A program made the translations under genes and the position numbers. The notes below the pieces were generated by a model. That model was not told where the DNA came from and did not search any database. It saw only the letters and a list, made by a program, of their open reading frames with translations. A stretch of DNA of 64,000 bases. It comes from an uncultured Clostridia bacterium. Lineage in GTDB: Bacteria; Bacillota; Clostridia; Christensenellales; UBA1242. Where the stretch lies: assembly GCA_934756675.1 (NCBI GenBank), contig CAKVLG010000003.1:48768-112767 (forward strand), given 5' to 3'. Below are positions 1 to 64,000 of this stretch, in pieces; position 1 is the stretch's first letter, and every line of letters begins with the position of its first letter.

Positions 1-2558
1 GTACCAAACGCCATAAGTGGCGAAACAGTGTCCATATCAATGTCCTTTAAAACATTTATAACTTCATCAACATTAAATGATGTATATTTTTCCGTTTTAT
101 CACTTGTAAGGTCTGTTTTAGGCGATAATTCATTGATTTCTTCTTGCATCTTCAAAATTTGCTTTGACCTGCTAACTAATTCTTCTGGAAGCCCAGCAAG
201 TTTTGCTACTTCAATACCAAAACTCTTGTTTGCACTGCCACGAGCAATTTTGTGCAAGAATATAACAGAATCATTGTACTCTTTTACCATTACTCGGTAA
301 TTTTTAACTCCATCAATCTTGCCTTCTAGTTCGGTAAGTTCATGATAATGTGTACTAAACAATGTTTTAGCGTGCAAGTGCTTAGACAAATATTCAATTA
401 ATGCCCAAGCGATAGACAAACCATCGTATGTGCTTGTTCCCCTACCAACTTCATCAAGAATAATCAAACTTTTGTTAGTTGCATTTTTTAAGATGTTCGA
501 AACTTCGGTCATTTCTACCATAAATGTACTTTGACCAAAAGCCAAGTCATCGCTGGCACCAACTCTTGTAAAAATTCTGTCTACCAAACAAATTTTTGCA
601 CTTTCTGCCGGAACAAACATACCAATATGTGCCATTAATGTGATAATTGCAATTTGGCGCATGTATGTACTTTTACCGGCCATGTTTGGACCAGTTATAA
701 GCATAAGTCTGTTTTCGTTATCGTCAAGGTAACAATCGTTTGGAACAAAAGATGCTGTTTTTAATAACGCTTCGATAACTGGGTGCCTGCCTTCAACAAT
801 CTTAAGTTCGTTTCCTTTGTCGTCAATTTCTGGCCTTGTGTAATTATATTTTGCAGAAACAGTGGCAAATGAAACTAAAACATCAAGGTAAGCCAAGTTA
901 TATGCAATATCAAGCAATTGCTTATCATATGAATTGACTACATCAATAATCTTTTCATATATTTCGCTCTCAATTTTCAAAGATTCTTCGTTACTGTTTA
1001 AGATTTTATACTCCATTTCTTTTAGTTCAGGAGTAATATATCTTTCACTATTAACAGTTGTTTGTTTGCGAATATAATCGCTTGGAACAAGGTTTGTTTG
1101 ACCAGCCGAAACTTCTATATAATAACCAAAAACCCTGTTATAACCAGTCTTAAGATTCTTTATACCAGTTCTTTGTTTTTCACGCGCTTCAAGTTCCACA
1201 AGCCAAGTTTTACCATAGTCGCTCATAGAACGCGTTTGGTCAAGTTCTTCACTGTAACCCTTTTTAATATACCCACCGTCTTTACGGTTGTTAGAACACT
1301 CATTATTGATAGCATTATCTAACAAATTATAAACTTCTGGCAAATTATAAAGATTTTTTGCAATTTTAGAAATAAGTGGAGCTTTGCAGCCATTAATAAG
1401 ACTTGATAATTGTGGAATTATTTTTAACGTGTCAGATAGCGCCACAAGTTCTTTTGGTAAAATTGTTCTTGCCGAAACCTTGGCGGTTTTACGTTCAATA
1501 TCGTATGTTTTTGAAATTAACTCAATAATTTCATCGCGTAGTAATGCATTTTTCGAAAGTTCTTCAACAACATCAAGCCTTTCTTCAATTTCGTTTTTGT
1601 CTTGCAATGGTTCATTGACAAAAGTACGCAGAAGTCTTGCACCCATTGGCGAAGATGTTGCATCAAGTAGCCACAACAATGAACCATACTTCTTTTTAAG
1701 TGTCATAGACTCTGTGAGTTCCAAGTTGCGTCTTGTATTCATATCAAGTTGCATAAACCTGTCGTCACGCACGAACTCCAAACGCTTCAAGTTGCTAACA
1801 GCACGCATTTGTGTTGCTGCAATATAACTAAGAAGCCCACCAACAGCTTGAATGCCACTCTTATTCATCTTTGGTTCAAACTCTTCAATGCTTTTTAGTT
1901 CAAACTGTTTTTTTATAAGCTTTTCTGCATTTGAATACAAAAATTCGCCGTCATCATATTTTGTGAAAACAGGAACAATGCCACCCTTCTCACTTGCCAA
2001 ATTTTCGCTTAGGTCGTATGCCGCTTTATTACAAATAATCTCTGTTGGACGAAGTCTGATAAGTGCATCATCAATCGCTTTGAGTGTATTACTTGCAAAA
2101 TTCATAAATTGCATAAATCCAGTCGAAATATCTGCAACTGCCATACCAGCATCATTTTTAGTTGCAAATATAGAAACAATATAATTGTTTCTATCTGCAA
2201 TTAAAGATTCTTCTTCAATAGCTGTGCCTGGTGTTATGATTCTCACGACATCACGCTTCATAATTTTTGATTTTGGCGATACAGTTTCGTTTGTTTGTTC
2301 ACATATTGCGACTTTATAACCTTTGTTTAAAAGTTTTGCAATATAAGAATCTTTTGCATGGTGCGGAATACCACACATTGGTGCGCGTTCTTCAGTTCCA
2401 CAATCTTTACCAGTAAGCGTCAGTTCAAGAACTCTTGAACAAGTGATTGCATCGTCATAAAACATCTCGTAAAAATCACCGAGCCTATAGAACAAAATGC
2501 AATCTTTATATTTTTCTTTTGTCAGCAAATATTGCTGCATCATTTCTGATACACCCAT
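1..2558 (-). CDS. mutS: DNA mismatch repair protein MutS (3' end runs off the left edge of the window)
   Basis: Minus-strand frame is open from ATG at 2558 to position 1, so it is absent from the ORF track (no stop in window). N-terminus MGVSEMMQQYLLTKEKYKDCILFYRLGDFYEMFYDDA and Walker A GPNMAGKST are MutS hallmarks. Start lies 2 nt after the miaB stop. Confidence 0.9.
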   Translation of the reverse strand, partial: MGVSEMMQQYLLTKEKYKDCILFYRLGDFYEMFYDDAITCSRVLELTLTGKDCGTEERAPMCGIPHHAKDSYIAKLLNKGYKVAICEQTNETVSPKSKIMKRDVVRIITPGTAIEEESLIADRNNYIVSIFATKNDAGMAVADISTGFMQFMNFASNTLKAIDDALIRLRPTEIICNKAAYDLSENLASEKGGIVPVFTKYDDGEFLYSNAEKLIKKQFELKSIEEFEPKMNKSGIQAVGGLLSYIAATQMRAVSNLKRLEFVRDDRFMQLDMNTRRNLELTESMTLKKKYGSLLWLLDATSSPMGARLLRTFVNEPLQDKNEIEERLDVVEELSKNALLRDEIIELISKTYDIERKTAKVSARTILPKELVALSDTLKIIPQLSSLINGCKAPLISKIAKNLYNLPEVYNLLDNAINNECSNNRKDGGYIKKGYSEELDQTRSMSDYGKTWLVELEAREKQRTGIKNLKTGYNRVFGYYIEVSAGQTNLVPSDYIRKQTTVNSERYITPELKEMEYKILNSNEESLKIESEIYEKIIDVVNSYDKQLLDIAYNLAYLDVLVSFATVSAKYNYTRPEIDDKGNELKIVEGRHPVIEALLKTASFVPNDCYLDDNENRLMLITGPNMAGKSTYMRQIAIITLMAHIGMFVPAESAKICLVDRIFTRVGASDDLAFGQSTFMVEMTEVSNILKNATNKSLIILDEVGRGTSTYDGLSIAWALIEYLSKHLHAKTLFSTHYHELTELEGKIDGVKNYRVMVKEYNDSVIFLHKIARGSANKSFGIEVAKLAGLPEELVSRSKQILKMQEEINELSPKTDLTSDKTEKYTSFNVDEVINVLKDIDMDTVSPLMAFG

Positions 2559-2560
2559 TT

Positions 2561-3886
2561 TTACTCCTTTATAACTTCCCCGAATAGCGAAGTCAATTTT
2601 GCTTTCGTAATTCTAACTTTAACAAACTTTCCTATAAGTGAAGCGTCACCTTTAACAGTCACAGCCTTATTAAAGTTTGTAGACCCAACAACGCTGCCAG
2701 CATATTTTGGCGAAACACTATCTATCAAAACAACTAAATCTTTACCAACAAATGTTTCGCTTATCTTTTCACCAATACCCTGTTGCAATTCAATAAGTCT
2801 TCTAAGACGCTCTTTTTTAACTTTTATATCTACTTGACCGTCCATTTTTTCTGCAACAGTACCCTTACGTTTAGAATAAATAAACATAAAGAGTTGTTCA
2901 AAACCAACTTGTTTAACAAGATCCATAGTATCCAAAAAGTCTTCTTCTGTTTCTGTTGGAAAACCAACTATAATATCAGACGAGAGTTGAACATTTGGAA
3001 TTTTTTCTTTGATTTCTTTTACAGTCGCTAAATATTTTTCACGCGTATATTTGCGGTTCATAAGCCCAAGTATTCTGTTGCTACCAGATTGGAATGGTAA
3101 ATGAATGTAGTGCATAATGTGTTTTGATTTGCTAATTACATTAATAACTTCACTAGACAAATCTTTTGGATGGCTGGTCATAAATGTTAATCTGTATTCA
3201 TAGTCAAGTTTATCTAGAATGTTAAGTAATTTTGCAAAGCAAGTGTCATCATCAAAATCATTACCATAAGAGTTAACGTTTTGACCAAGCAAAGTGATTT
3301 GTTTGTATCCAGCATCTAAAAGTTGTTTAACTTCACAAACAATAGCATCAAGCGGACGGCTAATTTCCCTACCACGAACATAAGGCACAATACAATAAGT
3401 GCAAAAGTTATTGCATCCATAGTTAATGTTTACCCAAGCATTAATTCCGCTTGTACGCGTCTTTGGCATAGAATCTCTGTCGATAATGTTTTCGGTTGTA
3501 ACAATGCTAGAAAAATGCTTTTTAATCTTGTTTCTCTTGTCGAGCAGTTCACCAAACTTTGCAATGTTGTGAGTACCAAAAATAATGTCGATGTACGGAT
3601 ACTTTTGAAGCAACATTTCATCATATCCATTTTGTTGCGACATGCAACCACAAACACAAATAATCATGTTTGGATTTTTCTTTTTCAATTGCTTTAAATC
3701 ACCAATATGCCCAAAAATCTTTTTCTCGGCACTTTCACGAATAGCGCAAGTATTAAAGACAATAACATCAGCATTTTCGTTTGAATCTGCAAGCGTGTAA
3801 CCGCGTTCTTCTAATATGCCAGCTAGTTTTTCTGATTCATGAACATTCATCTGGCAACCATATGTGTGTATCAAATATTTTCCCAT
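2561..3886 (-). CDS. miaB: tRNA (i6A37) methylthiotransferase MiaB
   Basis: 441-aa ORF with MTTase N-terminal motif HTYGCQMN, radical-SAM CNNFCTYCIVP and a C-terminal TRAM-like region. miaB-mutS adjacency is typical of Firmicutes. Confidence 0.9.
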   Translation of the reverse strand: MGKYLIHTYGCQMNVHESEKLAGILEERGYTLADSNENADVIVFNTCAIRESAEKKIFGHIGDLKQLKKKNPNMIICVCGCMSQQNGYDEMLLQKYPYIDIIFGTHNIAKFGELLDKRNKIKKHFSSIVTTENIIDRDSMPKTRTSGINAWVNINYGCNNFCTYCIVPYVRGREISRPLDAIVCEVKQLLDAGYKQITLLGQNVNSYGNDFDDDTCFAKLLNILDKLDYEYRLTFMTSHPKDLSSEVINVISKSKHIMHYIHLPFQSGSNRILGLMNRKYTREKYLATVKEIKEKIPNVQLSSDIIVGFPTETEEDFLDTMDLVKQVGFEQLFMFIYSKRKGTVAEKMDGQVDIKVKKERLRRLIELQQGIGEKISETFVGKDLVVLIDSVSPKYAGSVVGSTNFNKAVTVKGDASLIGKFVKVRITKAKLTSLFGEVIKE

Positions 3887-3999
3887 AATATATCCTTAAT
3901 AAATTATGTATATAATATAATACAAACGCCTATTAATTTTCAACAAATATTTACCATATTCGATAATAATTTAAAAAAACTTATCCATACTAAAAATAG

Positions 4000-6192
4000 A
4001 TGAAAAATCGCAAAAAATTACTTAAAATACTAAAATTTGCAGTTTTTATACCATTTTTAATAGTGGTTAGTGTAATTTTTGCGTTTTTTGTATCATTTTG
4101 GGCTATAACAAAAAACGATACTTTTGATGCTAAAAAACTTTCTGCCAGTAGTATGCCAGAACTTTTAATAAAAGATAACACTGGTCAAATAATAGAAACA
4201 TCAACAAATATGACTTGTTTACCATTTGATTATACTAAACTTTCAGGTCAAACAAAAAACGCTTTTATCTCTATCGAAGACAAAACATTTTTTTCTCATA
4301 ATGGTATCAATCTAAAACGCATGGCAGGTGCGTTTCTTTCTAACTTGAAAAATAAAAAGATTGTTCAAGGCGGCAGCACAATAAGTCAACAACTAATAAA
4401 AAACACCCACCTAAATTCCCACAAAACAATAAAAAGAAAATTAAAAGAAATTAAGCTAACACTCGACCTTGAAAAAAGTTTTTCAAAAGACCAAATTTTA
4501 AATGCATACCTTTCTAATATTTATTTTGGAAATGGTGCTTATGGCATCGAAAGTGCCAGCAAAGTCTATTTTAATAAATCGTCAAAAGACTTAAATTTAG
4601 CAGAGAGTGCCATGCTTGCTGGAATAATTAATGCACCGTCTTCATATAACCCACTAACAAATTACGAAAAAGCAAAATCAAGACAAGAAATTGTTTTAAA
4701 AGAAATGTATAAGGATAAAAAAATCACCGAAAGCGAGTATCAAACCGCCAAAAATCAAACTCTAAACATTGTTGGCACAAACATAAATATTCTAAACCAA
4801 TACACAAACGCATGCATTATGGAGGCTTGCGAATTGTTAAACTTATCACAAAATCAAATTAAAAACAAAAAATATACTTTACATACTTATCTAAATAAGC
4901 AAGTTCAAAACAACATAACAACTATCCTGCAAAACAATCTTAAAAATATTTATGCAGACGCTTCTTGTTTGGTTGCAAACACAAACGGTGAAATAATCGC
5001 GTTTTGCGGAAATACCAGCACAGACCTATATCATTTAAAGCGCCAACCAGGGTCTTGCATAAAACCAATACTTGTATATGCGCCAGCATTTGAATTAAAC
5101 AATCTTACCCCAGCCACACAAATTTTAGACGAACCAATTAATCTCGATGGCTACTCGCCAGAAAATGCTGATAAATCATATAAAGGCAATGTCAGTGTTC
5201 GTGATGCCATCAAAAAATCTTTAAATATTCCAGCCGTAAAAGTTTTAAATTCAACAGGTATCGAAAAAAGTAAAAACCTAGCTAGAAAAATGGGGATACC
5301 TTTTGACAGCCAAGACAACAACCTATCCCTTGCTCTTGGCGGTTTCACAAATGGCATCACAATAAAAGAACTTGCAGAAAGCTACTCTTGCCTAGCTCGT
5401 GGTGGCGTGCATTCGAGTTTAAAATTTATCGACAAAATTACAGATGAAAACAACAATACAATTTATTGCAACTCAAAATACTCAGACCGCGTGTTATCTA
5501 GTGAAACAGCATACCTATTAACCGACATGCTAAAAAGCGTTGCAAAAAGTGGTACAGCAAGTAGACTCTCTTCCCTAAGCTTTGATGTTGCTTCAAAAAC
5601 TGGTACAGTTGGTACAATAAATTCTTCGAACAATACCGATGCAATAAACGCAAGTTACACATCAGACAATATTGTTGTATGTTGGGTTTCTGCCAAAGAT
5701 AGCAAACATTTATTAAACAAAACAATCAATGGTTCAACATATCCAACAAATGTTTCGAAAAACACACTTGATTATCTTGCGTCACTCCGCACTCCAGCAA
5801 GTTTCACTAGACCAGCATCAATAATTAATGCTAATTACGAAACAGATGAAAACGGTAAGCTTTATCTTGCTAATTCCAACGATTATCAAACAGAAATTTT
5901 TAAAAGTGGTACACAGCCAACCGAACAGAAATCAGGACTTGACAGACTTAATTTTCAAATAAACAACTTTAGCAATTCAAAACCAACATTAATGTTTGAC
6001 ACAAAAAACAATATAATCTACAAAGTTTATCGCGACAACAGTCTTATTGCATTGCTTGTTGGTCGTGACGACAGAATTTCTTACACAGATTTTTCAGCAA
6101 AAAAAGACAACATCTATAACTATAGTGTTGTCCAAGAATATAACGGTGAAAGTAATAAATCTAGTGAAATTAAGATTCTTTGTTTGATATAA
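4000..6192 (+). CDS. class A penicillin-binding protein (transglycosylase/transpeptidase, PBP1A family)
   Basis: 730 aa with an N-terminal TM anchor, GT51 motifs EDKTFFSHNGI and GGSTISQQLIKN, and transpeptidase motifs SCIK (SxxK) and KTGT. Confidence 0.85.
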   Translation: MKNRKKLLKILKFAVFIPFLIVVSVIFAFFVSFWAITKNDTFDAKKLSASSMPELLIKDNTGQIIETSTNMTCLPFDYTKLSGQTKNAFISIEDKTFFSHNGINLKRMAGAFLSNLKNKKIVQGGSTISQQLIKNTHLNSHKTIKRKLKEIKLTLDLEKSFSKDQILNAYLSNIYFGNGAYGIESASKVYFNKSSKDLNLAESAMLAGIINAPSSYNPLTNYEKAKSRQEIVLKEMYKDKKITESEYQTAKNQTLNIVGTNINILNQYTNACIMEACELLNLSQNQIKNKKYTLHTYLNKQVQNNITTILQNNLKNIYADASCLVANTNGEIIAFCGNTSTDLYHLKRQPGSCIKPILVYAPAFELNNLTPATQILDEPINLDGYSPENADKSYKGNVSVRDAIKKSLNIPAVKVLNSTGIEKSKNLARKMGIPFDSQDNNLSLALGGFTNGITIKELAESYSCLARGGVHSSLKFIDKITDENNNTIYCNSKYSDRVLSSETAYLLTDMLKSVAKSGTASRLSSLSFDVASKTGTVGTINSSNNTDAINASYTSDNIVVCWVSAKDSKHLLNKTINGSTYPTNVSKNTLDYLASLRTPASFTRPASIINANYETDENGKLYLANSNDYQTEIFKSGTQPTEQKSGLDRLNFQINNFSNSKPTLMFDTKNNIIYKVYRDNSLIALLVGRDDRISYTDFSAKKDNIYNYSVVQEYNGESNKSSEIKILCLI

Positions 6193-7342
6193 CGACTTTT
6201 TCAATTGTTGCAAGTGCGTCTGACATAAGCTTTTCTACATCGAGTTTAGATTCTTCTTTCAAAACATTTTCGAGTTTTGGTTTTGTAACTGGGTCTTTTG
6301 GCAAAAATACCGTGCAGCAATCTTCAAATGGTTCAATTGATGTTTCATATGTGTCAATCTTGCGCGCAATATCAATAATTTCTATTTTATCAAATGTAAT
6401 AAGTGGACGAAGCACAACAGTACTGTCAATTACATCTTCAATAACAGTCATACTTTCAATTGTTTGGCTGGCAACTTGCCCCAAGTTTTCGCCAGTAACA
6501 ATCATAGGAATATGGCGATCCTTTGCAATTTTTTCACTTATTCTATACATAAATCTACGGAGCAAAGTGATAAGAAAACTTGAATGGCAATTATCACGTA
6601 TAGCCTCTTGAATTTTAGCAACATTTACCATATAAATAGTAAAGTCACCATTGTATCTAGTTAAGATTTTGGCAAGTTTTTCAACTTTTTCACGCGCTAG
6701 GTTCGATGTATATGGATAGCTGTGAAAGTGCACTGCGGCAAGTTTAACACCTCGCTTATTCATCAAATAACAAGAAACTGGACTATCAATACCACCAGAA
6801 AGCAACACAAGCCCTTTTCCGCTAGAACCAACTGGCATACCACCAACACCCATCATTGTTTTGTTATAAACAAAGGTTTTTCCATTTTCACGTACATCAA
6901 TATTAATAACATGTTCTGGGTTATGCAAATCAACAGATAAATTTTTATTGCTTTCTAAACAATCGCCACCAATCTCAGATGAAATTTGCATAGATGATTG
7001 CATAAAAGTTTTGTCTGCCCTATTCGTGTTAATCTTAAATGTACCATTTTCATCTTTTAATAAACCTGTCACAAGAGCTGAAATCTTTTCATAATTTGTA
7101 TCAACCACATACGCTGGCGATACAGAATAAACACCTGCAACTTGACAAAGTCTGTTTAAAATTTTCTTTTCATCTTTCTCTTCATAACCAGATAAAATGT
7201 ATCTGCCAGCAACTTTTTTGAGTTCTGCATTAAACTCAAAAAGTGCATTTTTTATGTTTTTATATAACAATTCTTCAAAAAAACCGCGATTTTTACCTTT
7301 TAAATGTATTTCGTTATATCTAATTAAAATATTTTTTTCCAT
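6170..7342 (-). CDS. thiI: tRNA 4-thiouridine synthase ThiI
   Basis: 390 aa with a THUMP-like N-terminal half and PP-loop motif LLSGGIDSPV. Its start overlaps the stop of the upstream cysteine desulfurase (TAATG). Confidence 0.88.
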   Translation of the reverse strand: MEKNILIRYNEIHLKGKNRGFFEELLYKNIKNALFEFNAELKKVAGRYILSGYEEKDEKKILNRLCQVAGVYSVSPAYVVDTNYEKISALVTGLLKDENGTFKINTNRADKTFMQSSMQISSEIGGDCLESNKNLSVDLHNPEHVINIDVRENGKTFVYNKTMMGVGGMPVGSSGKGLVLLSGGIDSPVSCYLMNKRGVKLAAVHFHSYPYTSNLAREKVEKLAKILTRYNGDFTIYMVNVAKIQEAIRDNCHSSFLITLLRRFMYRISEKIAKDRHIPMIVTGENLGQVASQTIESMTVIEDVIDSTVVLRPLITFDKIEIIDIARKIDTYETSIEPFEDCCTVFLPKDPVTKPKLENVLKEESKLDVEKLMSDALATIEKVVISNKES

Positions 7343-8475
7343 TATTTCTTTAGTTCCTTTATTCGTTTTTCAAAACAATTTGCAACATAATTTATATCCA
7401 CATCAATAGGTGCAAACGAAATTCTTACTACTTGCTGAGATTTTTCATAAGAAATTCCCCTAGCCTCTAACCCCCTGTTAACCTTCTTTTTCGAAGAACA
7501 AGCAGAGCCAGTTGAAATATAAATTCTATCTTCTTCAAGAGCATGCAACAACACTTCGCCACGAACGCCAATAATACGAAGTTGCAAAATATAAGGTGAA
7601 CATTCTTCATTTGAATAATTCTCAAATTCAATATTTCTTGTTTTTAGAGCAATCAAAAATTCATTATTAAGTTTTTTTACACGTTCAAAGTTAACTGCCA
7701 AACTTTGCATCTTTAGTTTTGCAGCAGTTTCAAACCCCAAAATGTAAGGCAAGTTTTCTGTACCAGACCTAAGCCCCATTTCTTGCCCACCACCAAGAAT
7801 TAGCGGTTCTAAGTTTACATTTTTTTTAAAATATAATGCACCAATACCTTTTGGCCCATTAATTTTGTGCGAACAAATGGTATACATATCAACACCCAAT
7901 TTTTCAAGATCAACATCAATTTTCCCAAACGCTTGCACGCCATCACAGTGAAAGATTATTGTTTTGTCTTTTTGCTTAGCTAAGTGGCAAAGCCTTTCAA
8001 TGTTGTTAATCATGCCATTTTCGTTGTTAACGTGCATAATAGAAACAAATTTAACAGGGTTGTTTTGTAGAAGTTTAATGTATTCTTCTTCAATCACTTT
8101 GCCATAACTATCAACTGGAATATATAAAATATTGCAACCTTGTTTACGTAACTTTTCTGTCATTTCAAAAATAGCTGGATGTTCGGTATTACCAATAAGT
8201 GCAACAAAATTTGCACGATTTTTTATTTTTAAAAGTGCGGTATTATTTGCTTCGGTAGCGCTGCCAGTGAATATCAAATTACCACCTTCAGCATTAAGTG
8301 CTTTCAAAAAATATTCGCGTGACTTTTCCACCAAATTTTTATCTACAATAGCGTTTTTATATACGCTACTAATATTATAAAAATCATTTCTCAAAGCGCC
8401 AGAAATAACATCGGTCACCTTGTCATCAACAACTGTAGTTGCTGCATTATCAAGATAAATAACTTCATTTTCCAT
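7342..8475 (-). CDS. cysteine desulfurase (NifS/IscS class V aminotransferase, ThiI partner)
   Basis: PLP-lysine motif SHKINGPKGIGALY and active-site loop GSACSS. Start chosen at ATG 8475 (MENEVIYLDNAATT), because the longer track ORF to 8541 overlaps yunB. Confidence 0.85.
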   Translation of the reverse strand: MENEVIYLDNAATTVVDDKVTDVISGALRNDFYNISSVYKNAIVDKNLVEKSREYFLKALNAEGGNLIFTGSATEANNTALLKIKNRANFVALIGNTEHPAIFEMTEKLRKQGCNILYIPVDSYGKVIEEEYIKLLQNNPVKFVSIMHVNNENGMINNIERLCHLAKQKDKTIIFHCDGVQAFGKIDVDLEKLGVDMYTICSHKINGPKGIGALYFKKNVNLEPLILGGGQEMGLRSGTENLPYILGFETAAKLKMQSLAVNFERVKKLNNEFLIALKTRNIEFENYSNEECSPYILQLRIIGVRGEVLLHALEEDRIYISTGSACSSKKKVNRGLEARGISYEKSQQVVRISFAPIDVDINYVANCFEKRIKELKK

Positions 8476-8518
8476 AATGTTATTATAAACAATATATATT
8501 AATTTAGCAAGAACATTT

Positions 8519-9199
8519 TTAATTATTAGATATAAGTCCACTTAAATCTTTTATCGAAAAGAATGTGTCCGGAATATCACCAATAATAACACTTTCACAA
8601 AGCAAAACATCGCTACTAGCATTTACCCTTAACGTTCTAAATGGCAACACAACATTTATTGTGCAACTTATCGACATATAAATTTTATGTTGAGTCTGGT
8701 TGATTCCTGCACTAAAAAACTGCGAAAGAAATCTACACGAAACATCTCCATATGGATAAGTTTCCATTGCAACTTTTGGTCCCATACCAGAAATTATTGT
8801 TATTCCAGAAAATGCCCCTAGTGGTATTAAAACTGGATTTTTTGTCAGTTCATTTAGTTTTGCCATGGTGACTCTACCTATTAATTTTGAAAGATTATTA
8901 ATCTGAATTGAGTTCGCTTGAAGCATACTAATTTTACCACTAGAATCAGTAACAATATGTATTAAATCATCATAAGTTACATTTTGATTCATTGCTTCTG
9001 TTATTGCATAGTTCATACTTTTATTTGCATAAACTTTAACTTGTGAGTTGCTAGACGAAATTATTAAAGGTGTAACCAAAAATGCAATATATAAATAAAA
9101 AAACGCAAAAATTAACAAAGTAACCATAAAAACCTTTGTTTTTTTGCGTTTTTTAGTAAAATCTACAACAGTAATAGTATTTTTTCTTTTTCGTTTCAC
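8519..9199 (-). CDS. yunB: sporulation protein YunB
   Basis: 226 aa with a basic N-terminus plus one TM. Overall resemblance to the YunB family (GAFSGITIISGMGPKV, YPYGDV, VVLP). Lies next to the spoVA genes. Confidence 0.65.
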   Translation of the reverse strand: MKRKRKNTITVVDFTKKRKKTKVFMVTLLIFAFFYLYIAFLVTPLIISSSNSQVKVYANKSMNYAITEAMNQNVTYDDLIHIVTDSSGKISMLQANSIQINNLSKLIGRVTMAKLNELTKNPVLIPLGAFSGITIISGMGPKVAMETYPYGDVSCRFLSQFFSAGINQTQHKIYMSISCTINVVLPFRTLRVNASSDVLLCESVIIGDIPDTFFSIKDLSGLISNN

Positions 9200-9231
9200 A
9201 CTTAATTATATGAAACAAATAGTTAAAATAT

Positions 9232-9606
9232 TTAATTCTTTTTAGTTTTTGAACTCGTAAAAAATGACAGCAAAAAACTTAAACCAATAGACACAGATAT
9301 ACCAGCACTAGTTGCAACTAACCCACCACCAAGAGCTCCGAAAAACCCGTCAGTTTTCGCGCCATTAATTGCACCATTTGCAAGCGAATTACCAAAACCA
9401 GTGATTGGTAAAGTTGCTCCAGCACCAGCCCATTCAACTAAATAATTATACAAACCAAATCCACCAAGGACAGCACCAGCAAGCAAAAACAAAACAAGTA
9501 TTCGTGCAGGCGTAATTTTAGTAGTAATAACTATTACTTCTGCTAAACCACAAATAATACCACCAACCACAAAAACTTTTAAATACATAAGTAAACCTGC
9601 TAACAT
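9232..9606 (-). CDS. spoVAE: stage V sporulation protein AE (SpoVAEb-type)
   Basis: 124-aa multi-TM protein with motifs ITGFGNSLANGAI and GLVATSAGIS. It is the third gene of a spoVAC-AD-AE arrangement. Confidence 0.8.
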   Translation of the reverse strand: MLAGLLMYLKVFVVGGIICGLAEVIVITTKITPARILVLFLLAGAVLGGFGLYNYLVEWAGAGATLPITGFGNSLANGAINGAKTDGFFGALGGGLVATSAGISVSIGLSFLLSFFTSSKTKKN

Positions 9607-10601
9607 ATTTCAACCTCCACAGCATGCGCGGTGCACGGTATAGTTTCACCTTGCTGATTTGTAATTGTACTCATAAGTGCACCAGTCGACACAAGTATCA
9701 TTTTTTTAATTTTCTTTTCCTTTAGCTTACTAATAAAATAAGAGTTAAACACAGTCGCACTACACCCAGCACCACTGCCACCTTGGTTAGAATCGTCTGT
9801 CACACCATAAATCATGTTTCCACAATCAATATAATTTTGTCCAAGCGAATACCCTTTTTCTTGCATCAAGTCAAGCAAAATATCTGAACCAAGTTTTCCA
9901 AGATCACCTGTTGCAATTACATCATAATCTTCTGGTTTAGTGTTTGTGTCGCCAAAAAACGCAACCAAGGTATCCATTGCAGCAGGTGCCATTGCGGCAC
10001 CCATATTTGCAATATCTTTCACACCAAAATCAATCACCTTCCCAAAACAAACTTTTCTTATTTTTATATATGTTTTGCTAGATGATAACAAAGTTGCCCC
10101 AACACCAGTTACCGTCCATTGCGAATATGTTTGTCTTTGATTACCAAACTCGAGTGGAAATCTATATTGTCTTTCAGCTGTCGAAAAATGGCTGCCCGCC
10201 ATACACATCACGTTTTTCATAATTTTCCCACTAATTAAACAAGCACCCAGCCCAAGAGCTCCAGCAAAAGTCGCACATGCAGAATACACTCCAACAAAAG
10301 GAATTTTCAAATACGAAGCCATATAGTTAGATGCAATAATTTGGTTATTCAAGTCGCCAGACAACAACAAATCTATGTCATCAAATTTTTTATCAGCCTT
10401 CTTTAATAAAAGACATGCTGTTTGATAAAACATTTCACGTTCAGCTTTTTCAAAAGTGTCTTCATTAAAAGTATCGATTTTTGCAATCTTATCAAAATAT
10501 TTTCCAACAGGTCCATTGCCTTCTTTTCTGCCAACAATAGAAGCTGTTTCTTGGATATATACTGGATTATCTAGAATATATGTTTGATTCCCTTTCTTCA
10601 T
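9600..10601 (-). CDS. spoVAD: stage V sporulation protein AD
   Basis: 333-aa thiolase-like protein of the size and sequence pattern typical of SpoVAD, positioned between spoVAC and spoVAE. Confidence 0.88.
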   Translation of the reverse strand: MKKGNQTYILDNPVYIQETASIVGRKEGNGPVGKYFDKIAKIDTFNEDTFEKAEREMFYQTACLLLKKADKKFDDIDLLLSGDLNNQIIASNYMASYLKIPFVGVYSACATFAGALGLGACLISGKIMKNVMCMAGSHFSTAERQYRFPLEFGNQRQTYSQWTVTGVGATLLSSSKTYIKIRKVCFGKVIDFGVKDIANMGAAMAPAAMDTLVAFFGDTNTKPEDYDVIATGDLGKLGSDILLDLMQEKGYSLGQNYIDCGNMIYGVTDDSNQGGSGAGCSATVFNSYFISKLKEKKIKKMILVSTGALMSTITNQQGETIPCTAHAVEVEIC

Positions 10602-10609
10602 CTTTACTC

Positions 10610-11065
10610 CTAAAATAAACTAACAATAAAGTAAACTATACCAACAATAAGTGAATACGATACACCACAAACAAGAACTGGGCCAGCAACATAAAACATC
10701 TTGCTACCCACACCAAAGACCAAACCTTCTTTTTTAAATTCAATTGCACAAGAAGAAATCGAGTTTGCAAAGCCAGAAATTGGTATAAATGTACCCGCCC
10801 CACCATACTTTGCAATTCTATCAAAGCAACCAATGGTTGTTAAAATAATTGTAAGTGAAATTATAATAACGTTCACCCAAGCACCAACGAGCAACAAATC
10901 CATCATCGGATTAAAAGATTTTATAATATCGCCAAACATTTGCCCTAAACAGCAAATTGTACCGCCCAAAATAAAAGCATGAAATATCGTATCAAACCAA
11001 CCAGACTTTGGCGACTTACGTTCAACATATTCAAGATAAGCTTCTTTACTTGCAGTTATTTTCAT
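10610..11065 (-). CDS. spoVAC: stage V sporulation protein AC
   Basis: Membrane protein with motif GGAGTFIPISGFANS. Start set at ATG 11065 (MKITASKEAYLEY), which is preceded by AGGAGA. The track ORF starts 9 codons earlier. Confidence 0.85.
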   Translation of the reverse strand: MKITASKEAYLEYVERKSPKSGWFDTIFHAFILGGTICCLGQMFGDIIKSFNPMMDLLLVGAWVNVIIISLTIILTTIGCFDRIAKYGGAGTFIPISGFANSISSCAIEFKKEGLVFGVGSKMFYVAGPVLVCGVSYSLIVGIVYFIVSLF

Positions 11066-11181
11066 AAATTCTCCTAAGTAAATACTTGTCAAAATATTTT
11101 TTTATATTCAAAATAATAAAAATCAATTTTATAAATATTTTACAAAAAAGTGCAAATACTAACATTGTAAGGAGTAAAAAT

Positions 11182-12600
11182 ATGAATAAAATAATAAAAA
11201 CACTAACTTTTTTAATTTTTATACTTGCGGTTGGTTTTACTTTTGCGGGCTGTGATAATGCAAGTGAAAGGAACGCAAAAGACTTGGATGCAACCATTAC
11301 ATCATTTATCAACCAAACAAGTAGCCTTGACTGGGCAGACAGTTACACTTTTGCAAATGCAAGCAGTGCACATTCTTCGCAGTCAACAACAAACACAACA
11401 ACAAGCACATCTAACACAAGCAAATATGTAACATACAACACATCTAGCATGCAAAACAATCTCACAAATGTAGAAAATAAACTTGGAAAGATTATTGCGA
11501 AAAAAGCAAGTATTGATACATATTTAAACAATCTTTCTAATGGTACATTATCGCTTTCTAGCGAGGATCAATCAGCTTTAAACGCTTACAAAAACATTAT
11601 TAAAGAAAGTACATCATATCTTGAATCAAATAATGGCACAATAAGAAATACTATGGCATTAATTACAAGTAACATTCAAGAAAATGCAAATAATAACATA
11701 ATTAATTCTTATATAATTAGATGCAACGAAATCATAAGTTCTCGTATGGCTAAAATAGATTCTGCATATTCTTCTATGGAAGCTATAGAAACCATTTTAA
11801 AGGCATCAAGTTCCACAAATGAACAAAAAACCGCAAATTCTACACAAAATAATGATAAAAATGTAGTAAAAACACAAAATAAAACAACAAAAACTGAAAC
11901 AAATAAAAATTTAAACACAAATAATATATCAAACAGCACAAACAATAACAATAAAAATAATACAACTAGCCTTATCGTAAATAAAGCACAAAATAGCACA
12001 AATCAAACTACAAATCAAACCAATAACGACACAAGCAAATTGACAAATAATTGGTCAACAACTAATCAATCTATCAAACAAAATTCTACGAGCTCAAATA
12101 ACGGCGGACAAATAACAAACACAACTACTACAAGTAACAATTCTAGACCTATAGCAACAAACAATAGTCAATCTAACCAAAATATAACAACATATCCAAC
12201 AATAAATAATCGTTCAATTTATTACGCAAGATACCGCAGATACCCTAACGGTTATTATGGTCCAGTTCCCACTCCTCCAAACAACAGTTCAAACAAACCA
12301 ATAATCACATCAACAAGTAACATGAATAATCAAAACTCACAGACTAACAATGTATCAACAAATTCACAAAACAACACAAATAACAATTATCAATACAACA
12401 AAATGAGCACAAGACAAAACTCTAACACAATTAGACCTAACTATAGTCAAAACAACAACATAACATATACAACAAGCATGAACAATCAAAACCATGGCAT
12501 GCAAGTTTCAAAAATATATAACACAAATCAAAATTCATCAAATAACTATTCTGGTCAAGTTGTGAATAACAACATACCAGCAACACATGTTCCATATTAA
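11182..12600 (+). CDS. Asn/Thr/Ser/Gln-rich lipoprotein, function unknown
   Basis: ATG 11182 has GGAG 7 nt upstream. Signal peptide MNKIIKTLTFLIFILAVGFTFAGC ends in lipobox FAGC. A helical-looking region of about 230 aa is followed by about 240 aa of N/T/S/Q low complexity. Confidence 0.6.
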   Translation: MNKIIKTLTFLIFILAVGFTFAGCDNASERNAKDLDATITSFINQTSSLDWADSYTFANASSAHSSQSTTNTTTSTSNTSKYVTYNTSSMQNNLTNVENKLGKIIAKKASIDTYLNNLSNGTLSLSSEDQSALNAYKNIIKESTSYLESNNGTIRNTMALITSNIQENANNNIINSYIIRCNEIISSRMAKIDSAYSSMEAIETILKASSSTNEQKTANSTQNNDKNVVKTQNKTTKTETNKNLNTNNISNSTNNNNKNNTTSLIVNKAQNSTNQTTNQTNNDTSKLTNNWSTTNQSIKQNSTSSNNGGQITNTTTTSNNSRPIATNNSQSNQNITTYPTINNRSIYYARYRRYPNGYYGPVPTPPNNSSNKPIITSTSNMNNQNSQTNNVSTNSQNNTNNNYQYNKMSTRQNSNTIRPNYSQNNNITYTTSMNNQNHGMQVSKIYNTNQNSSNNYSGQVVNNNIPATHVPY

Positions 12601-12623
12601 AAAAACACCGCTATGGTGTTTTT
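12601..12623. terminator. bidirectional intrinsic terminator between the lipoprotein gene and sigF
   Basis: AAAAACACC-GCTAT-GGTGTTTTT is a 9-bp stem with A/T runs on both sides. It fills exactly the gap between the two convergent stop codons. Confidence 0.8.
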
Positions 12624-13364
12624 TTATATTATTTGTTTTTTAAGTTGCATTAATATTTTGTTTTCCAGTCTAGAAACTTGCACTTGCGAAACGCCAAGCA
12701 TTTCTGCTATTTCTGATTGAGTTTTGCCACGATAATACCTGAGCAAAATTATTTTTTTATCCCTACCACTAAGTTTATTGATTGAATCTGCAAGTTGAAT
12801 TTTATCTATTAACTGTTCGTTTTTATCTTCGACCACAAGCCTATCAAGCAGATCAGAACTTTTTTCGTCACTCTCATCAATCTTACTATTAAGCGAAATA
12901 AGCGCTTTTGAAGAATCTAGTGCAAAGACTACATCTTCTTCATCTTCGCCGAGCGTTTCCGCAATTACCTTTACTGGTGGTGGTTCATCATAAACTTTTG
13001 TATAGTCGTCAATAAAACTTTTTACTTTGGCCGCAAGTTGCTTCATTGCGCGTGAAACTTTTATTGCCCCATCGTCACGCAAAAATCTTTTTATTTCACC
13101 TGCTACCATTGGCACACAATATGTAGAAAATTTTACATCAAACTTTTCGTCGAAGTTTTTTATTGCCTTTAAGAAACCAAGCACACCTAACTGATACAAA
13201 TCTTCATACTCAACTCCGCGATTTTGAAAATTCTTTACAACGGATTTTATGAGTGGAAAGTGCCCATTTAACAATTTTTCTTTAGCATTTTCGTCACCAT
13301 CTCGTGCAAGATGAATTGCCGCAATGGTTTCTTCATTAGAAAGCGGTACAAAATTTTCTTCCAT
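12624..13364 (-). CDS. sigF: sporulation sigma factor SigF
   Basis: 246-aa sigma-70 family protein (regions 2-4: YEDLYQLGVLGFLKAIKNFD, GKTQSEIAEMLGVSQVQVSRLE). It is the third gene after spoIIAA-spoIIAB. Confidence 0.9.
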   Translation of the reverse strand: MEENFVPLSNEETIAAIHLARDGDENAKEKLLNGHFPLIKSVVKNFQNRGVEYEDLYQLGVLGFLKAIKNFDEKFDVKFSTYCVPMVAGEIKRFLRDDGAIKVSRAMKQLAAKVKSFIDDYTKVYDEPPPVKVIAETLGEDEEDVVFALDSSKALISLNSKIDESDEKSSDLLDRLVVEDKNEQLIDKIQLADSINKLSGRDKKIILLRYYRGKTQSEIAEMLGVSQVQVSRLENKILMQLKKQII

Positions 13365-13375
13365 AATAATACCAC

Positions 13376-13798
13376 TTACTTAATAAATTTTTTCATAAAC
13401 ACACAAACGCCACCTTCTTCATTGTTTGTAACATCAAGCTCGTCCATAAACGATTCCATCAATGTAAACCCCATTCCCGAGCGTTCTTCACGCGATTTTG
13501 TGGTAAAAAAAGGTTGTTTAGCCTTTTGAATATCTGCAATGCCAATGCCATTATCAACGATAGATATTTCAACAACACCTTCGGCAAGCCCCACCGAAAC
13601 ATAAATTTTTCCACCGTTATTTTGGTAGCCATGCACAATAGAGTTTGTCACAGCTTCACTAACTGCCGTTTTTATATCATTAATTTCAGACAAACTTGGA
13701 TTTAGGGGAACACAAAACGCCGCAACCATACTTCTTATAAACCCTTCATTTTCAAGTTTTGCATCTATTTCCATAGAAAATTTGTTTAAATATTTCAT
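13376..13798 (-). CDS. spoIIAB: anti-sigma F factor SpoIIAB (serine kinase)
   Basis: 140-aa GHKL ATPase with motifs EAVTNSIVHG, DNGIGI and GMGF. Operon position fits. Confidence 0.9.
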   Translation of the reverse strand: MKYLNKFSMEIDAKLENEGFIRSMVAAFCVPLNPSLSEINDIKTAVSEAVTNSIVHGYQNNGGKIYVSVGLAEGVVEISIVDNGIGIADIQKAKQPFFTTKSREERSGMGFTLMESFMDELDVTNNEEGGVCVFMKKFIK

Positions 13799-13806
13799 AT
13801 TAACTC

Positions 13807-14124
13807 CTAACCAATCTTTGGCATAATTTCGTATATACCCGTCATCTTTAGAATTCTATCTACATGTCCTGTGGGATTTTTTATGTAGATATCAATATCA
13901 TTCTTTTTAAATTTATTATATCTACCAAGCAAAACACCAATTCCCGTGCTATCCATAAAAGACACACCCGAAAAATCTAGCACAAGCTTTGCATCATCAA
14001 TGCAAGACAAATCTCTAAGCAATGTATCAAGTGAAATTCTCACATGCTCCGCTGTAAACTCGTCTAATTCGCCACGAAGCACTGCTGTTAAAATATTTTC
14101 GTGAGTTTTATAACTAATTTCCAT
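13807..14124 (-). CDS. spoIIAA: anti-sigma F factor antagonist SpoIIAA (STAS)
   Basis: 105-aa STAS domain with phosphorylatable-Ser context FMDSTGIGVLLG. First gene of the spoIIA operon. Confidence 0.88.
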   Translation of the reverse strand: MEISYKTHENILTAVLRGELDEFTAEHVRISLDTLLRDLSCIDDAKLVLDFSGVSFMDSTGIGVLLGRYNKFKKNDIDIYIKNPTGHVDRILKMTGIYEIMPKIG

Positions 14125-14215
14125 TTTGTCCCCCTTGCACTAGTATGTTAACACTTGCCCACAATTTTACATACATATAAAAATTGATTTTTTTAGTGTT
14201 TTTTGTAAAATTTGC

Positions 14216-14246
14216 AATAAAAAAGATGAGAATTTATCTCATCTTT
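14216..14246 (-). terminator. intrinsic terminator after the ArsR-like gene
   Basis: Minus strand reads AAAGATGAG-ATAAATT-CTCATCTTT then TTTATTG. The 9-bp stem overlaps the stop codon at 14245..14247. Confidence 0.7.
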
Positions 14247-14568
14247 ACATTTCTTCTTGTTCTTCGAAGAATATATCTGACTTGGCCTTTTCTCCAGCAG
14301 TGCGAACAAGCGCAAGAGTGTAAGCATCGTTGATACTATATTTCTTGCTTGATGACTTATAAATAAGTCTGCTTGTCTCTAAATTTTCAAGCTTACTTTC
14401 TAGTTCATCTTTTCTTAGATGAGTAGATAAATAAAGTTCTTCTATCGAGTGGTTTTCGCTTGTCAAATTTGACAATATCATAAGTGACGATTTATCAGAC
14501 AATATTTTAAAAATGTCCGACATCTTTCTCTGTAACTCTTTTGTAACAATACTTTGATTAAAATTCAT
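14245..14568 (-). CDS. small winged-helix (ArsR/SmtB-like) protein
   Basis: 107 aa. IFKILSDKSSLMILSNLTSENHSIEELYLSTHLRKDELESKLENLETSRLIY fits the ArsR-type HTH pattern. A TTGACA-17-TACACT promoter candidate lies upstream. Confidence 0.4.
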   Translation of the reverse strand: MNFNQSIVTKELQRKMSDIFKILSDKSSLMILSNLTSENHSIEELYLSTHLRKDELESKLENLETSRLIYKSSSKKYSINDAYTLALVRTAGEKAKSDIFFEEQEEM

Positions 14569-14668
14569 GCAATATCTCCTTTAGCGTAAAAAGTTCAGTC
14601 AGTGTACTACTTTTTAGTCACATTGTCAATGGGAAAATTGCAAAATAAATTAAATAAAACGTCGAAAT

Positions 14669-16195
14669 TTAAAACAGTGGTGTGTATGCCTTTATAAGTG
14701 CACACGCAATCCTTGTTAAAACGTTTTGTCTGTAGCCTTTCATGTTCACAGCTGTCAACAAAATATTGTCAAAATCTCGCTTTATATCCTTCAAGCATTT
14801 TGTGTTATACATGAGCACGCCGCATTCGTAATGGTGCAAAAGACTACGATAATCCATATTAATCGTGCCAACAATCGCAAGTTTTTCGTCAACCAATATT
14901 TGCTTAGCATGTAAAAAACCTTCTTTGAACTCATAAATTTCAACACCATGTTCTTGGAGCGCTTTATATGACGAACGAGTTATCGAAAAAACGATCTTTT
15001 TGTCTGGAATATGCGGTGTAACGATTACAACGCGAACGCCGCGGTCACTTGCAAGTGTCAATGCGTTTTTAAGTTTACTATCAATAATCAGGTATGGCGT
15101 TGTTATATAAATAGATTTTTTTGCATTAGATATCAAATTAAGTAAAATGTTTTCGGCAATATTTTCACCATACAAATACTTCGGACCATCACCAAATGGA
15201 CAAATAACACCATCTGTTTCAACATTTTTGTCGCACAGATATTTATCACAACTTTCGAACACTTGCATTTGAATATTGTAAATTTGCATAAACAGACAAA
15301 CAAGGTTATTTACTGCTGACCCACAAATCTTTATTGCGGAATCTTTCCAATAACCATATGGCTGAACTTTGTTTATATATTCATCTGCCAAATTTATACC
15401 GCCAACATAACCAATATTCCCATCGATCACCGTTATTTTTCTGTGGTCACGATTATTATAGAGTGATGAAGTTGCTCTCGAAAATTCATTAAACCTAATA
15501 CATTTTATTCCGTCTTTCCTTACTTTTTTATAAAAATTGCTTGGAAGTTTAGACATTGTGCCAAGATCATCATATATAATTCTTACATCAACACCACTTT
15601 TAGCTTTTTCCTTTAACACCTTGTAAATGCTATTCCACATAACACCTTTTTCGATGATAAAGTATTCCATAAAGATATATTTTTTAGCGTTACTCAAATT
15701 TTCGAGCAAATCCTTGAAAAACAACTCACCTGTTGAAAAGAATTCAGCGTTCGAATTCGTGTAAGAACGCATAGATGTTGAATTATATATATAGTTAAAC
15801 TGGCCGTAATAATCACCAAGTTTATTCTTTAAATCGCATTTATCGTCATCGGTCAATGCTTGCAACTGTCGACCTTCCCTAACAATCTCTTCAAAATGTT
15901 TTTTTATTTTTCTTGGAAGCTTTGGTGTGATAAACATCGCACAAATCGCAATACCTAAAATTGGAGCTATTGTACAAAGAATAATTAGTGGCAACTGCCC
16001 CTCAATTATCATATCAGAATTAATGATCAGCACAACAACTATTAAACCAATTATCGAAAGTATTAAGTTAATTGGTATAGATGGAAAACTCTCCCCAACA
16101 ACAATTGGAACAAAAATATAAAACGATATTTGTATTAGCAAAGCAATTATAATCAATGTAAATCTACTAAAAATAAACTTAAATATTTTTCTCAT
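14669..16195 (-). CDS. cls: cardiolipin synthase
   Basis: Two HKD motifs (HRKITVIDG and LHAKQILVDEK) and N-terminal TM helices. ATG at 16195 is preferred; the track ORF begins at a TTG at 16234. Confidence 0.88.
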   Translation of the reverse strand: MRKIFKFIFSRFTLIIIALLIQISFYIFVPIVVGESFPSIPINLILSIIGLIVVVLIINSDMIIEGQLPLIILCTIAPILGIAICAMFITPKLPRKIKKHFEEIVREGRQLQALTDDDKCDLKNKLGDYYGQFNYIYNSTSMRSYTNSNAEFFSTGELFFKDLLENLSNAKKYIFMEYFIIEKGVMWNSIYKVLKEKAKSGVDVRIIYDDLGTMSKLPSNFYKKVRKDGIKCIRFNEFSRATSSLYNNRDHRKITVIDGNIGYVGGINLADEYINKVQPYGYWKDSAIKICGSAVNNLVCLFMQIYNIQMQVFESCDKYLCDKNVETDGVICPFGDGPKYLYGENIAENILLNLISNAKKSIYITTPYLIIDSKLKNALTLASDRGVRVVIVTPHIPDKKIVFSITRSSYKALQEHGVEIYEFKEGFLHAKQILVDEKLAIVGTINMDYRSLLHHYECGVLMYNTKCLKDIKRDFDNILLTAVNMKGYRQNVLTRIACALIKAYTPLF

Positions 16196-16289
16196 AAGTA
16201 AATTATATCTATTTTTTTCAAATTTTACAAGCAAATATAAATTTTAGAACCCCAATACCACTAAAAATACATAAGAAAAATAAACAAAA

Positions 16290-16322
16290 CAAAAAGAAGT
16301 TAGAAAACTAACTTCTTTTTTC
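16290..16322 (-). terminator. intrinsic terminator ending the tRNA operon
   Basis: AGAAGTTAG-(4 nt loop)-CTAACTTCT is a 9-bp stem flanked by A and T runs, immediately 3' of tRNA-Thr on the minus strand. Confidence 0.75.
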
Positions 16323-16397
<75 letters not shown>

Positions 16398-16405
16398 ATG
16401 TGTAT

Positions 16406-16490
16406 TGGTGGGAAGAGATGGATTCGAACCATCGAAGACGTAGTCGACGGATTTACAGTCCGTTGCATTTGGCCGCTCTGCAATCTTCCC
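16406..16490 (-). tRNA. tRNA-Tyr (anticodon GTA)
   Basis: 85 nt with a long variable arm. Anticodon arm ACGGA-CTGTAAA-TCCGT, T-loop GGTTCGAATCC, encoded CCA. Confidence 0.9.
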
Positions 16491-16532
16491 ATAAATGGAT
16501 TTTCATGTAGCCAGTACTGGGAACTGAAAATC

Positions 16533-16608
16533 TGGTGCCTCGGGGCGGAATCGAACCACCGACACGGAGATTTTCAGTCTCCTGCTCTACCGACTGAGCT
16601 ACCGAGGC
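16533..16608 (-). tRNA. tRNA-Phe (anticodon GAA)
   Basis: GCCTCGGTAGCTCAGTCGGTAGAGC, anticodon arm GGAGA-CTGAAAA-TCTCC, GGTTCGATTCC, encoded CCA. Confidence 0.92.
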
Positions 16609-16639
16609 TTAAAAGAAGGCCTCAAAAACTAGAATAAAG

Positions 16640-16716
16640 TGGCGACTCCAAACAGACTTGAACTGTCGACCTCCTGCGTGACAGGCAGGCGCTCTAACCA
16701 ACTGAGCTATGGAGCC
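16640..16716 (-). tRNA. tRNA-Asp (anticodon GTC)
   Basis: GGCTCCATAGCTCAGTTGGTTAGAGC, anticodon arm CCTGC-CTGTCAC-GCAGG, encoded CCA. Confidence 0.92.
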
Positions 16717-16723
16717 ACGAATA

Positions 16724-16800
16724 TGGTGGGCCTTCACGGACTTGAACCGCGGACAAACCGGTTATGAGCCGGTTGCTCTAACCAACTGAGCTAAAGGCCC
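16724..16800 (-). tRNA. tRNA with CAT anticodon (elongator Met; Ile2/lysidine type cannot be excluded by eye)
   Basis: GGGCCTTTAGCTCAGTTGGTTAGAGC, anticodon arm ACCGG-CTCATAA-CCGGT, encoded CCA. The paired 1:72 position argues against an initiator. Confidence 0.85.
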
Positions 16801-16828
16801 AAACGCCAGTTGCATCAGCTTGATTATA

Positions 16829-16905
16829 TGGTCGGGGTGAAGAGACTCGAACTCCCGGCCCCATGGACCCAAACCACGTGCGCTACCAAACTGCGCTACA
16901 CCCCG
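16829..16905 (-). tRNA. tRNA-Pro (anticodon TGG)
   Basis: CGGGGTGTAGCGCAGTTTGGTAGCGC, anticodon arm CGTGG-TTTGGGT-CCATG, GAGTTCGAGTCTC, encoded CCA. Confidence 0.9.
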
Positions 16906-16934
16906 ACGAATTATTATCTCGAGCTGACCAGTCA

Positions 16935-16963
16935 AATATACACTATACTGGCAGCAATGTCAA
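16935..16963 (-). promoter_or_regulatory. sigma-A type promoter of the 6-tRNA operon
   Basis: Minus strand TTGACA-17 nt-TATATT, about 30 nt upstream of tRNA-Pro. Confidence 0.65.
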
Positions 16964-16993
16964 CAATAATTGCAAAAAAAATTGAAATTTTTG

Positions 16994-18565
16994 TTAATCT
17001 ATTCCGAGATAATCATTATATGTTGTTTCTTTGTCATACACCTTAGTTTTATCGATCACAATAATACGATTTGCAACAGTCTGCAAAATCTCGTGGTCTT
17101 GTGAAGTGAAAAGCATTGGCGACTTATAATTAATCATACCTTTGTTAAGAGCTGTGATAGATTCTAGATCTAAGTGATTGGTAGGTTCGTCCAAAATTAA
17201 GCAGTTACCAGCCGTAAGCATGGCACGCGCCATCATACATCTAACCTTTTCACCACCACTAATAACCTTAGCCTTTTTATTACCTTCTTCGCCTGTGAAA
17301 AGCATTCTTCCAAGCCAGCCGCGAATAAATGTGGCATCTTTTTCTTTAGAATATTGAGCAAGCCAATCAACAAGTGACAAATCACAATCTTTAAAGTATT
17401 TTTCGTTGTTTTCTGGCAAATAACCAACTGTTACAGTAGAACCCCACTTAAACGAGCCGCTGTCAGCTTTTTCTTCGCCAACTAAAATCTTAAAGAGCAT
17501 AGTAATAACGTTTGCTTTATCGCAAAGAAAAGCAATTTTGTCGTTTTTATTGACAGTAAACGACACGTTTTCGAAATATCCTTTTTTAGTAAGGTTTTCT
17601 ACTTTCAATATATCGTTACCAACTTCCCTTTCTGGTCTAAAATCTATGTATGGATATTTCCTAGAAGAAGGCTTAATGTCTGCAAATTCAAGTTTTTCAA
17701 GTTCCTTCTTTCTGCTAGTTGCTTGTTTACTTTTAGAAGCATTAGCCGAAAATCTTGCAATAAATTCTTTAAGCTCAGCTGCACGCTGTTCTGCTTTTTT
17801 GTTCTGCTCACGCGCTTGCCTTTGCAATAGTTGGTTTGTTTCATACCAGAAATCATAGTTACCAACATACATATTGATTTTACCATAGTCAACATCGCAA
17901 ATATGTGTACAAATTCTATTTAAGAAATATCTGTTGTGCGAAACAACAATTACCATGTTTTCAAAGTTAAGTAAAAAGTTTTCGAGCCAGTTAACGGTTT
18001 TTACATCAAGATTGTTTGTAGGTTCATCTAGCACCAAAATATCTGGGTTCATGAAAAGCGCACGTGCAAGCAACACTTTGACCTTAACTTTTGGTTCAAC
18101 GTCACGCATAAGCGTATAAAGTAAACTACTGTCAACACCAATTTCCGAAAGCAAAGATTGCGCTTCACTTTCTGCTTCCCAACCACCAATTTCACCAAAC
18201 TCAAATTGAAGGTCTGCCATATGCATACCATCTTCGTCTGTAATATCTGGTTTAATATACAAACTATCAAGTTCGTTTTTTATTTCCATTAAACGTTTGT
18301 GCCCACCAAGAACAGTGTCGAGCACGGTTAAATCATCAAATGCATTTTGGTTTTGAGCAAGTATACTCATACGTTCGCCACTATCGATTGTAACGCTACC
18401 AGAACTTGGTTCAAGCTCACCACAAAGCACTTTTAAAAATGTTGATTTACCAGCACCGTTTGCACCAATAATACCATAGCAGTTACCTTTTTGGAACTTC
18501 AAATTAACTTCATCAAAAAGCACTCTTCCACCAAATTGAACTCTAACATTATTAACTACTATCAT
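16994..18565 (-). CDS. ABC-F family ATPase (no TM domain; translation-factor type)
   Basis: 523 aa with two ABC cassettes (GANGAGKST with LSGGEK-type signatures; Walker B LVLDEPTN and LILDEPTN) joined by a charged linker. The 5' UTR is short. Confidence 0.85.
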   Translation of the reverse strand: MIVVNNVRVQFGGRVLFDEVNLKFQKGNCYGIIGANGAGKSTFLKVLCGELEPSSGSVTIDSGERMSILAQNQNAFDDLTVLDTVLGGHKRLMEIKNELDSLYIKPDITDEDGMHMADLQFEFGEIGGWEAESEAQSLLSEIGVDSSLLYTLMRDVEPKVKVKVLLARALFMNPDILVLDEPTNNLDVKTVNWLENFLLNFENMVIVVSHNRYFLNRICTHICDVDYGKINMYVGNYDFWYETNQLLQRQAREQNKKAEQRAAELKEFIARFSANASKSKQATSRKKELEKLEFADIKPSSRKYPYIDFRPEREVGNDILKVENLTKKGYFENVSFTVNKNDKIAFLCDKANVITMLFKILVGEEKADSGSFKWGSTVTVGYLPENNEKYFKDCDLSLVDWLAQYSKEKDATFIRGWLGRMLFTGEEGNKKAKVISGGEKVRCMMARAMLTAGNCLILDEPTNHLDLESITALNKGMINYKSPMLFTSQDHEILQTVANRIIVIDKTKVYDKETTYNDYLGID

Positions 18566-18587
18566 AAAAAGACTCCTTTGCCCGTTA

Positions 18588-18616
18588 AGTTTAACTTATA
18601 TTTACTTTATTGTCAA
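18588..18616 (-). promoter_or_regulatory. promoter candidate for the ABC-F gene at 16994..18565
   Basis: Minus strand TTGACA-17 nt-TAAACT followed by AAAGGAG and ATG. Confidence 0.5.
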
Positions 18617-18683
18617 CCAAAAGCCACACAAATCATTTGCTATATATTTTTAATTTTGCTAAACTATTCAAAAGGAGAAAAAT

Positions 18684-19646
18684 ATGAATTATACAGTTCT
18701 TGGTTGTGGCAGATGGGGTTCTTTTATCGCCTGGTATCTAGACCACACCGGTCACAAAACAACAATGTGGGGTCGTAAACACGAAGATTATGTGCGTGAG
18801 TTTTTTAAAACGCGTAAAAACGATTATGTGACTTTGCCAGAAAGCATTTATCTAACAAGCGATCTAGAAGAAGCTGTTAACAAAAACGACCATATCATTA
18901 TTTCAATTAGCAGCCAAGCTTTGCGCTCTTTTATGCAAGAAGTAAAACAAATTGACGGTTACGACAAAAAAACTTATACCCTATGCATGAAAGGAATAGA
19001 AGATCACACCGGCAAACGCCTTTCAGAAATATTAATAGAAAATGGCGTACCAAAAGAAAATATATCTGTTTGGGTTGGCCCAGGGCATATTCAAGAATTT
19101 ACCCGTGGCGTTCCTGGTTGCATGGTCATTGATGCATACGACAAAAAGCTTTCACATGATTTGATAAAAGATTTAAGATCTAACCTAATTAGATACTATC
19201 AAGGCGATGACATTATTGGTAGCGAAATTGGTGCTGCTGCAAAAAATGTTATGGGTATTGCTGCTGGCATGCTCGATGGTGGCGGTTACAGTTCACTTAA
19301 AGGTACACTTATGGCGCGCGGAGCCAGAGAGGTTTCGAGATTAATAAAAGCTGCTGGCGGCAATGAACTTTCCGCCTATGGGCTTTGTCACCTTGGCGAC
19401 TATGAAGCCACTCTTTTCTCGGAGCATAGCCATAACCGAAAGTTTGGTGAAAATTTTGTAAAAGGTGTTCCTTTTGATAAACTTGCCGAAGGCGTAAAGA
19501 CAAGTTCTGCAATGCTAAATATGGCAGAAAATCTCGGTGTAGAATTACCTATTACAAAAGCTGTTAACAAAATTATTACCCAAAATGCAGACCCTATGCA
19601 AACTTTGCTTTATTTGTTTTCTCGCACAAATTTGAACGAATTTTAA
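18684..19646 (+). CDS. gpsA: NAD(P)H-dependent glycerol-3-phosphate dehydrogenase family protein
   Basis: 320 aa with Rossmann motif VLGCGRWGS and family motif IGAAAKNVMGIAAGMLDG. GGAGA lies upstream of the ATG. Confidence 0.72.
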   Translation: MNYTVLGCGRWGSFIAWYLDHTGHKTTMWGRKHEDYVREFFKTRKNDYVTLPESIYLTSDLEEAVNKNDHIIISISSQALRSFMQEVKQIDGYDKKTYTLCMKGIEDHTGKRLSEILIENGVPKENISVWVGPGHIQEFTRGVPGCMVIDAYDKKLSHDLIKDLRSNLIRYYQGDDIIGSEIGAAAKNVMGIAAGMLDGGGYSSLKGTLMARGAREVSRLIKAAGGNELSAYGLCHLGDYEATLFSEHSHNRKFGENFVKGVPFDKLAEGVKTSSAMLNMAENLGVELPITKAVNKIITQNADPMQTLLYLFSRTNLNEF

Positions 19647-19671
19647 GAAAAATATACATTTTTTCACTTCA

Positions 19672-19698
19672 AAAGCCGCAATTTTGCGGTTTTTTGTT
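19672..19698 (+). terminator. intrinsic terminator after gpsA
   Basis: AGCCGCA-ATTT-TGCGGTT followed by TTTTTG. Confidence 0.7.
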
Positions 19699-19729
19699 TA
19701 ATTAAAATTTTTATGTTCAACATTGTTGT

Positions 19730-20215
19730 ATGGATAAAAACAAAGGTAAATGGTGGCTAGAAGCCATAATTATAATTGGTGGAACACTTGCACTTGGTGG
19801 ACTTGCAACACTACTTGGTGGCAAAATGTTTGACTTTGAAAATTACACAAAGCCAGCTGGAATTGTGCCAAAAATTATTTTTCCAATTTGTTGGTCTGTC
19901 ATTTATGTTGCTATTGGCGTTTCCACATTTCTTGTGTGGCGTGACAAAGAAATTAAAAGAAAAAACCGCGTTGCAGATGTTATTTGGTACAGCGTTCATA
20001 TGCTATTTAATGTGCTTTGGACATTGCTCTTTTTTAGATGCGGTTTGTTAATTGTTTCATGTGTCGACTTGGCGTTTGCTGTTATCACAGCACTTGTTGT
20101 CATGTATCGTTATTACGATTCAAATTTGCCAGCTGGCATCATTTTTACCGTATATGTTGCATGGTTAATTTATGCAATGTATCTAAACTTAGCAATAACA
20201 ATTTTAAATGTTTAA
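19730..20215 (+). CDS. tspO: TspO/MBR family tryptophan-rich sensory protein
   Basis: 161 aa with five TM segments and Trp-rich motifs (KWWLEAI, PICWSVIYVAIG, VLWTLLFF). Confidence 0.78.
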   Translation: MDKNKGKWWLEAIIIIGGTLALGGLATLLGGKMFDFENYTKPAGIVPKIIFPICWSVIYVAIGVSTFLVWRDKEIKRKNRVADVIWYSVHMLFNVLWTLLFFRCGLLIVSCVDLAFAVITALVVMYRYYDSNLPAGIIFTVYVAWLIYAMYLNLAITILNV

Positions 20216-20245
20216 TTGACTTTTACCACACCTAAAGTATATTAT
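20216..20245 (+). promoter_or_regulatory. promoter candidate for tRNA-Gly
   Basis: TTGACT-18 nt-TATTAT, ending 8 nt before the mature tRNA 5' end. Confidence 0.45.
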
Positions 20246-20253
20246 AATAGCAT

Positions 20254-20327
20254 GCAGGTGTGGTTCAATGGTAGAATACCAGCTTCCCAAGCTGAGGACG
20301 GGGGTTCGATTCCCCTCACCTGCTCCA
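20254..20327 (+). tRNA. tRNA-Gly (anticodon CCC)
   Basis: GCAGGTGTGGTTCAATGGTAGAATA, anticodon loop TTCCCAA, GGGTTCGATTCCC, encoded CCA. Confidence 0.88.
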
Positions 20328-20454
20328 AACAAAAAAAAGACGTAAAAGTCCTTTTTTCTTTGCAATGAAATTGAATCTTGCGGTTCAGAAATATTACCAC
20401 GTAAAAATATTAATTTGCAATGATATTTTAACACAAAATTAATTGAACATTTTT

Positions 20455-20787
20455 TTAGTTCTTTACCCCAGCAAGTGCTAAAAACTTTTTATCGGACTGT
20501 ATTGCATGCGTTATAAACTTGCCGTCACGAAATAAAGCATAAGTCGTAACAGGAGTTGGTGCATTTTGTGCCATTTCCTTGCTTTCGATGTGAACGGTTT
20601 TTATTTCAATTCCGTGTTCTTTTGCCGCCTCTTGCACCTTTGGCACCCAATAATAAATAAACGGACACTGGTCAGTATAAAAAATCACAAACCCGTCATT
20701 TTTTATTTTTGGATGCTTTGCACACTCCTTAAATTTTGGTGGCTCAGCATTTTGATCAATTGGCAAATACATATGTATGTAATTCAT
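20455..20787 (-). CDS. small thioredoxin-fold-like protein (resembles the YoaP-like C-terminal domain)
   Basis: 110 aa. The pattern FVIFYTDQCPF...IKTVHIESKEMAQNAPTPVTTYALFRDGKF recalls the YoaP-like domain. Recalled from memory only. Confidence 0.3.
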   Translation of the reverse strand: MNYIHMYLPIDQNAEPPKFKECAKHPKIKNDGFVIFYTDQCPFIYYWVPKVQEAAKEHGIEIKTVHIESKEMAQNAPTPVTTYALFRDGKFITHAIQSDKKFLALAGVKN

Positions 20788-20837
20788 ATCATATCATCTA
20801 TAATTATATTTTTACACAACAACACTTTAACAATAAT

Positions 20838-22247
20838 CTATTCTTTTCCAAAAATTTTATCAATACACTTAAATGCAAGTTCACTATTTGCTTTGCCTTG
20901 CGTTTGCTTCATCACTTGACCCATTATATAGTTTTTAATCTTTGGGTCTTGTTTTAAGTCGCTTGCAAGTTTTGGATTTTTTGCTTTTAACTCTTCTAAA
21001 ATTGCAACTATTGTCTGCTCTGACACATCTGAAATAAGGTTGAATTTAACCGCAAGTTCTTTTGGATCGCCGCCACACTCTATTACCTTTTCGAGTAATG
21101 CAAGCCCGCTCGCTTTTGTGATTTTCCCGCTATCTACTAGCTCAATAATTTCAGTAAAATGTTTTGCACTAATTGCAAACTCTTTTTGCCCTTCACTTGC
21201 AAGTTTGAATAAGTCTGTTATTATCCAATTGCAAATCTTTTTTGGACTGTCGTATAAGCTGACGCATTCATCAAAAAAGTCGGAAATATATTTCTCGCTA
21301 GTTAATAGCTCTGCATCGATTTCTTTTATGCCTTGCAAAATGTATTTCTCGCGGCGTTTTTCTGGGAGCATTGGTATTGATTTTTTTATTTGCTCCACAT
21401 CATCATTTCTGATCTCAATTGGCAAAACATCTGGGTCTGGGAAGTACCTATAATCTTGCGACTCTTCTTTAGAACGCATGGCAAAGTTTTCACCCGCAGC
21501 ATCGTCCCACTTGCGGGTTTCTTGCATTATTTTGCCGCCACTTTCAAGAATATCTTTTTGCCTTTGAATTTCGTACTCTATCGCTCTTTTAACGCTTTTA
21601 AATGAGTTAAGGTTCTTCATCTCGGTACGCGTGCCAAGAATTTTACTATCTTTTGGTTTTAGCGACAAGTTAACATCACAACGCATGCCACCTTGTTCCA
21701 TTTTACATTCCGCCACGCCCGCAAAAACAAGAGTTTCACGCACTTTTTTCAAAAACTCTACAACTTCATCACTGCCAGAAAAAACGGGTTCTGTAACCAT
21801 CTCAATTAGTGGCGTTCCACCACGGTTATAGTCGATTAATGTACCTTCTAATTTTGAAATATGGATAAGTTTGCCAGCATCTTCTTCGAGATGTATTCTG
21901 TTAAGTAACTTTTTTTCGCCGTTACTTAAGCGTACATATCCACCTTTACAAATTGGATATACAAATTGTGAAATCTGGTAAGCCTTAGACAGGTCTGGAT
22001 AAAAATAGTTTTTTCTTTCCATTTCGGCATATTCACTAATATCACAACCAAAGCACAGCCCTGCCTTGATGCAAAGTTCAACTGCATGTTTGTTTAAAAG
22101 TGGCAAAGCTCCCGGCATGCCTGTGCAAACTGGACAGGTGTTTATGTTTGGTTTTGCACCAAACTCGTTTTTACAAGAACAGAAAATTTTTGTTTTGGTT
22201 GCAAGTTCCGCATGAATTTCTAGACCGATAACAACATCAAATTCCAT
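20838..22247 (-). CDS. gatB: Asp-tRNA(Asn)/Glu-tRNA(Gln) amidotransferase subunit B
   Basis: 469 aa. N-terminus MEFDVVIGLEIHAELATKTKIFC and C-terminal YqeY-like tail. Last gene of aspS-gatCAB. Confidence 0.92.
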   Translation of the reverse strand: MEFDVVIGLEIHAELATKTKIFCSCKNEFGAKPNINTCPVCTGMPGALPLLNKHAVELCIKAGLCFGCDISEYAEMERKNYFYPDLSKAYQISQFVYPICKGGYVRLSNGEKKLLNRIHLEEDAGKLIHISKLEGTLIDYNRGGTPLIEMVTEPVFSGSDEVVEFLKKVRETLVFAGVAECKMEQGGMRCDVNLSLKPKDSKILGTRTEMKNLNSFKSVKRAIEYEIQRQKDILESGGKIMQETRKWDDAAGENFAMRSKEESQDYRYFPDPDVLPIEIRNDDVEQIKKSIPMLPEKRREKYILQGIKEIDAELLTSEKYISDFFDECVSLYDSPKKICNWIITDLFKLASEGQKEFAISAKHFTEIIELVDSGKITKASGLALLEKVIECGGDPKELAVKFNLISDVSEQTIVAILEELKAKNPKLASDLKQDPKIKNYIMGQVMKQTQGKANSELAFKCIDKIFGKE

Positions 22248-23662
22248 TATTTTCTCTCCTTTTTAATTATTTTTGCCAGTTTATATATATTTCGTTCTGT
22301 TTTTGGCTTACCAATTAATTGCAAACCGAGTGGAAGCCCATTTTCACCTTTTGCATAATCAATTGAAAGAGCTGGCACACCGGCAATAGATGCTGGAACT
22401 GTGAATAAATCTTCTAAATACATTTGCACAGGGTCCGCAGCCTTTTCGCCAAGTTTAAAAGCCTCACCAGGCGTTGTTGGAGTGATAATAACATCACAGC
22501 TATCAAACGCCTTGTTAAACTCTTGTTTTAACAATAATTGCAATTGTTTTGCCTTTTTATAATAGGCGTCAAAGTATCCACTAGACAGCACAAAGTTGCC
22601 GAGCATAATTCTGCGTTTTACTTCTTCGCCAAAACCAGCACTACGGCTTTTTACATAAATATCATCAATTGTTTTTGCATCAGCATCACGCACTGCATAC
22701 TTAACACCGTCAAACCTTGCAAGGTTGCTCGCCGCTTCAGCTGGCGTTAGAATATAATAACAAGCCAAACTGCTAGAAATGTGTGGCACACTTATCTCTT
22801 TTATCTCTATACCTTGTGCACGCAAATCTTCTATTTGTTTTTTAAATAGTGGGTACGATGCAAGCGACTGTATTTTTTCTTTTAGTTCCTTGCATAAGCC
22901 CACAACAATTTTGTCCCTTGTTTGTTGACTACTAATTTTGTTATCAATGCTTGTTTGATCGTACTCATCTTTGCCAGAAATGATATCTATGACATATTCG
23001 TTGTCTTCTATCGATTTTGTAATTGGACCCGCTTGGTCTGTCGATGAAGCAAATGCCACCAAACCATATCTTGAAACAGTGCCATATGTAGGCTTTATGC
23101 CAACGACACCATTAAAAGAACTTGGCTGACGTATTGAGCCACCCGTATCTGTACCAATCGCAATTGGTGCAAGATCAAGTTTAACACTGACCGCGCTGCC
23201 ACCAGAAGAACCACCCGCAACACGTGACTTATCACATGCATTGAGTGTTGCACCATATACACTTTTCTCACAGCTACCGCCCATCGCAAACTCGTCCATG
23301 TTTGCTCTGGCAATAATAATAGCATCTTCATCGAGCAGTTTCTTCACAACAGTGCTTGTGTATGGCGAAACAAAGCCCTTTAAAAATTTGCTTGCACAGG
23401 TCATAGTTTTTCCGCCATACATAATGTTGTCTTTTATAATAACAGGAATCCCCACAAGCTTGCCACATGGAATGTCACCCTTTATTTTTTCATCAATTTG
23501 TTTTGCTTTATCCACGCAATCTGCAAACACTTCAATAATTGCATTATATTCTTTTGCCTTTTCTATTCTTTTTAGATAATACTCGCAAACAGCTGCAGCC
23601 GAGAGTTGTTTAGACTTAATTAAGTCTACCATTTCCATAACTGATAAATCTTTTATTTCCAT
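22247..23662 (-). CDS. gatA: Asp-tRNA(Asn)/Glu-tRNA(Gln) amidotransferase subunit A
   Basis: Amidase signature GGSSGGSA...GTDTGGSIRQP. Start at ATG 23662 overlaps the gatC stop (TAATG). The track ORF adds 10 N-terminal codons. Confidence 0.92.
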   Translation of the reverse strand: MEIKDLSVMEMVDLIKSKQLSAAAVCEYYLKRIEKAKEYNAIIEVFADCVDKAKQIDEKIKGDIPCGKLVGIPVIIKDNIMYGGKTMTCASKFLKGFVSPYTSTVVKKLLDEDAIIIARANMDEFAMGGSCEKSVYGATLNACDKSRVAGGSSGGSAVSVKLDLAPIAIGTDTGGSIRQPSSFNGVVGIKPTYGTVSRYGLVAFASSTDQAGPITKSIEDNEYVIDIISGKDEYDQTSIDNKISSQQTRDKIVVGLCKELKEKIQSLASYPLFKKQIEDLRAQGIEIKEISVPHISSSLACYYILTPAEAASNLARFDGVKYAVRDADAKTIDDIYVKSRSAGFGEEVKRRIMLGNFVLSSGYFDAYYKKAKQLQLLLKQEFNKAFDSCDVIITPTTPGEAFKLGEKAADPVQMYLEDLFTVPASIAGVPALSIDYAKGENGLPLGLQLIGKPKTERNIYKLAKIIKKERK

Positions 23663-23931
23663 TATTCCACCACCAATGGCACTTGAAAGCACCCGTCTTT
23701 CTTTTTTGGAGCATTCATAAGCGGATCAAAATCTTTTACCACTTGTTCTTTGTCATCACGAAGACTAGAAAGCGGAACAGCCTTTTTCTTTTCTGTTTGT
23801 GGAAGGTCGAGCTTTGCAATTTCGTCAACAAAATCTATTATTTCTTCTAAACTCTTTTCAAACTCTTGTTTTTTGCTACTGTCAATTTCAAGTTTGCTTA
23901 AATCTTCTAAATGTTTAATATCAATCTTCAT
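23662..23931 (-). CDS. gatC: Asp-tRNA(Asn)/Glu-tRNA(Gln) amidotransferase subunit C
   Basis: 89 aa with GatC-like sequence (LSKLEI...DFVDEIAKLD...LRDD), placed between aspS and gatA. Confidence 0.85.
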   Translation of the reverse strand: MKIDIKHLEDLSKLEIDSSKKQEFEKSLEEIIDFVDEIAKLDLPQTEKKKAVPLSSLRDDKEQVVKDFDPLMNAPKKKDGCFQVPLVVE

Positions 23932-23939
23932 AATAACTC

Positions 23940-25670
23940 CTACCTTAGTTTTATGTGTACTTCTCTTAGCTGTTTCTCCGAAACTTCACAAGGGCCGCCC
24001 ATCATAAGGTCTTGCGCCTTGCCCGTCATTGGAAATGCAACAACTTCACGTATGCTCTGTTCACCCAAAAGTAGCATTAACATTCTGTCAACTCCTGGGG
24101 CGATACCAGCGTGTGGCGGTGCACCATACTTAAATGCAGTATACAACGCACCGAAGCGTTTTTCCAACTCTTCTTTGCCAATTCCTGCAATTTCGAATAT
24201 TTTTTCCATCATTTTTACATCTGTACAACGCACCGCGCCACTAGAGAGCTCCACACCGTCAACAACAATATCATATTGATAAGCTAAAATATCTAATGGG
24301 TCTTTCTCTTGTAATTCTTCTAGCGAACACTGTGGCAAACTGAAAGGGTTGTGGCAAAATTCAAGTTCGCCAGACTCTTCACCAATCTCATACATTGGGA
24401 AATCTACTATCCAACAAAATTTATATACACCAGTTTCCTTTAAGCCCAACCTTTCGCCTACACTAGTTCTAAGCATACTTGCAAGCTTATAGCATAATTT
24501 TTCACTGCTATCTGCGATAATAAAAATATCATCGCCAACTTTGGCACCAGTGACTTTTATTAAGTCGTCACATTCTTTTTTAGAAATAAATTTGACGATT
24601 GGTCCTTTTAAGCACCCATCTTCTTCAAGTCGCACATATGCAAGTCCTTTACCACCACTAGACAAGATTTGTTGTGTAAGCCGTTCGTAAAAACTACGTG
24701 GCTGATCTTTTGCACAAACTGCAAAGCCTTCTACCGTCTTTCCGCGGAACGCTTCAAACTCACTACCATTAAACACTGAGCTCAGGTCAGACATTTCTAT
24801 TTTTATCCTAAGGTCTGGCTTGTCTGTACCATATTTTATCAACGCTTCGCGGTAAGGTATCCTTATAAAATGCTTATCTTCCATTTTGCATTTACCATAC
24901 TTTGAAAAGACTTTATAAAGCACTTCTTCTGTTACAGCAAAAACATCTTCTTGTGTCGCAAAACTCATTTCCATATCAAGCTGATAAAATTCTCCAGGCG
25001 AGCGGTCTGCCCTAGCATCTTCGTCCCTGAAGCATGGTGCAATTTGAAAATATTTATCTACACCAGAACACATAAGCAATTGCTTAAATTGTTGTGGTGC
25101 TTGTGGAAGTGCATAAAACTTACCCTTATGCAAGCGACTTGGCACCAAATAATCTCTTGCACCTTCTGGGCTCGAAACACTTAATATTGGTGTTTGGACT
25201 TCTTCAAACCCAAGCTCGCGCATATATACACGCAAGTCAAATAACAAATCACTCCTAAGTTTTAACATTTGTTGCATTTTATAGCTTCTCAGGTCAAGAT
25301 AACGATATTTGAGCCTTACATCTTCGCTTGTTTTGTAACCTTCTTCGATTTCAAAAGGCAATGTTTTTGCCCTTGATAATACCTCTAATTTTTCAATTTC
25401 TATTTCAATTTTGCCGAGCTTAAACTTTTCATCATAAGTATCTTCGGCACGTTTAATCACTTTACCTGTCACACTAATAACACTTTCCTTAGATAGCGAA
25501 ACAAGTAAACTATCGTCGTGTGTGGTAAGTTGAACAACGCCAAAACTATCGCGCAATTCAATAAAAACAATACCACCATGGTCACGAACTACTTTAACAA
25601 AGCCAGCGATTTGCACGGTTTTTCCAATATAACTTTCGTCCAAATCTTTGGCTGTAATTGTTCTATACAT
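23940..25670 (-). CDS. aspS: aspartyl-tRNA synthetase (bacterial type; non-discriminating activity inferred only from operon context)
   Basis: 576-aa class IIb aaRS with an OB anticodon-binding N-terminus, motifs FRDEDARADR and GAPPHAGIAPGVDR, and an insertion domain. First gene of the operon with gatCAB. Confidence 0.92.
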   Translation of the reverse strand: MYRTITAKDLDESYIGKTVQIAGFVKVVRDHGGIVFIELRDSFGVVQLTTHDDSLLVSLSKESVISVTGKVIKRAEDTYDEKFKLGKIEIEIEKLEVLSRAKTLPFEIEEGYKTSEDVRLKYRYLDLRSYKMQQMLKLRSDLLFDLRVYMRELGFEEVQTPILSVSSPEGARDYLVPSRLHKGKFYALPQAPQQFKQLLMCSGVDKYFQIAPCFRDEDARADRSPGEFYQLDMEMSFATQEDVFAVTEEVLYKVFSKYGKCKMEDKHFIRIPYREALIKYGTDKPDLRIKIEMSDLSSVFNGSEFEAFRGKTVEGFAVCAKDQPRSFYERLTQQILSSGGKGLAYVRLEEDGCLKGPIVKFISKKECDDLIKVTGAKVGDDIFIIADSSEKLCYKLASMLRTSVGERLGLKETGVYKFCWIVDFPMYEIGEESGELEFCHNPFSLPQCSLEELQEKDPLDILAYQYDIVVDGVELSSGAVRCTDVKMMEKIFEIAGIGKEELEKRFGALYTAFKYGAPPHAGIAPGVDRMLMLLLGEQSIREVVAFPMTGKAQDLMMGGPCEVSEKQLREVHIKLR

Positions 25671-25812
25671 AATTTTCTCCTTTTATAATAAATTTTAATT
25701 TTTTATTTTAATTTTTTATTTTTTAGTTTTATAATTTTTGTTATTTATTTCAATACTTTTCACGCCACAATTGGCGTTGATTTGTCTTTTTTCCATAATT
25801 TTCTCCTATTTT

Positions 25813-25851
25813 GAAAAATAAAAAAGCGGAACAGGTTTTCCCATTCCGCTT
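25813..25851 (-). terminator. strong intrinsic terminator in the aspS leader (attenuator terminator)
   Basis: Minus strand AAGCGGAATGGG-AAAA-CCTGTTCCGCTT is a 12-bp stem (2 G-U pairs) followed by TTTTATTTTT. Confidence 0.8.
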
Positions 25852-25876
25852 AACAATTCTTTTTTATCTTATTTAT

Positions 25877-25957
25877 TTAGCAACAGAAAAGGAACCCATT
25901 TATAAATGTGTTAGAATTGTTATTATTATTGATATTAGCTAAAATAATTCTAAACAT
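25877..25957 (-). CDS. candidate Asn-rich leader peptide (26 aa) MFRIILANINNNNNSNTFINGFLFCC
   Basis: Below the ORF-track size cutoff. ATG at 25957 lies 10 nt after AAGGAGG. 8 of 26 codons are Asn. Its own promoter is upstream and the terminator begins 25 nt after the stop. Confidence 0.55.
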   Translation of the reverse strand: MFRIILANINNNNNSNTFINGFLFCC

Positions 25958-25983
25958 ATAATAGCTTCCTCCTTTTTTGTTTG

Positions 25984-26012
25984 ATAATACACCCAAAAAA
26001 CTATTCTGTCAA
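25984..26012 (-). promoter_or_regulatory. sigma-A type promoter of the aspS-gatCAB leader
   Basis: Minus strand TTGACA-17 nt-TATTAT, starting 9 nt after the stop of the upstream ABC-F gene. Confidence 0.6.
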
Positions 26013-26020
26013 CCATATTT

Positions 26021-27652
26021 CTATTTTTTGTGTTCTTTGTAATAATCATAGTTGCCATAGAAAGGCGTGGCGTTTCCACCAGCGAACTCATATACTTTAT
26101 CTGCAAACTTGTTGATAAAATATCTATCGTGGCTGATAAATACAAGGGTTCCAGAAAAGTTTTCTAACGCTTCTTCCAAAATTTCTTTTGTTGGAATGTC
26201 GATGTGGTTGGTTGGCTCGTCAAAGATAAGCGTGTTTATATCTTTTTGCAAGAGCTCTGCAAGTTTTACACGCATTTTTTCGCCACCAGAAAGATTTTTC
26301 ACACGTTTATTAACGTCTTGCTTATAGAATTGAAAGCTCGCCAAAATGTGCCTTGCTTTTTCTTCGGGGACACTGGCTTCTTCGATAAAATGCTCAAGAA
26401 GTGTAAGCTTGTCGTTCTTAAACTCAATAATTTGTGGCATGTATCCAATTTTTACACTTGGACCAATAACAATATCGCCCGTAAATGGCAAATCTTGAGT
26501 TTCCATAACGCATTTTATGAAGGTGGATTTTCCACTGCCATTTTCACCAATAATTGCCACTCTTTCGCCGCGGCAAATTGTAAGACTAATGTTGTTTAGT
26601 ATTTGCTTTACCCCAGGCACCGAAACCGACAAGTTGTTTACTTCAATAACTCTGTTACTATTTTTGTTTTTCTCAGAAAACTTGACATCAAGTTTCTTTT
26701 TTACTTGTGGTTTTTTTAGTGCGAATTTACGCATTCTATCTAGTCTTGTTTGCAATGAATGTGCCATACCACAAAGCGTTGCGCTATTTTTTGCCATACC
26801 TTCGGCAGCAAAATATTTTATTTGTTCTTCTAGGCGTTTCATTGCTTTTTGTTGGTCTTCATACTTTGCCATTTGTATTTCAAATTCACGCTTACTTTCT
26901 TCTAAAAAGCCAGAGTAGTTTGTGTAATATAGCTTTGCTTCACCCGCATCAAGTGACAAGATTTTGTTTGACATTCTATCCAAAAAATATCTATCGTGCG
27001 AAACAATTACAGTTGCACCTCTAAAAGATTTTATATAACCTTCTAGCCATTCAATACGTTCAATATCTAGGTGGTTTGTTGGCTCGTCTAGTAAAAATAA
27101 ATCAGGCTTAATAAGTAAAGCCTTAGCCAGCTGCACAAGAGTTTTTTCGCCGCCACTCAAGTCGTTATATGAAACATTTAAAATGCTACGATTGATATGC
27201 AAACCAGAAATTACAGACCCGATTGTGTGGTCGATTTCATAACCACCTGCAGCCATAAACTGCTCTTGCAAGTTGCAATATTTTTGCAAAATCACATCAT
27301 AATCATTGCTGCCAATTTCTGCCAGCATTTTATCTTGCAATTTTTGCAAACGTTTTTCCATTTCGATTAATTCTGTGAAAGAACTTTTTAAAATTTCTAT
27401 AACCGTGCGACTATCATCTATACTCGAACCAGTTTGGTCAAGATATGCCACACGTGCATCTTTTCTTATATTTATTTGACCACTGTCTGCTCTTTCTATC
27501 CCAGCGATAATTTTTAAAAGCGTAGACTTCCCCGAACCATTTGGACCAACAATCGAAATCGATTCGCCATCATTGAGCGAAAACGAAACATTTGAAAACA
27601 GTTCGCCATAACCAAAATTTTTACTTATTTTATTAACATCTAAAACTATCAT
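26021..27652 (-). CDS. ABC-F family ATPase (long inter-domain linker; possibly antibiotic-resistance/ribosome-protection type)
   Basis: 543 aa with two ABC cassettes (GPNGSGKST, GENGSGKST; LSGGEK twice) and no TM domain. About 125-nt structured leader. Confidence 0.85.
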   Translation of the reverse strand: MIVLDVNKISKNFGYGELFSNVSFSLNDGESISIVGPNGSGKSTLLKIIAGIERADSGQINIRKDARVAYLDQTGSSIDDSRTVIEILKSSFTELIEMEKRLQKLQDKMLAEIGSNDYDVILQKYCNLQEQFMAAGGYEIDHTIGSVISGLHINRSILNVSYNDLSGGEKTLVQLAKALLIKPDLFLLDEPTNHLDIERIEWLEGYIKSFRGATVIVSHDRYFLDRMSNKILSLDAGEAKLYYTNYSGFLEESKREFEIQMAKYEDQQKAMKRLEEQIKYFAAEGMAKNSATLCGMAHSLQTRLDRMRKFALKKPQVKKKLDVKFSEKNKNSNRVIEVNNLSVSVPGVKQILNNISLTICRGERVAIIGENGSGKSTFIKCVMETQDLPFTGDIVIGPSVKIGYMPQIIEFKNDKLTLLEHFIEEASVPEEKARHILASFQFYKQDVNKRVKNLSGGEKMRVKLAELLQKDINTLIFDEPTNHIDIPTKEILEEALENFSGTLVFISHDRYFINKFADKVYEFAGGNATPFYGNYDYYKEHKK

Positions 27653-27675
27653 ATTGTCATCTCCTAAAATTTGTC

Positions 27676-27748
27676 ATAAATAAAGTGTGGTGCTAATCGC
27701 AACACTAAACTTTATTTGTTAGTACATGATGACAGTATGATACCTCAC
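27676..27748 (-). promoter_or_regulatory. leader of the ABC-F gene: 9-codon mini-ORF abutting a terminator-like hairpin
   Basis: GTG 27748 (AAGGA 10 nt upstream) gives (M)RYHTVIMY and stop at 27719. Then AGTGT-TGC-GATTA-GCA-cc-ACACT followed by TTATTTAT. Alternative outer stem AAATAAAGT/ACTTTATTT. Confidence 0.4.
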
Positions 27749-27780
27749 AATTGTTAATTCCTTTTTTATTTTATGATTTT

Positions 27781-27809
27781 ATATTATATTGTTTACCTAT
27801 TTTTGTCAA
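27781..27809 (-). promoter_or_regulatory. promoter of the ABC-F gene at 26021..27652
   Basis: Minus strand TTGACA-17 nt-TAATAT, directly after the terminator of the upstream gene. Confidence 0.6.
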
Positions 27810-27813
27810 GCAC

Positions 27814-27846
27814 GAAAATAAAAAAAATAGCTAGCAGATAGCTAGC
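27814..27846 (-). terminator. intrinsic terminator after the 216-aa hypothetical gene
   Basis: GCTAGC-TATCT-GCTAGC (or the TAGCTA register) followed by TATTTTTTTT on the minus strand. Overlaps the stop codon. Confidence 0.55.
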
Positions 27847-28496
27847 TAAAATCGCCTTTCTTCGTTTCTCTCAAAAGGATCGATGTATTCATGTTCTTTT
27901 TTGCCAGTGGTTTGACTTGTCTTTTCGACCTTGATTTTTTGGTCTTCATAAATCATGTTTAGTCTATATCCACGTTTAAAATATGGTTTCATATTCTTAA
28001 AATCTTTTTCCACTAAATCAAACACCATGTCTGGGTCATCGCTGTATTGAAATCTGATTTTTTTGTCGAGCTTGCGGTCTTGGATAACGCCTTGCTTATC
28101 GATTTTATCAATTGGATAAACAATCAACTTGTCAATGCTGGCAGTAAACTCGAAACCAGAGTTTGCAACAAGCCCAACAAGTCTTCCGTCACTACCCACA
28201 ACTAAAAGTGTTTTCGATTGATTGATTACATTATTGCCATCAATATCTTTCCCTGGTACAAAACGCATATAAGGGAAAAATGCGAAATATTTGAAAACTG
28301 CGACTGGTTTTTTGTCACAAGCTTTTAGCAAGCCAAAACTTGTGCTTGCAATTTCAGACTTTTCACTGCTTGTAAGTGTTGCTTCCTTAACAAGATTAAG
28401 GTCAGCATCTATTTTGTTATTTCCGCAAGCATAATGACGCTTGTTTGTTTCATAAAGTGTGTGAAATCTCTTAAAAAAGCCTTCTCCAAAAACCAT
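27846..28496 (-). CDS. hypothetical protein (216 aa, soluble, no motif I recognise)
   Basis: Start placed at ATG 28496 (GGAGGGG 3 nt upstream); the track ORF starts at a TTG 4 codons earlier. Has its own extended -10 promoter candidate (TGATATACT) and terminator. Confidence 0.5.
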   Translation of the reverse strand: MVFGEGFFKRFHTLYETNKRHYACGNNKIDADLNLVKEATLTSSEKSEIASTSFGLLKACDKKPVAVFKYFAFFPYMRFVPGKDIDGNNVINQSKTLLVVGSDGRLVGLVANSGFEFTASIDKLIVYPIDKIDKQGVIQDRKLDKKIRFQYSDDPDMVFDLVEKDFKNMKPYFKRGYRLNMIYEDQKIKVEKTSQTTGKKEHEYIDPFERNEERRF

Positions 28497-28596
28497 AAGC
28501 CCCTCCAATTCAATTGCAGTATATCACACAAAAAACGCATTTTGCAAACAAAAAACCGTACAATTGCCCCATATTTTTAGTTTTTTTATTAATAAG

Positions 28597-30120
28597 TTAT
28601 TTCATCATTTTTTTTACATTATCTGTACTAGACTTTTCCATCTTAAGTTTTAAGCCACTCTCAGATAAAGAATAAACATGATCACATACTTCATTTATAT
28701 ATTTTCTATCATGCGATACGCTAATAATTGTACCATCATATTCTTTTAAAATAGCACGAATGACAGGGTTCGACATTGGACTTAAATTACGTGTTGGTTC
28801 ATCTAATATTAAACAATTATCTTTATCAATAACCATTTTTAAGATATAAAGCTTTGCTTGTTGTCCCCCACTTAACTCGCCTATCTTATGCATCATTTCG
28901 TTTGATGTAAATTTACAACACCCCATCAAGGTATAGCAAAATGTTTTTTGTTCCTTGTTACCACCAGGACAAAGGAAATCAATTGGGTATTCTTCAAAGT
29001 TCATCATTTCAGAATAATTTTGTGGCATATAACCGACTTTTATATTTTCTTTTTGTGTCACATTTTTGTATATTTCTTTTAGAAGTGTTGTTTTTCCAAC
29101 TCCGTTTGTTCCAGTAATCACAACTTTTTGCGGTCCGACAACTTTTAACTCAATGTCATGCGACAACTCTTTATCTGGACACGACAATGTATTTAGTTGC
29201 AAATCACAAACAACTTTACTCTTAGGCATGTCAACTTCGTCAAAGAATAAACCTATAGCACTTTCGGTATCAACGTAATCTGGTAATCCTTTCTTCTCTA
29301 AGCGTTCACGCTGAGCCACCAGTCTACGAACAACTTTCTCACCAGCACCAGCATCTATTAGTCTTTGTATTGTGCTCATTTTTTCGTTGTATAATGTTTC
29401 TTGTGCTTTTGCAATTCTATCTTGATTTATTTGACTACGTTTACGCATTAGTTCGTATTCTTTTAGTCCACCTTTAAAAACTGTGTAATGAAATTCGTTT
29501 TTTCTTTTTAATTGCTCAAAATGAACAATCATATTTGCCGTGTTTTCGATAAATGTTTCATCGTGAGAAACAAAAATAACTGGAACATTACATTTTTTAA
29601 TAAAAGTTTCAATTACTTCAAGTGTTTGAATATCAACATCATTTGTAGGTTCATCAAATAAAAATATAGCTGGCGACATTTGTTTGATTTTTATTAGTTG
29701 TAATTTAACTTTCTCACCACCAGATAATGTTCCAATTAATTGATCACCGTCAAGCATGCTTGCTGGCAAACCAAATTCATGAAATGTACTCGCTATTTCA
29801 CTAAATTCATTGTATTTATCATAGTCAACTTCACTATCTGGGTTATCCTTTAAAAAATAATCTCTTATGCAATAATTATCCCAGCCATGATCGAGAAATT
29901 GGTGTAAATAACCAATTGGTTTTTCTATATTAATGTTACCTTCAACTGTGGCATAAGATGAGATATAATCTTTGTTAACTAATGCTTTGATAAATGTAGA
30001 TTTACCGTTGCCTTCTTCACCAATCAAGGCAACTTTATCACCTTCTTGCACAAGTAGATTTAGACCCACAATTAATTTTCTACCCTTTTTAGTGGTAATG
30101 TTTAAGTTGTCTATAATCAT
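28597..30120 (-). CDS. ABC-F family ATPase
   Basis: 507 aa with two ABC cassettes (GEEGNGKST, GTNGVGKTT; LSGGEK and LSGGQQ) and no TM domain. Lies 12 nt downstream of the GNAT gene. Confidence 0.85.
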   Translation of the reverse strand: MIIDNLNITTKKGRKLIVGLNLLVQEGDKVALIGEEGNGKSTFIKALVNKDYISSYATVEGNINIEKPIGYLHQFLDHGWDNYCIRDYFLKDNPDSEVDYDKYNEFSEIASTFHEFGLPASMLDGDQLIGTLSGGEKVKLQLIKIKQMSPAIFLFDEPTNDVDIQTLEVIETFIKKCNVPVIFVSHDETFIENTANMIVHFEQLKRKNEFHYTVFKGGLKEYELMRKRSQINQDRIAKAQETLYNEKMSTIQRLIDAGAGEKVVRRLVAQRERLEKKGLPDYVDTESAIGLFFDEVDMPKSKVVCDLQLNTLSCPDKELSHDIELKVVGPQKVVITGTNGVGKTTLLKEIYKNVTQKENIKVGYMPQNYSEMMNFEEYPIDFLCPGGNKEQKTFCYTLMGCCKFTSNEMMHKIGELSGGQQAKLYILKMVIDKDNCLILDEPTRNLSPMSNPVIRAILKEYDGTIISVSHDRKYINEVCDHVYSLSESGLKLKMEKSSTDNVKKMMK

Positions 30121-30132
30121 AAGTCACCTCCT

Positions 30133-30678
30133 TTATCTCTCTGGGGGTTTGTTTTCGTTTAGGCGGACGCTGAACATATTATATCCACAGTCGGTGCATT
30201 CTATATGCATGCCGTTTCGCTCCATTACTTTGCGGCTAAAATCGTTATGAGTGTTTACACTTGTGCAAACTTCGTCTACTTTACGATTAAAAATAAAATC
30301 CGCGTTTTTAATAATGGTGTGCATGATTGCATTGCCATAGCCTTTTCCCTGTTCATCTGGTCTTGTTAATAAATGAAAGACGGCAAGAGTTGTTGATTTA
30401 TCGTCGTATGTAACATGGTCAAGAACCACAGCGGCAACGTCTTTGTCATCTTCGTTAAACACAACAAAAGTACCAAGCGTTTCTCTCTCTGTTGTAATTG
30501 GCGAGTAATTATCTAATAATTCAACAATATTTGGATAATAATTGAGCAGACCAAAAGTAAGATAGTTCTCTACAGAATTTGGAAACCTACCCGCGTCTTT
30601 TTGCCAGTTATATAGCATGTGGCTGTGCAGAGCCTTGTTATATGGCACAAAATATACTTTTGGCAATTTTTCGTTCAT
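30133..30678 (-). CDS. GNAT family N-acetyltransferase
   Basis: 181 aa with acetyl-CoA binding motif RPDEQGKGYGNAIM. There is no SD; a TATAAT box ends 6 nt before the ATG. Confidence 0.72.
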   Translation of the reverse strand: MNEKLPKVYFVPYNKALHSHMLYNWQKDAGRFPNSVENYLTFGLLNYYPNIVELLDNYSPITTERETLGTFVVFNEDDKDVAAVVLDHVTYDDKSTTLAVFHLLTRPDEQGKGYGNAIMHTIIKNADFIFNRKVDEVCTSVNTHNDFSRKVMERNGMHIECTDCGYNMFSVRLNENKPPER

Positions 30679-30684
30679 AGTTTA

Positions 30685-30713
30685 ATTATACAACGCTAAG
30701 ACAAAATCTGCAA
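30685..30713 (-). promoter_or_regulatory. promoter of the GNAT-ABC-F operon (predicts a leaderless mRNA)
   Basis: Minus strand TTGCAG-17 nt-TATAAT, then TAAACT, then ATG. Confidence 0.5.
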
Positions 30714-30808
30714 GAGTTTCTTTTTTAACTTTTGTTTTGTTGCTTGCGGCTGCTATCCTGTTATTTTTAGTATATTTTTGTTTTTTTTACTATACATTAT
30801 CAATTTAG

Positions 30809-30837
30809 TTTTCAAAATACAAAAAAATGTGTATAAT
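30809..30837 (+). promoter_or_regulatory. promoter candidate for the PAP2 gene
   Basis: TTTTCA-17 nt-TATAAT. The TG of the adjacent ATGTG sequence ends one base closer to the -10 than a canonical TGn extended -10. Confidence 0.5.
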
Positions 30838-30865
30838 ACATTTATAAAAGATTAAGTGGTGGTTT

Positions 30866-31603
30866 ATGAAAAAGAACAGTAAATTATTAGTTTCGATTAT
30901 TTCATTTTGTTTATTTATAATTCTTACCATTTGCTTGCTATTTATCGACAGGCAAGCTGTTGGCCCAAACGGTTCAATTGTTGGACTTGCAACTATTAAC
31001 AAGTGGTTCTCTGACCTAGTTGGCAGCAATAACATTCTTTATATCATAACAGACTGGGCAAGCATTTTACCAATAGCTCTTGCTGTTTGCTATGCTGTTA
31101 TCGGTGTTATTCAATGGATACAAAGAAAGAACTTAAAAAATGTTGATTCTAGTATTTTATTACTTGGCGCATTCTATATCGGAATTTTCCTTGTTTACCT
31201 ATTCTTTGAATTTGTTGTTGTAAACCGCAGACCAGTTTTGATTAATGGCGTGTTAGAAGCAAGTTTCCCTTCTTCTACAACGCTTTTAAGTATAACATTC
31301 TTGCTCCTTTCTATTTATCAAACAGACAGGCTTATCAAAAACAATGCAGCTAAAATAACTATCAAGGTTTGCTCACTTGTTTATATGTGGTTTTTGATAA
31401 TTGGTAGAGTTATTGCTGGTGTACATTGGTTAACAGATATTTTAGCAGCAATTATGCTTGCTCTTGCAATTGTTTATTTGTATTACTATTTGTGCGATGT
31501 TATAAATGACAATCAAATAGTTTTAAATAGCAAACTTGCCAAAAAGGCAAACAAAGCCGCTATAAAATCATCTAAAAAGAAAGCAAAAGAACAAACATTA
31601 TAA
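30866..31603 (+). CDS. PAP2 superfamily membrane phosphatase
   Basis: 245 aa, multi-TM, with PAP2 C-terminal motif GRVIAGVHWLTDI and a Lys-rich tail. Confidence 0.72.
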   Translation: MKKNSKLLVSIISFCLFIILTICLLFIDRQAVGPNGSIVGLATINKWFSDLVGSNNILYIITDWASILPIALAVCYAVIGVIQWIQRKNLKNVDSSILLLGAFYIGIFLVYLFFEFVVVNRRPVLINGVLEASFPSSTTLLSITFLLLSIYQTDRLIKNNAAKITIKVCSLVYMWFLIIGRVIAGVHWLTDILAAIMLALAIVYLYYYLCDVINDNQIVLNSKLAKKANKAAIKSSKKKAKEQTL

Positions 31604-31610
31604 GTAAAAC

Positions 31611-31642
31611 AAAAAATACAACCATAGCGGTTGTATTTTTTT
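31611..31642. terminator. bidirectional intrinsic terminator
   Basis: AAAAAATACAACC-ATAGC-GGTTGTATTTTTT, between convergent genes. Confidence 0.8.
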
Positions 31643-31712
31643 ATGCACCTTTATCCTTTCTTCGTTCCAAAAAACAGTTCAATAATAAGGTTAAAAATCA
31701 TCAAGGACAAGT

Positions 31713-32483
31713 TTAATTTTGTTCATCTTCATATTTATCTTCTTCTAATTCAACCGTACCTGCGACAACATCGCAAAGACCATTAGGAACAAGAAACTTA
31801 AATTTAATTACTTTTGATTTTGCATTCCAATTGACAAATGTAATCTCACCTAAGCTAATTTCATCAGTTTCTGCGGTTGTAACGCACGCAATATATCCAC
31901 TATTAGAATTAATCTTTATTGTTTTACCTTGCAATTTATCTATTTTATTAAAAATAATCCCATTGTCATTTTCTGGGTCAGATAAAAGTGTGCCGTCAAA
32001 ATAACCAAGTTCAATGTTAAACAAAAGGCTTTCGTAACCAATTACATCGTCATAATTTTTTGGCTTGCCTACTAATTTTATTCCTTCGATATAAAAGCCC
32101 AAGTGGTAACCAGGTATGTCATTAAAGTCTTTCACGATGCCATATTTTCCTTTAGCAGAAAATTTGATTTTTTCTTTTACAAAATCAACATAGCCAACCT
32201 TGTTGTAACAATAATCGTCAACAGAAACATATTTAGAAATCAATTTTTTCACTTGCTCTTCATACAAAAACTCTTCGTTGTCTGCATTTTTAACTCTTCT
32301 TGCATTCACAACAATTTGCCATATGCAGCAAGGAACAAATATTAGAACACCAAGCACACCAGCAACCGCCAAATTTTCTAATCTTGTGGAGCTAAACCCC
32401 AAATAAATAATAACACCAAACAGTGGCACACTTGTAGCAAGTGCAACAATCCATGCAATTAATGCTGTTTTACTTTTCTCCAT
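31713..32483 (-). CDS. hypothetical membrane-anchored protein (256 aa)
   Basis: Two N-terminal TM helices, then a soluble domain with no motif I recognise, and an acidic C-terminus. Confidence 0.5.
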   Translation of the reverse strand: MEKSKTALIAWIVALATSVPLFGVIIYLGFSSTRLENLAVAGVLGVLIFVPCCIWQIVVNARRVKNADNEEFLYEEQVKKLISKYVSVDDYCYNKVGYVDFVKEKIKFSAKGKYGIVKDFNDIPGYHLGFYIEGIKLVGKPKNYDDVIGYESLLFNIELGYFDGTLLSDPENDNGIIFNKIDKLQGKTIKINSNSGYIACVTTAETDEISLGEITFVNWNAKSKVIKFKFLVPNGLCDVVAGTVELEEDKYEDEQN

Positions 32484-32495
32484 ATCGCTCTCCTT

Positions 32496-33086
32496 TTATT
32501 TCAAATTATTAAACAACTTTTGTTTTTCACTCTCTTCAAAATAACCAGATATAATTTTATCAATTTTACCGTTTTTGCAAACTATTAAACTCGGAAATTC
32601 GGTTATACCAAACACACTAACATCATCACCTGCACCTAAAATACATCTAAAATATTTGTTAACATCACAATGTTCGATGATATCAGAATATCTAATAGAT
32701 TTAAGCAAGCATTTGATGCTATCTTCGTCTATAACTTCAATCAAACAATTTTCTTGTTTAATTAAATTGCCTATATCCGAAAAATCTATCATTACATTTT
32801 TATTGATAACATCACCACCATACCTATCAACAAATAAATCTTCTGGGCTTCTTGGGTCGTCTTCAATAGCTTGTTTTAATTCATCATATTCCTCTTTTGT
32901 TTTTGCAACACCTATCGCGCCAATTGGACATACTTTTTCGCACGCGCCACAAGATATGCATTTGCTGTTATCAATTTCTATTCTTTTTGTTTTTCCGTTA
33001 TAAGTAAATGCTCCAACTGGACAAACACTAATGCCACCGCAAGCATTTGCTTGATCACAAATTTTATAATTAATAATTGCTGCCAT
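32496..33086 (-). CDS. 4Fe-4S ferredoxin domain protein with a C-terminal thioredoxin-like region lacking CxxC
   Basis: 196 aa. Motifs CDQANACGGISVCP and CISCGACEKVCP. The C-terminal half resembles a Trx fold (FPSLIVCKNGK). Confidence 0.6.
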   Translation of the reverse strand: MAAIINYKICDQANACGGISVCPVGAFTYNGKTKRIEIDNSKCISCGACEKVCPIGAIGVAKTKEEYDELKQAIEDDPRSPEDLFVDRYGGDVINKNVMIDFSDIGNLIKQENCLIEVIDEDSIKCLLKSIRYSDIIEHCDVNKYFRCILGAGDDVSVFGITEFPSLIVCKNGKIDKIISGYFEESEKQKLFNNLK

Positions 33087-33119
33087 AAAATTTTACTTCA
33101 AAAAGAAGTAAAACTTTAA

Positions 33120-33559
33120 CTAACCAACAAATTTATTAATTTCTAAAAGATTTGCAACAATTATTCCACTAACCTTTAATCCTTCTGGTAATCGTTCTGT
33201 TTCTTCGTAATTTTTGATTTCTTCAAACAATTTACCTTGGGTTTCTAGTGTAGCAACAGCTGATATTTTATATTGTGTGCTATTTAATGGATCACTAGGA
33301 TTTACCTCATAAAAGTGTAAAAAGATATTAGGATTTTCTGCAACATTTTGTTTTGACACAACCATTTGAATAACTGGAATAATAATTCTGCCATTTTCAA
33401 ATCTCGAAGGTTCGACCATTGTGCAATGTGGAACGCCTTTTGCGCTCGCAGTTGCTAACATACAAACATCAATTTTTTTTAAAATTTCAACTTGTTGATT
33501 AGTTAAAATTTTATTATCTCTTAGAAGGCTCCCCCCCCATTTATTTTGTTAGTTGTCAT
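33120..33559 (-). pseudogene. pyridoxamine 5'-phosphate oxidase-like (FMN-binding split-barrel) gene interrupted by a frameshift in a G8 run
   Basis: ATG 33559 (AAAGGAGG 8 nt upstream, abuts the stop of the upstream gene) reads MTTNKINGGGAF and then stops. The frame of the 113-aa track ORF stays open back through the run (..WGGSLLRDNKILTNQQVEILKKIDVCMLATASAKG..). One extra G would fuse them. Confidence 0.6.
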
Positions 33560-34690
33560 TTATTTTTCCTCCTTTATTTGTTTTAAATGATTTATAAAAT
33601 AATCTATTTGTGAAATAGTAGTATTTTCGTCAATACTAACACGAATTGTGTTCTGCGGGTTTTTAACACCCATACTTAAAAGAACATAACTTGGCTCACT
33701 ACTTTCGCTATTACAAGCGCTACCCGTCGATACACATATTCCATATTTTTCAAGCTTAAACATAATCTCGTTACCAGAAATATTTTGCATTGTTACACTT
33801 GTTGTATTTGGTATTCTTTCAACTTTTACAGCATTTATAATAGCACCACACGATAGCAATTGTTTTTCCAAATATTGATTAATCTCTTTTAATTTTGTTT
33901 GCAAAGTCAAAAAATTTTGTTTTATATGTGTGCAAGCTTCACCAAGTGCAACAATTCCAAGTACATTTTCTGTTCCACCACGAAGTCCAAATTCTTGATG
34001 CCCTGCAATAAGTGGAACATAGTTTGTGGTATCTTTTATGTATAGCATACCAATGCCTTTTATGCAATGAATCTTGTGCCCAGAAAATGAAATATAATCT
34101 GCATTAAGTTTTTGCACGTTTATTTCAACCTTACCAAGACCTTGCACGCAATCAATATGAAATTCAAAATTGTATTTATTTTTTAATTTTGCAACGAAGT
34201 TAACAACTTCATCTGTTAAAATAATTGTTCCAACTTCATTGTTTGCAAATTGAATAGAAACTAGGCATGTATTGTTATCGACTTGTTTTTCCAATTGCTT
34301 TAAATCAATCTTACAATTTTCGTCAACATCTAAATAAACAACATTATACCCCTTTTTCTCTAATAGCTTACAATATTCGAGCACAGAGCTATGTTCGACT
34401 TTTGTTGTAATTATTTTCTTTTTGCTTGGATATTTATTAATAGCACTATTAAAAGCCGAACAATTCCCCTCGCTTCCACCACTTACAAATATCAAATTGC
34501 TAGGGTTACAATTTACCAGTTCTGCACATTGTTTACGCGACTGTTCAACAATTTTTCGTATTTTTGTCCCATGCTCATAAATAGAACTTGGATTACCAAA
34601 TTGCAAATCTAAATATGGTTGCAAAGTTGCTTTAATATCACTATTCAGCTTTGTTGTCGCATTATTGTCTAAATAAACAAACCTATTCAC
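33560..34690 (-). CDS. cysteine desulfurase (NifS-like class V aminotransferase)
   Basis: 376 aa. PLP-lysine motif SGHKIHCIKGIGMLYI and active-site GSACNS. GTG start with AAGGAG 11 nt upstream. Confidence 0.85.
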   Translation of the reverse strand: MNRFVYLDNNATTKLNSDIKATLQPYLDLQFGNPSSIYEHGTKIRKIVEQSRKQCAELVNCNPSNLIFVSGGSEGNCSAFNSAINKYPSKKKIITTKVEHSSVLEYCKLLEKKGYNVVYLDVDENCKIDLKQLEKQVDNNTCLVSIQFANNEVGTIILTDEVVNFVAKLKNKYNFEFHIDCVQGLGKVEINVQKLNADYISFSGHKIHCIKGIGMLYIKDTTNYVPLIAGHQEFGLRGGTENVLGIVALGEACTHIKQNFLTLQTKLKEINQYLEKQLLSCGAIINAVKVERIPNTTSVTMQNISGNEIMFKLEKYGICVSTGSACNSESSEPSYVLLSMGVKNPQNTIRVSIDENTTISQIDYFINHLKQIKEEK

Positions 34691-34757
34691 TACGCATTAA
34701 GCTCCTTTTGGATAATACACCATCAAAATCAAAACAAGTCACATTTTGCAATTCAAT

Positions 34758-34785
34758 AATATAATATCTTTATTGCAATTGTCAA
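34758..34785 (-). promoter_or_regulatory. promoter candidate for the nifS-like operon
   Basis: Minus strand TTGACA-16 nt-TATATT. Confidence 0.45.
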
Positions 34786-34846
34786 TTTATATCGCAAACA
34801 CTAGCAGCAAAATATGTTTTTTGTGTCAAAGCGAACCCTGGGTCTA

Positions 34847-34910
34847 AGTCCCGCTTTGTAGCAAAACAAAAAGACGGACTTTTCCGTCTTTTTTTGGAGC
34901 TGATGGCGGG
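34847..34910. repeat. 64-nt direct repeat, copy A (terminator hairpin plus 16 nt of tRNA-Thr 3' end, no intact tRNA attached)
   Basis: Identical to 35011..35074: AGTCCCGCTTTGTAGCAAAACAAAAAGACGGACTTTTCCGTCTTTTTTTGGAGCTGATGGCGGG. Confidence 0.9.
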
Positions 34911-35010
34911 GCGACGCGTTAAGAAAACAAGCCGGTGGCTTGTTTTTAGCCAAAGCCTGGGAGTGCTTTAGCACGGTCTGGGTGCGGGCAATGACGAGGA
35001 CCTTGGTCCG

Positions 35011-35074
35011 AGTCCCGCTTTGTAGCAAAACAAAAAGACGGACTTTTCCGTCTTTTTTTGGAGCTGATGGCGGG
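35011..35074. repeat. 64-nt direct repeat, copy B (terminator of tRNA-Thr plus the last 16 nt of the tRNA)
   Basis: Identical to 34847..34910, offset 164 nt. Contains hairpin AAGACGGA-CTTT-TCCGTCTT, with A/T runs usable on both strands. Confidence 0.9.
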
Positions 35075-35134
35075 ACTCGGACCCGCGACCTGCTGATTAC
35101 GAATCAGCTGCACTACCAACTGTGCTACATCAGC
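35059..35134 (-). tRNA. tRNA-Thr (anticodon CGT)
   Basis: Minus strand GCTGATGTAGCACAGTTGGTAGTGC, anticodon arm GCTGA-TTCGTAA-TCAGC, T arm GCGGG-TCCGAGT-CCCGC, encoded CCA. Confidence 0.9.
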
Positions 35135-35197
35135 AAAACTTATGGTAAGTTTATCACATTGCATCGCAAGTTGGCAATACATTTTTATAAGTTTGGC

Positions 35198-35228
35198 AAA
35201 AAAAATAAAAAGCAGGTGCACCCTGCTC
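35198..35228 (-). terminator. intrinsic terminator after rubrerythrin
   Basis: Minus strand AGCAGG-GTGCA-CCTGCT followed by TTTTTATTTTTTTT, starting right after the stop codon. Confidence 0.8.
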
Positions 35229-35825
35229 TTATAGTGTATATTTTGATGGCAAAATAATTCGAAATACACCTTGTTCTGACTGACAAAGTGGACATTTTGT
35301 TGGAGCCTCGCTGCCACTGTGTTCATATCCGCATTCTGGACACACCCATTTTGTCGATTTTTCTTTTTTATACATGGTTTTTTCTTTCATTTGATTATGA
35401 AGTTCCAAAAAGATTGCACTATGCTGAAGCTCTACCTTTTTTATTTTTTCCATAAGTTCCGCCTCGTCTGTGAAACCTTCTTTTTTTGCAACTTTTATAT
35501 ATTTTTCATAAGACTTAGAATCTTGTTTTTCATCGTCTGCCGCAAGCCTAAGATTCTCGCAGACGTCCCACTTTTCTTTGAATGGAAAACCACCAGAAAT
35601 GTCGATATTATCAATCTGCTTTAAACCCGATTTTTGCAGAGCTGCATAAAGCATACGCGAATGCGTAAACTCTTGGTATGCAATCTTATCAACAATTGCT
35701 GCCAGTGCCTTATATCCATTGTATCTTGCGCCATACTCAATATACTCATACCTTGCCCTTGCTTGGCATTCTGCAGCAAACGCTGCCGCTAAATTTTTAA
35801 ATGTTTCGCTATCTTCTAATTTCAT
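35229..35825 (-). CDS. rbr: rubrerythrin
   Basis: Ferritin-like diiron domain (ECQARARYEY, EFTH, ELQH) plus a C-terminal rubredoxin CPECG...CPLCQ. Start at ATG 35825 (MKLEDSETFKNL). Confidence 0.88.
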   Translation of the reverse strand: MKLEDSETFKNLAAAFAAECQARARYEYIEYGARYNGYKALAAIVDKIAYQEFTHSRMLYAALQKSGLKQIDNIDISGGFPFKEKWDVCENLRLAADDEKQDSKSYEKYIKVAKKEGFTDEAELMEKIKKVELQHSAIFLELHNQMKEKTMYKKEKSTKWVCPECGYEHSGSEAPTKCPLCQSEQGVFRIILPSKYTL

Positions 35826-35881
35826 AAAACCCCCTTGTTCCAATTGTGGGCAATATGAAAAAATATATACATAAAAATGCA

Positions 35882-35910
35882 AAATAAAAAGTGCGATTGA
35901 AACGCACTTA
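35882..35910 (-). terminator. intrinsic terminator after plsC
   Basis: Minus strand AAGTGCG-TTTCAAT-CGCACTT followed by TTTATTTT. Confidence 0.75.
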
Positions 35911-35912
35911 TA

Positions 35913-36506
35913 TTATTTTCTTAAAGCTTCAATTTTTTCAGCTAACAATTTTTCGTTTTTAGCGAGTTCTTCACTCGTTAACTTCTTAGGGTTTTCGGCT
36001 TCTATATAAAAAGGCTCACCAATTATTAATTTGTTAATGCAAAATATTCTTGGTTTCTTTTTAAAAACCACCGGAACGATTGGAACGTTTGCCTTGCCAG
36101 CAAACACAATTGCCCCCGCTTTTACATCTTGCATTTGGTTAACGTTTTGCGTTTTATTACGTGTCCCTTCTGGGAAAATGCCAACTGGTTTATTATTTTT
36201 CAAAGTATTCATAACAGTTTTAAATGCCGTTATGTCGGCATTTTCGCGGTCTACCGGAATCATGCCAAACACTTTTGTGAACATGAACTTTGAAAACTTA
36301 GATTTGCAAAGTTCTTTTTTACCAAGGAATGTCAAACGTTTGTAAAGCCTAATGTCAAGTATCACCGTATCCATATTCGATGTATGATTTGCACAAAGGA
36401 TATATCCTTGTTTCTTGGGTAAATTTTTTCGCCCTTTTACAATTGTTGGAAACAACAGCATGCAAGGAATATATATCAGCAAATATAAAATAACAAATAA
36501 AACCAT
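35913..36506 (-). CDS. plsC: 1-acyl-sn-glycerol-3-phosphate acyltransferase
   Basis: 197 aa with HX4D motif NHTSNMD and FPEGTR. Confidence 0.8.
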   Translation of the reverse strand: MVLFVILYLLIYIPCMLLFPTIVKGRKNLPKKQGYILCANHTSNMDTVILDIRLYKRLTFLGKKELCKSKFSKFMFTKVFGMIPVDRENADITAFKTVMNTLKNNKPVGIFPEGTRNKTQNVNQMQDVKAGAIVFAGKANVPIVPVVFKKKPRIFCINKLIIGEPFYIEAENPKKLTSEELAKNEKLLAEKIEALRK

Positions 36507-36515
36507 AAATCCTCC

Positions 36516-37733
36516 TTAGTAAATCGAGCTGCAAGCAACAGCTGTGCTCCAAGCCACTTGCAAGTTAAACCCACCAGTTAGCGCGTCAACATCAAGTACT
36601 TCGCCAATAAATTGCAAGCCATTAACGATTTTACTTTTCATGTTGCTTGGATTAACAGATTTTAAATCTATGCCACCACTCGTGATAATTGCCCCGTCAA
36701 TTTTTTCAAGCCCACCAATTTTATAATCAAAACCTTTGAGCAATTTGCAAAGTTCGTTTCTTTCATTTTCTGTTAATTGTGCAACTTTTTTAGTTAAATT
36801 TATATGCAACCTTTTTGAAAAAATACCAACCAAACTTTTTGGCAAAAGCCCTTCAAGTAGTGAAGAAAATTGTTTTGCTTTTAACCCTATTATATCGCGG
36901 TCAATTCTATTTCGAAGAACATCAAAAGAAAGTGCCGGCTTAAAATCTATTTCGAGCGTAGTACCAGCAACGTTCCTTGTTATATAACTTGACGCAGTTA
37001 GTGCAATTGGTCCACTCACACCATCGCTAGTAAAAAGCATTTCTCCAATCTCGCTGACGAACAATTCTTTTTGCTTATTTTTAACAGTTAGTCTAACATT
37101 TTTGAGCGACAATCCTTCAAGCTTTTTTGGTTCGTCCGAAATCAATTTTATGCCAACAAGTGCAGCGGTTGGAGCAATAATTTTATGCCCAGCACTCTCT
37201 GCAAAAGCATACCCATCACCCGTACTTCCAGTTAACGGATAACTTATGCCGCCAGTAGCAATAATTACGCTATCAAACGTTTTTTCTGCATTATTTACAA
37301 TAATTCCTTCGCATTTTGCGTTTTTTACAACAATGCCAAGTACATTTGTTTCGAGATTAACTTTCACTTTTAAACGCTTTAATTCGTTTTCTAAGCACTT
37401 TATTACATCACTAGATTTATCACTTTGCGGAAACACTCTTCCGCCGCGTTCAATCTTTATTTTTAACCCTAAATCCTCAAAAAACTTTATTGTGTCTGCA
37501 GAGTTAAACCTAGCTTCGCTGCTCATCATAAACTTTTCACCATGAACAATATTTGCCAAAAAGTCTGACCCGGTAGCAACATTGCAAATATTACATCTAC
37601 CCTTTCCTGTGATAAAAAGTTTTTTGCCAAGCTTCTCATTTTTTTCATAAAGAAAAACATCATGACCTTTGCGTGCGATCATGATTGCTGCCATCATTCC
37701 AGAAGCTCCACCACCAATTATAGCAACTTTCAT
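36516..37733 (-). CDS. NAD(P)/FAD-dependent oxidoreductase, HI0933/YhiN (BaiN-like) family
   Basis: 405 aa. N-terminal dinucleotide fold MKVAIIGGGASGMMAA; length and motifs fit the HI0933-like flavoproteins. Confidence 0.78.
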   Translation of the reverse strand: MKVAIIGGGASGMMAAIMIARKGHDVFLYEKNEKLGKKLFITGKGRCNICNVATGSDFLANIVHGEKFMMSSEARFNSADTIKFFEDLGLKIKIERGGRVFPQSDKSSDVIKCLENELKRLKVKVNLETNVLGIVVKNAKCEGIIVNNAEKTFDSVIIATGGISYPLTGSTGDGYAFAESAGHKIIAPTAALVGIKLISDEPKKLEGLSLKNVRLTVKNKQKELFVSEIGEMLFTSDGVSGPIALTASSYITRNVAGTTLEIDFKPALSFDVLRNRIDRDIIGLKAKQFSSLLEGLLPKSLVGIFSKRLHINLTKKVAQLTENERNELCKLLKGFDYKIGGLEKIDGAIITSGGIDLKSVNPSNMKSKIVNGLQFIGEVLDVDALTGGFNLQVAWSTAVACSSIY

Positions 37734-37743
37734 TTGTTACTCC

Positions 37744-38448
37744 TTAAAGTGATTTTAGGTAATCTACTTCATACTCTTTCAATTCGCGATATTTTCCACG
37801 AACAACACCGCCAAGCTTAAGCTCGCCAATACTCATGCGTTTAAGGAATATTACATTGTTACCAACAGCCTCGAACATTCTGCGAATTTCGTGATTTTTA
37901 CCTTCGGTTATTGTGACTTCAAGTTTTGTAATCTTTCCGTCAAAAGATTTCTTTTCAACCTTTGCTTTGCCAAATCTTTCGCCATCTATAACTACACCAT
38001 TACGGAGCACGGCAAGTGCGCCTTCTTTAACTTCGCCTTCAACCCTAACAATATATGTCTTTGGAACAGCGTGCGATGGGTGCGTTAGATTAAAAATTAA
38101 ATCGCCATCATTTGTCAAAAGTAAAAGGCCTTCACTATTATAGTCAAGGCGTCCAACTGGTTTAACAAATCTAAGGTTTTCTGGCAAAAGATCAAGAACC
38201 GTCTTTCTTCCTTTTTCATCAGATACCGAACAAATATAACCTTTTGGTTTGTGCATCATAAGATACACCATATCTTCTTTAGCTTTTACACTTTGGTCAT
38301 CAACCAATACTTCATCATTTTCTTTTATATCGGTTGTAAGGTTGGTAACAACGACACCATTAACTTTAACCCTGCCACCAAGCACCAACTCTTCACTTTT
38401 TCTACGTGAAGCAATGCCTGCACCCGATAAATATTTATTAATTCTCAT
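37744..38448 (-). CDS. rluB: 23S rRNA pseudouridine synthase RluB-type (S4 domain + RsuA/RluB catalytic domain)
   Basis: S4 motif INKYLSGAGIASRRKSEELV and catalytic GRLDYNSEGLLLLTNDG. Start at ATG 38448. Confidence 0.85.
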   Translation of the reverse strand: MRINKYLSGAGIASRRKSEELVLGGRVKVNGVVVTNLTTDIKENDEVLVDDQSVKAKEDMVYLMMHKPKGYICSVSDEKGRKTVLDLLPENLRFVKPVGRLDYNSEGLLLLTNDGDLIFNLTHPSHAVPKTYIVRVEGEVKEGALAVLRNGVVIDGERFGKAKVEKKSFDGKITKLEVTITEGKNHEIRRMFEAVGNNVIFLKRMSIGELKLGGVVRGKYRELKEYEVDYLKSL

Positions 38449-38459
38449 AAAACCCTTTG

Positions 38460-39620
38460 TTAGCAAAAATCTTTGACAATTTTATAGAAATTATTTTTAA
38501 AACTATCTCCTTCTGCTTCTTTTATAGTATAGGTTTTACCGCAAAAAATCAAGTGTTTTCCAAGAGTTACGTTAATCTCTCCGCATATTGTATCTTTTTT
38601 AAATGGCGCATTTATCTCACTATCTAGTTTTGTTGTAATTTTAATATCATTTATTTCGCCATTTGCTAACGGATAACTAAACCCACCCTTAACATAACAA
38701 TCGACATTATTTATATTATCATCGCCATTAACTTTAACTTGCCCAGCGGTTTGATTTTGTTTTAAAATTTCAACCATTTTATATGTATCAAAGGCTTTAT
38801 CTAAAAGTGCTTCAGTTTGCTCAAACATTGGTTTACAGTTTAGCACTACACAAACAACTTGCATGCCATTTTTAGTTGCGCTGCCAACAAAACATCTTCC
38901 AGCTTTTCCAGTGTAGCCAGTTTTAACGCCGTCAGCATGCTCATAGTTTTTCAAAAGTTTATTCTTATTTTTAAGCAAGCGTTTTTCATTTTTATTTTTA
39001 GCGAACTCTTTAGAAATCGTGGTTTCTTTGGTTTTTACAATTTTGGCAAACTCCGGGTTTTTAAGAGCAATTGATGCGAGCAATGCTAAGTCGTATGGAG
39101 TTGTAAAATGTTTTTGATTATCAAGTCCGTGGGAATTGGCAAGATGAGTATCATTTGCACCAAGCGACTTAACAAATTCATTTGTGTAATCTAAAAAATT
39201 TTGAACTGAACCAAAAACAGAAATAGCCAGTGCCATACTTGCATCATTACCACTTCTAAGCATTAAGCCATATAATAGTTCCCTTATTGTTAAGTGTTCA
39301 CCTTCTTCAAGATAAATGCTAGTACCAGGAATTATTGTAGCTTCCTTTGGAATACAAACAACTTTGTCTAGGTCATCACACCTAGACAAAACGCTAAGTG
39401 CAGTTACTATTTTTGTTGTGCTAGCCATAGGCATTTTCTCGTGCAATGATTTTTGATTTAATACTCTTTTCGATTGAGTTTCCATAACACACATACCACG
39501 CATACTACTAAGATTTACTTTTTGATTTTTTGCAAAAGAAAAATTTGGCGTTTTAACAAAAAACGCAAAATTTAACACAATACAGAGTAAAAACACTAAT
39601 ATTTTACTTATTTTTACCAT
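38460..39620 (-). CDS. D-alanyl-D-alanine carboxypeptidase (PBP5/DacF/DacB family)
   Basis: 386 aa with signal peptide, SxxK (ASTTK), SGN and KTG motifs, and a C-terminal beta-sandwich domain. Confidence 0.85.
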   Translation of the reverse strand: MVKISKILVFLLCIVLNFAFFVKTPNFSFAKNQKVNLSSMRGMCVMETQSKRVLNQKSLHEKMPMASTTKIVTALSVLSRCDDLDKVVCIPKEATIIPGTSIYLEEGEHLTIRELLYGLMLRSGNDASMALAISVFGSVQNFLDYTNEFVKSLGANDTHLANSHGLDNQKHFTTPYDLALLASIALKNPEFAKIVKTKETTISKEFAKNKNEKRLLKNKNKLLKNYEHADGVKTGYTGKAGRCFVGSATKNGMQVVCVVLNCKPMFEQTEALLDKAFDTYKMVEILKQNQTAGQVKVNGDDNINNVDCYVKGGFSYPLANGEINDIKITTKLDSEINAPFKKDTICGEINVTLGKHLIFCGKTYTIKEAEGDSFKNNFYKIVKDFC

Positions 39621-40011
39621 TTTTCTGATTTTTATCCTTATTTATAATTTTAGTTAAAACACTAGGAATCTCTGATAATAATTTTTCAAAAGCCGATCTA
39701 TCATCGACTTTTATATAGTCAGTTCCAGTTTCACTATAACTAATAAACCCAATTGGCGTAACACAAAGCCCGGCACCACTACCACCAGCAAACGGAAAAT
39801 TTTGAGTAACTTTTATATCTTTTTCTTTTGCATCATATTCGCCGCCACCAGCAACAAACCCCATAGACACCTTTGCAATTGGCACCAATGTTTTTGTTTC
39901 AGAAACAACTATTGGGTTACCAACAATTGTATCAACTTCCACCAGGTTTTTAATTTTACTCATAGCGCTTGTCATTAAACTTTCTATTCTGTTTTCATCA
40001 TTAAGTTTCAC
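39604..40011 (-). CDS. ytfJ: sporulation protein YtfJ (GerW family)
   Basis: 135 aa. VGNPIVVSETKTLVPIAKVSMGFVAGGGEY and FAGGSGAGLCVTPIGFI are typical YtfJ/GerW motifs. Confidence 0.8.
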   Translation of the reverse strand: MKLNDENRIESLMTSAMSKIKNLVEVDTIVGNPIVVSETKTLVPIAKVSMGFVAGGGEYDAKEKDIKVTQNFPFAGGSGAGLCVTPIGFISYSETGTDYIKVDDRSAFEKLLSEIPSVLTKIINKDKNQKNGKNK

Positions 40012-40558
40012 TATTTTTCTCCTTTATTGTCTTTTTACTTATAACTAAACATTTTAGCAACTTTATAATACTAATCGACACTGTAACAAAACTTGTGACT
40101 TCCATTACATCTTTATTATAGTTTGGATCAATATCAAGAAATTGATACACAAAATTATTTTTAGTTTTTATAATAGCATAAAGCGAACTAAAAATACTTT
40201 CGCACACACCACAAACCAAAGCCGTTTTGCATGCATCTTGCTTATCACCAAACGCAAAATAAAACTCGATAACTTCCACATTCATTTCTTTTAATATATT
40301 CTTAAACATTTCGTTTAATAAATCTTCATTTGTATTTTCCTTAAAAATCATATCGTTATTATTTTCAAATTCAAGTTTACCATTTTGAATAGAAAGTCTA
40401 CCACAAAGCAGATTTATAAAAAGTGTTTTAACAGAATAAAAACCTTTGTTTTCCAAAAAGTTTAAATGTAATTTTATCTTTATTTTAAACGGAAAGACCA
40501 ACCACAGAAAAACAAACAAAAAAATAAACACTATAAGTAAAATCGTTTTATAATTCAT
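40001..40558 (-). CDS. YtfI-like (DUF2953-type) sporulation-associated membrane protein
   Basis: 185 aa with an N-terminal TM. Called mainly from its position directly upstream of, and overlapping, ytfJ as in Bacillus. Confidence 0.45.
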   Translation of the reverse strand: MNYKTILLIVFIFLFVFLWLVFPFKIKIKLHLNFLENKGFYSVKTLFINLLCGRLSIQNGKLEFENNNDMIFKENTNEDLLNEMFKNILKEMNVEVIEFYFAFGDKQDACKTALVCGVCESIFSSLYAIIKTKNNFVYQFLDIDPNYNKDVMEVTSFVTVSISIIKLLKCLVISKKTIKEKNSET

Positions 40559-40590
40559 ACTTATAGTGTTTGCAAAATTTTTATTTTTAT

Positions 40591-41274
40591 CTATACAAAA
40601 TCGGTATCATCGTCACTATCTTGAGCCGTTGAATCATCTACCATTTCGCTAGCTGCTGCAATGTTTTTTAGACCAAGTTTTTTCTCCATATCTTCATCAG
40701 ACTCATCTTTAATTTCAAAGTGGTTATATAAACTATCTGATTTATTTTCGTGAATCACCTTAACACGCTCAAGCAATTCATTATAGTCTGGTAAATCATT
40801 GATTGACGAGATATTAAATCTTTTCAAGAACTCGTCTGTTGTACCAAAAAGTGTAGGTTTACCTACCGAATCTTTGCGACCAACAATTTGAATAAGGTTA
40901 TGTTCCATTAAAATATTGATTGCATAGTCAGAGCTAACACCACGAATTTCTTCTATTTCAAGTCTTGTGATTGGTTGCTTATATGCAATAATTGCGGCGG
41001 TTTCAAGTGTTGCTTTAGATAAATTTCTTTGCCTTATCGGATTAAGCACCAATGCTACTTGATCTGAGTAATTAGAATTTGTAGAAAACTGCAATTTATT
41101 GTTAAATTCATTCAACTTTATACCACTTTCTGCATTATATTTTGTTTTAAGCACTTCTACGGCATCTTTTATCTCTTTTGGTTTTACATCTAAAAGTGAT
41201 GCCATTTCATTAATATCAATAGCGTCACCAGATACAAATAATATGCTTTCTATAATATTTTCTAAGTTATTCAT
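40591..41274 (-). CDS. scpB: segregation and condensation protein B
   Basis: 227 aa. IESILFVSGDAI, IAYKQPITRLEIEEIRGV, and an acidic tail. Overlaps the scpA stop. Confidence 0.9.
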   Translation of the reverse strand: MNNLENIIESILFVSGDAIDINEMASLLDVKPKEIKDAVEVLKTKYNAESGIKLNEFNNKLQFSTNSNYSDQVALVLNPIRQRNLSKATLETAAIIAYKQPITRLEIEEIRGVSSDYAINILMEHNLIQIVGRKDSVGKPTLFGTTDEFLKRFNISSINDLPDYNELLERVKVIHENKSDSLYNHFEIKDESDEDMEKKLGLKNIAAASEMVDDSTAQDSDDDTDFV

Positions 41275-42043
41275 GACTTAACTCCTTTTTAGTAATTTCT
41301 ATATCACCAAGTGGTTCAGGTTGATTTACAATAATTAATTGATTTTTTAATAATTCCAATAGTGCCAAAAATGTGTTTATTATTTCACTTTTTGAGTAAT
41401 CTTCTTCAAAAAGTTCACTAAACATAAATCTATCTTTTTTAAGCAAACCATCTTTAATTTGAGCTATTTTTTGTGCAACAGTGAACCTGTCTTTAACAAT
41501 TTTCTTTTCTTGGATTTCTTCTGATTTTTCACTCACTTTATGCATAAGTGACGAGAATGCATCAATCAATTTTTCAAACGACAAATCACCAAGTTCATAT
41601 CTAAAACCAAACGCTTCTTTTTCTGGTTCCTTATAAAATTTGTCTGGGTCTTCGATAACCTTTAATTTTTCGGTAGCTTCTTTAAATAGTTTATATTCTT
41701 CGAGCTGTCTTATAAGTTTTTGTTCTGGATCTTCGGCATCTTCTTCAATTACTTCTGGTTTTGGTAATAATTTTTTAGATTTTATTTCAATTAACGTTGC
41801 TGCCATATCGATAAAGTCAGAGGCTTTTTCAACATCTATGTCATCAATATTTTGCATAATTTCTAGATATTGTTCGGTAATTTTTGAAATAAAAATATCA
41901 TGAATATCAATCTTAGCATTTTTGATTAATTGCAACAACAAATCAAGCGGCCCTTCGAACTGGTCTAGCTTAAACCTAAACCCGTCACTTTCTTCCACTT
42001 CTTCATCAATTGCAATATTTTCTTGATCTAAATTCTCTTCCAT
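41267..42043 (-). CDS. scpA: segregation and condensation protein A
   Basis: FEGPLDLLLQLIKNAKIDIHDI motif. Start at ATG 42043. Confidence 0.9.
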   Translation of the reverse strand: MEENLDQENIAIDEEVEESDGFRFKLDQFEGPLDLLLQLIKNAKIDIHDIFISKITEQYLEIMQNIDDIDVEKASDFIDMAATLIEIKSKKLLPKPEVIEEDAEDPEQKLIRQLEEYKLFKEATEKLKVIEDPDKFYKEPEKEAFGFRYELGDLSFEKLIDAFSSLMHKVSEKSEEIQEKKIVKDRFTVAQKIAQIKDGLLKKDRFMFSELFEEDYSKSEIINTFLALLELLKNQLIIVNQPEPLGDIEITKKELSHE

Positions 42044-42050
42044 AAAACAC

Positions 42051-42722
42051 CTACACAAACAAACTAAAAAATTTACTCCATACCCACCTTAAGCCATCAA
42101 ACATTGGATAAAGTGTGAAATTAAAATATATCGATGCAAACACATAAACTAAAATATACATAAACAAGGTATTATGCTTTACAAATTCAACATATTTATT
42201 ACCCGGCTTTGTCAACGCTTCCACAATTCTAAACCCATCAAGTGGATACACTGGTAATAAATTGAAAAATGCCATTGCCAGCGAAACCAATGCACCATAA
42301 GAGAAAAACAAATAATACATTACATATAAAAAATTACTAGGGGTGTATGGCACAAATGTTAAGAACGCAACAAGCAACCCCGTGAACACGACACCTTCGA
42401 TTAGATTTGTAATAATACCAGCCAATGCAACTCTTACTTCACTTTTTCTGCCACGCTTAAAATTCCTTGGGTCAACTGGGACAGGTTTTGCCCAACCAAA
42501 ACCAAAGATAAGCAAACATAGAAATCCTTTTAAATCAATATGAGCGAGCGGAGCTAAGGTGTAGCGCTTCAAATAATATGCCGTGTAGTCGCCTTCTTTT
42601 TTTGCTGCCCAGCTATGAGCAAACTCATGCGTTGGCATAACAATAAACAGAACTGACAAATAAGCAATCAGCCCAGCAAGTGCTTGTAACAAATCTCCAC
42701 TGAATAACGATAAAAAGATCAT
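42051..42722 (-). CDS. site-2 protease family (peptidase M50) membrane metalloprotease
   Basis: 223 aa, multi-TM, with HEFAHSW (HExxH) and a downstream LPVYPLDG motif. Confidence 0.8.
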   Translation of the reverse strand: MIFLSLFSGDLLQALAGLIAYLSVLFIVMPTHEFAHSWAAKKEGDYTAYYLKRYTLAPLAHIDLKGFLCLLIFGFGWAKPVPVDPRNFKRGRKSEVRVALAGIITNLIEGVVFTGLLVAFLTFVPYTPSNFLYVMYYLFFSYGALVSLAMAFFNLLPVYPLDGFRIVEALTKPGNKYVEFVKHNTLFMYILVYVFASIYFNFTLYPMFDGLRWVWSKFFSLFV

Positions 42723-42778
42723 TGTTTACCCCAAGTAGATTTTAACACATTTTTTATTTTTAAGTCAATTTTATATCA

Positions 42779-42812
42779 TAAAAAAATAGCCAATTACATG
42801 GCTATTTTTTTG
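42779..42812 (-). terminator. intrinsic terminator after the DD-carboxypeptidase gene
   Basis: AAAAAAATAGCC-(8 nt)-GGCTATTTTTTT, usable on both strands. Confidence 0.75.
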
Positions 42813-42828
42813 TATTAATTTGTATACT

Positions 42829-43983
42829 TTACCATCGCTCTACAAGTTTAGTTATAACATCTTGTAGTGAAAGTACAGGTACAAAATCCATTGTTACAAG
42901 GTTAGCTTCATCAACGACAATCCCATTTGTTTCTGTTAAATAAATTTTTCCAACAACAGTGCCAGCTGCAAGTGGAGCTTTTTGTGGCTCAATTTTTGTA
43001 ACAATTTTATATTCACCTATTTCATTGTTTTTCTCAAAAATACACAAATTTCTATCGGATTTCACACCAACATTGCCACATTTTGCGTTTTTTACAACAA
43101 TTTCAGCAACTTGTTTTTGATTGTCTACTATTATCTTATTAGTGTAATTAGCGAATGCATAACTATATAAATCTTTTAATTCACTAAATCTTGTTTTAGA
43201 ATCTTCTGCACCTAAAATACTTGCAATTATCCTTGTATCACCTTTTTTTGCAACACCGACAAAGCAATACTTGGCAGTATTTGTATGGCCTGTTTTTCCG
43301 CCTTGAATAAAATTAAAAGTTTTTACAAGTCTGTTTGTATTAACAAGTTCTGTTTTACGTCCACTTGGGTGAATAATTTCATCCATCCAAACTTTACAAT
43401 ATCTATTAAAAATTTCATTATCAATAATTTGCTTAATAGCTTTGCTCATATCTTTTGCTGTCGAATATGCGTTTAGTGATGGCAACCCTGTTGAATTTTC
43501 GAAATTACTATTTGTCATACCAATGCTTTTTGCATACTCATTCATTTTATGCACAAATATATTTTCTGTGCCACTTACGTGCTCACTTATTGCAACCATA
43601 CTATCATTTGCCGATGCGATGACAATTGTTTTAATAAGCTCTTCTAGCCCGTACGAGCTTCCAGCATCTAGAAATGCAGAACTACCTTCTGTATCAGCAG
43701 CAGTTTTGCTTACTGTTATTTTGTCGCTAAGTTTAACATTTCCCTTGTTTATTTCATCAAAAACTACTGCGAGCGACACAACTTTTGTCATGCTTGCAAT
43801 TGGTCTTTTTTCTTCGGCATTCTTCTCATATACCACTTTACCGCTATAATAGTCGCACACGTATGCGGCTGGCGATTTTATTTCTAAATCATCACTTGCG
43901 GCAAACACACAATCTTTAAGAGATTGTATTGGTAACATACAAAGAGCAAGAATAATAGCAATTATAAAACATATCTTTTTCAT
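42829..43983 (-). CDS. D-alanyl-D-alanine carboxypeptidase (DacB-like)
   Basis: 384 aa with signal peptide and motifs SxxK (ASMTK), SAN/SxN and KTGHT. Confidence 0.85.
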   Translation of the reverse strand: MKKICFIIAIILALCMLPIQSLKDCVFAASDDLEIKSPAAYVCDYYSGKVVYEKNAEEKRPIASMTKVVSLAVVFDEINKGNVKLSDKITVSKTAADTEGSSAFLDAGSSYGLEELIKTIVIASANDSMVAISEHVSGTENIFVHKMNEYAKSIGMTNSNFENSTGLPSLNAYSTAKDMSKAIKQIIDNEIFNRYCKVWMDEIIHPSGRKTELVNTNRLVKTFNFIQGGKTGHTNTAKYCFVGVAKKGDTRIIASILGAEDSKTRFSELKDLYSYAFANYTNKIIVDNQKQVAEIVVKNAKCGNVGVKSDRNLCIFEKNNEIGEYKIVTKIEPQKAPLAAGTVVGKIYLTETNGIVVDEANLVTMDFVPVLSLQDVITKLVERW

Positions 43984-44030
43984 AATTTCACCTCAATCTT
44001 AGTATTATAAAACAAAGGTAAAATTATTCA

Positions 44031-44654
44031 CTAGAAACTAATAACAATTAAACTTTTAACAAGAAGCGGAATTATTATCGTATGCACAATACAAACAAAA
44101 ACACTCATAATAAAGCAAGATAATAGTAATCCACCATACTTTGTGTAGCTGCAAGAACTTTTATAATCCATATTAAATCTTCTTGCAACATAAGCCCTGC
44201 TTATGCTTACCCCGCAAAAAAATGCCATTACAATTAAGTTTGCAAGATTGATTGGAATTATTAGCAGCAACGAATTAACAACACCGCTTACACCATAAAG
44301 AGATATTATTGCCCCACACGAAACAACAAGTAGCATGCATTGATATCCAATAACCAAAACAGCAATGAAAGATGTATATATTGTAAGCGTTGTTAAAAAG
44401 ATAATAAGTAAAAATAAAATTGAGTTTAAAATTTTACTAAAAAATAGTGACGAAATATTTACAGAGCCATTTATATATTCAAACAAGTTTTTGTCTACTG
44501 GCGACAAGATATTTTCGTATGTCGATGATGAAAATACAATAAAAAAACCTAAACCAATACCAAACACAATTGCGAGCACAACAAAAAAATACACCCAAAA
44601 ATTGTTTTTCAGATGCATTTTTATTTCAAATATAAATCTATCAAAATGCGTCAT
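44031..44654 (-). CDS. spoIIM: stage II sporulation protein M
   Basis: 207 aa with about 5 TM. Architecture and motifs (IKMHLKNNFWVYFFVVLAIVFGIGLG; LLIIPINLANLIV) resemble SpoIIM. Start may be the internal Met 13. Confidence 0.55.
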   Translation of the reverse strand: MTHFDRFIFEIKMHLKNNFWVYFFVVLAIVFGIGLGFFIVFSSSTYENILSPVDKNLFEYINGSVNISSLFFSKILNSILFLLIIFLTTLTIYTSFIAVLVIGYQCMLLVVSCGAIISLYGVSGVVNSLLLIIPINLANLIVMAFFCGVSISRAYVARRFNMDYKSSCSYTKYGGLLLSCFIMSVFVCIVHTIIIPLLVKSLIVISF

Positions 44655-44689
44655 ATTAAATTATATGTCGCAAATATTTTTGTATGATA

Positions 44690-45418
44690 TTAAGCATATA
44701 ATTCTTCAGCTAAAAACAAAATAAACGAACGAATAAATTCTGAATTACTAGATTTATCCATAGCTTCCGCTAAGTTGTAATATTTTGTATTTTCGAGCTT
44801 GCGGTAATCGAGATCCAGCGAAGATTGGTTAAGCGCAATTCGAATGCATCTTTCTACCGAGCCACTGCTAACATTTCTTCTTTCACCAACAGCACGATAA
44901 ACCTTCATCATATTTGCACCATACTTGTTTTTATCGCGACTAATTATTTCAATGGCATCTTTTAAATATCCATAACCTTTAAATCTTTTCTTAACTTCCA
45001 AAATATCGAGAACTTCGGTAATACGTTGCGGCGAAACAAAGAAACCATTGCATGTATCATTCCCAAATGGGTGTTTAATTCTTAAAAAAACATTGTAAAG
45101 CTGAACATCAACATCTTTAATAAAATAACTATAATCAATATATGGAACATTAAAACAAGTGTTAGAAAATGTCGCAATACAAATTTCAACAAAACTACTC
45201 TTAATTATTTTTAGCGTATCTTTAAGCAAATCATCAATTTTATCTTTTATAACAATAATCCCATTAGGTCTATCCTGTTCGATCCTAATAAACAAATCTT
45301 CCATATTATAGACTTTATCTATAAGCGAAAAATTGCAAACCTTCATAAATTCTTTAAGTTTATCACTTATTTTGTAACTATTGTCACAATAAATTAAAAT
45401 TTTGATTTCTTCTTTCAT
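44690..45418 (-). CDS. spo0A: sporulation master regulator Spo0A (divergent receiver domain)
   Basis: C-terminal half matches Spo0A_C signatures (KGYGYLKDAIEII, SGSVERCIRIAL, SNSEFIRSF). Lies directly downstream of spoIVB as in Bacillus and Clostridium. Confidence 0.75.
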   Translation of the reverse strand: MKEEIKILIYCDNSYKISDKLKEFMKVCNFSLIDKVYNMEDLFIRIEQDRPNGIIVIKDKIDDLLKDTLKIIKSSFVEICIATFSNTCFNVPYIDYSYFIKDVDVQLYNVFLRIKHPFGNDTCNGFFVSPQRITEVLDILEVKKRFKGYGYLKDAIEIISRDKNKYGANMMKVYRAVGERRNVSSGSVERCIRIALNQSSLDLDYRKLENTKYYNLAEAMDKSSNSEFIRSFILFLAEELYA

Positions 45419-45527
45419 ATTCTTACCGCCGACTGGTTATATTCTAACAAACTTAAATAGAAAAAGCAACTCAAATTTTCAAAATTTTACAAATATTTTC
45501 AAAAATGATTATTTTTCATAAATTTTA

Positions 45528-46652
45528 TTAATTATTGACCATATAATCGATATAAACAGCAAAACCTTTTGTTGGGTCGTTCACAAAAACATGCGTCATT
45601 GCACCAACCAGAGCTTCGTTTTGTACAATCGGGCTACCACTCATACCCTGAACAATGCCGCCAGACTTTTCAAGCAACCTGTCATCTGTAATTCTTATAA
45701 CCATATTCTTCTTATTATCGGCATAATTTATTTTTACTATATCTATATCATAATAATCCGGAACTGTCCCCGAAAGTGTACACAAAATTTTCGCCTTACC
45801 CGTTTTTACTTGATTTTTTGTAGCGGTTTTTGCTTGCCTGTTATTTGTATACTTAGCAGCATTAGCTTCAAACTTTCCATACACGCCAACGTCACTATTT
45901 TTATCCAGCACCCCTAGGCTTTTACCAGACTTCAAAAACATACCACGGAGTTCGCCCGGCGTTCCACGTTTTCCTTTGCTAATACCAACAATGTTGCAAT
46001 TGAAAATATTACCAGTCTTAATGTGCATTTTGCTGCCAGTATCAATATCGCACACGGGGTGGCCAAGTGCACCAAATCTTTTATTATCTTTTCTTATATA
46101 CGTAAGCGTGCCAACACCAGCCGCATTGTCACGTATCCAAAGTCCAAGTTTATATTTTTCTGAAAGAGTATCAAGTTCTGGTTTTATTTGTGTTTTATGT
46201 TTATTTTTTCCACGTAAAACTTCAGCCTCTAAGGTTTTACCTTGCATTTCTTTGTTATTAATAATTTGCTCTATATCTGCAGCAGATTCTAAAATTCTTC
46301 CGTTTAGCGAATACAAAATATCACCTTCTTTTATATCTGAGTTTTGTGTCGGTTTTCTGTCGCCTTCTGGCGTCATAACATTACTTATTGCCACAACGAC
46401 AACACCTTCACAAGTAAGTGTAAACCCAAGCGGGTTGCCACCCAGATACACATCAATTGGCTGCTCGGAACTTTCGACTTTGTTTTTTCCAAACAAGTTT
46501 CTAAAAAAATCTTTTATCCAACCAAGAGCTTCAGCATTGCACTTTACCACTTCAACCGGTTCGTTATAAATTGGGTGAATAACTGGAGAAATTAGCATAA
46601 AATTTATGCTTAAAACTATTGCTACAATAAAAAAAACTATTCGCTTTTTCAT
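45528..46652 (-). CDS. spoIVB: SpoIVB signalling serine peptidase (S55)
   Basis: 374 aa with an N-terminal TM, a PDZ region, and catalytic motifs GALGHPV and GMSGSPIV. Confidence 0.9.
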   Translation of the reverse strand: MKKRIVFFIVAIVLSINFMLISPVIHPIYNEPVEVVKCNAEALGWIKDFFRNLFGKNKVESSEQPIDVYLGGNPLGFTLTCEGVVVVAISNVMTPEGDRKPTQNSDIKEGDILYSLNGRILESAADIEQIINNKEMQGKTLEAEVLRGKNKHKTQIKPELDTLSEKYKLGLWIRDNAAGVGTLTYIRKDNKRFGALGHPVCDIDTGSKMHIKTGNIFNCNIVGISKGKRGTPGELRGMFLKSGKSLGVLDKNSDVGVYGKFEANAAKYTNNRQAKTATKNQVKTGKAKILCTLSGTVPDYYDIDIVKINYADNKKNMVIRITDDRLLEKSGGIVQGMSGSPIVQNEALVGAMTHVFVNDPTKGFAVYIDYMVNN

Positions 46653-46680
46653 AGGAATAGTTTTTGTATATATTTATAAA

Positions 46681-48378
46681 TTATGCATTTTTAGATTGTT
46701 TATAGGTGTTTGCTTGCAAAATTAATTCTTTTGCGTGTGATAAAGCAAGCTCCGAAAGTTTACCACCAGTTAGCCTTGCAACTTCTTCTACTTTTCGATT
46801 TTCGTCCAAAATTTCGATATGAGTTGTGGTCGAAACGCCGTCTGACGATTTTGATAAAAAGTAATTATGGTCTGCCATGGCACAAATTTGTGGCAAATGT
46901 GAAACACAAATAATCTGATGCCCCATTGATATTGAATACATTTTTTCTGCCATAACACCAGCGACTTCGCCCGAAACACCAGAGTCGATTTCATCAAAAA
47001 TCATAGTTTCGATTTCGTCTTTACCTGCAGCAATATTTTTAATCGCAAGCATAAGCCTACTCATTTCACCGCCACTTGCAACTTTTGTTAGTGGTCTTGT
47101 AGGAATGCCAGCATTCGCTGTGAACAAAAATTCAACTTCATCAAAACCGCTAGCATCAATAGTGTCTATATTTTTCGCGCCTAATTGAACTTCGAGTTTT
47201 GCATTCTTCATACCAAGTTCACTGAGCTCATTTTTCATGCCAAACTCAAATGTTTTTGCAACGAGTTTACGCTCTTGTGACAATTTTTCTCCGCATTCTG
47301 TTATTGCAGCAACAAGTTTATCCTTTTCTTTTTTAAGCTTACTAATTATCTCTGTTGAATTAATTAACCTATCGTAATCTGTTTGAATTTTAGATAAGTA
47401 CTCGTTTATCTCTTCAATTGAATTGCCATATTTCTTTTTGAATGAATTTAATTTATCGAGCCTTGTTTCTTTTTGTTCAACTTCCGCGCTATCAAGCACA
47501 AGTTCATCTTTCAAATCATCAAGCGTTTCATAAATATCTTTTAGTTCGATATTCGCGCTATATGCCCTTTCTGCAAGTTCATTAATTTTGTCTGTGTATG
47601 CCGATGCACTAGAAAGGTTGCTAGCAAGTGTACCAGTTTTTTCGACTATTCCACCCATATAGCCATCACCATCAAGCAAGCTTATTGATTGATTTAATAA
47701 CTCTGCAATCTTTTCTTGGTTACAAACAAGTGTGTGGAAATTTTTAAGTTCCTCTTCTTCACCAACAACAAAGTTCGCTTCTGTTATTTCTTCGATTTGG
47801 TAGGCGTACAAATCAATAAGTTTTTCACGTTCACTATCGTCTTCTGTAAGCTCTTTTAATTGCTTATTTACATCTTTTAGCTTGGCATAAAGGTTTGCAA
47901 ACTGCAATTTTAATTGTTTACCTTGCACGCCTAGCATGCCATCTAAAAATGGTAAATGGTTTGCCACTTTTAAAAGCGCTTGGTGTTGGAACTGCCCGTG
48001 CAAATCCATAAGTGGCTGCGTTATTTGCTTTAACATCGAAAGAGTAAACATTTTGCCATTTACCCTGCATTCATTTTTACCATCTGTCGTTATTTTGCGA
48101 GAAATGATTATCGTGTTTTCTTTTTCAAGCCCCAAGTCTTCCATCAATTGCAAGATTTTTTCGTTGTTTGTGGAAAACACGGCTTCGACAACGGCGGCAG
48201 TTTCACCATAAGAAATCATTGATTTATCGGCTTTTTCGCCAAGCAACAAAGAGAGTGAGTCAACAACAAGTGACTTACCCGAACCAGTTTCACCCGATAG
48301 ACAGTTGAAACCAAGACCAAACTCTATCATGCCATTTTTAATCAATGCGACATTTTTTATGGTCAAACTTTCTAGCAT
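46681..48378 (-). CDS. recN: DNA repair protein RecN
   Basis: 565 aa. Walker A GETGSGKS, long coiled coil, and C-terminal SGGEMSRLMLAIK and FDEIDSGVSG. Confidence 0.92.
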   Translation of the reverse strand: MLESLTIKNVALIKNGMIEFGLGFNCLSGETGSGKSLVVDSLSLLLGEKADKSMISYGETAAVVEAVFSTNNEKILQLMEDLGLEKENTIIISRKITTDGKNECRVNGKMFTLSMLKQITQPLMDLHGQFQHQALLKVANHLPFLDGMLGVQGKQLKLQFANLYAKLKDVNKQLKELTEDDSEREKLIDLYAYQIEEITEANFVVGEEEELKNFHTLVCNQEKIAELLNQSISLLDGDGYMGGIVEKTGTLASNLSSASAYTDKINELAERAYSANIELKDIYETLDDLKDELVLDSAEVEQKETRLDKLNSFKKKYGNSIEEINEYLSKIQTDYDRLINSTEIISKLKKEKDKLVAAITECGEKLSQERKLVAKTFEFGMKNELSELGMKNAKLEVQLGAKNIDTIDASGFDEVEFLFTANAGIPTRPLTKVASGGEMSRLMLAIKNIAAGKDEIETMIFDEIDSGVSGEVAGVMAEKMYSISMGHQIICVSHLPQICAMADHNYFLSKSSDGVSTTTHIEILDENRKVEEVARLTGGKLSELALSHAKELILQANTYKQSKNA

Positions 48379-48608
48379 TAATTTTCTCCCGCGGTATTTA
48401 TATCTGTAAATGGTTTTAATTTAATTTCATCTAATTCTTTTTTAATGACTAAAACTTCACCATCTGTTTGCTTTATTTTTTCGAAACAGAGCTTCGAAAG
48501 TTCTACACTTTTTTCAAAAAGTTTAACAGAATCTTCTAGACTCAAGTTACCACTTTCTAGTTGCTCTGCAATTTGCTGTAAACTGTTAATTGCTTCTTCG
48601 TATTTCAT
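48378..48608 (-). CDS. xseB: exodeoxyribonuclease VII small subunit
   Basis: 76 aa, helical, LEDSVKLFEKSVELSKLC pattern. Follows xseA. Confidence 0.85.
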   Translation of the reverse strand: MKYEEAINSLQQIAEQLESGNLSLEDSVKLFEKSVELSKLCFEKIKQTDGEVLVIKKELDEIKLKPFTDINTAGEN

Positions 48609-48610
48609 AA

Positions 48611-49789
48611 TTACTCCTTAATACTTTTTACTTCGCTTATAATTGTTCCGTCAATTAATTTTGTTTCAATAGTTTCGCCAGCTCTAACACTTTTAACTGA
48701 TTTAATAACTTCGCCGTCTTTATAAGTTCGTGAATATCCTTGTTTTAAAAGTTCTAGCGGATTGGCTTTTGATAACCTTAGCGATAACAAGTCTAGCTTA
48801 GACTTTTCTTTTGCAAAATTGGCATCAAATGATTTTTCTATTGTTTTTAATAAATCTGATAGTTTTATCTTTTGATTTAATGAAAGCTTTTCCATAGCAT
48901 TAACCGCATATCCAGCTACACTAACAACTTGATTTTTCTTGGCTGTTATTATTGCTGCCATTGCGTTTTCGATACGATTAATCGTGTTTGTTATATTGTT
49001 AGTTTCGGCATAAAAATCAAAAACCGCAAGCTCGGCTGCAACAGACGGAGTTGGTGCTCGCATATCTGCCACAAAATCTATCAACGAAAAATCTGTTTCA
49101 TGCCCAACACCTGTTATTATTGGCTTTTTACATTCAAAAACAGCACGCACAACCTTTTCGGTATTAAATGGTGCCAAATCTTCAAACGAGCCACCACCGC
49201 GTGCAACAATAACAATGTCAACATCTGTGTTTTCAAAATATTTAAGACCGTCAACAATTTCGTTTTCAGCATTAATGCCTTGAACTTTTGCCGGATAAAC
49301 GATAAGTTCTGTGTTTGGGTTCTTGCGTTTTGTTACGTTATAAATATCGCGAATAACGGCGCCTGTCTCACTTGTAACAACACCGATTTTATGTGCAAAC
49401 TTTGGTATTTGCTTTTTGTATCTTTCATCAAAAACGCCTTCGGCTGTGAGTTTTTCTTTAAGTTCCAAATATTTTTGATATAACTCACCCATTCCATATG
49501 GTTCGATTTTATTTACAATAAAAGACAATTTACCGAGCTTGATCGAGTAATTAAGTTTACCAGTCACAAGCACCTTGTCGCCATTCTTTTGCATTTTTCC
49601 ATATGCACCAAACATAACGCAAGAAAGCTGCGCGCCTTCTTCTTTTATGTCAAAATAAGCGTTGTTGCCAGAAATTTTAAAATTCGAAACTTCACCAAAA
49701 ACGCTGACATTAGAAATAAAATCTTCAGCGTCGATAATTCGTTTAACTATTGTATTTAATTGCGTAATTGATAAAGTTATGTTTTGCAT
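48611..49789 (-). CDS. xseA: exodeoxyribonuclease VII large subunit
   Basis: 392 aa with an OB-fold N-terminus and motif ARGGGSFEDL. Confidence 0.9.
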   Translation of the reverse strand: MQNITLSITQLNTIVKRIIDAEDFISNVSVFGEVSNFKISGNNAYFDIKEEGAQLSCVMFGAYGKMQKNGDKVLVTGKLNYSIKLGKLSFIVNKIEPYGMGELYQKYLELKEKLTAEGVFDERYKKQIPKFAHKIGVVTSETGAVIRDIYNVTKRKNPNTELIVYPAKVQGINAENEIVDGLKYFENTDVDIVIVARGGGSFEDLAPFNTEKVVRAVFECKKPIITGVGHETDFSLIDFVADMRAPTPSVAAELAVFDFYAETNNITNTINRIENAMAAIITAKKNQVVSVAGYAVNAMEKLSLNQKIKLSDLLKTIEKSFDANFAKEKSKLDLLSLRLSKANPLELLKQGYSRTYKDGEVIKSVKSVRAGETIETKLIDGTIISEVKSIKE

Positions 49790-50181
49790 TATTCACCTGT
49801 AAAATTAGCAAGTATTCCGTTTATAAACTTTCCACTTTTCTCGGTTGAGTATTTTTTTGCTAGTTCCAAAGCTTCGTTAATACTAACCTTGTGTGGAATA
49901 GATTTTATGTATGTCATTTCATAAATAGCAACTAACATAATTGCTAAATCAACTTTATAAATTCTGTTGATTGCAAACCCATGGCTAAGTTGCGAAATAG
50001 ACTCAATCAATTCGTCATAGTGAGCAATTACACCATTATAAACATCTAGCACATAACCTTTTTCTTGTTCAATTTTATTTTCTTCACAAAGTTCGTCTAA
50101 AAACTCAAAGTCTTTATTATTGCTAAATACGTATTCAAAAACTAATTTAAACGCAACTTCACGCGCTACATATCTACTCAT
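49789..50181 (-). CDS. nusB: transcription antitermination factor NusB
   Basis: Start at ATG 50181 (MSRYVAREVAFKLVF). Typical NusB N-terminus and length (130 aa). Confidence 0.9.
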   Translation of the reverse strand: MSRYVAREVAFKLVFEYVFSNNKDFEFLDELCEENKIEQEKGYVLDVYNGVIAHYDELIESISQLSHGFAINRIYKVDLAIMLVAIYEMTYIKSIPHKVSINEALELAKKYSTEKSGKFINGILANFTGE

Positions 50182-51082
50182 TTCCCATCTCCGTTTCATA
50201 TACTTTTTTTGAGTCACCAGAAGCTTCTTCTTCCTTGTTTTTTCTATAAAATTTATATTCTTTTTCTAGTTCAATTTTGGTTTTAGTGTTCTTATGTTCC
50301 GAATTGTCACCACTATTCTCGCTATCAAACCCACTAAATTTTTGGACAGTAGGAGCAGCCTTAGATTCGCTGAAATTTACTTTAATTGGCTTACCACTAG
50401 CCCCACCAATAACTATTGGTTTAAAGTTATCTTTTGGGGCAGCCTTTGGTTTTGCCAGATTTTTAATAGCTTTGCTTGCAGCTTCTGCCTTTTTCGTATC
50501 ACCACTCTGCTGAGCTTGTTCTTGTTTCTGGCGAAGTAAACGTCTGAGTTCAAGCAATTCTTTTTCTTCTGGTGTAAGCTTTTTAGTAAACATCAAAGAA
50601 GTCGCATCTTTTACTTTTGCAAACTTACGAACACGATTTTTTATTATCGCAATGGCAGGAATTTCTTTTCCGTTTTTGTCGAATTTTGGATTAATATTTA
50701 ATTCTTCATAAATTGTTTTTACTCTGTTGCCATTTTCATCATAAACTGGCACAAGCCCAAGTAATTCATAAAGAGTTAAAATTCTACCATTTTTATCGTA
50801 CCTTACTGGGATACCAAGAATTTTATAAATGGCTGTTGGGTCATCATTATCTTTCTTTGGTGCAATATCTGCTGCAAGTTTTTCTAACTGCTTGCGTTTT
50901 AAATCTCTTTTAAGTTTTGCAATGAAAAACGAAACTACACCAATTGCGATAACAGCTGCAACTATAAGCAAAATAAATGGTAACAGTGATATCGCTTTAA
51001 CAATAAATAGCACACTAACAAAAATTGCCAGTGCAATTATACTAAATAAAACAGACATCAATATTTTTTTTCGTTTGTTCAT
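50174..51082 (-). CDS. hypothetical membrane protein with three tandem ~20-aa repeats and a Lys-rich tail
   Basis: 302 aa with two N-terminal TM. Repeats are AIYKILGIPVRYDKNGRI / TLYELLGLVPVYDENGNRV / TIYEELNINPKFDKNGKEI. Overlaps the nusB start by 8 nt. Confidence 0.5.
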   Translation of the reverse strand: MNKRKKILMSVLFSIIALAIFVSVLFIVKAISLLPFILLIVAAVIAIGVVSFFIAKLKRDLKRKQLEKLAADIAPKKDNDDPTAIYKILGIPVRYDKNGRILTLYELLGLVPVYDENGNRVKTIYEELNINPKFDKNGKEIPAIAIIKNRVRKFAKVKDATSLMFTKKLTPEEKELLELRRLLRQKQEQAQQSGDTKKAEAASKAIKNLAKPKAAPKDNFKPIVIGGASGKPIKVNFSESKAAPTVQKFSGFDSENSGDNSEHKNTKTKIELEKEYKFYRKNKEEEASGDSKKVYETEMGNE

Positions 51083-51093
51083 ATTTCCTCAAC

Positions 51094-51121
51094 CAAAAAA
51101 ACCTTTAATTGCTTAAAGGTT
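51094..51121 (-). terminator. intrinsic terminator (possibly partial) after the asp23-like gene
   Basis: Minus strand ACCTTTAA-GCAA-TTAAAGGT followed by TTTTTTT. Overlaps the stop codon. Confidence 0.65.
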
Positions 51122-51506
51122 ACATAACAGCAACATCATCTGTGGCAGAGAATACAACACCCATAACATTAACGTTAATCGTGTCAACTTTAAATTCTGT
51201 CATAGACTCGATACTGCTTTTGATATTTTCTTGTACTCTGAAGGCTACATCTTTAACCGAGTAACCGAATACAACATCAATAAATACATCAACATAAACA
51301 TTGTTATCAACAAAGTCGATAGCGATACCGCGTTGATAGTTCTTAAAAAGCATACGTTTTAAAACAGGAACACCGGCAGAACTAAGACCAGCCACACCAC
51401 TAATTTCTTGTGTTGCAAGCTTTACAATCGAAAGAACCACATGTTTTTTGTATGATACATTTCCTTCATCTTCGGTATTAATAATTTTTTTAATGTGTTT
51501 AGCCAT
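51120..51506 (-). CDS. Asp23/Gls24 family envelope stress protein
   Basis: Start at ATG 51506 (AAGGAG upstream). Motifs ISGVAGLS and VYVDVFIDVVFGYSV. Same position as yqhY in Bacillus. Confidence 0.85.
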   Translation of the reverse strand: MAKHIKKIINTEDEGNVSYKKHVVLSIVKLATQEISGVAGLSSAGVPVLKRMLFKNYQRGIAIDFVDNNVYVDVFIDVVFGYSVKDVAFRVQENIKSSIESMTEFKVDTINVNVMGVVFSATDDVAVM

Positions 51507-51579
51507 AAACGCACTCCTTACTAAATAATAGTATAACATAAAGAATTATTTATGGCAAGACTTTGAAATATTATTTCTC

Positions 51580-52056
51580 TTATTCAACAGGAATTACTTT
51601 AACATTTGTAGCTTTAACTTTTGTTTCATCAACCAAAATAGAAAGAATTTTTGCAACCTCGGCAGAAGTAATGCCGTTTGATTTTACCATTACATTATAA
51701 CTACCATCACTTGTAGTAACGATTGCATCACTAAAACCAGCAGCCATAATTTTACCTTCAAGTAAAACTTCCGTTTTCATAATGGCAGAAATTTCCATAA
51801 TTTTTGCATTAGCTTCATTAATTTGTACTTGATCTTTGCTTGTTTTTGCAACTGATTGATAATAAGCTATTTGCAAATCTCTTGTGCTTTGTTTGTCTGC
51901 CCTATATGTCGAAAAGAAGTTTGCAGTTTGCGATGATGTTGTAGTTGTAATGTCTGTTACACTCTTTCTGTTAAGTGCAACATTTAAGTATCCTGTAACA
52001 AGCAACAAAACGACCATTCCCACTAAAATAAAAATTTTCTTCCCTTTGCTAAGCAT
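51580..52056 (-). CDS. spoIIIAH: stage III sporulation protein AH
   Basis: Start at ATG 52056 (AAGGAGGG 7 nt upstream). One N-terminal TM, then a YscJ/FliF-like domain. Last gene of the spoIIIA operon. Confidence 0.8.
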   Translation of the reverse strand: MLSKGKKIFILVGMVVLLLVTGYLNVALNRKSVTDITTTTSSQTANFFSTYRADKQSTRDLQIAYYQSVAKTSKDQVQINEANAKIMEISAIMKTEVLLEGKIMAAGFSDAIVTTSDGSYNVMVKSNGITSAEVAKILSILVDETKVKATNVKVIPVE

Positions 52057-52090
52057 GATTTTTCCCTCCTTAAAACCAATTACTTTCATT

Positions 52091-52636
52091 TTATTTACCC
52101 TCCAAAACCTCGACTGAAGAAACGTCAACTTTAAGCACGCTAGACACAATGTTGCAAATCTCTAGTTTAGTTTTAACATCTCCCACACCGCTAGCAACAA
52201 TAAGTGCACCTTTTATGCTTGGCAACTCTTCATACACAACTATCGGGTAAGTTGTCGTCCCATCTTTGGCTAATATAATTGTATTCACCTGACTTGAAAT
52301 TGATGTATTATTTTTTCCATTACTTGTTTCCGAAAGATAGGTTAATTTGGGGCTTTCTGTAACAAAAAGAAAAACATTGACATTATTTATTCCCTTAACC
52401 GAATTTAGAACATTTTTTAGTCTGTTTTCTGTTTTGGTTACATACTCTAAATATAAACTAGTTTCCTTAGTCGTTGTTGTTTTTGTTGAGCTTGTTTGAG
52501 TGCCCATTTTAAAACTTGAAAAAAACAAAAATAAAATAATTACAAATATAAGAGCAGCAGAAATTAATGCAAGTTTTTTATTTTTTGTTATGTCTTTAAA
52601 TTTCGAAAAAATGCTTTTCTTCTCGTTATCTTCCAT
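52091..52636 (-). CDS. spoIIIAG: stage III sporulation protein AG
   Basis: 181 aa with an N-terminal TM and C-terminal IKGALIVASGVGDVKTKLEI..VLKVDVSSVEVL typical of SpoIIIAG. No obvious SD. Confidence 0.85.
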   Translation of the reverse strand: MEDNEKKSIFSKFKDITKNKKLALISAALIFVIILFLFFSSFKMGTQTSSTKTTTTKETSLYLEYVTKTENRLKNVLNSVKGINNVNVFLFVTESPKLTYLSETSNGKNNTSISSQVNTIILAKDGTTTYPIVVYEELPSIKGALIVASGVGDVKTKLEICNIVSSVLKVDVSSVEVLEGK

Positions 52637-52747
52637 GGTAAATTATATTAATTATAAAAAATATAAATTACACAAAAAACGCAAAATATAAATTATTTAT
52701 ATGAATTTTATGCAATATTTTAATATTTTTAGCATATTTTTGCAATT

Positions 52748-52915
52748 TTATATAAATTTTAAAAGTAAGTTAAACAGTGAATTTATACATAAATAAAACA
52801 TAAAAATTGCAATTGTTGATTTTACATATTTCGTAACTCGCCCATCAACCAAAACAAAATCACACACAATTTCCAGCACCGAACAAGCAACAATAACAAC
52901 TAAAAAATCTCTCAT
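52748..52915 (-). CDS. spoIIIAF: SpoIIIAF-like 55-aa membrane protein (TM hairpin only)
   Basis: Below the track cutoff. ATG 52915 overlaps the spoIIIAE stop (ATGA). Product is MRDFLVVIVACSVLEIVCDFVLVDGRVTKYVKSTIAIFMFYLCINSLFNLLLKFI, which resembles the SpoIIIAF N-terminus. Operon position is correct. Confidence 0.55.
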   Translation of the reverse strand: MRDFLVVIVACSVLEIVCDFVLVDGRVTKYVKSTIAIFMFYLCINSLFNLLLKFI

Positions 52916-54093
52916 ACAAGCACCCCTGACACGCTAGAAATTATAAAAATAATTACCACAAAATACATGCATAAAATAACAAGTAAACATGTAAGTAACA
53001 ACTTAAAAGATTTACCCACGCCAGATAAAATTTCCACACTTTTTGTTTCACCAAGTGGCTCTAAAATTCCAGCTAAAACCTTTAACGCTAAACTAAAAAT
53101 TGCAATACCAATTATTGGCGCCACAGTTGATCCAAATATCAAAATACAAGCAATTATACCAACTGAATTTTTAACTAAATAACCACCTATTTTAACAATA
53201 TCAATTCCTTCCGACACATACCCACCAAGCATCGGCACATAATTTTTGATTGCATATCTGGCAGCTTTTAAACTAACTCCATCACTCATACCAGCTGTTA
53301 TTCCTTGAACCGAAAAAAAGAAAAAATATACTCCAAGCGTTATGCCTAATATATATTTAAATAGCGTATTGAAAAAATCTATAAGCTTTGTAAATTTTGT
53401 TTTATTCGAAATATTATTTAAAATAGAAAGCACAAACACAACAGTAAAAATTGGAACCAAACAATAAAGGAAAATTGAACTTACAATATTTGACAAAAGC
53501 AATGTTAGTGGACTAAGTGCTGCCGCTGTGCCAGTCGCCCCAAGCGATAAAACAAGCGTTAACATGATTGGAAAAACAATACTCATTTGCTTTTGCATAT
53601 TTTGCATTGCCTTATAGCTATCATTAATTACCCCACCAGATAGCCTTATTATCATTGCAACAACTATTGAAAAACAAACAAAATATATAATATTGCCAGT
53701 TCCATTTTGTTTGCCGTCTGGCTTTATTTTATCAAAGAAAAAACAAAGTAAAATTATGGTTAAAATTACAAGCAGCACCGATAAATAACTTTTAATATTA
53801 CTTGTAATTATACTAAAAATAAAATTAGTAACAGATTCAAAATCAAGAGAAATATTACCTTTAATTATCTCTGTTATAAATTCTTTTGCCGTTAGTTTAT
53901 TATAGTTAAAATCACAATTAGTTAAGTATTCATCAAGCGATGAAAAATCAATATCTTCTACTATTTTTTCTACGTTTTCGTTAAGTGTTTCATTATCATT
54001 TTCACCATGACACACGTTTGCTGGTAATTTTGAAAAATTAAGAAAAAACGCAAAACTTATTAATAAAATAAGAAAAAGTGTTGTTTTTTTCAT
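52912..54093 (-). CDS. spoIIIAE: stage III sporulation protein AE
   Basis: 393 aa with a signal/TM segment plus a polytopic C-terminal half. Fifth gene of the operon. Confidence 0.9.
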   Translation of the reverse strand: MKKTTLFLILLISFAFFLNFSKLPANVCHGENDNETLNENVEKIVEDIDFSSLDEYLTNCDFNYNKLTAKEFITEIIKGNISLDFESVTNFIFSIITSNIKSYLSVLLVILTIILLCFFFDKIKPDGKQNGTGNIIYFVCFSIVVAMIIRLSGGVINDSYKAMQNMQKQMSIVFPIMLTLVLSLGATGTAAALSPLTLLLSNIVSSIFLYCLVPIFTVVFVLSILNNISNKTKFTKLIDFFNTLFKYILGITLGVYFFFFSVQGITAGMSDGVSLKAARYAIKNYVPMLGGYVSEGIDIVKIGGYLVKNSVGIIACILIFGSTVAPIIGIAIFSLALKVLAGILEPLGETKSVEILSGVGKSFKLLLTCLLVILCMYFVVIIFIISSVSGVLV

Positions 54094-54473
54094 AAAATCA
54101 CACTAAAAATTGTATTTATTAAATTTTTTACAATTGGCAGAGCAATAATACAAATCGCTATTTTACCACCAAGTAAAACATAATTTGCAATCAATTTATT
54201 ACCGCTATCTTCAGCCACATTACTCGTGAACTCTGTTAAATATCCAACACCTATAACCTTTATAACAGGAACCAAAATATCGCTATTTAAACCAGAGATA
54301 TTGCTAAGCACGAACATTTGACTAACTATCTCTTTTAGCCCTTCTGTCATCATTCCAAAAATAACCAGTGCACCCATAATACTAACAAGCAAAGCAAACT
54401 CTGGTTTATATTGTTTTAGTAATATCGAAAGTATCACACATACCAAACCAACACCAATTATTTTTAAAATCAT
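54090..54473 (-). CDS. spoIIIAD: stage III sporulation protein AD
   Basis: 127 aa with 4 TM. N-terminus MILKIIGVGLV is typical. Confidence 0.88.
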   Translation of the reverse strand: MILKIIGVGLVCVILSILLKQYKPEFALLVSIMGALVIFGMMTEGLKEIVSQMFVLSNISGLNSDILVPVIKVIGVGYLTEFTSNVAEDSGNKLIANYVLLGGKIAICIIALPIVKNLINTIFSVIL

Positions 54474-54484
54474 AATGTTTCCTT

Positions 54485-54682
54485 TTATTGCAGATTAAAT
54501 AAAGTTTTCACCGTTGTAAATAAATCGCTAACCATGTTTAAAACCATTACTAAAACAATAACCAAACCAGCGAGAGTTGCAAGAGTTGCTATTTCTGTTT
54601 TGCCAGCATGTTGCAAAATTTGCGCAACCACCGCAGTTAGTATTCCTATTGCTGCTATCTTAAAAATTATTTCTACACCCAT
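54485..54682 (-). CDS. spoIIIAC: stage III sporulation protein AC
   Basis: 65 aa with 2 TM. IFKIAAIGILTAVVAQIL is typical. Confidence 0.88.
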   Translation of the reverse strand: MGVEIIFKIAAIGILTAVVAQILQHAGKTEIATLATLAGLVIVLVMVLNMVSDLFTTVKTLFNLQ

Positions 54683-54689
54683 AGCTCAC

Positions 54690-55175
54690 CTAAATAATTA
54701 TAATTGCAAGTACCAGTCCAATACCAATTCCAAGTTTTATGCTTACATTGTAATTTTTTGTTTTAAGTTGATTTGCATTATTTTCTTTTTCTGAAAATAA
54801 CTCTATATATTGGCTTAAAAAATCTTGCTGACTTTGATTGTCATTTTTGCCAAGCCCTTGCAAAAAATCAACTATATCGTTTTTAGAATCACCATCTAAT
54901 TTATTTGGTATCAGTTTAAACAAATCTTCTTTTATCGCGCTGCCACAAACAAAATCATATGCTACTAATAAAAACTCTTTAAACTTTTTTGAACAACTAA
55001 AATTTGCAAAGTTGTCTTTTAGCAATTCTCTGTTGTAATTTATATTTCGTTTCAAAAAACTTACAAACCCCACAAGTTCTTTATAAAACTTATGAACAGA
55101 CAAATACTCGCCAGCTACAACAAACCCACCAGCCCAACACAAAGCCACAATTACACATGCAAAAATATAATTCAT
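54690..55175 (-). CDS. spoIIIAB: stage III sporulation protein AB
   Basis: 161 aa with TM helices at both ends flanking a helical cytoplasmic domain. Second gene of the operon. Confidence 0.8.
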   Translation of the reverse strand: MNYIFACVIVALCWAGGFVVAGEYLSVHKFYKELVGFVSFLKRNINYNRELLKDNFANFSCSKKFKEFLLVAYDFVCGSAIKEDLFKLIPNKLDGDSKNDIVDFLQGLGKNDNQSQQDFLSQYIELFSEKENNANQLKTKNYNVSIKLGIGIGLVLAIIII

Positions 55176-55177
55176 GT

Positions 55178-56080
55178 TTACCTCATATACAAATAGTCGA
55201 GTTTTTCATTTTGTACAGACTCAACAGTGCCCGGCCCGCGGCTTTGAGAAAGAACCACAAACCTATCAAAATAATTGCCCGCAATAAGTTCGTTAAATTC
55301 ACCTTTCTTTCTAAGGTCGCTAACACAATCTGCATGTGCCGATGCCAAGACACGAATACCACTCATAATTGCAGCCTCACAAGCTTCGATGTCGCTTTTA
55401 GTTGCAAGCTCGTCAGTTATTATCACATCTGGTCTAAGTGTTCGCACACCTTCGCGGAAACCATATGCCTTGTCGCAACCAGAAATCACATCTGTATATT
55501 CGCCAACATTTAGCATGCAATTTGTGCCATTTTGAGAAGCAATTTCAAATCTTTCATCAATTATCAAAATGTTTAGAATATTGTTTAATTCGCAAAGTTT
55601 TCGGCTTATATCTCGCAAAAATGTAGTCTTTCCACAACCTGGTGGCGAAATAATTAGTGTGTTTTTAACTATACCTTCGCTCAAAATAAAGTTCATAGCT
55701 GTTAGCGAGCAGTCTTTAATCTCGTGCGGAACTCTGATATTTAATGACGAAATGTTTTTTATGGTCTTGTTCTTACCATTTTCAAACACAGTTTCGCCAG
55801 CAAGACCTATTCTTATTCCACCTTTACACGTTATATATCCTTTTTGTATTTGGTTTTGAAAAGCATAAAGCGAATACTCACTTGCCTTTGCCAAGCAATA
55901 ATCAATTAGCGAAAGTGACGCATAAACAACTCTGCCAGCCGATTTTAGCACAAAATAACGCCCTTTTTCGGCTACAATTATCGGAAACCCATTTCTTATG
56001 CGAATTTCGGTAATTAAGCCCAAATTAAAGGTCGAATTTATAATTTCTAGAATATCTTGTGGTAATATCTGACTAAGCAT
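55178..56080 (-). CDS. spoIIIAA: stage III sporulation protein AA (secretion-type ATPase)
   Basis: 300 aa. Walker A SPPGCGKTT and Walker B VIITDE. First gene of the operon. Confidence 0.9.
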   Translation of the reverse strand: MLSQILPQDILEIINSTFNLGLITEIRIRNGFPIIVAEKGRYFVLKSAGRVVYASLSLIDYCLAKASEYSLYAFQNQIQKGYITCKGGIRIGLAGETVFENGKNKTIKNISSLNIRVPHEIKDCSLTAMNFILSEGIVKNTLIISPPGCGKTTFLRDISRKLCELNNILNILIIDERFEIASQNGTNCMLNVGEYTDVISGCDKAYGFREGVRTLRPDVIITDELATKSDIEACEAAIMSGIRVLASAHADCVSDLRKKGEFNELIAGNYFDRFVVLSQSRGPGTVESVQNEKLDYLYMR

Positions 56081-56160
56081 AGTAAATTTTACTATTTACA
56101 TAGCAAATTTATGATTAATATAAAAAATAAGGCTCACAATTGCGCCTTAAAATTTTGCAT

Positions 56161-56184
56161 AAAAAAATCAGGCATATAGCCTGA
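56161..56184 (-). terminator. intrinsic terminator after efp
   Basis: Minus strand TCAGGC-TATAT-GCCTGA followed by TTTTTTT. A second hairpin, TAAGGC-(10 nt)-GCCTTA plus T run, follows at about 56128..56150. Confidence 0.8.
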
Positions 56185-56187
56185 CGA

Positions 56188-56745
56188 TTATACTCTTGTC
56201 ATGTATGTTCCAGTTCTTGTGTCGATTCTAATTTTGTCGCCAAGGTTAACAAACAATGGAACTTGAAGTGTAAATCCAGTTTCAACAGTTGCTGGTTTGT
56301 TGCCGGCTTTTGATGTATCGCCTTGAACACCAGGTTCTGTTTCTGTTACTGTGAGTTCAACAAACATAGGTGGTTCAACACTAAAAGCTGAGCCTTTGTA
56401 GAATTGAATTGTGCAATTCATATTTTCTGTCATATATTGAAGTGCATCTTCTACTTGATCTTTGTTAAGTGGAACTTGCTCATAAGAATCATTATCCATA
56501 AAGTAATAAAGATCACCATCGTTATATAGGTATGTCATTTCTTTTCTTTCGATATGAGCTTTTTCAAATTTTTCAACTGGGTTAAATGTACGTTCAATAA
56601 CTTGACCAGTAACAATATTTTTCAACTTAGTTCTAACGAAAGCAGCACCTTTACCAGGTTTAACATGTAAGAAGTCAATAACTACATAAATCTTGCCTTC
56701 CATTTCAAAAGTAACGCCTTTTCTTAAATCTCCTGCTGTAATCAT
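56188..56745 (-). CDS. efp: elongation factor P
   Basis: Start at ATG 56745 (GGAGG upstream). [43 protein letters not shown] is canonical EF-P. Confidence 0.93.
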
Positions 56746-56797
56746 AAAATCCTCCAAATAGTTTCTTCAATCATTATTACATATATTTGACAAAAAA

Positions 56798-57646
56798 TCA
56801 AATATTTTCATAAAATTTTTGTTTCATTATTAACGCATCACGCGATTGTGACCCGTGTGATTCACAAATAACTTCGCCTTGAATATTATATTTTTTTAAA
56901 ACTGGAATCAAATCTTCAAAACATGGGCCATAGTTCTCTGTATCTGTGTCAAATCGCAAATGTTTTACTTCACCTTTTGCACTATATTCAATCTTTGAAA
57001 AATGAATATGCACATTATTAAACCTATCGCCAAGTTTAGCTTTTAGCTTTAAAAATATTTCTTCATAATCTTTTGGCGATTTTAGCGACCCGCCACAAAA
57101 CGAATTGATATGCCCAAAATCAAGCGTTGGAATAATCATTTCATCAATTGTACAAAGCTCGGCGATTTCTTCGACTGTTCCCATTTGTCCGTGTTTTCCC
57201 ATTGTTTCTGGACACAAATAGACGTCGTTTATACCTTTTTCTTTTAAAAGTTCTACAAATGCTTTAAGATTCTTTTTTATATTTTCTTGTGCTTGCTCCC
57301 TTGTAAGTTTCATCATACTGCCAGGATGAAACACAAGTTTTTTGCAGCCAAGCAATCGCATTTTTAAAACAGAATCCAACAAATACCCAAACGATTTAGC
57401 AATCATCATATCGTCTGGATTTGCAAGGTTAATGTAATATGGTGCATGCACAGTCACTTCTATGTTGTATTTTTTAAATTCTTCGCCAAGTTTTTTCGCA
57501 TTTTCGTCAGATAAATTAACGCCGCGTGTAAATGGATATTCGTACGCGTCAAGCCCGATTTCCGAAAGCCACTTCGCAACTTCCAATGTAGACTTATGGT
57601 TTTCATAAAACCAATCACAATTACCACTAGGACCAAACTTTATCAT
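56798..57646 (-). CDS. endonuclease IV family (AP endonuclease 2, xylose isomerase-like TIM barrel) protein
   Basis: 282 aa. HAPYYINLANPD, FHPGS, LCPETMG, DFGH and ICESHG line up with Nfo metal-binding motifs. Confidence 0.65.
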   Translation of the reverse strand: MIKFGPSGNCDWFYENHKSTLEVAKWLSEIGLDAYEYPFTRGVNLSDENAKKLGEEFKKYNIEVTVHAPYYINLANPDDMMIAKSFGYLLDSVLKMRLLGCKKLVFHPGSMMKLTREQAQENIKKNLKAFVELLKEKGINDVYLCPETMGKHGQMGTVEEIAELCTIDEMIIPTLDFGHINSFCGGSLKSPKDYEEIFLKLKAKLGDRFNNVHIHFSKIEYSAKGEVKHLRFDTDTENYGPCFEDLIPVLKKYNIQGEVICESHGSQSRDALIMKQKFYENI

Positions 57647-57648
57647 TT

Positions 57649-58500
57649 TTACTCCGAATATAGATATATTTTTGATTTTATTTTACCAGAAACATTTTCT
57701 GCTAGGCAAATAATTTCGCCATTATAATAAACAAAAAACTCACCACTTGGTAAATCTTTTAGTACCGGTGTTTTGCCATTTTGAATATCTGTTTTTGTTT
57801 GTGCGTCAACATTAACTTTTGGCAATTTTACAACATCTGTAACATCTATCAGGTGTTTTTGTGGGTCGGCACAAATTTCTTCAACAGTGCAAGCTTTTGC
57901 AATATCAAAAGGTCCGCTTTTTATTCTGTTAATTTCTAGCGTTGTCGACACTGTTCCCATTAATTTTGCAAGGTCAAGTAGTAATGAACGCACGTATGTA
58001 CCCGCTGCGCAATGAATATAAAATGAGTATGTATTCTTTTTTATCTTTTTAATCAGTCTGAACTCAAAAATATTGCACTTTCGTGGTTGAAGATTAATCT
58101 CTTCGTTGTTTTTTGCATATTCGTATGCACGTTTACCATTAATTGATATTGCAGAATAAATTGGCGGCGTTTGCATAATTGTACCAGTTAGTTTGGGTAA
58201 AAACTCTTGCACTTTTTCTTCTTGCACATCAACGTCCTGCACTTCAAGGATTTCACCTTCTGGGTCAAGCGTAGATGTTAGCAAACCAAACTGACAAACC
58301 GCCTCGTACACTTTATCTTTTTTCAAAAAGTAATCAAAAAATCTCGTTGCCTTACCAATTGCAATTGGTAACACCCCAGTTGCATTTGGGTCAAGCGTTC
58401 CAAGATGCCCGCATTTTTCATGCGTTGCGTGTTTTATTTTATTCACAACAAACCCAGACGACACACCCTTTGATTTATTGCAATTGAAAAAGCCTAGCAT
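57649..58500 (-). CDS. truB: tRNA pseudouridine(55) synthase
   Basis: 283 aa with catalytic motif GHLGTLDPNATGVLPIAIGKATR. Confidence 0.9.
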   Translation of the reverse strand: MLGFFNCNKSKGVSSGFVVNKIKHATHEKCGHLGTLDPNATGVLPIAIGKATRFFDYFLKKDKVYEAVCQFGLLTSTLDPEGEILEVQDVDVQEEKVQEFLPKLTGTIMQTPPIYSAISINGKRAYEYAKNNEEINLQPRKCNIFEFRLIKKIKKNTYSFYIHCAAGTYVRSLLLDLAKLMGTVSTTLEINRIKSGPFDIAKACTVEEICADPQKHLIDVTDVVKLPKVNVDAQTKTDIQNGKTPVLKDLPSGEFFVYYNGEIICLAENVSGKIKSKIYLYSE

Positions 58501-59447
58501 TTGTAGACTTTCTCCGTTTCTTTTATTATTTGCTCTTTTATCTTTTCGAATGGTTCAAGCGACTTAAAGCCCGCTGCATTAACATGCCCGCCGCCACCAA
58601 AAGACTCTGCAATCTTTGATATATTAAGTGTTCCTTTAGAGCGAATCGAACCATATAAAGCACCATCATTACCCCTAGAAATAATAGCGGTAATTTTTAC
58701 TTGCTTCAATTGGAACGGTATATATACAAGACCTTTTGTGTCGTCTATTGAAGTGCCTGTATTCTGGAATATATCGCTATCTAGATAAATAATTGCAAGC
58801 GAACCGTCTAAGCAAAATTCTATGTTCTGATACACATATTTCTTAAGCTCAAACTCACCTTGACTGCAACTGTTGTTAAGCGGCTCTGTTAAATAGTCAA
58901 TTGTTTCATTCAAAATAACAGATAATTTGCTTAATGCATAAAACGTTGTTGGTTTAGTATTCGAAAAAATAAGGTTGCCTGTATCTGTATAAATACCTGT
59001 CATAAGACATGTTGCCATATCCTTATCTATCGTTTCATTCATTTGAATAATCATATTAAAAAGCAATTCTGATGTCGATGAAACATTTGTATTAACAATA
59101 TTAACATCTGCAAAATTAGGATTTCCCTTGTGATGATCTATTTGAATAGATGGGTGCAACTTCAAAAACTTGTATTTATTTCTACCAAGCCTATCAGCTG
59201 AAGCCGCGTCTAAGGCAATAGCCAAATCATATTTCTCGCAAGTCTTTTGATTCACTTTATCTATATCTGGCAAAAAAGATATATGCGAAGGAATTGTAGA
59301 ATCTACAAACACATCTACTTTTTTACCCATATTAATTAACAGTTTTCTAAGTGCTAAGCTCGAACCGATAGCATCGCCATCTGTATTGATATGCGTAAAA
59401 ATTGCAACAGCACTAGATTTTTTTATAAGTTCTTGATATTTACTCAT
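58494..59447 (-). CDS. nrnA: DHH/DHHA1 phosphoesterase (NrnA-type oligoribonuclease/pAp phosphatase)
   Basis: Motifs HINTDGDAIGS, DHH (IDHHKGN) and GGGHVNAAG. Start at ATG 59447 (GGAG 8 nt upstream). Confidence 0.8.
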   Translation of the reverse strand: MSKYQELIKKSSAVAIFTHINTDGDAIGSSLALRKLLINMGKKVDVFVDSTIPSHISFLPDIDKVNQKTCEKYDLAIALDAASADRLGRNKYKFLKLHPSIQIDHHKGNPNFADVNIVNTNVSSTSELLFNMIIQMNETIDKDMATCLMTGIYTDTGNLIFSNTKPTTFYALSKLSVILNETIDYLTEPLNNSCSQGEFELKKYVYQNIEFCLDGSLAIIYLDSDIFQNTGTSIDDTKGLVYIPFQLKQVKITAIISRGNDGALYGSIRSKGTLNISKIAESFGGGGHVNAAGFKSLEPFEKIKEQIIKETEKVYKC

Positions 59448-59808
59448 TAGATTCTCCATCTGTTTTGATTGAGTCAAGAATTTTATTGATTTTTTGACCA
59501 TATTCAAGTGAATTATCAATCTCAAAAATAAGTTCTGGTGAAATACGCAAGTTAATCATGCCCGAAACTTCACGCCTTATGTATCCCCTTGCATTGTTGA
59601 TAATTGCAAAAATCTGGTCTTTTGTGTGGCTATGATTTGGCAAAATACTAATATAGACCTTAGCTTGAAACAAGTCAGGAGTTGTTTCAACCTTAGAAAC
59701 CGTCACAAAAGAACCGTCAAGTTCGCTATTGTTCATTTTAAAGTTAATAACTTCAGATATACATTTCTGCATTTCAGAGTTTATTTTTTGCATTCTGTAT
59801 TTTGCCAT
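59440..59808 (-). CDS. rbfA: ribosome-binding factor A
   Basis: 122 aa. N-terminus and TVSKVETTPDL motif are typical. Follows infB. Confidence 0.9.
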   Translation of the reverse strand: MAKYRMQKINSEMQKCISEVINFKMNNSELDGSFVTVSKVETTPDLFQAKVYISILPNHSHTKDQIFAIINNARGYIRREVSGMINLRISPELIFEIDNSLEYGQKINKILDSIKTDGESNE

Positions 59809-59819
59809 AAGTCCTCCAA

Positions 59820-62369
59820 TTATATTTTTTCTAATCCATAAGATTCAAATGTGTCGCCAACTTCAAAGTCTGTGAACTTATCAAATGTTACACCACATTC
59901 AAATCCGCTAGAAACTTCTTTAGCTTCGTTTTTATCTCTTTGAAGCGTTGGCATTGTACCATCGTAGATTATCTTATTCTTACGATAAATACGTACTTTT
60001 GAACCTTTTACAATCTTGCCGTCTAATACATAAGTACCGGCGATTGCACCAAATTTGCTTGCTTTGAAAATAGCACGAATTTCTGCCTTACCATAAACGA
60101 CTTCCTTAAATTTAGGAGCAAGCATGTTATTAATTTGCTCGTTAACGAAATCAATTGCTTCATAAATTACGCGGAAGAACTTGATTTCTACTTTATTCTT
60201 TTCGGCATAAGTTTTTGCTTTGCTGTCTGGTTTAACATTAAAGCCAATGATGCAAGCATGGCCAGCATCTGCGAGCATAACATCGTTTTCTGTTATAGCG
60301 CCAACGCCAGTATGGATAACTCTTACCTTAACTTCTTCGTTTTGAAGAACAGAAAGTGAATTTGTTAAAGCTTCGATAGAACCTTGAACGTCACCTTTAA
60401 TGATAATGTTGTAATCTTTAAAGTTGCTATCTTCCATTTTACTCATAAGCGCATCAAGTGAAAGGTCAGCAGATTTTATCATGTTAGAACGCTCTTTATT
60501 ATGTCTTTCTGCTAGAACTTTTTGCGACAATTTTTCGTTTACAACATAAAGTTCATCACCGGCAGAAGGAACACCATCAAGACCAAGTATTGCAACTGGT
60601 GTAGATGGCTCAGCCTTCTTAACATTTTCGCCCTTATCATTAGTCATCGCACGGATTTTACCGCTACAGTTACCAACAACAACATTATCGCCTGTTTTAA
60701 GTGTACCATTTTGAACAAGTACAGTTGCAACAGAGCCCTTACCTTTATCGAGCCTTGCTTCGATAATAGAACCATAAGCCGCTCTTTTTGGATTTGCACG
60801 CAAGTTTTGGTAATCTGCGACAAATAATACCATTTCAAGTAATTTGTCAATATTTTGACCTGTTTTTGCCGAAATAGGAATCATAATTGCATCGCCGCCC
60901 CATTCTTCTGGGAGAACTTCTTGGTCAGCGAGTTGTTGTTTAATTTTTTCAACGTTAGCTGTGTCTTTATCAATCTTGTTGATTGCAACAATCATTGGAA
61001 CTTTTGCTTCTTTTATAAACTTAATAGCTTCAATGGTTTGAGGCATAACGCCATCATCAGCTGCTACAACCAAAATTGCCACGTCTGTTAATTTTGCACC
61101 ACGTGCACGCATAGCTGTGAACGCAGCATGTCCTGGTGTATCGATAAATGTAATAGGCTCGCCATTTACTTTTATCATGTATGCACCAATATGTTGAGTA
61201 ATACCACCAGCCTCGGTAGATGTTACTTTTGTGTTTCTAATATAGTCTAGAAGTGAAGTTTTACCATGGTCAACATGTCCCATAACAACGACAACTGGTG
61301 GTCTTTTTACCAAGTCTTTTTCGTCGTCAACTTCGGTATGTATTCCAGCAAGTACATCTTCTGCTTTTTCTTCGATTTTTCTTTCTAATGTTACACCAAA
61401 TTCGCTTGCTACAAGCTCTGCTGCATCATAATCAATATTACTATTAATATTCATCATCATACCAAGCTCCATAAGCTTGCTAAGAATTTGTGCTACTGGC
61501 TTACCAATTTTTTCTGCCAATATTTTTACTGTTAAATTTTCGGTTGTGATAACAGCATGGTCAATTGCAGGAGCAACAACCTTTTTAGTCTCTTCTTTGA
61601 CTTTCTTTGACTTTTTCCAAGAGCCAGAGCCAACATAAGACTCGTCAACAAGTGTTTCGTCTTCTACATAGCCACGCATAAGAAGTGCTTTTTTGTTCAT
61701 TTGCTTCTTTTCTTCGCCGCCATGCTTAACAGTTTTTCTTGATGCTGAGTTTGCAAACTTGTTGTGAACATTTAAACTTTCGATAGACTCTGTTGGACGT
61801 GAAATAAGTGGCTTGTTAAATGCTGGTTTTTTGAATGCATTGCCATTAGCATTTACACTTGCACCATTTTGACCGAACTGTGGACGATTTCCAAAAGTTG
61901 GTCTTTGACCATTTGCACCAAATTGTGGTCTAAAGTTACCATTTTGTGGACGGTTACCCATGCGGTTTCCGTTAGAAAAATCTTTTCTAAAACCACCATT
62001 AAACCCATTTTGATTGCGATTTTCTGGGAATTGTTTAAATTGCGTGTTTTGACTGCGTGTTTGCGAAAATTGAGGTTTTTGATTAACCATAGTTTGATGT
62101 TCTTGTCTGCCAGCCACTGGTTCTTGCTTTTTTACCACTTGAACAACTGGTGCTGGCTTAACATCTGTTTTAATTGGAGCTGGTTCTTTTTTAACAGCTG
62201 CTTGTTGTTGCAAATTGATTTCTTTTTGTTTTATGGCAGAATAAATTTGGTCAAGCTTAATTCTTGCCTTTTTTAAGTTACCCATGTATCCTGAAATTAA
62301 ATTTTCAGAAATCAAGTTTTGCATTTTTTTAATGTTATCGTATTCTTGTTTTCCAGTATTTATTGCCAA
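59820..62369 (-). CDS. infB: translation initiation factor IF-2
   Basis: 849 aa with a low-complexity N-terminal region, G domain [18 protein letters not shown] and NKID. Confidence 0.95.
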
Positions 62370-62370
62370 A

Positions 62371-62652
62371 TTACTGTACCCCCAATAAATTTTTTATAGA
62401 TTTTGTTAATTGTTCACTTGTAAGCCCAAGAGCTTGAACGCCAGAAAGTGGAACAATGCGTTCAAAGTCGCTTTGGCTAAAAGTGTAGCAGTCAAATTTT
62501 GATTTTAATTTTTTGCTGGCATTTTCACTCAAAGAATCTTTGCATAGAACAAACTTCACTTTTTTTGACTTTAAAATATTATCTGTTCCAATAACCATCT
62601 GCCTAGATTTGATCGAAAACCCAACATAGGACGCAATTTTATCTATTTCCAC
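62371..62652 (-). CDS. ylxQ: L7Ae/L30e-family RNA-binding protein (YlxQ)
   Basis: 93 aa, placed between ylxR and infB as in Bacillus. Confidence 0.8.
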   Translation of the reverse strand: MEIDKIASYVGFSIKSRQMVIGTDNILKSKKVKFVLCKDSLSENASKKLKSKFDCYTFSQSDFERIVPLSGVQALGLTSEQLTKSIKNLLGVQ

Positions 62653-62893
62653 ATTTTTCTCCTAACTTGTCATAGATACTAGCATCGATATTTTTTTTAT
62701 AACTTTTGTTGAATGCTTTGCTTTTTATTGCCTTTTTTATACATTCTTCATTGTTACATACATAAGCTCCACGGCCTGGGCTTTTTAAAGATTCATCAAT
62801 ATTAATCTCACCAGATTTATTAAGCACAACTTTTATTAGTTCTGATTTATCTTTTTTAGCTCGGCACGCAACACATGTACGTTGTTTAATCAT
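62639..62893 (-). CDS. ylxR: YlxR/RnpM (DUF448) RNA-binding protein
   Basis: Start at ATG 62893 overlaps the nusA stop. Motifs MIKQRTCVACRAKKDKSELIKVV and GRGAYVC. Confidence 0.85.
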   Translation of the reverse strand: MIKQRTCVACRAKKDKSELIKVVLNKSGEINIDESLKSPGRGAYVCNNEECIKKAIKSKAFNKSYKKNIDASIYDKLGEKCGNR

Positions 62894-64000
62894 TATTTTC
62901 TCCAATACCATCAAGGTCGCCAAAAATATTGTCGATATCATCGAGTGAAACTTCTTCGGCACCAGTTTCGTCAGTGTTCTTTTCGAACTCTTGAGCTTTT
63001 GATTCACTCTTAACGTCAATCTTCCAACCTGTAAGTTTTGCAGCTAAACGTACATTCATACCACCTTTACCAATTGCAAGTGAAAGTTTGTCGTCTGGAA
63101 CAATAACTCTAGAGGCTTTAAGTTCTTCATCAATTTCAATACTCAAAACTTTTGCAGGAGAAAGTGCTCTTGCGATATATTCGAATGGATCATCGCTATA
63201 TACGATAATATCGATTTTTTCGCCACCAAGCTCTGCAACAACCGTGTTAACACGAATACCCTTGTTACCAACACAAGCGCCAAGAGCATCAACGTTTGGA
63301 TCGCTAGATGCAATTGCCATTTTTGTTCTGTAACCAGGTTCACGAACGATATTTTTTACAACAACAATACCGTCTGCGATTTCTGGAACTTCTGCTTCAA
63401 ACAATTTTTTAACGAAATTTGGAACTGTTCTCGATACGACAGCTTGAACACCAAATGCTGTTTCTCGCAATTTTTTGATGTAAACCTTAAGTTTATCGTT
63501 AATCTTATAGCTTTCGCTAGCGATTTGGTCACCAGACATCATAATACCTTCGATAGTTGTGCCAGCAAGTTCAACATAAACATTGCCATTTTCAATTCTT
63601 CTAATAATACCATTTGCCAAAGTATCTACTTTGCCAGAAAGTTCAGCAAATGCTGTTTCACGTTCAGCTTCCCTTAATTTTTGAACAATAACTTGTTTTG
63701 CTGTACCAGCTGCAATTCTACCAAAATCTTTTGGTGTAACTTCCTCTTGCACTTGGTCACCAACTTTGTATGATTTTTTGATTTCCTTAGCTTCTTCCAA
63801 AGAAATTTCTGTATCTGGGTCAGCAACTTCTTCTACAACAGTTTTGTATGCATATACTTTGATTGTATTTTTTTCTGGAGAAAGCTTTACGCTTACAGCT
63901 TTTGCTTCACCAAAATTCTTTTTATATGCAGCAACTAATGCTGATTCAAGTGCTTGAATAAAGAACTCCTTTTTTACTCCTTTTGTTTGTTCAAGTTCGT
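62886..64000 (-). CDS. nusA: transcription termination/antitermination factor NusA (5' end beyond the right window edge)
   Basis: Frame is open to position 64000 (..ELEQTKGVKKEFFIQALESALVAAYKKNF..). S1 and two KH domains (VTPKDFGRIAAGTAKQVI, GACVGNKGIRV, AIGKGGMNVRLAAKLTG). Confidence 0.92.
   Translation of the reverse strand, partial: ELEQTKGVKKEFFIQALESALVAAYKKNFGEAKAVSVKLSPEKNTIKVYAYKTVVEEVADPDTEISLEEAKEIKKSYKVGDQVQEEVTPKDFGRIAAGTAKQVIVQKLREAERETAFAELSGKVDTLANGIIRRIENGNVYVELAGTTIEGIMMSGDQIASESYKINDKLKVYIKKLRETAFGVQAVVSRTVPNFVKKLFEAEVPEIADGIVVVKNIVREPGYRTKMAIASSDPNVDALGACVGNKGIRVNTVVAELGGEKIDIIVYSDDPFEYIARALSPAKVLSIEIDEELKASRVIVPDDKLSLAIGKGGMNVRLAAKLTGWKIDVKSESKAQEFEKNTDETGAEEVSLDDIDNIFGDLDGIGENND

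Follow-up and report, generated by a model that had tools for sequence, protein, structure and literature searches.

A probable Asn-sensing leader-peptide attenuator upstream of aspS-gatCAB in uncultured Clostridia

The aspS-gatCAB operon in the window (the whole 64-kb stretch of DNA analysed) is probably controlled by a ribosome-mediated transcription attenuator that senses Asn-tRNA(Asn), as judged from sequence comparison and from modelling of nascent RNA folding. A sequence-only reading had proposed an Asn leader-peptide attenuator at this site, and the proposal is supported by conservation of the leader in related Clostridia, the lack of a T-box, the strength of the antiterminator pairing relative to shuffled sequences, the two states that emerge from folding models and the presence of Asn-specific T-boxes in sister lineages.

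Results

Organization of the leader and the downstream operon

The elements of the leader and of the operon, all of which are read on the minus strand, are as follows.

26012..25984, minus strand: sigma-70-type promoter, TTGACA (26012..26007), 17-nt spacer and TATTAT (25989..25984), matching 11 of 12 consensus positions
25974..25968, minus strand: Shine-Dalgarno sequence (SD) AAGGAGG of the leader ORF, followed by 10 nt and then the ATG at 25957
25957..25877, minus strand: leader ORF, 26 codons plus stop (25879..25877), MFRIILANINNNNNSNTFINGFLFCC
25936..25910, minus strand: predicted regulatory Asn run, codons 8-16, AAT ATC AAT AAT AAT AAC AAT TCT AAC
25899..25882, minus strand: predicted antiterminator strand, the conserved pyrimidine tract AUGGGUUCCUUUUCUGUU, assigned by duplex folding and conservation
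25851..25824, minus strand: intrinsic terminator hairpin, 12 bp (6 G-C) with the 4-nt loop AAAA, -16.9 kcal/mol
25823..25814, minus strand: terminator T-tract TTTTATTTTT, where the 3' end of an attenuated transcript is expected
25796..25716, minus strand: ORF2, a second mini-ORF of 26 codons, MEKRQINANCGVKSIEINNKNYKTKK, with its SD AGGAG at 25807..25803
23940..25670, minus strand: aspS, bacterial-type aspartate-tRNA ligase, predicted first regulated gene (NCBIfam NF001750, 732 bits versus a cut-off of 443)
23662-23931, minus strand: gatC (NCBIfam equivalog TIGR00135, above cut-off)
22247-23692, minus strand: gatA (NCBIfam equivalog TIGR00132, above cut-off)
20838-22247, minus strand: gatB (NCBIfam equivalog NF004012, above cut-off)

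The promoter, SD, start codon, 26-codon ORF and Asn run that had been read on the minus strand are all present at the coordinates listed, as is the 12-bp terminator with its T-tract, which lies 25 nt past the leader stop codon and folds with the stability given above. Transcription of the leader is predicted to start from its own promoter, which begins 9 nt past the stop codon (26023..26021, minus strand) of an ABC-F gene. Eight Asn residues are encoded by the leader ORF, seven of them inside nine codons. The 10-nt gap between AAGGAGG and the ATG is rather long in the window, a feature that counts against the attenuator reading.

The earlier assignment of the downstream genes as aspS-gatC-gatA-gatB agrees with the four NCBIfam equivalogs, all of which score over cut-off. 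The genes are contiguous and co-oriented, with identical order in related loci (L001, L002, L007, L011, L012, L024 and L084). By these equivalogs gatCAB (20838..23931, minus strand) encodes the Asp-tRNA(Asn)/Glu-tRNA(Gln) amidotransferase, and we infer that the AspRS of the window also charges tRNA(Asn). An exact-protein look-up with this AspRS returned no record. No tRNA-Asn gene was found in the window or in 15 loci, and neither asnS, asnA/B nor glnS was found among the annotated neighbours.

Conservation of the Asn-codon run and its surroundings

When all six frames of the window are read, the leader run is the sole stretch with at least seven Asn in nine codons; 30 dinucleotide shuffles contained no such stretch. 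Homologous leaders were found in 13 related Clostridia loci (L001, L002, L006, L007, L011-L014, L019, L020, L024, L084 and L085), each directly upstream of aspS, and together with that of the window these make 14 leaders from at least 10 species, with AspRS identities of 58-77%; statistics were calculated on the 12 that are non-redundant. The homologous leaders have 5-8 Asn per nine codons, compared with 7 in the window, and the pooled runs of the 12 leaders comprise 83 AAY, 5 GAY (Asp) and 0 AAR (Lys) codons. AAA accounts for 7.2% of codons in the flanking genes and AAY for 3.1%, yet neither AAA nor AAG occurs in the runs.

The window and 160 aspS loci (~2.5 Mb over the two strands together) were scanned for the combination of an SD, a short ORF with at least 5 Asn per nine codons and a terminator; there were 14 instances, every one of them immediately 5' of aspS. 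Only four other SD-preceded Asn-rich ORFs were present in the scanned DNA, and none of the four had a terminator. A scan of metagenomes added just two leaders. Because the Asn run is unique in the window and absent from the shuffles, and because its homologues always lie upstream of aspS, the leader element is, on these comparisons, not a chance outcome of AT-rich DNA.

Orthologues that preserve the hairpin and nothing else had been considered beforehand; what the 14 leaders have kept also includes the ORF, its SD and ATG, and the Asn run. Each has a promoter of the form TTGAC(A/T)-17/18-TAnnnT located 25-55 nt 5' of the leader ATG, an SD, a start codon (ATG) that shares the frame of the Asn run with no stop codon between, and a terminator (-10.8 to -17.4 kcal/mol in the relatives). 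The Asn run is the only conserved feature of the leader peptide, the remainder of which is variable. Since some close relatives (L003, L081, L082 and L083, with AspRS identities of 74-76%) retain aspS-gatCAB and have no leader, the leader is dispensable.

Competition between terminator and antiterminator

Variable stem lengths throw the helices out of register in a MAFFT alignment, so the antiterminator was assessed sequence by sequence, using duplex calculations and co-transcriptional (growing-transcript) folds. In the window the partner of the pyrimidine tract spans the terminator 5' arm, the loop and the uppermost part of the 3' arm (duplex -17.1 kcal/mol, z -2.55). The pairing of 25894..25882 with the 5' arm, as pointed out previously, is real, and it extends to 25899..25882, giving 17-18 bp. 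All 12 non-redundant leaders form a duplex that beats those of 300 dinucleotide shuffles (mean z -2.3), including L013, with 13 continuous bp at -15.8 kcal/mol, and L019, at -17.8 kcal/mol. A compensatory change is apparent in L001, where a G-C pair of the window (CUGUU/AGCGG) has become A-U (CUAUU/AAUGG). The tract is conserved at the nucleotide level, with relatives reading it in other frames or past the stop codon; it is, in the leaders compared, conserved as RNA, independently of the reading frame. The final Asn codon of each run and the start of the tract are typically 17-23 nt apart (12 nt for the window if the extended pairing is included), and across the leaders the stop codon either follows the tract immediately on its 3' side or precedes it by 0-8 nt.

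With a ribosome modelled in the Asn run, nascent RNA from 12 of 12 leaders had the antiterminator as its MFE structure up to the point at which 6-10 nt of the 3' arm had emerged. With the ribosome modelled on the stop codon, the antiterminator was lost or approximately halved and the hairpin took over earlier in 10 of the 12, the exceptions without earlier takeover being L006 and L011. The suggestion that a ribosome masks the tract at the stop codon and exposes it upon stalling in the Asn run is thus reproduced as two states in the ribosome-position modelling of these 10 leaders. The takeover measure was no better than that of shuffled tracts in L001, L007, L084 and L011.

In equilibrium folds of the full window leader the terminator formed in every state, with all 12 pairs, its stability being -16.9 kcal/mol versus ~-11 kcal/mol for the intramolecular antiterminator. 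With the intramolecular antiterminator the weaker of the two structures, the switch would have to work kinetically, in the manner of the trp attenuator. The comparison of folding energies proposed earlier holds insofar as both structures exist, whereas the equilibrium argument needed correction in view of these values (terminator ~-17 kcal/mol, antiterminator ~-11 kcal/mol). The models point instead to a co-transcriptional competition between terminator and antiterminator.

The pyrimidine tract of the window is also complementary to the SD of its own leader, a feature overlooked previously; this SD-tract pairing is part of the window MFE and is modestly enriched across the leaders (mean z -1.45). 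The first half of the leader, comprising the start codon, the Asn run and the ACACA motif, was also searched for a '1:2' pause hairpin; the mean z was -0.7, which is weak and non-significant, and no conserved pause hairpin is claimed.

These features suggest the following mechanism. Transcription would start at the dedicated promoter, and a ribosome would begin translation of the 26-codon leader. When Asn-tRNA(Asn) is ample, the ribosome would pass the Asn codons and reach the stop codon at 25879..25877, where it would cover the pyrimidine tract at 25899..25882; with the tract masked, the terminator hairpin (25851..25824) would form and RNA polymerase would stop in the T-tract (25823..25814). 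Under a shortage of Asn-tRNA(Asn), the ribosome would stall in codons 8-16 and leave the tract exposed to pair with the emerging 5' arm, loop and upper 3' arm of the terminator, such that the hairpin would come too late and polymerase would continue into ORF2, aspS and gatCAB. Readthrough would then supply more of the enzymes that make Asn-tRNA(Asn) via the indirect route. If no ribosome is loaded, the tract may pair with the leader SD instead, again allowing termination. Stalling, termination and readthrough at the leader are predictions of this attenuation model.

An attenuator that depends on a bound factor would share part of this anatomy. In that case the AAY repeat would bind an RNA-binding protein of the TRAP, HutP or PyrR kind, or tRNA(Asn) itself, and binding rather than translation would decide the outcome. 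The leader does resemble TRAP- and HutP-type systems, the anatomy of which consists of tandem triplet repeats upstream of a terminator/antiterminator pair, and by folding both of these structures are real. However, protein binding requires neither the SD and in-frame ATG without an intervening stop (14 of 14 leaders), nor the placement of the stop codon at the antiterminator strand, nor repeats made up of contiguous codons whose third base is always Y, and no candidate regulator gene is conserved beside the element. We consider a factor-dependent switch very improbable.

T-boxes in sister lineages

The view that the leader region has no T-box is upheld by covariance-model search: the Rfam T-box model (RF00230) gave no match in 25600..26100, either at the gathering score or at E<=10. 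No Rfam family matched the leader region at its gathering score; among the leader-peptide families the best was Phe_leader (15.4 bits versus a gathering score of 55, E=7.7), and compared with the Rfam leader families the window leader has no sequence or covariance-model similarity.

Sister lineages (L015, L018, L023, L026-L029 and L032) carry a T-box on aspS-gatCAB with the specifier AAC, i.e. Asn, and these T-boxes score 122-150 bits with the Rfam model; specifier codons were interpreted only for T-boxes with gatCAB downstream. On the loci compared, the leader peptide is an evolutionary alternate of the Asn T-box on aspS-gatCAB. That sister lineages place an Asn-specifier T-box at the same position of the same operon corroborates the logic proposed for the attenuator. 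The same T-box, lying on the orthologous operon, lends indirect weight to the view that the AspRS of the window may be non-discriminating. In Firmicutes, exchange between T-box and leader peptide on aminoacyl-tRNA synthetase genes has been documented for His (PMC2965389).

The T-boxes also bear on whether the leader could be a general sensor of translation stress or antibiotics, of the erm or ABC-F leader type, in which any slow-down would cause readthrough and the Asn codons would be incidental. Three ABC-F paralogues are present in the window, one of which adjoins the leader upstream, and leader-ORF attenuators respond to stalling of any kind. However, the element is always 5' of aspS and never of an ABC-F gene, the linkage to ABC-F is not conserved among relatives, the Asn run is the one feature of an otherwise varying peptide that has been kept, and the T-boxes at the same position in sister lineages are specific for Asn. 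A general stress sensor is very improbable in our estimation. An antibiotic-type leader tied to the adjacent ABC-F gene was considered separately and was rejected on the grounds that the synteny is not conserved.

ORF2 between the terminator and aspS

In the window the terminator and aspS lie about 150 nt apart, an interval that contains ORF2. ORF2, which had escaped notice in the sequence-only reading, has a strong SD right after the T-tract, and an Asn/Asp codon abuts an in-frame GCC...GGC hairpin within it (25777..25762, minus strand). L001, L002, L007, L084 and L024 share this ORF together with its [N/D]-A-x-x-G hairpin frame. The hairpin loop is GUU in four lineages and GUC in one.

GUU and GUC are the anticodons of tRNA-Asn and tRNA-Asp, respectively.

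The distance from the terminator to aspS is relevant to a further possibility, namely that the terminator is a constitutive insulator against read-through from the ABC-F gene, or belongs to a small-RNA or small-peptide gene, with aspS being transcribed from its own downstream promoter and the Asn ORF having no regulatory role. The ~150-nt interval, the weak promoter-like sites that a promoter scan detects in the region and the retention of the terminator in equilibrium folding are all in keeping with such an arrangement. In L011, L012, L019 and L020, however, the aspS SD lies within 15-40 nt of the terminator and there is therefore no room for a second promoter. Whichever gene lies upstream, moreover, every lineage provides the leader with a consensus promoter of its own, and insulation leaves the conserved antiterminator and the position of the stop codon unexplained; we regard insulation as highly unlikely.

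A more elaborate form of the attenuator model is doubtful, albeit worth stating: control might be two-tiered, with the leader as a first tier that displaced the Asn T-box for a functional reason and ORF2 as a further, undescribed checkpoint. Under such control, ORF2 might act through a ribosome-dependent structure, or as an AspRS-bound mimic of an anticodon arm, like the E. coli thrS operator. In this scheme, usable Asn-tRNA(Asn) can be told from mischarged Asp-tRNA(Asn) solely by a ribosome that is translating and supplied by EF-Tu, and because the ribosome separates the two, the leader peptide would sense a shortfall whether it arose at AspRS or at GatCAB.

Discussion

Leader-peptide attenuation is a textbook mechanism with a small repertoire (Trp, His, Phe, Leu, Thr, Ile/Val and, recently, Cys), and the attenuators are mostly proteobacterial or actinobacterial. 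Like the leaders trpL, hisL, pheL, leuL, thrL and ivbL/ilvL of E. coli, the leader described here combines a brief ORF behind an SD, in which codons for the (predicted) sensed amino acid are clustered, with an intrinsic terminator overlapped by an antiterminator, the 5' strand of which would be masked by a ribosome at the stop codon. It also resembles them in having a terminator more stable than the antiterminator, hence kinetic control, which in our case is a result of modelling; for the trp attenuator the values are ~-20 kcal/mol for the terminator and -12 kcal/mol for the antiterminator. By contrast with leaders of the trpL type, the window leader comes from uncultured Clostridia, is predicted to sense Asn and to control an aminoacyl-tRNA synthetase-amidotransferase operon rather than a biosynthetic one; it has no clear 1:2 pause hairpin, and its antiterminator strand can pair with the SD.

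Control of an aminoacyl-tRNA synthetase gene by a leader peptide would be shared with the E. coli pheST leader (pheM) and with the His leader peptide found upstream of hisS paralogues and hisZ in Bacilli (Naville & Gautheret 2010, PMC2965389). The Bacillus His leader is, as here, a Firmicute leader peptide in the place of a T-box. These leaders encode Phe or His rather than Asn and have no evident sequence relationship with the present one. A further difference is that the synthetase predicted to be regulated here is not named for the sensed amino acid; AspRS and GatCAB would jointly make Asn-tRNA(Asn). Outside Proteobacteria, short ORFs rich in the sensed amino acid also control operons in the ilv-leu leader-peptide attenuators of S. 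aureus and Listeria (PMC5794164, PMC5864092) and in the mycobacterial poly-Cys uORFs, which are leaderless and have no comparable intrinsic-terminator switch (bioRxiv 10.1101/834739); both differ from the window leader in amino acid and target. We found no described Asn leader-peptide attenuator in the literature searched, absence from which is no proof of absence; its Asn specificity and its aspS-gatCAB target do not appear to have been described so far.

A functional counterpart is the Asn-specific T-box on aspS-gatCAB of Clostridium acetobutylicum (Saad et al. 2012, J Biol Chem 287:20382, cited in PMC4206432). As far as that citing account goes, the two have in common the type of operon, the position in the 5' leader, the sensing of tRNA-Asn charging and the terminator/antiterminator output; they differ in the sensor, direct binding of uncharged tRNA by the RNA of the T-box as against the predicted reading of Asn codons by a translating ribosome in the window leader. 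A T-box would read any aminoacylated tRNA(Asn) as charged, whereas a ribosome would respond only to usable Asn-tRNA(Asn). This suggests a testable difference between the two sensors, i.e. that the ribosome senses the final Asn-tRNA(Asn), whereas the T-box cannot separate this product from mischarged Asp-tRNA(Asn).

If the attenuator operates as proposed, it would add to the leader-peptide repertoire an amide amino acid whose synthesis in many bacteria occurs exclusively on tRNA, and its ~190 nt would constitute a compact, portable Asn-responsive genetic part. The alternation of T-box and leader peptide on one operon would provide a clean natural case, useful for studies on the exchange of RNA sensors. 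The leader would, in addition, supply a rule by which a clade of uncultured Clostridia from gut and rumen can be annotated.

Results

Anatomy of the leader and its Asn run

The sequence-only reading had placed a near-consensus promoter, an SD-preceded ATG opening a 26-codon ORF and a 12-bp terminator upstream of aspS-gatC-gatA-gatB; all were recovered, as listed here (SD, Shine-Dalgarno sequence).

26012..25984, minus strand: promoter TTGACA-17-TATTAT, 11/12 consensus positions
25974..25968, minus strand: SD AAGGAGG, 10 nt 5' of the ATG at 25957
25957..25877, minus strand: leader ORF MFRIILANINNNNNSNTFINGFLFCC, 26 codons, ATG at 25957, stop at 25879..25877
25899..25882, minus strand: pyrimidine tract (proposed antiterminator strand)
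25851..25824, minus strand: 12-bp terminator hairpin, then TTTTATTTTT; -16.9 kcal/mol
Flanking genes (NCBIfam matches): aspS, gatC, gatA and gatB downstream, ABC-F ATPase upstream

The proposed lack of a T-box also holds: in an Rfam search of the leader region neither a T-box nor any other family came up, whether the gathering score was applied or the cut-off was relaxed to E<=10.

The Asn-codon run is real: over six frames, the leader contains the sole 9-codon stretch with at least seven Asn in the 64-kb window, and none arose in 30 dinucleotide-preserving shuffles of it, so the run is not a by-product of the 34% G+C. Codons inside the runs of the leaders, including those of relatives (below), comprise 52 AAT, 31 AAC and 5 GAY (Asp), with no AAA or AAG; given that AAA is the commoner in flanking genes (7.2% of codons vs 3.1% for AAY), this composition places the selection on Asn decoding rather than A-richness. 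Asp accounts for five of the 12 non-Asn codons (three of them in one related locus, L002), which is compatible with the enzyme also making Asp-tRNA(Asp). Most other Asn-dense 9-codon stretches of the window lie in a 504-aa ORF (11086..12600, plus strand) with several Asn/Gln/Thr/Ser-rich low-complexity stretches.

Conservation across relatives

An AspRS-based scan, with one genome per species, gave 80 loci (L numbers), mostly from uncultured gut/rumen Clostridia MAGs. Searching both strands of all loci for an SD and short ORF with at least five Asn in nine codons, and a terminator no more than 80 nt away, yielded 12 leaders including that of the window (W), each immediately 5' of aspS; Asn-rich ORFs with an SD were otherwise found only three times, all without a terminator, and a looser scan that required neither SD nor start codon recovered the same loci. 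A metagenome collection (0.66 Mb of extra sequence) added two leaders (L084, L085) and one terminator-less ORF. The survey of relatives that the sequence-only reading had proposed thus returned 14 leaders, all directly upstream of aspS, with peptides including the following.

MIRVCLINNNNNNNDNNTLYLMRPFSIVC, MVGVLFNNFNNNNNCTF, MFTFAVLANNNNNNNANTLNIMGSFSIVRN, MDKQNNQNNNNLSRDIF, MTKVILVNDNNNNNFFVTQ
MFTVLTNNNNNNNIIITQ, MVKVMVNNNNNNNFFVTQ, MVIIVLNNNNNNNFELTQ, MIFVNINNNNNNNSSNFTN, MFKIFANNNNNNNANTLNIMGSFSIVIK

All 14 have a promoter, TTGAC(A/T) and TAnnnT separated by 17-18 nt and in most cases accompanied by an extended TG, 25-55 nt 5' of the SD-preceded ATG. In L013, L014, L019, L020 and L085 the leader precedes a lone aspS, gatCAB being absent within 3 kb.

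The closest relatives (L003, L081, L082, L083; 74-76% AspRS identity) keep aspS-gatCAB and have neither leader nor T-box; upstream of aspS, L083 carries two similar A/T-rich hairpin elements, GGGAAAAC-T7-GAAAAAAGTGTTACC and GGAAAAATCTTTTTATAAAAAGTTTTTCC. In two Candidatus Onthoplasma-like MAGs (L004, L005) the order is inverted, gatA-gatB-aspS, with gatB ending ~20 nt before aspS, and any leader would sit upstream of gatC, beyond the DNA examined. In a clade with neither leader nor T-box (L017, L021, L022, L025), a divergent 23S rRNA gene has its 5' end a few kb from aspS.

The pyrimidine tract and its predicted pairing

A pyrimidine tract, consensus UGGGUUYCUUUUCU, lies 3' of the Asn run in all leaders, typically starting 17-23 nt past the run's final Asn codon. 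The frame in which it is translated varies (NGFLFCC in the window, MGSFSIV in L007), and in L006, L011, L013, L014, L019 and L020 it falls beyond the stop codon, implying conservation as RNA. The stop codon is just 3' of the tract in W, L001, L002, L007 and L084, and 0-8 nt 5' of it in L006, L011, L013, L014 and L020.

The proposed antiterminator pairing is borne out by predicted energies: the duplex of tract and terminator hairpin beats 300 dinucleotide shuffles in 12/12 non-redundant leaders (mean z -2.3), and in the window (-17.1 kcal/mol) engages the 5' arm, loop and top of the 3' arm. A continuous helix of at least 13 bp spans the top of the 5' arm, loop and 3' arm in L013, L019 and L020, and there is one clear compensatory change, from G-C (window, L006) to A-U (L001, L002).

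After the Asn run, all leaders but L011/L012 share (A)ACACA(A/U)U, with an in-frame Thr codon ACA (window 25907..25913), for which no pairing partner was identified. CAA-TAA (stop) follows it in a distant subgroup; in the window's subgroup the ORF runs on across the tract.

Modelled two-state folding

Of the two competing structures the antiterminator is the weaker: equilibrium folds of the complete leader always keep the terminator, the tract pairing with the SD, and the intramolecular antiterminator reaches ~-11 vs -16.9 kcal/mol for the terminator. These energies require a kinetic switch like that of the trp attenuator, where the antiterminator is about -12 and the terminator about -20.

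Such a switch is supported by minimum free energy (MFE) snapshots of the growing transcript, with a ribosome footprint on the middle Asn codon or on the stop codon. In the former case, the antiterminator is predicted to be the MFE structure until 6-10 nt of the 9-15-nt 3' arm are out (12/12 leaders), and in L002 even with the full hairpin. In the latter, it is abolished in W, L001, L007 and L084 and roughly halved elsewhere, and the hairpin takes over earlier in 10/12 leaders (exceptions L006, L011). The takeover point lies beyond that of shuffled tracts (fraction <=0.05) in 8/12 leaders. A conserved pause/protector hairpin was looked for in the leaders and not established.

Neighbourhood of the leader

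A second mini-ORF, ORF2 (25796..25716; 25716..25807 including SD, minus strand), follows the terminator; it has a strong SD, AGGAG, immediately 3' of the T-tract. Counterparts between terminator and aspS occur in L001, L002, L007, L084 and L024, and are absent from L006, L011-L014, L019 and L020. The peptides share [N/D]-A-x-x-G, the Ala-GCC and Gly-GGC codons forming a GC-rich hairpin in constant frame; four lineages have GUU within its loop, L084 has GUC and the window has neither of these, and a U-rich run is present on the antisense strand, with no U-tract 3' on the sense strand.

Three ABC-F ATPase paralogues lie within 13 kb (16994..18565, 26021..27652 and 28597..30120, all minus strand), two scoring as 'ribosomal protection-like ABC-F', the third as PRK15064-type. 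Just 9 nt, holding no terminator, separate the end of one paralogue from the leader promoter. The genes for six tRNAs (Thr, Tyr, Phe, Asp, Met, Pro; 16323..16905, minus strand) are clustered between cls and an ABC-F gene, and the window contains no tRNA-Asn gene.

Discussion

The proposal of a ribosome-mediated Asn attenuator is supported by leader conservation, predicted tract pairing, modelled two-state folds and the Asn T-boxes of sister lineages, and we consider it likely that the leader attenuates transcription through a translating ribosome that senses Asn-tRNA(Asn). A ribosome arriving at the stop codon would cover the tract and let the terminator form; one stalled at the Asn codons would leave the tract free to act as antiterminator. 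In L015, L018, L023, L026-L029 and L032 a T-box (122-150 bits) precedes aspS-gatCAB, about 60-300 nt upstream of aspS, with the specifier GAA(N)AAC-A, an Asn codon, seen directly in five Rfam alignments and by pattern in 8/8 loci. These T-boxes provide independent functional corroboration of the leader reading, and an Asn-specific T-box on aspS-gatCAB is reported for Clostridium acetobutylicum (Saad et al. 2012, as cited in PMC4206432). The sister T-box occupies the position that the leader ORF has in the window's clade.

In an AspRS neighbour-joining tree, leader-bearing lineages form three clades, the Asn-T-box clade being sister to the L011/L012/L024 leader clade, and the leader-less L003, L081 and L083 nest within the window's clade. 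Because all leaders share the tract and a GGRAAAACC terminator apex, and all but L011/L012 the ACA codon, they appear from these sequence features to be homologous; together with the sister T-boxes, this implies that two sensor types alternate on one operon.

The pheST leader is a classical example of a leader peptide on an aaRS operon. The window leader shares function and anatomy with the trpL/hisL/pheM class, and no existing sequence family matches it. For His, leader peptides in place of T-boxes on Firmicutes aaRS genes are already documented (PMC2965389), and our full-text literature search turned up neither a leader attenuator built on Asn codons nor this kind of control on aspS-gatCAB. 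The Asn leader is thus a comparative-genomics finding that would add a new member to a known class, not a new principle. A ribosome-based sensor would respond to usable Asn-tRNA(Asn) alone, a product that a T-box would not distinguish from mischarged Asp-tRNA(Asn); this discrimination may be the reason for the fit between a leader peptide and the two-step pathway.
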